From: an uncultured Tolumonas sp.
GTDB lineage: Bacteria > Pseudomonadota > Gammaproteobacteria > Enterobacterales > Aeromonadaceae
Assembly: GCF_963676665.2 (NCBI RefSeq)
Contig: NZ_CAXXNL010000011.1
Span: 1,250,606-1,282,605 of the forward strand
DNA: 32,000 nt
Direction of reading: 5' to 3'
In this document: in pieces, positions 1-32,000 of the stretch
Layout of the letters: every line of letters begins with the position of its first letter
How positions within the stretch are numbered: the stretch's first letter is position 1
Position numbers and translations under genes: made by a program
The notes under the pieces: model-generated
What the model saw: only the letters and a program-made list of their open reading frames with translations
What the model was told of the DNA's origin: nothing
The model's database searches: none

Positions 1-161
1 AGTTCAGCAACATAATCAAACAACGCGGTATCACTCTGGATATCATGCCGTTCCGGATAACGTTTTGCCAACCAATCCCCTAGTTGCTGCTTCGTGATCA
101 GTTGCCGGACCTGTTGCAGTAACTGTTCAGGGTAACCATTCAGATACATTAAATCAGACAT
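1..161 (-). CDS. ygjP: 5' part of a YgjP/DUF45-type metal-dependent hydrolase; the gene runs off the left edge
   Basis: Manual minus-strand translation from the ATG (complement of 159-161) gives MSDLMYLNGYPEQLLQQVRQLITKQQLGDWLAKRYPERHDIQSDTALFDYVAEL..., open to the window edge. It resembles the E. coli YgjP N-terminus as I recall it (..YLQGYPEQLL..RLGD.LAKRYP..). It is absent from the ORF track because it is truncated. Confidence 0.55.
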   Translation of the reverse strand, partial: MSDLMYLNGYPEQLLQQVRQLITKQQLGDWLAKRYPERHDIQSDTALFDYVAE

Positions 162-166
162 GGTTG

Positions 167-418
167 TTACTCTTTATTGGGCTCTTTTTTAACCCAAGGT
201 GAATTTTGAGTTAATACATACAAATCTTCTACTTTGGCCCTGGCCCAAGGTGTGCGGCGTAAAAATTTGAGACTCGACTTAATACTCGGTTCATTTTGAA
301 AACAGTTGATGTCGATACGCTGACCTAACTCATCCCAGCCATAATGAGCTACCAGTGCTGTAACGATATGTTCCAGCGTCACGCCATGCAGCGGATCTTT
401 GGATTGAAATTGGGACAT
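167..418 (-). CDS. VF530/DUF2132 family small putative DNA-binding protein (83 aa)
   Basis: Track ORF with ATG start. The sequence [33 protein letters not shown]...[23 protein letters not shown] is typical of the DUF2132 family as I recall it. Its stop lies 5 nt before the ygjP start, so the two are a likely operon. Confidence 0.7.
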
Positions 419-553
419 ATTGATTCATGTTCTTCCATATAAAAATAAGCCGACAGAGTAGGAGATGAAGGCCGAAATAGCAAATCAGCAAAGATAGAAA
501 TAGACAGTTATCTGTGTGATGATGATCACTTTTCCACATCTATCATAATTATC

Positions 554-1315
554 ATGGAATTAGAGCTTTCAACCCTGTTCTTACTGGCTTTCTGTGGCAT
601 TGCTGCCGGATTTATCGATTCAATTGCTGGTGGCGGTGGATTATTAACTGTACCCGCTTTACTGAGTGTGGGGATCTCGCCAGCTCAGGCGTTGGCCACC
701 AATAAATTACAAAGTAGCTTTGGCAGTTTTTCTGCCACATTCTATTTTTTACGCCGCGGCTATATTGATCTGAAATTGATCAGAAACGGTATCTTTTTTA
801 CCTTTATTGGTAGTGCGTTAGGCACTTTGCTGGTTCAGCAAATTGACCCGTCGGCATTAAAACAAGCCATTCCTTTTATGCTGATCGGTTTTGCTCTGTA
901 TTTCATGTTTTCTCCGCGTATTGGCGAAGAAGATCGCCAGCAACGGATCAATTTTTCACTGTTTTGTTTGTTAGTCGGGTTGGGCGTGGGTTTTTATGAC
1001 GGCTTTTTCGGCCCGGGAACCGGCTCATTCTTTGCTATCGCTTTTGTCGCGCTTGCTGGCTTTAATCTGTCTAAAGCAACGGCGTATAGCAAATTACTGA
1101 ATTTCACATCGAATGTGGCTTCACTTATTTTCTTTATGCTGGGTGGAAAAATCCTCTGGCAAGTGGGCATTGTGATGGGCGTTGGGCAGTTTATCGGTGC
1201 GCGGCTCGGCTCAAAAATGGTGGTGAGTAAGGGAAGCAAAATCATTCGTCCGTTACTGGTGACCATGTCATTGATCATGTCGGCGCGATTACTCTGGCAA
1301 CATTATGCAGGCTGA
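554..1315 (+). CDS. yfcA: TSUP (TauE/SafE) family membrane transporter, YfcA-like (253 aa)
   Basis: Full-length hydrophobic ORF. The N-terminal motif GFIDSIAGGGGLLTVPALL..G..P.QALATNKLQS is characteristic of YfcA/TSUP proteins. Confidence 0.8.
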   Translation: MELELSTLFLLAFCGIAAGFIDSIAGGGGLLTVPALLSVGISPAQALATNKLQSSFGSFSATFYFLRRGYIDLKLIRNGIFFTFIGSALGTLLVQQIDPSALKQAIPFMLIGFALYFMFSPRIGEEDRQQRINFSLFCLLVGLGVGFYDGFFGPGTGSFFAIAFVALAGFNLSKATAYSKLLNFTSNVASLIFFMLGGKILWQVGIVMGVGQFIGARLGSKMVVSKGSKIIRPLLVTMSLIMSARLLWQHYAG

Positions 1316-1392
1316 TTTTTAGTCATCATATTGTCATTTTCCACTGGCACTCTGCACTGGTAATTCGAACAAAATAACCAAAGAGAGTGCCG

Positions 1393-1509
1393 ATGAAACT
1401 ACGCCGTAAAAAAATTAAACAGCGCCATATGTGGTTCAGCTTATGGCAGCATGAATTATCACCAGTCAATCAAGCAAATTTGACACCAATCAAGGTCAGC
1501 GAACGATAA
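1393..1509 (+). CDS. Possible 38-aa small basic protein (MKLRRKKIKQRHMWFSLWQHELSPVNQANLTPIKVSER)
   Basis: Manual translation. The ATG is preceded by AAGAGAG 5 nt upstream. The ORF lies in the 272-bp gap upstream of ybjD on the same strand. No homology recognised. Confidence 0.15.
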   Translation: MKLRRKKIKQRHMWFSLWQHELSPVNQANLTPIKVSER

Positions 1510-1587
1510 ATACGGTTGTTCTTGCAGAACAGACGGCGGCTTTGCTATCAGTTTGTTATAGTTAAAAATAAACGCTGGTAATGCCTT

Positions 1588-3213
1588 ATGTTTCTGGAAC
1601 AAATTGAAATAACAGGATTCCGTGGCATCTCCAGGCTATCAGTAAAACTGGGGCAAATTACCGCGCTGATCGGCGAGAATGCCTGGGGTAAAAGCAGTCT
1701 ATTAAGAGCATTATGGAGTCTGCTTGGTCATGATGAATTACCTTATCAATTTGTAGCTGACGATTTTTACCGAGCGCCCTGTGATGGCGCCGACGGTCAG
1801 GAACTTATTATCCGTCTTACCTTCCGGGAACATCGCCCGGGTATCAGTCAGCATTCTCACCGCCTAAACCGATTATCCAGTATCTGGACTCGCCATCACT
1901 TAGATATGTTTCACCGTATTCATTACGTAGCCAAAGCCACCTTGAATGCGGAGAACATTATCTCAGAACATTATTTTGAAGATGCGCATGGCAGCCGTGT
2001 GTCTGATGAAAATAGTGTGGAATTGATCCGTTTATTAAGCTCAATGAACCCAGTGTTGCGTTTGCGCGATTCCCGATCAATCAGTGCATTAGTTGAACCT
2101 GCTGTCGAACCAGATGATTTTGTCGGTGACATTACCGACTTATTACCGGATTGCACTCCCGACCGGCAACAGCATATTACGGAAGGTGTTCATGCCGCAG
2201 AATATTTGCTTGATCGCTATTTCATGAACGTTCCTCATCAAACCAAACGCAGCCAGCGCGACATTATCAACCAACCAGGTTCATTGCACGGTCTGACAGA
2301 CTGGCATGATCTGTTGCGAAATATGGATAATGACACCATGCAACAAATGCTGGCCCGGATTGGTCATGCTTTGTTGTCATCGCATTCCGGGCGTAAGTTA
2401 GAACACGAAGCTCGTCCTATCTATATTTTAGAAGATCCGGAAAGTCGCTTGCATCCCACGATGATGTCAATTGCCTGGGGGCTTATCCAGCAACTGCCGG
2501 GGCAAAAAATATTAACGACTAACTCTGGCGATTTATTGACCACATTACCTTTGAGCCAGATCAGGCGGTTAGTTCGCACTAATGGCACAGCCAAAAGTTA
2601 TCAGATGGATGAAAATCGTTTCACGGCGGATGATTTACGCAAGATCACGTTTCATGTGCGTATCAACCGTCCGATGTCACTATTTGCCCGCTGCTGGCTG
2701 CTAGTTGAGGGTGAAACAGAGCTGTGGTTACTCTCTGAATTGGCTCAGTTATGTGGTTATCATCTGCCTGGCGAAGGCGTGCGTATCATTGAATATGCGC
2801 AGTGTGGTTATTCACCATTGATTAAGTTGGCCAATGATCTGGGTATATCATGGCATATGCTGGCTGATGGCGATGAAGCGGGGGTTCGATATGTTCAGGG
2901 CGCCAGAAGATTAATGGCCGAGGAGCATCAGCATGGTAGTGCTAGCAATTTGACGTTGTTACCCAGTCGAGATATTGAGCATTTTCTTTTTACGCATGGT
3001 TTTGAAGATGTCTATCGGCGGGAAGCGGGTAATCGTGATTTGCATAATTTACCAGCGAACAAAATTATCGAGCGTGCAGTTTCTCGTCGCTCAAAACCGG
3101 GTATGGCATTAGCGGTGATTGAAGAAGCGATGAAGCAAGGTGTTGGTAGCGTACCAAGTCTACTACAAAACATGTTTAACAGAGTTGTAGCTTTGGCAAG
3201 AGAACAGGCATAA
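1588..3213 (+). CDS. ybjD: OLD-family ATP-dependent endonuclease (ABC-type ATPase plus Toprim), YbjD-like (541 aa)
   Basis: N-terminus MFLEQIEITGFRGISRLSV...LIGENAWGKSSLL (Walker A) matches the E. coli YbjD pattern. The C-terminal Toprim motifs are CWLLVEGETE (Glu) and MLADGDEAG (DxD). Confidence 0.85.
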   Translation: MFLEQIEITGFRGISRLSVKLGQITALIGENAWGKSSLLRALWSLLGHDELPYQFVADDFYRAPCDGADGQELIIRLTFREHRPGISQHSHRLNRLSSIWTRHHLDMFHRIHYVAKATLNAENIISEHYFEDAHGSRVSDENSVELIRLLSSMNPVLRLRDSRSISALVEPAVEPDDFVGDITDLLPDCTPDRQQHITEGVHAAEYLLDRYFMNVPHQTKRSQRDIINQPGSLHGLTDWHDLLRNMDNDTMQQMLARIGHALLSSHSGRKLEHEARPIYILEDPESRLHPTMMSIAWGLIQQLPGQKILTTNSGDLLTTLPLSQIRRLVRTNGTAKSYQMDENRFTADDLRKITFHVRINRPMSLFARCWLLVEGETELWLLSELAQLCGYHLPGEGVRIIEYAQCGYSPLIKLANDLGISWHMLADGDEAGVRYVQGARRLMAEEHQHGSASNLTLLPSRDIEHFLFTHGFEDVYRREAGNRDLHNLPANKIIERAVSRRSKPGMALAVIEEAMKQGVGSVPSLLQNMFNRVVALAREQA

Positions 3214-3244
3214 AAAAAGCCTTCCTGAAAGGGAAGGCTTTTTA
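3212..3244. terminator. Bidirectional rho-independent terminator between convergent ybjD and pfkA
   Basis: The stem AAGCCTTCC (3217-3225) pairs with GGAAGGCTT (3232-3240) across a 6-nt loop, flanked by an A-run upstream and a T-run downstream. Confidence 0.8.
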
Positions 3245-3254
3245 ATGATAACGA

Positions 3255-4217
3255 TTAGAACAAAGTTTCTGTCAGGTTATACAGTTCTTCGTTAAATGGA
3301 CGTTTCATGTTCTCGATACAATCGATGATGTCGTGGTGAACCAGTTCATTTTTCAACAAACCAACACAACGACCACCTTCGCCTTGCAGCAGCAGGTCAA
3401 CAGCATAAGCGCCCATGCGGCTAGCAAGAACACGGTCACGAGCAGTTGGTGAACCACCACGTTGGATGTGACCCAGAATAGTTGCACGCGTTTCCAGACC
3501 AGTATGCAACTCGATCAGATTGGCCAGCGCGTTAACATCAGTAACATGCTCACAAATAGTGATGATTGCGTGACGTTTGCCATTGGCAATACCTTCATCG
3601 ATCTGAGCCAGCAATTCTTCTTTTTTGAAGCCTTTTTCTGGAACGATAACGAATTCTGCACCACCTGCTACAGCCGCAGCCATTGCTAAGTCGCCACAGT
3701 GACGACCCATTACTTCAACCACAGAGATTCGTTTGTGGGAAGTTGAGGTATCACGCAGACGGTCAATCGCTTCCATTACTACGTTCAGTGCAGTATCGAA
3801 ACCGATAGTGAAATCAGTACCGGCGATATCGTTGTCGATAGTGCCTGGCAGACCGATACATGGGTAGCCCATTTCAGTCAGTTTTTTCGCGCCCATATAA
3901 GAGCCGTCGCCACCGATAACAACCAGTGCTTCGATGCCGTGTTTATTCAGGTTAGCGATCGCTTCACGACGTACACTTTCTTCTTTGAAAGCAGGGAAGC
4001 GAGCAGAGCCCAGCATGGTGCCACCACGGTTAATGATGTCTGAGACGCTGCGGCGATCCAGTTTTTCGATACGGTCGCGGTGTAAGCCCAAATAACCGTC
4101 ACGAATACCGTAAACTTCAATACCTTTAGCCAGCGCAGCACGAACTACAGAGCGGATTGCCGCGTTCATACCTTGTGCATCACCACCACTGGTCAAAACA
4201 CCAATTTTCTTGATCAT
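3255..4217 (-). CDS. pfkA: ATP-dependent 6-phosphofructokinase (320 aa)
   Basis: [22 protein letters not shown]...GGDGSYMGA...PGTIDNDI...MGRHCGDLA are canonical PfkA motifs at the expected length. Confidence 0.97.
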
Positions 4218-4337
4218 TGTGTGCCTCTATAGAGAAATTACAAAACAAACAGATTCTTGAGTGAGTACTACACATGGCATGTCGTTATGATTTTATCAGC
4301 CGTCTGGAAGTTCACCCGTTCATATCCGGACCGTGTA

Positions 4338-4372
4338 ATACAAAACAAGGCACCCTCTATGAGGATGCCTTG
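4338..4372 (-). terminator. Rho-independent terminator of tpiA
   Basis: The stem CAAGGCACCCTC (4346-4357) pairs with GAGGATGCCTTG (4361-4372) with 1 mismatch and a 3-nt loop. On the minus strand it is followed by TTTTG. Confidence 0.7.
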
Positions 4373-4381
4373 CAAAAACAA

Positions 4382-5137
4382 TTATTTAGCTGCAGCTTCG
4401 ATGATGGCAGAGAAATCAGCCACTTTCAGAGATGCACCACCGATCAGACCGCCATCGATGTCAGCTTGAGCCAGCAGTTCAGCCGCGTTTGCCGCGTTCA
4501 TAGAACCACCGTACAGAACCTGTACTTTAGCGGCTACATCAGCGTTGAAACCAGCCAGGTAAGCACGGATGTGTGCGTGTACTGATTGAGCGATTTCTGG
4601 AGTAGCAGTTTTGCCAGTGCCGATTGCCCATACTGGTTCGTAAGCGATAACTGCGTTAGCGAAAGAGTCGATACCCGCTACGTCGATCACTGCTTTCAGC
4701 TGAGTTTCAACAACAGCTTTAGTTTCGTTAGCTTCGAACTGTTCCAGTGTTTCACCGATACACAGAACAGGGATCAGGCCGCCAGCTTGAATAGCAACGT
4801 ATTTAGCAGCAACAACAGCGTCAGTTTCTGCATGCAGAGTACGACGTTCGCTGTGACCAACCAGAGCGTATTTACAGCCGAATTCTTTCAGCATAACTGG
4901 AGAGTTTTCACCAGTGAATGCGCCAGAGGTATGAACGTCTGCATCTTGTGAACCGTATTTCAGTGCAGAACCGGCAGTCAGTTGTTCAACTTGACCCAGG
5001 AAAATAACAGGTGCACAAACAGCCACTTCAACGTTTGCTGCTGCAGCTACTGGTGCTTTCAGACCTTCAACCAGAGCTTCAACAGACGCTTTAGTGCCGT
5101 TCAGTTTCCAGTTACCCATGATCAGGTGTTGTCTCAT
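4382..5137 (-). CDS. tpiA: Triosephosphate isomerase (251 aa)
   Basis: MGNWKLNG...ALVGHSERR...AYEPVWAIGTGKTAT...YGGS are canonical TIM motifs. Confidence 0.97.
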   Translation of the reverse strand: MRQHLIMGNWKLNGTKASVEALVEGLKAPVAAAANVEVAVCAPVIFLGQVEQLTAGSALKYGSQDADVHTSGAFTGENSPVMLKEFGCKYALVGHSERRTLHAETDAVVAAKYVAIQAGGLIPVLCIGETLEQFEANETKAVVETQLKAVIDVAGIDSFANAVIAYEPVWAIGTGKTATPEIAQSVHAHIRAYLAGFNADVAAKVQVLYGGSMNAANAAELLAQADIDGGLIGGASLKVADFSAIIEAAAK

Positions 5138-5325
5138 TTGCTGTATCCTCAGGATGGTTTGTGATGTTTATAAGTATTTGCACCGCATTATAGAAGGTGT
5201 GACGCCCGACGAATAGTCGCCATTTTGTTACCGCTCGTAATTTTTTCTCTTATTACTGATCCATATCAGGAACTTCACTTGAAAAAAAACAAAACGAAAT
5301 AAAAAGTGCTCTATTTGTTAACAAG

Positions 5326-6081
5326 TTAGTTACGTAAGCGGTTCCATAATTGACCAATCCATTCATGCAATGCCATTTCAGAATACATAAGATAACGTCC
5401 GGACGGTAAATAACCATAGGCCGGAACCGCCAATTGTTGCTCTCTGCCTACATATTGGGCCGGTGCCGGGATCGGGTTCATACCTATCTGATGGAATAAT
5501 GTCATAGCTCTGGGCATATGCGATGCGGAGGTAACAAGTGCTGTAGGACGGTCGGAAATTAGCTGACTGTCGCGCGCCACTTCCTCTTCTGTATCTCGGG
5601 CATTTTCAATCAATGTCATGTCATTGCGTGCTACGCCATTAGCTTCGGCGACACGGGCGTACATCTCTGCACCAGAAATTGGGTCGCCAGCAATGCTGCC
5701 GGAAAAAATCATATGAGCCTTGGGGTTCAGCCGTTTTATGCGCAAGGCTTCTTGTATTCGTGCACTAGCGGCTTCAGTGAGCTGGCTCGCTAAAGGCACC
5801 GATGGATCAGAGACATGCCCATGACCTAACACAATAATAAAATCGACAGGCTGTTGGTCGGGAAAAGCGGGGTACATTTGTTCTAACGGGCGATTTAATT
5901 CCACGCTGACCGGGCGGATTGAAAAAGTGATCAAGAGAATGGTTGCCACAGAAACGAGTAACTTTCCACTTTTCTGCCAGCGTGTCAGCCACAATAAAAA
6001 TAAGCCAATAAAAAGCAGTACAGCACAAAAAGGCAGCGGCATTAGCAGTAGCCCTAGCCATTTTTTAAGCATAAAAAGCAT
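5326..6081 (-). CDS. elyC: DUF218/YdcF-family envelope biogenesis factor ElyC (YcbC)-like (251 aa)
   Basis: The N-terminus MLFMLKKWLG..LMPLP and the C-terminal LVTSASHMPRAMTLF...G.NP.PAPA match E. coli ElyC as I recall it. It is divergent from cmoM-mukFEB, exactly as in E. coli. Confidence 0.8.
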   Translation of the reverse strand: MLFMLKKWLGLLLMPLPFCAVLLFIGLFLLWLTRWQKSGKLLVSVATILLITFSIRPVSVELNRPLEQMYPAFPDQQPVDFIIVLGHGHVSDPSVPLASQLTEAASARIQEALRIKRLNPKAHMIFSGSIAGDPISGAEMYARVAEANGVARNDMTLIENARDTEEEVARDSQLISDRPTALVTSASHMPRAMTLFHQIGMNPIPAPAQYVGREQQLAVPAYGYLPSGRYLMYSEMALHEWIGQLWNRLRN

Positions 6082-6175
6082 ATCTTTATCCCGAATTGAC
6101 GATCAAAATTCCACGTTTTCGCGGCTTATGACAGAATAGCGGCCCTTTTCCATCAGATACAGCAGAATAACCTTT

Positions 6176-6949
6176 ATGTCAGATCACTCTTTTGATGGGC
6201 TGTCAGAGAAATTTGCACAGAACATCTATGCCACTAGTAAAGGAAAGATCCGTACCGCGGTTGTCTGGCGAGATCTGGAACAGGGGCTGGCGCGCTTTGG
6301 CAATCAGCGGTTACGTATTTTAGATGCCGGTGGTGGCTTTGGCTTTTTTGCACAAAAATTAGCGGCTCTGGGGCATGATGTCACATTATGTGACCTGTCT
6401 GCCGATATGCTGGAACTGGCGAAAGAGCAAATTGCTGAAAAAGGGCTGACTGAACGAATTCGTCTGGTGCATTGCTCTATTCAGGATTTGCCAGAGCATG
6501 TCGATGGCACATTTGATTTTGTGCTGTGTCATGCCGTGGTGGAATGGCTGGCCGATCCAAAATCGACGTTGATGGGTTTGCTGCACTATTTGAAACCGGG
6601 CGGGCTGTTTTCTCTGCTGTTTTACAACCGTGATGCGTTGCTGTTTCAAAGTTTGGTCGTGGGGAATTTTGACTACATCCGTGCTGGTCTGGTAAAAAAA
6701 CGGCAGCAAAAACTAACACCGACCAACCCGCAAACACCAGCCGATGTCTATCAATGGCTGGCGGAGTGGCAGATGCCACTGTTGTGTCGCAGTGGTGTGC
6801 GTGTGATCCACGATTACATGCGGCATAAAGAAGATCAGCACAAAAAGTTTTCCGATTTATTGGAAATGGAATTACGTTATTGTCAGCAAGAGCCATTCGT
6901 CCATTTAGGGCGTTACATGCATGTGCTGGCCAGTAAGCCGTGCCAGTAA
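6176..6949 (+). CDS. cmoM: SAM-dependent tRNA (cmo5U34) methyltransferase CmoM/SmtA (257 aa)
   Basis: Class I SAM-binding motif ILDAGGGFGFFAQKLA. It occupies the conserved first position of the smtA-mukF-mukE-mukB operon. Confidence 0.85.
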   Translation: MSDHSFDGLSEKFAQNIYATSKGKIRTAVVWRDLEQGLARFGNQRLRILDAGGGFGFFAQKLAALGHDVTLCDLSADMLELAKEQIAEKGLTERIRLVHCSIQDLPEHVDGTFDFVLCHAVVEWLADPKSTLMGLLHYLKPGGLFSLLFYNRDALLFQSLVVGNFDYIRAGLVKKRQQKLTPTNPQTPADVYQWLAEWQMPLLCRSGVRVIHDYMRHKEDQHKKFSDLLEMELRYCQQEPFVHLGRYMHVLASKPCQ

Positions 6950-6972
6950 ATCATGATTGATAAGAGATTATA

Positions 6973-8310
6973 ATGACCGAACAACTTAGGCCTGAGCGCA
7001 GCCTGCCGGAATTAGTCGGTTGGGTGAAACAGGAACAGCTGGAACTTCATCTTAGTAATGAACGTTTGGCGTTTCTGATCGCGATATCCTCAATGGCACG
7101 GGATGAGCAAACACAGGAATTAAGCGAAGCCGCATTGCATGATGCGTTTAGTTACGTCAGCCAGTTATATGGTTTGATGGATGAAACCTTATCAGTGCGT
7201 GCGAACAACGCGATCAACGAATTAGTCCGCCAACGGCTGTTATCACGTTTTAATACCGACCCTGTGGCAGGCGAGAGCGTATACCGTTTGACGCGTTTAG
7301 CGGTGGGGATCATCGAATTTTATGTTGATCAGCAGCAGGTCAACAGCGTCAAATTGTCACTGTTGTTAGAGCAGGTTGCCGGTGAGTTGGATAAAGCCTA
7401 TACCGCTGCAGTGCATGCGACCGATGATTCCGCTTGGGAAACAGAAGTTTATCCGCGCCTGAAATATTCGGTGGAAGAGATCTTAAGTCGCATCGATCTG
7501 ACTCAAAGGGCGATGGATGATCAACAAAATCAGGTCAAAGCTGAGATAGCTGATCTTTTGAATCAGAATTGGACGCAGGCCATCCACAACTGCGAAAAGC
7601 TGCTGCGTGAAACTGGCCAGACGTTGCGTGAATTGCAAGATACGCTCGATGCTGCTGGGCATAAATTGCAATCGGGTCTGCTGAATATTCAGGAAACCGC
7701 CCGGGCGCAGGTGATTACCTCGGTACAGGTTGAACACCTGACTTTTGAGCTGCAAAGCCGTATCGATGCGATTCTGAGCTGGGGCCAGCAGTGTATTGAG
7801 CTGTGGGCGCGATATGATCGTCATGTGCATAAATTTATCCGTAACGCGATTGATATGGATAAAAACCGCGTATTTAGCCAACGCCTGCGCGAGTCGATTC
7901 GTGATTTTGATAACCACAACTGGTTATTACTGGTAGCACAAGAAGCCCGTCTGCTGGAACTGCGCGATGAAACGCTGGTGCTGCATAACGATGAGATCAC
8001 CGGCGAACTACCCGTTGCGCTGGAATTCCAAGAAATTCAGGCGCTGGATGAAAAACTTGCTGAACATATCAGCGGCTATCTGGCCGATTTCCAACTGCAC
8101 GGTAAGCCGCTCGATATGGCCGATCTGTTAAAAGATTACCTGCAACAATTTCCTGAATATCAACACTTTGATGTCGCCAGAATGCTGGTCGATCAAGCGG
8201 TTCGTCTGGGTTATTCCAGTGCAGAACTCAGCAGTGCCCGTCATCCGAAGTGGAAACCAATTAACGATTTAGGTGCTAAGGTGCAAGCGCATGTCATTGA
8301 TCAATACTGA
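6973..8310 (+). CDS. mukF: Chromosome partition protein MukF (kleisin), 445 aa
   Basis: Length, operon position, and the N-terminus LPELVGWVKQEQLELHLSNERLAFLIAI match MukF. Confidence 0.95.
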   Translation: MTEQLRPERSLPELVGWVKQEQLELHLSNERLAFLIAISSMARDEQTQELSEAALHDAFSYVSQLYGLMDETLSVRANNAINELVRQRLLSRFNTDPVAGESVYRLTRLAVGIIEFYVDQQQVNSVKLSLLLEQVAGELDKAYTAAVHATDDSAWETEVYPRLKYSVEEILSRIDLTQRAMDDQQNQVKAEIADLLNQNWTQAIHNCEKLLRETGQTLRELQDTLDAAGHKLQSGLLNIQETARAQVITSVQVEHLTFELQSRIDAILSWGQQCIELWARYDRHVHKFIRNAIDMDKNRVFSQRLRESIRDFDNHNWLLLVAQEARLLELRDETLVLHNDEITGELPVALEFQEIQALDEKLAEHISGYLADFQLHGKPLDMADLLKDYLQQFPEYQHFDVARMLVDQAVRLGYSSAELSSARHPKWKPINDLGAKVQAHVIDQY

Positions 8311-9013
8311 GTTACCTATCGCATTACGCCTTGCACAGGCGATTGCCAACCCGCTGTTTCCGAAATTGGATACCGCGCTACGCAGTGGCAAACACATCAG
8401 TGCCGACGATTTAGATCAGCACTCTTATCTGCTTGATTATCATGATGAGCTGGAAAGTTTTTACAGCCGTTATCAGGTGGAATTAATTAAAGCGCCGGAA
8501 GGTTTTTTCTACATCCGCCCGCGTTCAACTTCAGAAATCGGCACTTCAGTGTTGTCTGAGCTGGATATGCTGGTGGGCAAAGTGCTCTGTTATCTCTATC
8601 TCAGCCCAGAGCGTTTGGCGAATGAAGGTATCTTTTCACTGCTTGATTTGCAGGAAGAGGTGGTTTCGTTAGCGGATGAGCGGCAATTATTGCGCATGGT
8701 CAACCAGCGCAGTGGCGGCACCGATTTAGATAAGAAAAAATTGCAGGAACGTATTCGTACCTCGATGCGGCGTTTGCGTCGGTTAGGTATGGTCACCGCA
8801 TTGGGTGTGGGCGATAAATTCCGCGTGAATGAAGCCGTGTTTCGCTTTGCTGCCGACGTTCGCACTGACGAAGACCCACGCATTGTGCAGTTACGCATGA
8901 TCCGCGAGGGCGAAGCGATTTTACATGATGATGAATTACCAACCCGTGAAACCGTATGGGATTCACTGGATGAAGCAGAAGAAGATGAAGAGCAATTGGG
9001 ACTGGATATATGA
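8291..9013 (+). CDS. mukE: Chromosome partition protein MukE (240 aa)
   Basis: I place the start at ATG 8291 (MSLINTELPIALRLAQAIANPLFPKLDTALRSGKHI), which aligns with the E. coli MukE N-terminus. The track start at 8273 is a GTG upstream extension. The gene overlaps the mukF stop by 20 nt. Confidence 0.93.
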   Translation: MSLINTELPIALRLAQAIANPLFPKLDTALRSGKHISADDLDQHSYLLDYHDELESFYSRYQVELIKAPEGFFYIRPRSTSEIGTSVLSELDMLVGKVLCYLYLSPERLANEGIFSLLDLQEEVVSLADERQLLRMVNQRSGGTDLDKKKLQERIRTSMRRLRRLGMVTALGVGDKFRVNEAVFRFAADVRTDEDPRIVQLRMIREGEAILHDDELPTRETVWDSLDEAEEDEEQLGLDI

Positions 9014-12000
9014 TCACGCGCGGTAAATTTCTCTCTTTCACCATGATCAACTGGAACGGCTTTTTTGCTCGAACCTTTGAACTCGATCAGATGGTGACGA
9101 CATTATCCGGCGGTAACGGCGCGGGTAAATCGACCAGCATGGCGGCGTTAATCACGGCGCTGATCCCCGATCAGACGTTGCTGCATTTCCGTAATACGAC
9201 AGAAGCCGGTAGTTCTTCGGCCAGCCGTGATCGTGGCTTATACGGTAAATTACAGCGTGGTCACTGTTATTCCCTGATTGATGTACTCAATTCCAAAGGG
9301 CAACGTTTGTGGTTTGGCGTGCACTTAGAGCAAGTGGCTAACCGCGACAACAAAGTCAACATCACGCCATTTTGTTTGCTCGATGTGCCTGCGGCGCTGC
9401 AACCGACTGATTTTTTACTGGAAAAATTAGATAGCGATAAGGCGAAAGTGCGTCCGTTTAACGAACTGCGCAAACAGGCGGCAGAGCTGGGCGCTATTCG
9501 TTTCGTCAAATTCAATTCGGTGACCGATTATCACAATGTGATGTTCGAATACGGTGTGACAGCGAAAAAACTCCGTGATCAACGAGATCGCTCAAGATTT
9601 TATCGCCTGATCGAAGCGTCACTGTATGGTGGTATCTCATCTTCCATCAGCCGTTCGCTGCGTGAATATTTGCTGCCAGAAAATTCTGGTGTGCGGAAAG
9701 CATTTCAGGATATGGAAGCGGCGATCCACGAAAATCGCCGTACTCTTGATGCCATTAAAGATACACAGTCGCAACGCGATCTGTTCCGTCATTTGATCAC
9801 CGAAACCACCAATTATGTGGCGGCCGATTATGTGCGTAATCAGAGCGAAAAGAACCGTTTATCCGAATTGGCGCTGCATGGACGTAAGCAGTTGCAGGAT
9901 AAACAGCGTTTGATCCGCGAAGAAAAACAGCGAGCGATTTATCTGGCAGAAGAAGCCGAGCAGATGGGTGCCCGTGAGAAACATCTGACCGAAGATCTGG
10001 AATTAGCTGCCGAGCATCTGGCGAAAGTCATGGCCGCAACTGGCTTGACCAATAAGATTGTGCAATATCGTGAAGATGTTGAAGATCTGAGCGTTAAAGC
10101 GGAAGAGCAGTCGGCTATTACGCTGGAACTGACGGAAGAAAAAGCCGAGCTGGAGCTGCGGAAATTACAAAGTGAAGACGAAGCCGACAGCCTGAAAAGC
10201 CAGTTGGCCGACTACCAGCAAGCGCTGGATGTGCAGCAGACGCGGGCGATCCAATATCAGCAAGCAGTTAATGCGTTGGAACAAGCACAAAAACTGTGTG
10301 ATTTGGCGGATTTGACCCCGGATAACGTGGCTGGTTTTCAGCAGACCTTACGCGATCAGGAACAACAAGCAACCGACCAAATGTTGTCGTTACAGCAGCG
10401 TCTGCGCTTAGCGAAAGCGGCGGCCGATCAATACGAACAGGCATTTACTACCTTACAGCAAGTCACCGGCCCGATTTTCCGTGAGCAGGCGTGGGAACAG
10501 GCGCAAAAAGTCATCGAACAAGCGCGTGAACACCGTACATTAGTGGCTCGTCGTGCACAGGTTGAAAGTGCTTTGCTGGATATTCGTCGTAATCAGGAGC
10601 AGCAAAATGCGCTGATTGCCGTTCAGGAACAACTGCTGCGTCAGCTCGAAACGCAAGGCAGTCAGTATGACCTGACTGACAACGAGCAGTTGAGCGAGTT
10701 AGCCGCGGCATTGGCAGAACAGCAAGAGGATTTGCAACAACGCTTAGAACACGATCAGCAAGATCGCATTCGACTGCATCATCAACTCGATGCGACACGG
10801 CAACAGATTGAACAGCTGCGGAAAAAAGCACCGGCATGGTTGTTGGCGCATGAGAAATTAGAAAAGCTGCAGGAAATGACTGGTGAAACACTCGATTCAC
10901 CGGTTGCCATCAGTCAGTTACTGCAACGGACGCTGGAACAAGAGCGCTCACTCGAACAGGAAAAACGCCTGTTACAGCAGCAAAAAGAGAGCTTAGAGCA
11001 ACAGCTGCGCAACCTGCAGCAGTTTGCCGGGAATGAAAACCCACAGTTGGTGCGCATTTGCGAGCAACTAGGCGGCGTGCTGTTGACCGATGTGTATGAC
11101 GATATCTCACTTGACGATGCGCCGTATTATTCCGCCTTATTTGGCCCGGCCCGCAGCGCTATTGTGGTGGTTGATCTGGAAGGTGCGATTAATCACCTGA
11201 ATACGCTGACCGAGTTACCGGAAGATATTTATCTGATCCAGGGTAACCCCGATGCGTTCGATGAAAATCTGCACGATGCCAGCGAGTTTGATAAAGCTGT
11301 GTTGGTGCGAGCCAGTCAGCGAGAAATTCGTTATTCTCGTTATCCTGAAGTGCCAGTCTTTGGTCGTGCAGCTCGCGAACAACGTATAGAAGTGCTGTCA
11401 GCACAACGTGATGAAATTGTTGAAACTTATGCCAAGTTGGCATTTGAGCAACAAAAACAGAATCGTTTATACCATCATCTCAGCCAGTTTATGACTGAGC
11501 ACCTGCATGTGGCGTTTGAAGATGACCCAGAAGCAGCGCTGGCGGTTTTACAAACTGAGATCCGCCAGACTGAGAATAATCTGCAGCAACAGCAGCAAAA
11601 CGAACATCAATATCGCCAGCGTGTGATGGCGTTGCAGCAGCAACAACAGCTGGTTGCTCGTCTGCAATCGCAATTTAATCTGTTGTTTGATAATTCGCTG
11701 AATGATCGTCTGCAACAAGCAGAAACAGAATTTGCAACGTGCCAAAGTGCTCAACAGTTCCTCGATCAGCATGACAAGGCGTGTCGTAAGCTGGAAACAT
11801 TACTTGATGCGCTGCGCGAAGACCCTGCTGCATTCGATGAATTACAGCAAGCCAGCTTTGCTGCCGAGCAGCAGCTGACGGCCGTTCGTCGCCAGGCGTT
11901 TGCGCTGGATGAGTTATTTGCCCGTCGTGCCTATTTTGCCTATCACGATGCTGAGAGTTTGTTAGGTCAAACCTCTGAAATCAGTGAGCGGTTAAAACAA

Positions 12001-13464
12001 AAACTGGGCGATGTGGAGCAACTGCGTCGTCAGTTAGCGGAGCAACTGAAACAGATCACACAACGCTATCAGGAAGCGCTGCAAATCCAGACTGCACTTA
12101 ATTCCAGCTTACAGGCTAAAACGCAGACATTGCAAGAGTTCGAGCGTGAGCTGCAACAAATGGGTCTTCAGATAGCGGCTGACATGGAAGATCAGGCGAG
12201 AGGTAAAAAACGCGATCTGGAAGATCAGTTGGTGCGTACCCGTAGTCGCCGCACGCAGGCGGAAACGCAATATCAGATCTGCCGCCGCGATATAGACAGT
12301 TTGAATCAGCGTTTCAATGCAGAAAATAAAGAGTACCGCGCTGCGCGTCATCTGCTGCTGGAACACAAGAAAAACTGGAGTCGTGTATTAACGTTAGCGC
12401 GCACTAATGGCGTAGAAAAACAGCTGAATCGCCGTGAACTGGCGTATTTGGAAGCAGAAGAGCTACGTTCCATGTCCGACAAATCGTTGGGAGCATTGCG
12501 GTTAGCAGTGGCAAACGATGACTCGCTGCGCGACACGCTGCGCTTATCAGAAGGTAATCGACAGACCGAGCAGAAAGTGCAATTTTACATTCAGGTCTAT
12601 CGCTATCTGAAAGATCGCATTCGTCATGACATTATCCGTTCTGATGATCCAATCGATGCGATTGAAGAAATGGAAATTGAGCTGGCGCGTCTGGCCGATG
12701 AACTGAAGCAACGTGAAACGCATCTATCGCTCTCGTCACACGAAGTAGCAGCGAAGATCACTAACATCATTCGCCGTGAGCAAAATCGTATCCGCGTGAT
12801 GAACCAAGGGCTGCAAAACATTACCTTCGGTCAGGTGCGTGGCGTACGCTTGAATGTGAACGTACGAGAGTCATATGCGCGCTTATTGCAAACGTTGGGT
12901 GAACACGCGCAGCAACATCAGGATCTGTTTGCCAGTAACGAACTGAGCTTCTCAGAAGCGATGGCGAAGCTGTTCCAACGCCTGAATCCGCACATCGATC
13001 AGGGCGAGCGTAGTTTCCAAGTGTTGGGTGAAGCGCTGCTTGATTACCGGAATTACCTTGAGTTGGAAATTGAAGTATTACGTGGTGTCGATGGTTGGTT
13101 GCGTGCAGAAAGTGGTGCTTTGTCGACCGGTGAAGCGATTGGTACGGGGCAGGCTATTTTGCTGATGGTGTTGCAAAGCTGGGAAGATGAAAACCGCCGT
13201 CTGCGTAGCAGCGATATTGAACCTTGCCGTCTGTTGTTCCTCGATGAAGCTGCGCGTCTGGATGCTAAATCAATTGCGACACTCTTTGAGTTGTGTGAAC
13301 GACAAGATATGCAACTGTTGATTGCCGCACCAGAAAATATCAGCCCGGAAAAAGGCACCACCTACAAACTGATCCGTAAGGTACATGGTAAACAAGAACA
13401 TGTGCATGTGGTTGGTTTACGCGGATTTGGTGGCAGCAGCGACACACTGCCATTGAGTGCGTAA
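9010..13464 (+). CDS. mukB: Chromosome partition SMC-like ATPase MukB (1484 aa)
   Basis: Walker A is LSGGNGAGKST. Long coiled-coil arms are present, and the C-terminal signature/Walker B region reads LSTGEAIG...LLFLDEAARLD. An ATGA overlap with mukE indicates translational coupling. Confidence 0.97.
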   Translation: MITRGKFLSFTMINWNGFFARTFELDQMVTTLSGGNGAGKSTSMAALITALIPDQTLLHFRNTTEAGSSSASRDRGLYGKLQRGHCYSLIDVLNSKGQRLWFGVHLEQVANRDNKVNITPFCLLDVPAALQPTDFLLEKLDSDKAKVRPFNELRKQAAELGAIRFVKFNSVTDYHNVMFEYGVTAKKLRDQRDRSRFYRLIEASLYGGISSSISRSLREYLLPENSGVRKAFQDMEAAIHENRRTLDAIKDTQSQRDLFRHLITETTNYVAADYVRNQSEKNRLSELALHGRKQLQDKQRLIREEKQRAIYLAEEAEQMGAREKHLTEDLELAAEHLAKVMAATGLTNKIVQYREDVEDLSVKAEEQSAITLELTEEKAELELRKLQSEDEADSLKSQLADYQQALDVQQTRAIQYQQAVNALEQAQKLCDLADLTPDNVAGFQQTLRDQEQQATDQMLSLQQRLRLAKAAADQYEQAFTTLQQVTGPIFREQAWEQAQKVIEQAREHRTLVARRAQVESALLDIRRNQEQQNALIAVQEQLLRQLETQGSQYDLTDNEQLSELAAALAEQQEDLQQRLEHDQQDRIRLHHQLDATRQQIEQLRKKAPAWLLAHEKLEKLQEMTGETLDSPVAISQLLQRTLEQERSLEQEKRLLQQQKESLEQQLRNLQQFAGNENPQLVRICEQLGGVLLTDVYDDISLDDAPYYSALFGPARSAIVVVDLEGAINHLNTLTELPEDIYLIQGNPDAFDENLHDASEFDKAVLVRASQREIRYSRYPEVPVFGRAAREQRIEVLSAQRDEIVETYAKLAFEQQKQNRLYHHLSQFMTEHLHVAFEDDPEAALAVLQTEIRQTENNLQQQQQNEHQYRQRVMALQQQQQLVARLQSQFNLLFDNSLNDRLQQAETEFATCQSAQQFLDQHDKACRKLETLLDALREDPAAFDELQQASFAAEQQLTAVRRQAFALDELFARRAYFAYHDAESLLGQTSEISERLKQKLGDVEQLRRQLAEQLKQITQRYQEALQIQTALNSSLQAKTQTLQEFERELQQMGLQIAADMEDQARGKKRDLEDQLVRTRSRRTQAETQYQICRRDIDSLNQRFNAENKEYRAARHLLLEHKKNWSRVLTLARTNGVEKQLNRRELAYLEAEELRSMSDKSLGALRLAVANDDSLRDTLRLSEGNRQTEQKVQFYIQVYRYLKDRIRHDIIRSDDPIDAIEEMEIELARLADELKQRETHLSLSSHEVAAKITNIIRREQNRIRVMNQGLQNITFGQVRGVRLNVNVRESYARLLQTLGEHAQQHQDLFASNELSFSEAMAKLFQRLNPHIDQGERSFQVLGEALLDYRNYLELEIEVLRGVDGWLRAESGALSTGEAIGTGQAILLMVLQSWEDENRRLRSSDIEPCRLLFLDEAARLDAKSIATLFELCERQDMQLLIAAPENISPEKGTTYKLIRKVHGKQEHVHVVGLRGFGGSSDTLPLSA

Positions 13465-13470
13465 TAATGG

Positions 13471-13497
13471 AAGGCAGCCTTGGCTGCCTTTTCTTTT
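13471..13497 (+). terminator. Rho-independent terminator after mukB
   Basis: The stem AAGGCAGC (13471-13478) pairs with GCTGCCTT (13483-13490) across the loop CTTG, followed by TTCTTTT. Confidence 0.8.
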
Positions 13498-13512
13498 GGA
13501 TAACAATTGAGA

Positions 13513-14439
13513 ATGATGAGCCCAGAGCAAATATTGAGTTCAGCACCGACGGAGTTAATCGCTCGTTTACTGGATAAACGGCAGATCCGTATTCGTAAGC
13601 GCTGGGCCATTATTCAGCTCAACTTATGGTTGCAGCAAGGCTGGGTTACGGCACAAGGTGAGGGCATCTTTAATTTAACGAATGCCGGCGAACAAGCTTT
13701 CCGCCAGTATTTACTCACTCAAGGTGAAAACTCACTGGAGTTGCTGCTACAACAACTGGATATTCAACTGCCAGAGCGTTGTAACAGCCACATCCTTTCT
13801 TATTTGCTAAAACAAGATACCAAAGTCACGCTGGAACACATGCACGAGCATGAAATCAAAGTGTTGCGCGATAGCTATCTGTTGCTGCGTTGTAACCTGC
13901 CGTGCAGTATTTTTATGCAATCAGGCGAATTGATCGATGTCAGCACCTTGTTTAGTGCATGGGGTGAAGTCGCTATTCCTGAGCGAGCGATTAGTGCGAT
14001 TACAAAAATTCTTTGGAAGGAAAAACCGCCACAGCACGTCATTACGATTGATAACCGTGATGCGTTCGTCAGTATGGCATTGCCTGCTGACACGTTACTG
14101 ATCCACGCTCCGCTAAAAGACACGACGATGGCTGAGCAGTTATTTCGTGCGTTGACGGATAATATTCACTGGCGCCATTTCGGCGATCTGTCACCAGTAA
14201 GTTTCCAACAAGCCAATTTGTTTGCTGAGCGAATACAGCGGCAGTTAGCGCTGTTTTTACCTGAAAACTGGCCGGATTACCTGCGACTATTGGGCAAACC
14301 GCTTGTGGCGAACGAGAAATGGGCGTTAGCGGGTCTGACGCGTCAGCAGCAAATAAATTTACAATTCCTCTTCGAGAACCAGCAGAAACTGCCACAACAG
14401 GTCATGGTTTACGCAAAAAACTGGATCCACCTGACATAG
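13513..14439 (+). CDS. Hypothetical protein (~308 aa): putative N-terminal winged-helix plus C-terminal degenerate JetD/MksG-like (DUF2220/Toprim-like) domain
   Basis: This is a long ORF with no competing frame. The track start at 13507 is TTG, and I prefer ATG 13513 or 13516. A wing-like segment reads WLQQGWVTAQGEGIFNLTNAGEQAF. The C-terminal ordered motifs are HVITIDNRDAF (nt 14035-14067), HWRHFGDLSPVSF (nt 14167-14205) and KLPQQVM (nt 14386-14406). They recall the JetD_C pattern ..vENxxxF / YWGDxDxxGF / rLEQE with acidic residues replaced. That it is a CDS is well supported; the family assignment comes from memory of motifs only. Confidence 0.6.
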   Translation: MMSPEQILSSAPTELIARLLDKRQIRIRKRWAIIQLNLWLQQGWVTAQGEGIFNLTNAGEQAFRQYLLTQGENSLELLLQQLDIQLPERCNSHILSYLLKQDTKVTLEHMHEHEIKVLRDSYLLLRCNLPCSIFMQSGELIDVSTLFSAWGEVAIPERAISAITKILWKEKPPQHVITIDNRDAFVSMALPADTLLIHAPLKDTTMAEQLFRALTDNIHWRHFGDLSPVSFQQANLFAERIQRQLALFLPENWPDYLRLLGKPLVANEKWALAGLTRQQQINLQFLFENQQKLPQQVMVYAKNWIHLT

Positions 14440-14547
14440 TTTTGCAAGAAGCGGTGGTCGCTCGTTTTTCTCAGTGGTATAACATAACTCAGCAGGGCAC
14501 TTGAGATGTGCCATCCCCCCCACTAGCCAAACTAAACAGGACGAACC

Positions 14548-15738
14548 ATGTTTGAGAAGGTGACTCAGGCTCCAGCCGACCCTATTTTGGGTTTAACCGA
14601 AGAATTCCGTAATGACCCGCGCACTAACAAAATCAATCTGGGTGTTGGTATTTATAAAGATGAAGCGGGTGCCACGCCAATTCTCAACTGTGTGAAGAAA
14701 GCAGAAAAAATTCTGCTGGAAACAGAAACCACCAAGAACTACCTGAGTATTGAAGGTAATCTGGAATATGGTCAGCTGGTGCAGGAACTGTTGTTTGGTG
14801 CTGATCATGAAATCGTGACCAGCAAACGAGCTAAAACAGCACAAGCACCGGGCGGCACTGGTGCACTGCGTATTGGTGCTGAGTTTTTATTCCGCCAGGG
14901 CATTTCTAAGAAAGTTTGGATCTCTAATCCGACCTGGGTAAACCATTTCCAGGTATTCGGTGTCGCAGGAATGGAAACCGCGGAATACCGTTATTATGAT
15001 GCAGCCAATAAGAACCTTGATTTTAATGGCATGCTGGAATCATTATCTGCTGCGGTAGCAGGTGATGTAGTGCTGCTGCATGGTTGCTGCCATAACCCAA
15101 CCGGTGTTGATCCATCACTGGAACAGTGGGAAGTGTTAGCAAAGTTCTGTGCCGAACGTAAATTGCTGCCATTCTTTGACTTTGCTTATCAAGGCTTCGG
15201 TCGTGGCGTTGAAGAAGATGCGGCTGGTCTGCGTGCTTTTGCTAAGTATAACAAAGAGTTGCTGGTTGCCAGCTCCTTCTCTAAAAACTTTGGTCTGTAT
15301 AATGAGCGTGTCGGTGCCATCACGCTGATTACTGATAATAGCGAAGTTGCACTGCGTGCCTTCAGCCAGATCAAAACTACCATTCGCGCAAACTACTCTA
15401 ATCCGCCATCACACGGCGCTGCAGTAGTTGCGACTGTGCTGAAAGATACAGCTTTGCGTACTGAATGGATCGCCGAAGTTAAAGCCATGCGCGATCGTAT
15501 TTGGGAAATGCGTGAATTATTCGTGCAGAAACTGAAAGCGAAAGGTATTCAGCAGGATTTCAGTTTTATCACGGAACAAAATGGCATGTTCTCATTCTCT
15601 GGTTTGAATAAAGATCAGGTAACTCGTCTGAACAAAGAGTTCGCGATCTATATCGTTGGTTCTGGCCGTATCAGCGTTGCCGGTATTACCAGAAATAACA
15701 TCGAAGCCCTGATTGAAGGCATCGCAGCAGTGATCTGA
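14548..15738 (+). CDS. aspC: Aspartate aminotransferase (396 aa)
   Basis: [14 protein letters not shown]...[11 protein letters not shown]...[15 protein letters not shown] (PLP lysine motif)...[12 protein letters not shown], with the same length as E. coli AspC. Confidence 0.96.
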
Positions 15739-15758
15739 TTTTCATCGCAGCAGTAAAT

Positions 15759-15788
15759 AAAAAAGCCCTGAGTTTCAGGGCTTTTTTT
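15759..15788 (+). terminator. Rho-independent terminator of aspC
   Basis: The stem AAGCCCTGA (15763-15771) pairs with TCAGGGCTT (15775-15783), followed by a T-run. Confidence 0.8.
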
Positions 15789-15803
15789 GTAGATAAAACG
15801 CAG

Positions 15804-15831
15804 AATAAAAAAAGGGAGCCTAAGCTCCCTT
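15804..15831 (-). terminator. Rho-independent terminator of the BMP/ABC operon
   Basis: The stem AAGGGAGC (15812-15819) pairs with GCTCCCTT (15824-15831) across the loop CTAA. On the minus strand it is followed by TTTTTTATT. Confidence 0.75.
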
Positions 15832-15853
15832 AAATAGATTTGTGATCAGTAAA

Positions 15854-16936
15854 TTATTTAGCAACGGTAGCGTCGATACCTTCAACAAACCAGTTGATCT
15901 GAGCCAGTTCTGCGTCAGTCAGTGAATGACCGGCAGCAACTACTTCTTTACCGGTGTTGTCTTTCAATGGACCAGTAAATGGTTTCAGCTCACCAGATTT
16001 GATTTTGTCGTAGTTGGTTTTGATCGCATCTTTCACATTTTGTGGCAGATTGTCATTGATAGACGCCAGTTTAACTACGTCTTCAGCAAAACCACCCCAG
16101 TAGTCCTGCGGTTTCCAGCTACCATCTTTAACTGCCTGCACAGTCTTCAGATAGTGTGGTTCCCAGTTGTCCTGAATCGAGAAGATATGTGCTTTTGGCG
16201 CGAAATGAGAGACATCCGATGCCTGACCAACTGCACGAATACCTCGTTTTTCAGCAACCAGCATTGGAGCTGGGCTGTCGGTATGCTGCATCATTACGTC
16301 AACGCCTTGATCGATCAGCGCGTTTGCGGCATCTGTTTCTTTACCCGGATCATACCAAGAGTTTACCCAGACGATTTTAATTTTCACGTTTGGATTAACA
16401 GATTTAGCGCCCATGAAGGTTGCATCGATATCACGATATACTTCAGGGATCGGGAATGAAGCGATGTAACCAATAGTGTTGGATTTAGTCAGCAAACCTG
16501 CAGCTACACCAGCTACATAACGGCCTTCATAAGCACGTTGAATGTAAGTAGATACGTTTTTAGTGCGTTTATAACCGGTCGCGTGTTCGAAGATCACGTT
16601 AGGGAATTTTTTCGCTACTTTCAGAGTCGGGTTCATGAAACCGAAAGAGGTGGTGAAAATGATTTTATTACCACCTTTAGCCAGTTGCGTGATCACACGT
16701 TCAGCATCAGCACCTTCAGCCACGTTTTCAACATAAGTAGTTTTGATCTGACCTGGCAGTGCTTTTTCCAGCTCTTTACGTGCACGATCATGTTCATAGC
16801 TCCAGCCATGATCACCTACCGGGCCGACGTACACAAAACCAACTTTCATTGGTTCTTCGGCTGCCGATGCGGCTGAAACAGCGCAGCCGGCAGTCAATGC
16901 GGCTACAGCCAGTAAACGAAAAATCCTTGTTTTCAT
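15854..16936 (-). CDS. BMP-family (PnrA/Med-like) ABC transporter substrate-binding lipoprotein, probably nucleoside-binding
   Basis: I place the start at ATG (complement of 16934-16936), which has a GGAGA SD; the track start is an upstream extension. The signal/lipobox is MKTRIFRLLAVAALTAGC. KVGFVYVGPVGDHGWSYEHD is typical of the BMP family. Confidence 0.85.
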   Translation of the reverse strand: MKTRIFRLLAVAALTAGCAVSAASAAEEPMKVGFVYVGPVGDHGWSYEHDRARKELEKALPGQIKTTYVENVAEGADAERVITQLAKGGNKIIFTTSFGFMNPTLKVAKKFPNVIFEHATGYKRTKNVSTYIQRAYEGRYVAGVAAGLLTKSNTIGYIASFPIPEVYRDIDATFMGAKSVNPNVKIKIVWVNSWYDPGKETDAANALIDQGVDVMMQHTDSPAPMLVAEKRGIRAVGQASDVSHFAPKAHIFSIQDNWEPHYLKTVQAVKDGSWKPQDYWGGFAEDVVKLASINDNLPQNVKDAIKTNYDKIKSGELKPFTGPLKDNTGKEVVAAGHSLTDAELAQINWFVEGIDATVAK

Positions 16937-17019
16937 GCGTATTTCTCCGATCATTTTTAAGAAACACAAGCCAAAGCTTGCGGCTCATCAATTACACAGC
17001 TAAAGCAATCGATGAAAAA

Positions 17020-17946
17020 TTATACTCTGGAATCAAAGGTTTGGCCCAATGACATTGGGGCCGCCAGTTTTTCTTTCATCCGGTTGGAACCGATAAATAT
17101 CATCACTATCAGCGTAGCCAGATATGGCAGCATGGCTAACAGGCTAGGGGAGATCTTGATGCCTAACCCTTGTAGTACCAGATGCATGATGCTGGCGATA
17201 CCAAACAGATAGGCGCCCAGCACCAGATTTTTAGTCTTCCATGATGCGAAAACGACCAGTGCCAGAGCAATCCAGCCGCGGCCTCCAGTCATGTTTTCCA
17301 TCCACATTGGTGTATAAGCTAATGACATGTAAGAACCTGCCAGACCCGCCATGGCGCCACCAAATAGGATCGCCAGATAACGTACAGTCAGAACCGGCAG
17401 CCCAATCGCATTGGCATTATGCGGATTTTCACCAACAGCTCGCAGAATCAAACCGGCACGGGTGCGGACACAGAACCAGCCTACCAGCAGTACCATCAAC
17501 CAGCTGATATAAATCAGCAAGTCATGAGAGAAAAGTAGTGTACCAATAAAAGGTATATCGCCCAGCACTGGGATACGGATGCCTGTAAATCCTTTTACAG
17601 TTTGGCCGACATATGCCGAACCGATAAAGGCACTGAGTCCGGTACCAAAGATGGTTAACGCCAGACCGGTCGCTACCTGATTAGCACGTAAATGCATACT
17701 GATTACACCGAACAATAGTGACATCAGCATGCCTGCTAACATGGCGGCTAAGACACCTAAGAACAAAGATCCGGTGCTGAATGCAGCAATAAAACCGCAT
17801 ACCGCGCCCATCAGCATCATACCTTCCTGACCGAGATTTAGTACGCCTGACTTTTCACAGACCATTTCGCCTAAAGCAACCAGCAATAACGGTGTACCCG
17901 TTTTAATGGCTGCCGTCAGAATTTGCAAAAGCAGTTCATTATCCAT
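17020..17946 (-). CDS. ABC transporter permease (BPD_transp_2 type, YufQ/NupC-like), 308 aa
   Basis: Polytopic hydrophobic ORF. It overlaps the upstream permease by 8 nt and sits in the operon context with the BMP SBP and a duplicated ATPase. Confidence 0.85.
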   Translation of the reverse strand: MDNELLLQILTAAIKTGTPLLLVALGEMVCEKSGVLNLGQEGMMLMGAVCGFIAAFSTGSLFLGVLAAMLAGMLMSLLFGVISMHLRANQVATGLALTIFGTGLSAFIGSAYVGQTVKGFTGIRIPVLGDIPFIGTLLFSHDLLIYISWLMVLLVGWFCVRTRAGLILRAVGENPHNANAIGLPVLTVRYLAILFGGAMAGLAGSYMSLAYTPMWMENMTGGRGWIALALVVFASWKTKNLVLGAYLFGIASIMHLVLQGLGIKISPSLLAMLPYLATLIVMIFIGSNRMKEKLAAPMSLGQTFDSRV

Positions 17947-19009
17947 TCTGAGCTTCCTTAGCGGTTACTTTTACTAAGCGATATTTCAGCAGGAAATCAC
18001 TGGCGAGCAGCAGAAACAGCAGTGCGCCCTGAAATAAGCCGGTGATTGCGGTCGGAACACCTAACTCAATCTGAGCCATGTCGCCGCCCATATAGATCAA
18101 CCCCAGAAACAGACCGGATAGCAGCATACCAATCGGGTGCAAGCGGCCTAGCCATGCGACGATAATTGCGGCATAACCATAACCCGGTGATACCGATGGG
18201 ATCAGCTGACCAATAGGGCCTGAAACTTCACACGCACCAGCCAGACCAGCTAATGCACCAGACAACAGCATGATGCCCCAACGCAAGCGACGAATAGAAA
18301 AACCGGCATAGTGGGCGGATGACTCATCGTGCCCCAATACGCGGATCTGGAAGCCTAACCAAGTAAAGCGTAATAAGACCCAGCATAACACTGCAGCAAG
18401 TAACGCAAATAACACGCCCAAATGTACTCGGGTATTTTCAATCAGGATCGGTAACAGCTGTGAATCAGTAAACATCGCTGATTCAGGAAAGCCCATACCT
18501 TCTGGGTCTTTCAGCGGTCCATGCACGGCCCATTGCAATGCGTAAAGGGCAATGTAGTTCAACATGATGGTAGATAAGATGATATTGCTGTTGAACCATT
18601 GACGCAGTGCAATCGCAATACCGGACCAGGCCATACCGGCCAGAACACCAGCAATCAGGGCAAACCAGACGCTGAGCGAGTTATCAGCAAAATGCAGACT
18701 GACCGCACTACCGACGACAGCGCCCATCAAAAGTTGACCTTCAGCACCGATATTCCACAAATTAGCCTGATAACAAAGTGCCAAGCCAATTGCACAAAGT
18801 AGCATCGGTGCGGTTTTTACTAATAACTCGCCTATGTTGTAACCATCGGCAAGTGGGCTGATAAAGAACACATGCATTGCATGAAACGGATCTTTGCCCA
18901 GAAAACTAAAGAGCCCCATTCCCAGCAGAACAGTAAAAAACACCGCAATTAACGGTGAAACTATCTGCAGATACCACGGGATAAACGTACGAGGTTGAAA
19001 TTGCCACAT
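17939..19009 (-). CDS. ABC transporter permease (YufP/NupB-like), 356 aa
   Basis: Polytopic hydrophobic ORF lying 6 nt downstream of the ATPase gene. Confidence 0.85.
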   Translation of the reverse strand: MWQFQPRTFIPWYLQIVSPLIAVFFTVLLGMGLFSFLGKDPFHAMHVFFISPLADGYNIGELLVKTAPMLLCAIGLALCYQANLWNIGAEGQLLMGAVVGSAVSLHFADNSLSVWFALIAGVLAGMAWSGIAIALRQWFNSNIILSTIMLNYIALYALQWAVHGPLKDPEGMGFPESAMFTDSQLLPILIENTRVHLGVLFALLAAVLCWVLLRFTWLGFQIRVLGHDESSAHYAGFSIRRLRWGIMLLSGALAGLAGACEVSGPIGQLIPSVSPGYGYAAIIVAWLGRLHPIGMLLSGLFLGLIYMGGDMAQIELGVPTAITGLFQGALLFLLLASDFLLKYRLVKVTAKEAQNG

Positions 19010-19015
19010 GGTGGT

Positions 19016-20536
19016 TTATTCCTGCTCCAGAAATTGTCCGGCCATCCACTGACCGATCTGATTCGTGCTGGTGTCCTGAGTTTGAACCACAGGCGAAAGA
19101 TGTCCATCGAACAGTGCGGCAATGCGATCACTGATCAGGAACAGTTCATCCAAATCTTCAGAAATCACCACAATAGCCGCACCGCGATCGCGCAATTCCA
19201 TCAGTTCACGGTAGATTGCATTTGCCGCGCCAATATCAACACCCCAAGTTGGGTGAGCGCATACAAAAACATTCGGTTCGAGCGCGAGTTCACGACCGAT
19301 GATAAATTTCTGTAGGTTACCGCCGGAAAGTGATTGGGCGGGCGCATGTTCGTTGTGACATTTGACTTGATGTTGTTCAATGACATCACGAGTCCGGGCA
19401 GAAACTTTATGCCATTTCACCCAACCAAAGCGTTTCAAACCCAGCGTAGCGTTTGTCAGCAGCAAGTTTTCACGGAGGCTCATTTTGGGTGCAGCACCGT
19501 GACCGAGACGCTCGGCAGGTACATAAGCCATACCCAGACGGCGGCGGCGACCGACATTCAGTCGACCAACGGGCTTGCCATTCATGATGATCTGATCGCT
19601 GTGCGTACTAACCCGCTCACCACTCAGAATACTGAGTAACTCTTCCTGACCATTACCAGCGACACCGGCAATCCCCAAAATTTCACCACCACGCAGCGAG
19701 AAATTAAGCTTTTTCAGCGCGCAGGCAAAGGGGTTTGGTGCTGATGCAGAGAGGTCTTTAATTTCTAGATTAATTTTTTTGCTGGAGCGACGTTCATAGG
19801 TTTCAGCAATCGCGCTGTCACCCACCATCATCCGGGCGATACTTTCTGGCGTTTCATTGGAAGGAATACAGGCGCCGGTTACTCGTCCACCACGTAATAT
19901 GGTGGCGTTATGACAAAGAGCCGTCACTTCTTTTAGTTTGTGACTGATAAACAGGATCGTACAACCATCAGCAGCAAGCTGACGTAATACAACAAACAGG
20001 CTATCCACTTCCTGAGGCGTCAATACCGATGTCGGCTCATCAAGAATAAGCAGTTTGACCTGTTGGATCAGGCAGCGAAGAATTTCTACTCGTTGGCGTT
20101 CGCCCATGGACAAGCTAAACACATAACGATCTGGATCGATATTCAGTCCATAATTACCCGACAGCTCACGGATGCGTCCTGCTAGATCACCGATTTGTTC
20201 CCGCATCGACGGGGTTAGACACAAAGCGATGTTTTCCGTGACGGAAAGTGTTTCAAACAGCGAAAAATGCTGGAACACCATACCGATACCTAATTCGCGG
20301 GCATGAGAAGGAGAGCGGATCTGCAACTCCTGACCATCCCACACGATGGAACCACTGTCCGGGGTCACCAAACCATAAATGATTTTGACCAAGGTTGACT
20401 TTCCTGCACCATTTTCACCCAATAGTGCATGGATTTCACCACGTTCGAGCTTCAAATTGATCTTGTCGTTCGCAAGACAGCCGGGATATTGCTTTTTGAT
20501 ATCCCACAATTCAAGCTGGTAATGATGTGTTGTCAT
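19016..20536 (-). CDS. ABC transporter ATP-binding protein with two fused ABC domains (506 aa)
   Basis: Walker A is GENGAGKST, the signature is LSMGERQRVEI, and Walker B is LLILDEPTS. The second domain carries GVAGNGQEEL and LSGGNLQKF. Confidence 0.9.
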   Translation of the reverse strand: MTTHHYQLELWDIKKQYPGCLANDKINLKLERGEIHALLGENGAGKSTLVKIIYGLVTPDSGSIVWDGQELQIRSPSHARELGIGMVFQHFSLFETLSVTENIALCLTPSMREQIGDLAGRIRELSGNYGLNIDPDRYVFSLSMGERQRVEILRCLIQQVKLLILDEPTSVLTPQEVDSLFVVLRQLAADGCTILFISHKLKEVTALCHNATILRGGRVTGACIPSNETPESIARMMVGDSAIAETYERRSSKKINLEIKDLSASAPNPFACALKKLNFSLRGGEILGIAGVAGNGQEELLSILSGERVSTHSDQIIMNGKPVGRLNVGRRRRLGMAYVPAERLGHGAAPKMSLRENLLLTNATLGLKRFGWVKWHKVSARTRDVIEQHQVKCHNEHAPAQSLSGGNLQKFIIGRELALEPNVFVCAHPTWGVDIGAANAIYRELMELRDRGAAIVVISEDLDELFLISDRIAALFDGHLSPVVQTQDTSTNQIGQWMAGQFLEQE

Positions 20537-20854
20537 CCTCTTTACGACACTCCGAAAAAATTGATGTGGGAGTTAAGCAAAAAATCGTCCAATTTGCCAT
20601 TTTTTCTGTATGTGAAATCACTGATCAGCGAAAAAATCACCATGTGAAGAGGGCGATCAGCCGAATAATGTAGCGGATATGTAAAATGCAGGCATATGTC
20701 TAGCTTCAATACGGACTCACTGTATTTTAGTGGCGCTGAATTCGTTCCGATTATTTTATAACCGATAACTCATATTTTTCCTGCATTATTTTGATGTTGA
20801 GAATAGATATGTTGTTGAAAGCGTTTTTCTCTTCGGTTTTTTCTTTTTTATGGC

Positions 20855-22951
20855 ATGGAACAAATGAGTAACTTAGAACTAAAACGAAGCTGGTTGGCGC
20901 AGTTATTTTTTGGACGGCAAGATGCGGTTTTAGCGCATCAAACAAGCGGATTGAGCATTGCAGATGATTCCAAAAAACAGTTGTTACCATTTGCCCGCAT
21001 GAATGCCAAACCAGAAATAAAGCATTGTTTGTTTTGGTCTGATCTTTATATCACGACAGCACGGAAAACCTATCTTTATCGTGGTTTTTCTCGAACTCGT
21101 TTACGTCAGTTGGTGGTGTTGTTGAATCAAGGCTGGCAAAGTCATATCGAGCAACAATTAAATGCAGAGTATATAAATGCCAAAGCGATAAAAGCCGAAA
21201 TACGTGCTTTTGTAGATAGCTCTGCCTATCGGCGTGACTCACAACGTCAGTGGCTGGTGAATCGCTGTCAGGCTGTTTCTTCGGTATCTGCCGCGTTAAA
21301 AGCGCAATTTGCTACGCCTCTTCAGCAATCGACATTTAAATATCTGGCTGCTTTTGTTGCTGCATCGGAAGATAAAGTGAAAAAAGCAAATGCCAAATTT
21401 CTGCAACAGGAGACGATACGTTTTAAATCGTTTTTCGACACAATAGAAAAAAATCCACTCACGGTTGCACAACGACAAGCATGTCTGATTAACGAAGATT
21501 GCAATCTGGTATTGGCAGGTGCCGGCACAGGGAAAACCAGCACCATGATTGGCCGTGCGGGCTATCTGTTGGCAAGTGAACAAACAAAACCAGAACAAAT
21601 TTTAATGCTGGCGTTTGCTAAAAAAGCGGCGGAAGAGATGCAGGATCGTCAGGATAAATGTCTCAGCTCAATGCTGCCACAAGCCACGCCAACCATAAAA
21701 ACCTTCCATGCTTTGGGTTTAGAGATCATCTCGGTAGTTGAAGGCCGACGTCCAACTCTTACTGCCTTTGCGGAGGATAATGCGTTATTTACTCGTTTTA
21801 TTGAGAAAGTCGTTGCTGAATTAATGCAGGACGCGGCATATCAAGAAAAGGTAGTGAAATTTTGTGATTGCTCACCGTCGCTGACTTCAACATCTGATGT
21901 ATCGCAATTCCTCGCTGATTTTTTGGTGTTATTTAAACAGTCTTCTCAAACATTGGCTGCGTTAAAGAAGCGAATGCCCAAAAAGGGAAAGTCACGTTTT
22001 ACGCTGTTAATTGCGCTTTTTGAACCCGTTTTGACTGCGTATCAGCTTTATTTATCGGATCGTCATGAAATTGATTTTGCAGATATGATTGAAAAGGCGA
22101 TTGAATATATTGAAAACGGACGTTATCGCTCACCTTATCAGCACATATTGGTTGATGAGTTCCAGGATATCAGCCAACCCCGGGCGCGCCTGATCAAAGC
22201 ATTACTGGATCAACGGGATGATGCGGTGTTGTTTGCCGTTGGCGATGACTGGCAAGCGATCTATCGTTTTAGTGGCAGTGATTTAAGTGTGACGCAACGG
22301 TTTAGTGATATTTTTGGGGCTGCCAGTGTGACTGCGCTTGATACCACGTTCCGTTTCAATAATAAGATCGGCGATGTCGCTTCAGCTTTTGTGTTGCAAA
22401 ATCCTGCTCAGATAAAAAAATCGATCAACTCTGTGGCTGTGGTGGCTGAGCCTGCGGTGTCACTTATCCAAGTGAAGGATGCTAAGCGAGGGCTTCTTCA
22501 GGCGTTAAATGCCATCCACCAGCAAGTCATGAATCAGCCAGATCAGAAAACGTCTGTCGCTGTATTAGCGCGCTTTAATTTCCTGCTCGGTGATGACAGC
22601 CTGAAAGAGCTCAAACTGCAGATGGAAACGCAATATCCGTTATTGGATCTGCAATTCATGTCAGTGCATGCCTCGAAGGGGAAAGAAGCCGATTACGTGA
22701 TAGTGCTGGGTATGAACAATGGCAAATACGGTTTTCCGAGTCAAAAAGAGAGCGATCCGATTTTAGAGTTTCTTTTGCCTGAAAAAGAACAATTCCCCGA
22801 TGCGGAAGAGCGCCGGTTGTTTTATGTGGCATTAACACGTGCCCGGCATCGGGTATATCTAGTCTGTAATCCAACAGAGGTATCACCTTTTATTGCGGAA
22901 TTAATCGATCAGAAATATCCGGTTTGTAATGGTGAATTTGCCGCAAAATAA
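20855..22951 (+). CDS. helD: DNA helicase IV (HelD), UvrD-like SF1 helicase with an N-terminal extension (698 aa)
   Basis: LVLAGAGTGKTSTMIGRAGYLL...PEQILMLAFAKKAAEEM, HILVDEFQDIS, LFAVGDDWQAIYRFSGS, MSVHASKGKEADYVIV and PDAEERRLFYVALTRARHRV align block-by-block with E. coli HelD as I recall it. Confidence 0.9.
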   Translation: MEQMSNLELKRSWLAQLFFGRQDAVLAHQTSGLSIADDSKKQLLPFARMNAKPEIKHCLFWSDLYITTARKTYLYRGFSRTRLRQLVVLLNQGWQSHIEQQLNAEYINAKAIKAEIRAFVDSSAYRRDSQRQWLVNRCQAVSSVSAALKAQFATPLQQSTFKYLAAFVAASEDKVKKANAKFLQQETIRFKSFFDTIEKNPLTVAQRQACLINEDCNLVLAGAGTGKTSTMIGRAGYLLASEQTKPEQILMLAFAKKAAEEMQDRQDKCLSSMLPQATPTIKTFHALGLEIISVVEGRRPTLTAFAEDNALFTRFIEKVVAELMQDAAYQEKVVKFCDCSPSLTSTSDVSQFLADFLVLFKQSSQTLAALKKRMPKKGKSRFTLLIALFEPVLTAYQLYLSDRHEIDFADMIEKAIEYIENGRYRSPYQHILVDEFQDISQPRARLIKALLDQRDDAVLFAVGDDWQAIYRFSGSDLSVTQRFSDIFGAASVTALDTTFRFNNKIGDVASAFVLQNPAQIKKSINSVAVVAEPAVSLIQVKDAKRGLLQALNAIHQQVMNQPDQKTSVAVLARFNFLLGDDSLKELKLQMETQYPLLDLQFMSVHASKGKEADYVIVLGMNNGKYGFPSQKESDPILEFLLPEKEQFPDAEERRLFYVALTRARHRVYLVCNPTEVSPFIAELIDQKYPVCNGEFAAK

Positions 22952-23064
22952 GTTCCAAATGAGGGTTTGAGCGAAATGGGACTAAGGTTGATTGTTTCAG
23001 CGTCTTTTTCGTAACGATAATGGGAAATACTGATCTTGTTTTTATCACTACAGGATTTTCTATC

Positions 23065-23619
23065 ATGCGTAACTCGATTTTTCCTTTGTTATTGTCGGTC
23101 GGACTGATTTGTAATGTTGGTTCAGCCAATGCGGCCTCTAAATTTCAGCTGGATAGTACAGATCTGAATAATGGTAAATTTGCAGAAATGCAGGTATTGA
23201 ACAGTTTTGGTTGTAGTGGAAAAAATATTTCGCCGCAATTGAGCTGGCATGGGGAGCCTGCTGGCACCAAAAGTTTTGTCGTTAGTATTTATGATCAAGA
23301 TGCCCCAAGTGGTTCAGGTTGGTGGCATTGGGTTGTCGCTAATATTCCTGCGAAGATGCATGAATTGCCACAAGGTGCGAGTAGCGATGCGAGTAAATTA
23401 CCTAATGGCGCACTGCAGACCAATACTGATTTTGGAAAACCGGGTTATGGTGGGCCGTGTCCGCCTGTTGGTCAGACTCATCGATACACGATTACAGTTA
23501 CGGCACTAAAAGTAGAAAAGCTGGATGTGACAGCTGATTCAACAGGTGCCATGGTGGGTTTTATGACCAACATGAATAGTCTGGGTAAGGCGACTAAAAC
23601 AGTTAAATACGGTCGTTAA
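23065..23619 (+). CDS. Periplasmic YbhB/YbcL-family PEBP (Raf kinase inhibitor-like) protein
   Basis: I place the start at ATG 23065 (AGGA 9 nt upstream), giving the signal peptide MRNSIFPLLLSVGLICNVGSANA. The PEBP motifs are DQDAPSGSGWWHW, GYGGPCPP.G and HRY. Confidence 0.8.
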   Translation: MRNSIFPLLLSVGLICNVGSANAASKFQLDSTDLNNGKFAEMQVLNSFGCSGKNISPQLSWHGEPAGTKSFVVSIYDQDAPSGSGWWHWVVANIPAKMHELPQGASSDASKLPNGALQTNTDFGKPGYGGPCPPVGQTHRYTITVTALKVEKLDVTADSTGAMVGFMTNMNSLGKATKTVKYGR

Positions 23620-23843
23620 TGTATAAAGTCATTGCGGATTTAGACTCGCTTTGACTTTGTAAATATCATGTATGGATATCTGATGGTTCGAACAATTATA
23701 AATCGTGCCGGTGTGGGCGTTACTGCCCATATTATTCAGCGTAATTCCCTGGGGTTTATTCGGAATTTCGAATATCCGACATTGATTTTTGTACTGCATG
23801 GAACAAAAACGCTTCGCAGTAAGAATCAAACTCATATCATTCG

Positions 23844-23853
23844 GGCCGGCGAG
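23844..23853. repeat. Left target-site duplication GGCCGGCGAG
   Basis: Identical 10-mer directly abutting both IS ends; the match is 11 bp if the boundary is shifted by one G. Confidence 0.85.
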
Positions 23854-25064
23854 CAGGGCGGGATCGTACTTTGTTAATGAAGTTTGAACAGTCTGATCTG
23901 CTGTGATCTAATAGCCCCTTCTTTTGGAGGAGCCAAGCATGACGTTGATTGAACATCTTACTGTTGTTGAAGAAACACGCTCTGATATTAACCGAAAACA
24001 CGATCTGGTTGATGTCATCTTTCTTGTTATCAGTGCAATTATGGCTGGTGCAGAAGGTTGGCAAGATATTGAAACATATGGTGATTCTAAAGCTGAATGG
24101 CTATTTAAATATCGTCCATTCACACATGGTATCCCGCGTCGCCATACTATTGCTCGCATATTGCAGGGGATTGTCCCGGAAAGCTTACTGGATGCGTTGC
24201 TCAATTGGGTAAATGAGCAACGCACCCATCGTGGCAAACCCATGATTGCTTTTGATGGTAAGGTTCTCCGTGGCGCTTATCGCCATGATCCTAAGCAAGC
24301 CGTCCAGCTTGTGACCGCTTATGATACCGAAAATGGGTTAGTACTAAGCCAAAAAGCCACGCCGACAAAGAAGGGCGAAATTGCTACAGTCAAAGAGATG
24401 TTGGATATGTTGAACCTGAAAGGCGCGGTTGTGACCTTGGATGCGCTGCATTGCCAACGGGAAACACTGGAAAAAATCAGGGACAAGAAAGCGCATATCG
24501 TGGTGCAGGTTAAAAATAACCAGCGCAAATTACGGGCGACAGTACAATCTCAATTTCAGACCGTCTTTGACGCAAAAAAAGAGAAAACCGTTGTTGAGCT
24601 CAAAGAAGAAAGCCATGGCCGAAAAGAAGAACGTTATGTCTTTCAATTAAAAGCAAAATTACCCGAAGAGCTCGTGGAGAAGTGGCCGACAATCCGCAGC
24701 ATTATTGCTGTAGAGCGACATCGGGTAGTCAATGACAAGGGAACGGTAGACACCTCTTATTATGTCAGTTCGTTATCACCGAAACACAAGCTTCTGGGTC
24801 ACTATATCCGGCAACATTGGCGTATAGAAAACAGCCAGCACTACATTCTGGACGTCGTTTTCAATGAGGATGCCTCGCGAATTGTAATGGATGATGCAGT
24901 TGAACACATGGCGCTATTCCGAAGGTTTGTGCTGAACATACTTAAGCAAAATGAATGCGGTGCGCCAAGCCAACGAAATAAACTGAAGAAAGCAGGTTGG
25001 AATGATGATTATCGAGCTCAATTGTTCTTTGGTTAATTAATGTTCAAAGTATGCTCGCACCCTG
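23854..25064 (+). mobile_element. ISAs1-family insertion sequence (1211 bp)
   Basis: The imperfect terminal inverted repeats are CAGGGCGGGATCGTACTTTG (left) and CAGGGTGCGAGCATACTTTG (reverse complement of the right end), matching at 16 of 20 positions. There is a single transposase ORF, flanked by a 10-bp direct repeat. Confidence 0.9.
23939..25036 (+). CDS. ISAs1-family (H-repeat-associated type) DDE transposase, 365 aa
   Basis: ATG 23939 has a GGAGGAG SD 6 nt upstream; the track start is an upstream TTG. MTLIEHLTVVEETRSDINRKHDLVDVIFLVISAIMAGAEGWQDIETYG and ...HWRIENSQHYILDVVFNEDASR are typical of ISAs1-family transposases. Confidence 0.9.
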   Translation: MTLIEHLTVVEETRSDINRKHDLVDVIFLVISAIMAGAEGWQDIETYGDSKAEWLFKYRPFTHGIPRRHTIARILQGIVPESLLDALLNWVNEQRTHRGKPMIAFDGKVLRGAYRHDPKQAVQLVTAYDTENGLVLSQKATPTKKGEIATVKEMLDMLNLKGAVVTLDALHCQRETLEKIRDKKAHIVVQVKNNQRKLRATVQSQFQTVFDAKKEKTVVELKEESHGRKEERYVFQLKAKLPEELVEKWPTIRSIIAVERHRVVNDKGTVDTSYYVSSLSPKHKLLGHYIRQHWRIENSQHYILDVVFNEDASRIVMDDAVEHMALFRRFVLNILKQNECGAPSQRNKLKKAGWNDDYRAQLFFG

Positions 25065-25074
25065 GGCCGGCGAG
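25065..25074. repeat. Right target-site duplication GGCCGGCGAG
   Basis: See the left copy. Confidence 0.85.
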
Positions 25075-25764
25075 TGTGTTGCAGTTGATGGCGGTTTAAC
25101 CTTCGAGATTGTAAATGAAACATCAACGTCTGGTGCGTATGAGGCTTGGTGGATGGCATGGGATCCTCATTTACTGTCTGAGCATAATCGACAGTTAACC
25201 TATACAGAAAAAAATACAATTAGCGTGTGGCCCATTCGGAAGATTGAGCCTGTGTTTCAACAATCACTGGAAAAAGCATTAACCGCTTTATCAGATGAAA
25301 CCCGTGTTCCTGTGAATATTGCCAGGCATCAATTACATGAAGTTTTAATTTGGCTGGCACATTATGGTGTTTGCTTTCAGCCCCGCGAAATTACGACGAT
25401 TTCTGGCAAAATCCGCCAGTTGGTTGCTCGTGATCCTGCATATAAATGGACGGCTCCTCATTTTGCGAGCCTGATGGCGATGAGTGAGGCAACACTACGT
25501 CGTCGGCTGGTTGCAGAACAAGGCTCGCTAATGGAATTAATAAGCGATGTTCGTATGAATTTCGCGCTCACTTTATTACAGTCAACGGATTACCCTGTAT
25601 CCCAAATTGCTCAGGATGTGGGATATGAATCGCAGTCAAAATTTGCCATGCGTTTTCGTAAACGGTTTGGTTTTTCACCCATGATGGTAAGAGAAAAATC
25701 CAAAAGGATATGAGAATAGCGTTAGAATGATCGCTCTGATTTTCACATCCGATAAGAATTTCTA

Positions 25765-26958
25765 ATGGAAGAGACCCGAACTATTGCTAGCAGTAAATCG
25801 AGTGATACCCGTTTTCGCGTATTAGGTGCTATCAGCATGTCGCATTTTCTGAATGACATGCTGCAATCATTGATTTTTGCTATCTACCCGCTCTTGAAGG
25901 GCAATTACGACCTGAATTTTACGCAAATTGGCCTTTTGACACTGACTTATCAGCTAACCGCATCCATTTTACAACCCATGGTTGGCTTTTATACCGATAA
26001 ACACCCGAAACCTTATTCGTTAGTGGTGGGCATGGGGTCAACATGTGCGGGGCTATTATTACTAAGTCAGGCGCACACGTTTCCGCTGCTGCTGCTGGCT
26101 GCATCCATGGTAGGGCTGGGCTCTTCCATTTTTCACCCGGAATCGTCGCGGGTTGCCCGTATGGCTTCTGGTGGCAGACATGGTTTGGCACAATCGATTT
26201 TTCAGGTTGGTGGCAACGCAGGCACAGCGACCGGCCCACTTCTAGCAGCAATCGTGATTTTCCCATTGGGTCAGGGGAGTCTGGCTTGGTTCTCTCTGGC
26301 TGCATTACTGGCAATGTTCATTTTGTGGAAGGTGGGAAACTGGTATAGCCAGCAACATCGCAGCCAGAAAACGCATATTGCACCCAAAACATCTTCATTA
26401 TCCCACGGTAGAATTGCTCTGGCGTTGGGTGTGTTGCTGTTGCTCATTACCTCAAAATATCTCTATTTGGCGAGTCTGACGAACTATTACACTTTCTATC
26501 TGATGCACCATTTCGGTTTAGATGCACAGGCTGCACAATATCATCTGTTTATCTTTCTTTTTGCTGTCGCTGCCGGCACGGTGCTTGGTGGCCCTATTGG
26601 CGACAAGATCGGGCGCAAAAGAGTGATTTGGTTTTCCATCCTCGGGGTTGCGCCTTTTACGCTGGCCTTACCGCATGCAGATTTGCTTTGGACATCGATC
26701 TTATCTTTTGTGATTGGGTTTATTTTGGCGTCAGCATTTTCCGCGATATTGGTTTACGCGCAAGAATTGGTACCAGGCAGAATTGGAACGATTTCGGGCC
26801 TGTTTTTTGGTTTTGCCTTTGGTGTAGCCGGTATTGGCGCTGCATTGATGGGGCAGTTAGCCGATCGCTATGGCATCGAATTTGTTTATCAGATATGCGG
26901 CTGGTTGCCCCTCATGGGGGTGATTACGGCATTGTTACCTTCATTACATAAACGCTGA
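25765..26958 (+). CDS. fsr: MFS transporter, Fsr (fosmidomycin resistance)-like, 397 aa
   Basis: LGAISMSHFLNDMLQSLIFAIYPLL, FHPESSRVARMASGGRHGLAQSIFQVGGN and ASAFSAILVYAQELVPGRIGTISGLFFGFAFG are near-identical blocks to E. coli Fsr as I recall it. Confidence 0.8.
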   Translation: MEETRTIASSKSSDTRFRVLGAISMSHFLNDMLQSLIFAIYPLLKGNYDLNFTQIGLLTLTYQLTASILQPMVGFYTDKHPKPYSLVVGMGSTCAGLLLLSQAHTFPLLLLAASMVGLGSSIFHPESSRVARMASGGRHGLAQSIFQVGGNAGTATGPLLAAIVIFPLGQGSLAWFSLAALLAMFILWKVGNWYSQQHRSQKTHIAPKTSSLSHGRIALALGVLLLLITSKYLYLASLTNYYTFYLMHHFGLDAQAAQYHLFIFLFAVAAGTVLGGPIGDKIGRKRVIWFSILGVAPFTLALPHADLLWTSILSFVIGFILASAFSAILVYAQELVPGRIGTISGLFFGFAFGVAGIGAALMGQLADRYGIEFVYQICGWLPLMGVITALLPSLHKR

Positions 26959-27020
26959 AAGCAAGCTGGCTATTTTCATTAATCGTCTATCTTTATATTA
27001 GCGATTATGGAGATACAGTA

Positions 27021-27260
27021 ATGAAGAATATCAAGGTACTCGGAACTGGATGCAGCAACTGTAAAACCACTGTAAGACTGATTGATGAGATAGCAAAAGA
27101 AAATGGTGTTGAAATTCAATTAGAAAAGGTGGAAGAAATCCGTGACATTATGAGTTATGGCGTCATGGCAACACCTGGCGTCGTCATTGATGGTGAAGTA
27201 GTGCATTCAGGTGGCGTTCCATCAAAAGAGAAAATCCAGAAATGGTTTACGGCAAAATAA
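27021..27260 (+). CDS. Small thioredoxin-fold protein (redox-active disulfide protein 2 type), 79 aa
   Basis: MKNIKVLGTGCSNCKTT (CxxC) and ...GVMATPGVVIDGEVVHSGGVPSKEKI. A GGAGA SD lies upstream. Confidence 0.8.
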   Translation: MKNIKVLGTGCSNCKTTVRLIDEIAKENGVEIQLEKVEEIRDIMSYGVMATPGVVIDGEVVHSGGVPSKEKIQKWFTAK

Positions 27261-27290
27261 GGGAACTCTTTTGATGGGAAGGAATTATTG

Positions 27291-27677
27291 ATGAAAGTAT
27301 TACCAATCGTTTGGCAGCGACTGGTTACTGCCGATGGTGAAACCTGTGAACGCTGTGGGAATACCTATTTGGAAATGGTTCATGCGGTTGAAATATTACG
27401 GCAAGAACTGCATCCATTAGGCATTGAGCCGGTTTTACGTACGAAGACTATCTCAGAAAATGAGTTTAAAGCTCATCCGGAAGAATCAAACCGGATCTGG
27501 ATCGGCAATAAAGCGCTGGAAGAGTGGCTTGATGCCAAAGCAGGCGAAAGTCAGTGTTGTGCTGCTTGCGGGGATGCCAATTGCCGCACATTACAACTGG
27601 ACGCTGTCGAATATGAGGCTATTCCGCAGCAGCTTATATTAAAGGCTGCATTAAAGGCCGCAGCGATGCTGTTGTGA
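27291..27677 (+). CDS. DUF2703 domain protein (Cys-rich), ~128 aa
   Basis: ATG 27291 has a GGAAGGA SD; the track start is a TTG one codon upstream. WQRLV..DGETCERCG and SNRIWIGNKALEEWL...QCCAACGDANCRTL match the DUF2703 pattern as I recall it. Confidence 0.7.
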   Translation: MKVLPIVWQRLVTADGETCERCGNTYLEMVHAVEILRQELHPLGIEPVLRTKTISENEFKAHPEESNRIWIGNKALEEWLDAKAGESQCCAACGDANCRTLQLDAVEYEAIPQQLILKAALKAAAMLL

Positions 27678-27770
27678 CCCTAAAACTAGGGGGATATACG
27701 ACTATATTATCTGGCACATCTGGGGTGGTAAATAAACGTGCCAGAGATGGTATATAGATAGTGATAATTT

Positions 27771-28148
27771 TCATATGATTTTACAATTAATTAAAGCATC
27801 TTCATTAAATTCATAAATGGCGCATAAACGATGATAACCATCTGCAATGACAACGACGCCATTTTGTTCATCTCTTAATAGAAGCAGTGGGGAAAGCGGT
27901 TCTCCTTTCTCAATTTTTTTCTTGTCTTTCTCAACATGCAGATTACTTACCCCTAATAGTGAGAGTCGGGAAGCTCTAAAGATATCTTTCGCTTTAAAAT
28001 GAACGATAGGTGTGTTTCTATACTCGGCCATCATTTCTGCAACTCGCGACTCAGAATAGATAAGACTGAGATAAGATTCTGCTGCTGGATAATTATGCTC
28101 GGCTACTTCAGGAAACCATTTGATTTCTTTAAACTTAATTTGTGTCAT
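27771..28148 (-). CDS. Hypothetical 125-aa protein with a ParB/Srx-like core motif
   Basis: Clean ORF in AT-rich DNA. The C-terminal PLLLLRDEQNGVVVIADGYHRLCAIY resembles the ParB N-terminal/sulfiredoxin-fold core (..h.v.DGhHRl.A). The assignment is from the motif only. Confidence 0.45.
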   Translation of the reverse strand: MTQIKFKEIKWFPEVAEHNYPAAESYLSLIYSESRVAEMMAEYRNTPIVHFKAKDIFRASRLSLLGVSNLHVEKDKKKIEKGEPLSPLLLLRDEQNGVVVIADGYHRLCAIYEFNEDALINCKII

Positions 28149-28348
28149 TTTTGATTCCCAACGATAATTTGTTTATTAAAGGATATTCGGAATGCTATTA
28201 GAAAATTTTGCCAAATAATTAGTTTAACTCAAAAGGCCGGCGAATTTTGCTCTGAACCACGCCAGAAACTAATTTTTCACATATCAGCTAACCGCAATAC
28301 TATACTTAAGCTGCACCCGCATTCGTCGGTATTAGCGAGGATAAGATC

Positions 28349-28474
28349 ATGGGTAAGGAATGGCAAAGCAACAAAGAAGCAAAAAAACAACCAGCAATGA
28401 CTCCTAAGGAAAAAAAGGCGGCCAAACGGGAAAAGAAACACACCCCAGCCTTTGCTCCGATGCCTAAGAGATAG
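28349..28474 (+). CDS. Possible 41-aa lysine-rich small protein (MGKEWQSNKEAKKQPAMTPKEKKAAKREKKHTPAFAPMPKR)
   Basis: Manual translation. A GAGGA SD lies 6 nt upstream of the ATG, and a strong intrinsic terminator lies about 65 nt downstream. It is too short to appear in the ORF track. Confidence 0.35.
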   Translation: MGKEWQSNKEAKKQPAMTPKEKKAAKREKKHTPAFAPMPKR

Positions 28475-28537
28475 GTCTGTCAGGTGTAGCTAGATGCTAC
28501 TTTTAGATTGTCGAATTGATTAATAGTGGGATCATGA

Positions 28538-28580
28538 ATGTGCCGAATCGGGTTGAGTCGATTCGGCACATTTCATTTTT
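28538..28580 (+). terminator. Rho-independent terminator
   Basis: The 13-bp stem ATGTGCCGAATCG (28538-28550) pairs with CGATTCGGCACAT (28559-28571) across an 8-nt loop, followed by TTCATTTTT. Confidence 0.75.
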
Positions 28581-28883
28581 ATGAATATAAAATGTATTTT
28601 TAGTTAATAATTACCACTATTTTTAATGGTTTGATGTGGTTTGATAATAACCATGCAAAATACATTTTTTAAAATAAATAAATTAAAGTCGGTATTTGTG
28701 ACTTATTCGTCAAATCGTAAGTCTTTCCTTTTGTTTTCCTGCTGTGCTTAATAAAGTGAACTATAATATAAGTGCCTGAATTGTGTTGATCAGTGATCAA
28801 TAGCAAGAAGGTGTAAATGCTACTAATGTTAAACCGAATTGATAAATAAAATCCTTATCCTCTTGAATGGAGCCTTCATCGTC

Positions 28884-29081
28884 ATGGATTCGCACTTAAC
28901 TGAGATTAAAAATGCACATTTATTTATGGAGTATCTGATGTGTTCAGGTATTAAATCACCACGTTCACGTAGCGAAAACTGGGAGCTTGTTGACAAGGAG
29001 CGTGTAGTGGCCAGGATTAAAAAAGACCATAATGGAATTGCAAAGTTCTTTATTTGTGCGGCCATGTTAGGGCGTAAATGA
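28884..29081 (+). CDS. Possible 65-aa hypothetical protein (MDSHLTEIKNAHLFMEYLMCSGIKSPRSRSENWELVDKERVVARIKKDHNGIAKFF...)
   Basis: This is the first ATG of the track ORF 28839..29081 (whose start is TTG), with GGAG 12 nt upstream. A hairpin plus T-run follows. No homology recognised, and an overlapping minus-strand ORF of similar size exists. Confidence 0.25.
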   Translation: MDSHLTEIKNAHLFMEYLMCSGIKSPRSRSENWELVDKERVVARIKKDHNGIAKFFICAAMLGRK

Positions 29082-29108
29082 TTATTTTTATAATTTAGTT
29101 TAATTGTG

Positions 29109-29146
29109 AGCGGGGCTTATTTATAACAGGCTCCGCTTTATTTTTG
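29109..29146 (+). terminator. Possible rho-independent terminator
   Basis: The stem AGCGGGGC (29109-29116) pairs with GCTCCGCT (29130-29137) with one G-U pair and a 13-nt loop, followed by TTTATTTTT. Confidence 0.4.
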
Positions 29147-29288
29147 GCTGATTTTATAACTGAATCGATTAGCTGAATAGATTAACTAAAGAGAATTATT
29201 TATTTTTCAAATCTATCACTTTTATAAATGCTTCGGTGCCTGTTATGCCTCATTTTCACTATCAGACACCGAAGCTATATCTGCTAAC

Positions 29289-30212
29289 TTAAGCTAAATA
29301 TTCAACCAATTGGGTTGCGGTAGGTAATGCTGTCATAGCACCTTTCGCTGTCGTTGCTAATGCACCGCAGGCATTAGCCTGACGGATGATCGATAACAAA
29401 TTCTCGTTGTCTTGCCAGTTATCAGAAGCAACCAGCCCAGCCAGTAAGCCGCCAACAAACGCATCGCCAGCACCAGTAGTATCAACCGGATTAACAGGTT
29501 TCCCAGTTACAAGCTGTTGTTCATTGTTATGAATGACTAATGCGCCTTTTTTCCCTTGCGTGATCACAACCAATGGCAGGTTGTATTGCTCATTCAGCCA
29601 ACTCAGTGCTGTCTGCAAATCTGCTTGTTCAGTCAGGAACAGTAATTCATCATCAGAGAATTTCACCACATCGGCCAGCGCAACGGCTTGTAGTACTACC
29701 GGTTTTAAATCAGCAGGGTTCAGCCAGACTTCTTCACGCAGATTCGGATCAAATGAAACATAACCACCAGCAGCTTTGATCGCTTTCATTGCTGCGAGTG
29801 TCGTTGAACGTGATGGTTCATTAGCTAGCGCAATTGAGCAGACATGCAGCCATTCGCCTTTCTGAAATGCCGGTACATCTTGTGGTTGCAGAAATTGATC
29901 GGCACTTGGTTTCACCATAAAAGTAAAACTACGTTCGCCATGATCATCTAAGTCAACAATAACGGTGGATGTACGGTGCTCTTTATCCAGCTGCATGTAA
30001 TGGGTATCAACACCTTCGTCTTGTAATACTTGTTTCATAAAACGACCCAATGGATCCTGACCAACGCGGCCAAAAAAAGCACTGTCTCCGCCAAGACGGG
30101 AAATAGCGACAGCCACATTGGCAGGTGCACCACCAGGGCATTTCAGATAGTTGGTTTCGCCATTCGGGATCAAATCAACAACCGCATCGCCGGTTACCCA
30201 TACTCTTGCCAT
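29289..30212 (-). CDS. scrK: Fructokinase (PfkB/ribokinase family, ScrK/CscK-like), 307 aa
   Basis: VWVTGDAVVDLIP...YLKCPGGAPANVAVAISRLGG.SAFFGRVG.DP.G and the C-terminal DTTGAGDAFVGGLL are typical of enterobacterial and vibrio fructokinases. Confidence 0.85.
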   Translation of the reverse strand: MARVWVTGDAVVDLIPNGETNYLKCPGGAPANVAVAISRLGGDSAFFGRVGQDPLGRFMKQVLQDEGVDTHYMQLDKEHRTSTVIVDLDDHGERSFTFMVKPSADQFLQPQDVPAFQKGEWLHVCSIALANEPSRSTTLAAMKAIKAAGGYVSFDPNLREEVWLNPADLKPVVLQAVALADVVKFSDDELLFLTEQADLQTALSWLNEQYNLPLVVITQGKKGALVIHNNEQQLVTGKPVNPVDTTGAGDAFVGGLLAGLVASDNWQDNENLLSIIRQANACGALATTAKGAMTALPTATQLVEYLA

Positions 30213-30280
30213 TTCAATTTACTCCATATGTTATCGATACCGGATTCAGGCTTTTGGGCTCCGAGGTATCGTAAAAGGCA

Positions 30281-30302
30281 ATGTAACAAAACTTTGTTAC
30301 AT
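30281..30302. promoter_or_regulatory. Perfect 22-bp palindrome ATGTAACAAA-AC-TTTGTTACAT, a candidate operator
   Basis: 10-bp perfect inverted arms lie 69-90 nt upstream of the scrK start codon. Related TGTAAC/GTTACA palindromes occur at 30408-30419 and 30550-30572. Confidence 0.45.
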
Positions 30303-30798
30303 TTGTATCTTAAGAAAATTTCAATGACAGAAATATAAGCCAGATAAGCAGAGAAACAATAAAGAATTAACTGAACAACGTTGATTTCTGCTGTGGTACG
30401 CAAATTTTTACATATGTAACGCACTTGTCCTGCGTGATGTATTGAGACTATTCCTGTTGTTGGAACACATCACCGCGGTGATTTACTTTCTATTGTGTTG
30501 GTCTCAAATGAGAGCGACCCATTCTTTTCCGCTTGTTTTAGGTATTTGGGGTAACAAATTTTGAGTGTTACCTTTATTTTCCTTGTTGTTGTTGGGTTTG
30601 TTAACCATTTAGTGTGATTTAGATCGTTATTTCTATTGTTTTAACCCCGTATATTGCCGCCAATTCAATGAGTATCTGGTTGTTACATTGAAAAGGAGTG
30701 TTGTTTCGTTGGTGTGATGGTTAACGAACACCATTGATACTCTGTTTTGTGGTCACCAAGGGTGATCGAATTATTGTCAGCAAAGGAAAGGGAAAAAG

Positions 30799-32000
30799 AT
30801 GAAAAAAACCTTACTTGGATTATGTGTTGCCAGTGCCTTTGTCGCGCAGGCAAGTCATGCGCTGGAACTGAAAGCATGGGTTATCGATGGTGATTCTGAA
30901 AAACCATTTTTCCAGCAATTGGAAGAAAACTTTAATGCGAAATACAAAGATCAGAACATTACCGTCGATGTAGTACCTATTCCCGGTTACAACAGTGCGA
31001 TTCAAGCAGCTGCACTTTCCGGTGAGTTGCCTGACGTGATCATGGTGGATGGTCCGAATATGGCGAACTATGTCTGGACCAAACTATTACAGCCGATGGA
31101 TGGTTTGCTGGATAAATCCATCGTGGCAGATTTGCTGCCATCGGTTAAAGAGCAGGGTATTTATGGCCCTGATCAGAAGATTTACATGGTCAGCCCTTAT
31201 GACTCGTCTGTGTTGTTGTGGGGTAACAAAAAATATCTGAAGGAAGCGGGCGTGCGGATCCCGACCGGCATTAAAGATGCGTGGGACGATAAGGAATTCA
31301 CGGATGCACTGGCGAAATTGGCCAAGGTCAAAGGGGTGCAGTGGCCGTTGGATATGAAGCTGAACTATGACGGCGAATGGTACACCTATGGGTTTGCACC
31401 TTTCATTCAGTCACGTGGTGCTGATTTGATCGATCGGAAAACATGGAAAGCAGAAGGCACGCTTGATTCTCCATCGGCTATTGCTGCACTGACTGAACTG
31501 CAGATCTGGTCAAAAAATGGTTGGATTGTACCGGCCACCGCCGGGGACAACCGCTTCTATGGCGACAAATCGGCTGCACTGGCTTGGGTGGGTAACTGGA
31601 TGTGGCGTGCCCATAAAACCGGTCTGGGGAAAGATTTGGTGCTGATCCCGGCGCCAAAACTGGCAGGCAAATCGGTTTCTCCGAATGGTGGCTGGGGTTG
31701 GGCTGTACCAGCTAAAACCAAACATACGGCGGAAGTGGCCAAGTTCCTGAACTTTGCGTTATCTACGGAACAGGTCGCTAAATATGCGGACATCACCGGT
31801 TACATTCCAGCTCGGAAATCCTCGGTGGCGCTGTCTGAAATCTACCGCCCGGGTGGTGAAGGGGCTTTGTTTGTTGAACAGGCACAAAGTGCGGCGATGG
31901 TGCGTCCGGTTCACCCTGCATATCCGGTCATTTCAACCTCCTTCGGCAAGGCGGTGCAACATATTCTGCAAGGCGCTGATGTGAAAAGTGAGCTGCAGAA
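30799..32000 (+). CDS. Sugar ABC transporter extracellular solute-binding protein (family 1); the 3' end lies beyond the window
   Basis: Manual translation from ATG 30799 (AAAGGAAAGGG upstream) gives MKKTLLGLCVASAFVAQASHA (signal peptide) LELKAWVIDGDSEKPFFQQLEENFNAKYKDQNITVDVVPIPGYNSAIQAAALSGELPDVIMVDGPNMANYV..., open to the window end. It is absent from the track because it is truncated. Confidence 0.8.
   Translation, partial: MKKTLLGLCVASAFVAQASHALELKAWVIDGDSEKPFFQQLEENFNAKYKDQNITVDVVPIPGYNSAIQAAALSGELPDVIMVDGPNMANYVWTKLLQPMDGLLDKSIVADLLPSVKEQGIYGPDQKIYMVSPYDSSVLLWGNKKYLKEAGVRIPTGIKDAWDDKEFTDALAKLAKVKGVQWPLDMKLNYDGEWYTYGFAPFIQSRGADLIDRKTWKAEGTLDSPSAIAALTELQIWSKNGWIVPATAGDNRFYGDKSAALAWVGNWMWRAHKTGLGKDLVLIPAPKLAGKSVSPNGGWGWAVPAKTKHTAEVAKFLNFALSTEQVAKYADITGYIPARKSSVALSEIYRPGGEGALFVEQAQSAAMVRPVHPAYPVISTSFGKAVQHILQGADVKSELQ

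What the first reader, a model, noticed from the sequence alone, without database searches (positions are those of the whole stretch)
13513..14439. Degenerate JetD/MksG-like (Toprim/DUF2220-like) ORF immediately downstream of a canonical mukFEB operon
Seen in sequence: a ~308-aa ORF fills the whole gap between mukB and aspC. Its N-terminus has a winged-helix-like segment (ELIARLL...WLQQGWVTAQGEGIFNLTNAGEQAF).

Its C-terminal half carries an ordered string of motifs:
- LLLRCNLP...GELIDVS...PQHVITIDNRDAF
- about 45 aa later, HWRHFGDLSPVSFQQANLF
- then ALFLPENW, GLTRQQQINLQFL and KLPQQVM

From my memory of the Wadjet JetD C-terminal domain (DUF2220, a topoisomerase-VI-like Toprim), that family reads roughly vRfLd...vlvvENxxxF ... 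YWGDxDxxGFxIL ... LMD ... Lt..E..L ... RLEQErI, in the same order and spacing. Here every acidic metal-binding position is changed: E to D, DxD to DxS, MD to LP, EQE to PQQ.

Established knowledge: MukBEF, MksBEF and JetABC are related SMC-like condensins, and Wadjet/Mks defence systems add a fourth Toprim nuclease subunit (JetD/MksG). Canonical MukBEF operons are described as three structural genes plus smtA/cmoM. In E. coli the gene after mukB is ldtD.

Inference: this may be a catalytically dead relic or a repurposed DNA-binding fourth partner of MukBEF. That would bear on how housekeeping MukBEF relates evolutionarily to plasmid-restricting Wadjet. It could equally be an unrelated lineage-specific protein.
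Basis: partly seen in the sequence, partly recalled or inferred. Interest (0 to 1): 0.78.

Follow-up and report, generated by a model that had tools for sequence, protein, structure and literature searches.

The report
Dead JetD-like nuclease beside mukFEB
The gene between mukB and aspC in this Tolumonas window encodes a conserved but apparently catalytically dead relative of the Wadjet nuclease subunit MksG/JetD. Related bacteria keep an intact-looking copy directly after mukB, which is genomic evidence that the housekeeping MukBEF condensin descends from a four-subunit, nuclease-bearing plasmid-defence complex.

Summary
The ORF is real (13513-14439, +, 308 aa). It lies between a canonical cmoM-mukF-mukE-mukB cluster and aspC, and it evolves under strong purifying selection (dN/dS 0.064).

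No curated profile hits the protein directly, but homology to MksG/JetD is firm:
- A Tolumonas-only profile aligns over 282 columns with MksG proteins of MukBEF-like FEBG operons (hhalign 99.9%, E 6e-37).
- A pLDDT-94 AlphaFold model finds MksG, JetD, Topo VI-A and Spo11 as its top solved structures.

The relatives carry E...DxD...ExE (78 of 102 representatives). The window protein has D...DxS...PxQ.

It belongs to an Aeromonadaceae-wide clade with degraded motifs (Tolumonas, Aeromonas, Pseudaeromonas and MAGs). Members of this clade always sit just upstream of aspC. They follow mukB only in Tolumonas and one other lineage, where a terminator hairpin separates them from mukB.

Sister lineages show earlier stages:
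- A Psychromonadaceae MAG has an intact-motif copy 26 nt after mukB.
- A second organism has a partly degraded copy 24 nt after mukB.
- Aeromonas keeps an intact paralogue 2-8 kb downstream of mukB.

Published work states that MukBEF lacks MksG/JetD.

Best reading: a non-cleaving relic of MukBEF's ancestral nuclease subunit. Whether it still partners with MukBEF is untested.

The parts
13513..14439 (+). ORF X, 308 aa: a motif-degenerate MksG/JetD-family protein, likely a pseudo-nuclease
   Evidence: Translation. Orthologues at 62-98% identity. dN/dS 0.064. hhalign 99.94% to FEBG-operon MksG proteins. Foldseek top hits MksG, JetD, Topo VI-A and Spo11.
13513..13866 (+). N-terminal domain (about residues 1-118): helical region plus winged-helix, equivalent to the arm/CAP (aCAP) part of JetD
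   Evidence: AF2 secondary structure has H30-41, E45-49, E52-55 and H57-70. Weak MarR-family fold matches: prob 0.98, E 0.04. Weak MarR sequence match to the family profile: E 0.2. The domain aligns with the N-terminal part of FEBG MksG proteins.
13867..14436 (+). C-terminal Toprim-like domain (about residues 119-308)
   Evidence: Pfam JetD_C matches residues 170-246 of orthologues below threshold. Intact relatives match JetD_C significantly. Foldseek finds MksG, JetD and Topo VI-A.
14050..14052 (+). D180, at the position of the Toprim catalytic Glu (E236 in C. glutamicum MksG, E248 in E. coli JetD)
   Evidence: This alignment column is Glu in 100 of 102 family representatives outside the degenerate clade. 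E236A and E248A abolish cleavage (PMC10123090; bioRxiv 10.1101/2023.11.03.565488).
14185..14193 (+). D225-L226-S227, replacing the DxD metal-binding motif
   Evidence: The second Asp is present in 99 of 102 relatives outside the clade and in 1 of 12 inside it. Motif table.
14392..14400 (+). P294-Q295-Q296, replacing the ExE pair (E349/E351 of MksG)
   Evidence: Relatives have E at these positions in 80 of 102 and 93 of 102 representatives. E349/E351 were proposed as alternative nucleophiles (PMC10123090).
13469..13498 (+). Intrinsic-terminator-like hairpin plus T-run between the mukB stop and the X start
   Evidence: Terminator scan. The stem is conserved in three Tolumonas genomes while the loop differs. 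A different hairpin sits at the same place in lineage L058.
6176..13464 (+). cmoM-mukF-mukE-mukB, the canonical housekeeping condensin cluster
   Evidence: Pfam. MukB is 49% identical to E. coli MukB over its full length. Gene order is the same as in E. coli.
14548..15738 (+). aspC (aminotransferase), the constant downstream neighbour of the degenerate clade
   Evidence: Pfam. aspC lies 92-175 nt downstream of X in every context of the clade that was read.

Best explanation
ORF X is a full-length homologue of the MksG/JetD nuclease subunit. It belongs to the short (about 310-340 aa) MksG subfamily of the Wadjet-type FEBG operons most closely related to MukBEF.

Shown:
- X has the JetD architecture of an N-terminal arm/CAP-like winged helix plus a C-terminal Topo VI-A-type Toprim domain.
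- It has lost the acidic signature: Glu to Asp, DxD to DxS, ExE to PxQ.
- It is kept under strong purifying selection.
- It belongs to an Aeromonadaceae-wide clade in which these catalytic positions drift freely while the fold and other family-specific residues stay fixed.

Inferred:
- The ancestor of the MukBEF lineage carried this gene as a fourth, operonic nuclease subunit (mukF-mukE-mukB-X).
- That state survives intact in a Psychromonadaceae MAG and, slightly displaced, in Aeromonas.
- In Aeromonadaceae a copy lost catalysis, became transcriptionally uncoupled from mukB by a terminator, and persists as a non-cleaving protein.
- This protein is probably a dimeric DNA-binding protein.

Most speculative step: it may still dock on MukB or on bent DNA as a non-catalytic accessory.
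For: Homology:
- The Tolumonas-only profile finds 152 cluster representatives (67 at E<=1e-10).
- Of 60 representatives scanned, 43 hit Pfam JetD_C, best 4e-11.
- hhalign of the Tolumonas alignment against FEBG-operon MksG proteins gives 99.94%, E 5.9e-37, 282 columns. That set includes Plasticicumulans TCO82710.1, listed as MksG in Data S1 of PMC7617805.
- PADLOC JetD type I models hit the intact relatives at 4e-12 to 2e-9.

Structure:
- The AF2 model has pLDDT 94.4.
- Foldseek against PDB gives MksG 8b7f 2.4e-6, JetD 7til 1.6e-5, Topo VI-A 1d3y 1.5e-4, then Spo11.

Degeneration:
- The E-D-D-E-E signature is complete in 78 of 102 representatives outside the clade and in 0 of 12 inside it. The window protein reads D-D-S-P-Q.
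- MksG E236A and D279A, and JetD E248A, are cleavage-deficient.

Selection:
- dN/dS is 0.064, against 0.019 for mukB and 0.025 for aspC.

Context:
- mukB-X adjacency occurs in Tolumonas and in the P0024 lineage.
- It also occurs in a Psychromonadaceae MAG with intact motifs and a 26-nt gap, and in the P0029 organism with partly degraded motifs and a 24-nt gap.
- The Aeromonas intact paralogue lies 2.4-7.7 kb downstream of mukB and passes the JetD_C gathering score.
- MukF/E/B-like genes are immediately followed by X in Endozoicomonas, Salinisphaera, Plasticicumulans, Pseudoalteromonas and an actinomycete MAG.

Phylogeny:
- In the X tree the copies found in MukBEF-bearing bacteria fall in one clade, within which a Rheinheimera Wadjet-type FEBG copy also branches. 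That clade is sister to the Endozoicomonas copies.
- This is congruent with the MukB trees (and PMC7617805 treefile).
Against: - The window protein hits no Pfam, NCBIfam or PADLOC JetD model. Its orthologues reach only 13.7-15.5 bits against a cut-off of 22.
- D180 and D225 could still bind a metal ion, so loss of catalysis is inferred, not shown.
- Within the degenerate clade the invariant neighbour is aspC. Aeromonas X2 and the P0022 lineage have no mukB within 10 kb.
- One Tolumonas-like genome has an opposite-strand thioredoxin gene between mukB and X.
- A terminator follows mukB.
- The trees are neighbour-joining with modest support at deeper nodes (60-71%).
- The intact mukB-adjacent case rests on one MAG contig.
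Confidence: 0.8

Rival explanations
1. X is still a working partner of MukBEF. It would be a non-catalytic fourth subunit that docks through its aCAP-like domain on the MukB head-proximal coiled coil (the 'larynx'). It would grip or bend DNA between the two motor units, modulating loading, stalling or unloading instead of cutting.
For: - X descends from an SMC-bound subunit. JetD aCAP binds the JetC larynx and wraps the DNA between the motors.
- The whole N-terminal domain is retained and aligns with functional MksG proteins.
- Selection is strongly purifying.
- The mukFEB-X order is kept in two lineages whose X proteins are only 33% identical.
Against: - Aeromonas X2 and the P0022 lineage lie far from mukB.
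- A terminator and, in one genome, an inserted thioredoxin gene separate X from mukB.
- No interaction test was possible with these tools.
Confidence: 0.3
2. X has been recruited to a MukBEF-independent role. It would use its winged helix and dimeric Toprim scaffold as a DNA-binding protein or regulator whose selected linkage is to aspC.
For: - X lies 92-175 nt upstream of aspC on the same strand in every context read for the degenerate clade, while the upstream neighbour varies: mukB, a porin, a lipid A acyltransferase, or thioredoxin.
- The N-terminal domain is MarR-like.
Against: - mukB and aspC are near neighbours even in E. coli, so the linkage may be inherited synteny rather than function.
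- No operator-like repeats were examined, and no regulatory evidence exists.
- A weak terminator-like site follows X.
Confidence: 0.25
3. X remains an active nuclease or nickase with a variant metal site (D180 plus D225). It would provide MukBEF-linked or stand-alone DNA cleavage.
For: - Two acidic residues remain at metal-binding positions.
- D225 is nearly invariant in the Tolumonas orthologue alignment.
- Purifying selection is strong.
Against: - The second Asp of DxD and both ExE glutamates are gone.
- The same positions vary freely among clade members (E/D/S/T; H/S/T/E; P/E/S/Q/C/L), which is the pattern of relaxed constraint on catalysis.
- Single substitutions at the equivalent Glu or Asp cripple MksG and JetD.
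Confidence: 0.1
4. X is an unrelated lineage-specific protein, and the motif resemblance is chance.
For: There are no direct hits in Pfam, NCBIfam, PADLOC or PDB sequence searches for the window protein.
Against: - hhalign gives E 5.9e-37 over 282 columns.
- The exhaustive profile search links X to JetD_C-positive proteins.
- The fold search finds the same family.
Confidence: 0.01

Closest known systems
MksG of the MukBEF-proximal FEBG (Wadjet-group) operons, for example Plasticicumulans lactativorans TCO82710.1, Sorangium, Bradymonas, Massilia, Sulfurifustis (Data S1 of Burmann et al., Cell 2025, PMC7617805)
   Same: - Same protein family over its full length: hhalign 99.94%.
- Same short size class (about 310-340 aa).
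- Same position immediately after a roughly 1460-1480-aa MukB-type SMC gene, in the order F-E-B-G.
   Different: - Those proteins carry the full E...DxD...ExE signature and overlap or abut the SMC gene.
- The window protein has D...DxS...PxQ and follows a terminator.
- Its SMC neighbour is the genuine housekeeping MukB (49% identical to E. coli MukB, against about 25% for those systems).
JetD / MksG nuclease of Wadjet type I (E. coli GF4-3 and P. aeruginosa JetD, PDB 7TIL; C. glutamicum MksG, PDB 8B7F)
   Same: - Same two-domain architecture (arm/CAP plus Topo VI-A-type Toprim) and best structural matches.
- Intact relatives hit PADLOC JetD1 and Pfam JetD_C.
   Different: - X is about 60-90 residues shorter and has only about 12% sequence identity in the structural alignments.
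- The catalytic residues are not conserved.
- No jetABC genes are present; the neighbouring SMC genes are mukFEB.
Topoisomerase VI subunit A / Spo11
   Same: Toprim fold preceded by a CAP-like winged helix. Foldseek gives E 1.5e-4 to 1.8e-3.
   Different: No 5Y-CAP catalytic tyrosine context was examined, the metal-binding triad is not intact, and there is no B subunit partner.
Pfam DUF7281 (PF23947) and DUF2399 (PF09664)
   Same: Weak to moderate matches across the family: 23 of 60 and 10 of 60 members. UniRef names some Aeromonas orthologues as JetD C-terminal, DUF2399 or DUF2220 domain proteins.
   Different: No member of the Tolumonas group reaches the gathering scores. No paper in the searched library mentions DUF7281.

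Membership tests
MksG/JetD (Wadjet nuclease subunit) - homology | Significant profile similarity to JetD_C/JetD models | tested here: inconclusive
   Direct test: the window protein has no hit, and its orthologues reach 13.7-15.5 bits against a cut-off of 22. Transitive test: clearly met. The Tolumonas profile reaches JetD_C-positive proteins at E 1e-13 to 1e-30, and hhalign gives 99.94%.
MksG/JetD - fold | C-terminal Topo VI-A-type Toprim domain preceded by an arm/CAP domain | tested here: met
   The AF2 model has pLDDT 94.4. Foldseek top hits are 8b7f MksG, 7til JetD, 1d3y Topo VI-A and 8urq Spo11, all with probability >=0.96.
MksG/JetD - catalysis | Toprim Glu, DxD and the ExE pair (MksG E236, D279, E349/E351; JetD E248) | tested here: not met
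   The window protein has D180, D225-x-S227 and P294-x-Q296. These positions are E/D/D/E/E in 78 of 102 relatives outside the clade.
MksG/JetD - operon | Encoded co-directionally next to SMC (MksB/JetC), kleisin (MksF/JetA) and KITE (MksE/JetB) genes | tested here: met
   The window has mukF-mukE-mukB-X, all on the + strand. Qualification: a terminator hairpin lies between mukB and X, and the adjacency is absent for Aeromonas X2 and the P0022 lineage.
MksG/JetD - activity | Metal-dependent DNA cleavage and plasmid restriction dependent on the SMC motor | not testable with these tools
   This needs biochemistry and genetics.
MukBEF (housekeeping condensin) for the neighbouring genes | MukB N-terminal and hinge domains, MukF and MukE domains, the cmoM(smtA)-mukFEB order, and orthology to E. 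coli MukB | tested here: met
   Pfam E-values range from 1e-52 to 1e-124. MukB is 49% identical to E. coli MukB over 1486 aa, with the same gene order. It clades with E. coli MukB.
MukBEF accessory subunit (physical partner) | Direct binding to MukB, MukE or MukF | not testable with these tools
   Only single-chain structure prediction was available.

The most novel reading that the evidence does not exclude
Some genuine MukBEF complexes may still operate as four-subunit, Wadjet-like machines. The candidates are Aeromonas and a Psychromonadaceae lineage, which keep an intact-motif JetD-type gene at or near the end of mukFEB. In that case a housekeeping condensin would double as a plasmid-restriction nuclease. 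The Aeromonadaceae-wide dead paralogue, including this Tolumonas gene, would then be a non-cleaving MukBEF accessory that binds the MukB larynx and bent DNA.
Probability: 0.25. Interest if true: 0.9.

Novelty: new variant of a known kind. Interest (0 to 1): 0.68.

Why it matters
Current literature treats MukBEF as a Wadjet-group complex that lacks the MksG/JetD nuclease (PMC7617805). It calls the idea that MukBEF arose from a Wadjet-type defence system tempting speculation (PMC10586767).

These loci supply what look like transitional states on bona fide mukFEB operons:
- intact and operonic (Psychromonadaceae MAG);
- partly degraded and operonic (P0029 organism);
- intact but displaced (Aeromonas X1);
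- degraded, terminator-separated, yet strongly conserved (Tolumonas and other Aeromonadaceae);
- absent (E. coli).

That series makes the evolutionary question directly testable. It also offers natural experiments. One is whether Aeromonas MukBEF plus X1 restricts plasmids. Another is what a conserved dead Toprim subunit does.

Tried and rejected
- Direct Pfam, NCBIfam and PADLOC scans of the window protein found nothing relevant.
- Sequence searches of the PDB found no JetD or MksG. This held for the protein, the Tolumonas profile and the 60-sequence family profile.
- The word-indexed homologue search with the single protein reached only Tolumonas. The exhaustive profile search was needed to go further.
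- The first AF2 model, built on a 14-sequence alignment, was poor in the N-terminal half (pLDDT 62.5). It was replaced by the 60-sequence model.
- The pseudogene or decaying-remnant reading was rejected because of dN/dS 0.064 and conservation across genera.
- 'X is co-transcribed as the last gene of mukFEB' was rejected for Tolumonas because of the conserved terminator and a thioredoxin insertion in one genome.
- A search for X remnants in the E. coli mukB-aspC interval found nothing (best E 0.09).
- Literature searches found no prior description of a MukBEF-linked JetD-like gene or of DUF7281.
Full report
**1. The observation**

Window 13513-14439 (+) is an uninterrupted 308-codon ORF. The ORF list gives a TTG start two codons upstream.

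Pfam identifies the upstream genes as a CmoM/SmtA-type methyltransferase, MukF, MukE and MukB, with E-values of 1e-52 to 1e-124. The downstream gene is a class-I aminotransferase, aspC. The window MukB is 49% identical to E. coli MukB over its full length. The order elyC-like | cmoM-mukF-mukE-mukB is the same as in E. coli.

The 48 nt between the mukB stop and the ORF start contain a GC-rich hairpin followed by a T-run (13469-13498).

The closest orthologues come from Tolumonas. One source names the best-annotated hits Tolumonas lignilytica and uncultured Tolumonas sp.

**2. Is it a real gene?**

Nineteen orthologues at 62-98% identity align without frame disruption and share many invariant residues. 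Against the 92%-identical orthologue, dN/dS is 0.064. The flanking genes give 0.019 (mukB) and 0.025 (aspC). The gene therefore evolves several-fold faster than its neighbours but is clearly under purifying selection. It is not a pseudogene.

**3. Is it JetD/MksG-like?**

Direct scans fail. There is no Pfam, NCBIfam or relevant PADLOC hit and no PDB sequence hit. Orthologues give only sub-threshold JetD_C matches (E 0.012-0.041, residues about 170-246) and DUF7281 matches.

An exhaustive profile search with the Tolumonas alignment found 152 cluster representatives at E<=1e-3. Of 60 that were scanned, 43 match Pfam JetD_C (best 4e-11), 23 match DUF7281 and 10 match DUF2399.

PADLOC JetD type I models hit the intact relatives:

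| Protein | E-value |
|---|---|
| P0032 | 4e-12 |
| Aeromonas X1 | 2e-9 |
| Endozoicomonas copy | 8e-10 |
| Window protein | no hit |
| Aeromonas X2 | no hit |

A profile-profile comparison set the Tolumonas-only alignment against 18 proteins encoded after MukB-like genes. That set includes Plasticicumulans TCO82710.1, which Burmann et al. list as MksG. The result was 99.94% probability, E 5.9e-37, over 282 columns covering residues 14-300.

With the 60-sequence alignment AlphaFold2 gives pLDDT 94.4. Foldseek against the PDB ranks the hits as follows:

| Hit | E-value |
|---|---|
| C. glutamicum MksG (8b7f) | 2.4e-6 |
| P. aeruginosa JetD (7til) | 1.6e-5 |
| Topo VI-A (1d3y) | 1.5e-4 |
| Spo11 (8urq) | 1.8e-3 |

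MarR-type winged helices follow for the N-terminal part. Homology over both domains is therefore established. The winged-helix remark is moderately supported.

**4. Catalytic residues**

In the family alignment the window's TIDNRDAF, HFGDLSP and KLPQQV fall on TVENxGAF, HFGDLDPxG and WLEQE.

Among 102 representatives outside the window's clade:
- The Toprim Glu is present in 100.
- The two Asp residues are present in 97 and 99.
- The ExE glutamates are present in 80 and 93.
- The full signature is present in 78.

Among 12 representatives of the window's clade none has the full signature. The substituted residues differ from lineage to lineage: E/D/S/T at the Glu, H/S/T/E at the second Asp, and P/E/S/Q/C/L at the first ExE Glu.

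MksG E236A and D279A are severely impaired, and E349/E351 are proposed alternative nucleophiles (PMC10123090). JetD E248A is the standard cleavage-dead mutant.

Other family-specific residues (R126, E152, T178, H222, P250, W270) stay fixed in the degenerate clade. This is the pattern expected of a pseudo-enzyme. D180 and D225 remain acidic, so residual metal binding cannot be excluded.

**5. Genomic context across relatives**

(a) The degenerate clade belongs to the family Aeromonadaceae. It includes Tolumonas, essentially all Aeromonas species, Pseudaeromonas sharmana and uncultured Aeromonadaceae. In every context read, aspC follows 92-175 nt downstream on the same strand. The upstream gene varies:
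- mukB in Tolumonas (window);
- mukB in the P0024 lineage, whose X is only 33% identical (cmoM-mukFEB-X-aspC);
- a porin in Aeromonas hydrophila;
- a lipid A acyltransferase in the P0022 lineage;
- an opposite-strand thioredoxin gene inserted between mukB and X in one Tolumonas-like genome.

(b) The hairpin after mukB is conserved in three Tolumonas genomes with a variable loop. A different hairpin occupies the same spot in the P0024 lineage.

(c) A scan of one genome per species with the intact-motif relatives returned several groups:
- A Psychromonadaceae MAG has X 26 nt after mukF-mukE-mukB, with all motifs intact and an RBS but no hairpin. Its MukB is 49% identical to E. coli MukB.
- Four Motilimonas genomes have an intact X with no mukB within 10 kb.
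- About 25 Aeromonas species carry a second, intact paralogue (X1) 2.4-7.7 kb downstream of mukB. X1 passes the JetD_C gathering score.

No Tolumonas locus with intact motifs was returned.

(d) P0029 has E to Q, DxD to DxT, and ExE intact. It lies 24 nt after mukB in another organism with the same synteny.

(e) In Endozoicomonas, Salinisphaera, Plasticicumulans, Pseudoalteromonas and an actinomycete MAG, X directly follows MukF-, MukE- and MukB-like genes at about 25% identity to MukB. These are FEBG operons. Rheinheimera has a compact FEBG with a 945-aa SMC.

(f) The E. coli mukB-aspC interval (ldtD, mepK, gloC) contains no trace of X.

**6. Phylogeny**

A neighbour-joining tree of X places the clades as follows:
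- The degenerate Aeromonadaceae clade has 95% bootstrap support.
- It is sister to the Psychromonadaceae/Motilimonas/P0029 group (93%).
- Aeromonas X1 branches next, then Rheinheimera.
- The Endozoicomonas/Salinisphaera copies branch outside these; the node joining them to the clade above has 71% support.

The MukB tree groups Tolumonas, Aeromonas and the Psychromonadaceae MAG with E. coli MukB. In the published tree E. coli MukB is sister to Endozoicomonas MksB with 100% support, and the next clade consists of FEBG operons. The two histories are thus congruent as far as these rough trees allow. This favours vertical descent of X with the MukBEF lineage, followed by a duplication in Aeromonadaceae and loss of X1 in Tolumonas.

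**7. What is known**

Burmann et al. (Cell 2025) state that MukBEF 'lacks MksG/JetD'. They show nuclease loss across the Wadjet group, and their operon table lists E. coli MukBEF and Endozoicomonas montiporae as FEB. A 2023 review calls the origin of MukBEF from Wadjet tempting speculation.

I found no paper linking a JetD-like gene to genuine mukFEB operons and none mentioning DUF7281. UniRef does label a few Aeromonas X2 orthologues as JetD C-terminal, DUF2399 or DUF2220 domain proteins. Domain-level recognition therefore exists in databases, but not for Tolumonas and not in this context.

**8. Interpretation**

- Shown: homology, fold, motif degradation, purifying selection and the distribution of contexts.
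- Inferred: X is the descendant of the ancestral nuclease subunit of the MukBEF lineage. In Aeromonadaceae it lost catalysis and operonic coupling but kept a selected, non-cleaving function.
- Not tested: whether that function still involves MukBEF (about 0.3), is linked to aspC or otherwise independent (about 0.25), or is a residual nuclease (about 0.1).

**9. Verdict**

The feature is a new, degenerate variant of a known family in an unexpected place. Together with its intact relatives it is of real interest for SMC evolution.

Noticed in passing
window 13469-13498; L004 about 9950-9985; L051 about 5956-5985; L058 7942-7969: An intrinsic-terminator-like hairpin plus T-run sits between the mukB stop and X. 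The stem is conserved in Tolumonas while the loop varies, and a different hairpin sits at the same place in another Aeromonadaceae lineage. Lineages whose X is intact or nearly intact instead have a 24-26 nt gap with an RBS and no hairpin.
   Followed up: partly
L014-L037, L039, L044 (for example L033 9890-10882): Aeromonas species carry a second paralogue (X1). It has intact E/DxD/ExE motifs, passes the Pfam JetD_C gathering score, and lies 2.4-7.7 kb downstream of mukB. The intervening genes are variable and small (a GNAT acetyltransferase, an esterase-like gene and unknown ORFs). It is an orphan JetD-like gene with no jetABC nearby.
   Followed up: partly
L007/L009 10001-10942; L054/L055 10001-10933: A Psychromonadaceae MAG has an intact-motif X directly after a genuine mukFEB cluster. 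An unidentified relative has the same synteny, but its X carries E to Q and DxD to DxT. This looks like an independent start of catalytic decay at the mukB-adjacent position.
   Followed up: partly
L043, L045, L048-L050 (Endozoicomonas), for example L045 9713-10687: Endozoicomonas genomes encode an intact X overlapping the end of a 1470-aa MukB-like gene. The published Wadjet operon table lists Endozoicomonas montiporae, sister to E. coli MukB in that tree, as FEB without a nuclease. Either that species lacks the gene or the published profile missed this short subfamily.
   Followed up: no
L052 5184-5627: In one Tolumonas-like genome a thioredoxin gene on the opposite strand is inserted between mukB and X. 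X must therefore have its own promoter there.
   Followed up: no
Proteins P0041, P0045, P0050, P0054, P0065, P0080: A separate subgroup of the family keeps the Toprim Glu but has lost the ExE pair and sometimes the first Asp (signatures EDDPA, ENDAA, EDEPT, ENDKN, EHDKS). This suggests a second, independent lineage with degraded catalytic motifs. Their genomic contexts were not examined.
   Followed up: no
L039 10004-10693 (Aeromonas media DSM 4881): The X1 reading frame here yields only a 229-aa ORF that lacks the N-terminal part. It may be a truncated or frameshifted copy.
   Followed up: no
L038 5068-10747 (Rheinheimera muenzenbergensis): A compact F-E-B-G operon (415, 196, 945 and 341 aa) whose G protein groups with the MukBEF-associated X clade, although its SMC is far shorter than MukB.
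   Followed up: no
L010-L013 (Motilimonas): An intact-motif X shares its downstream synteny with the Psychromonadaceae MAG (255-aa gene, HATPase, LysR, then aspC about 7.5 kb away). It has no mukFEB within 10 kb upstream; a pentapeptide-repeat gene and an ArsP-type exporter lie there instead.
   Followed up: partly
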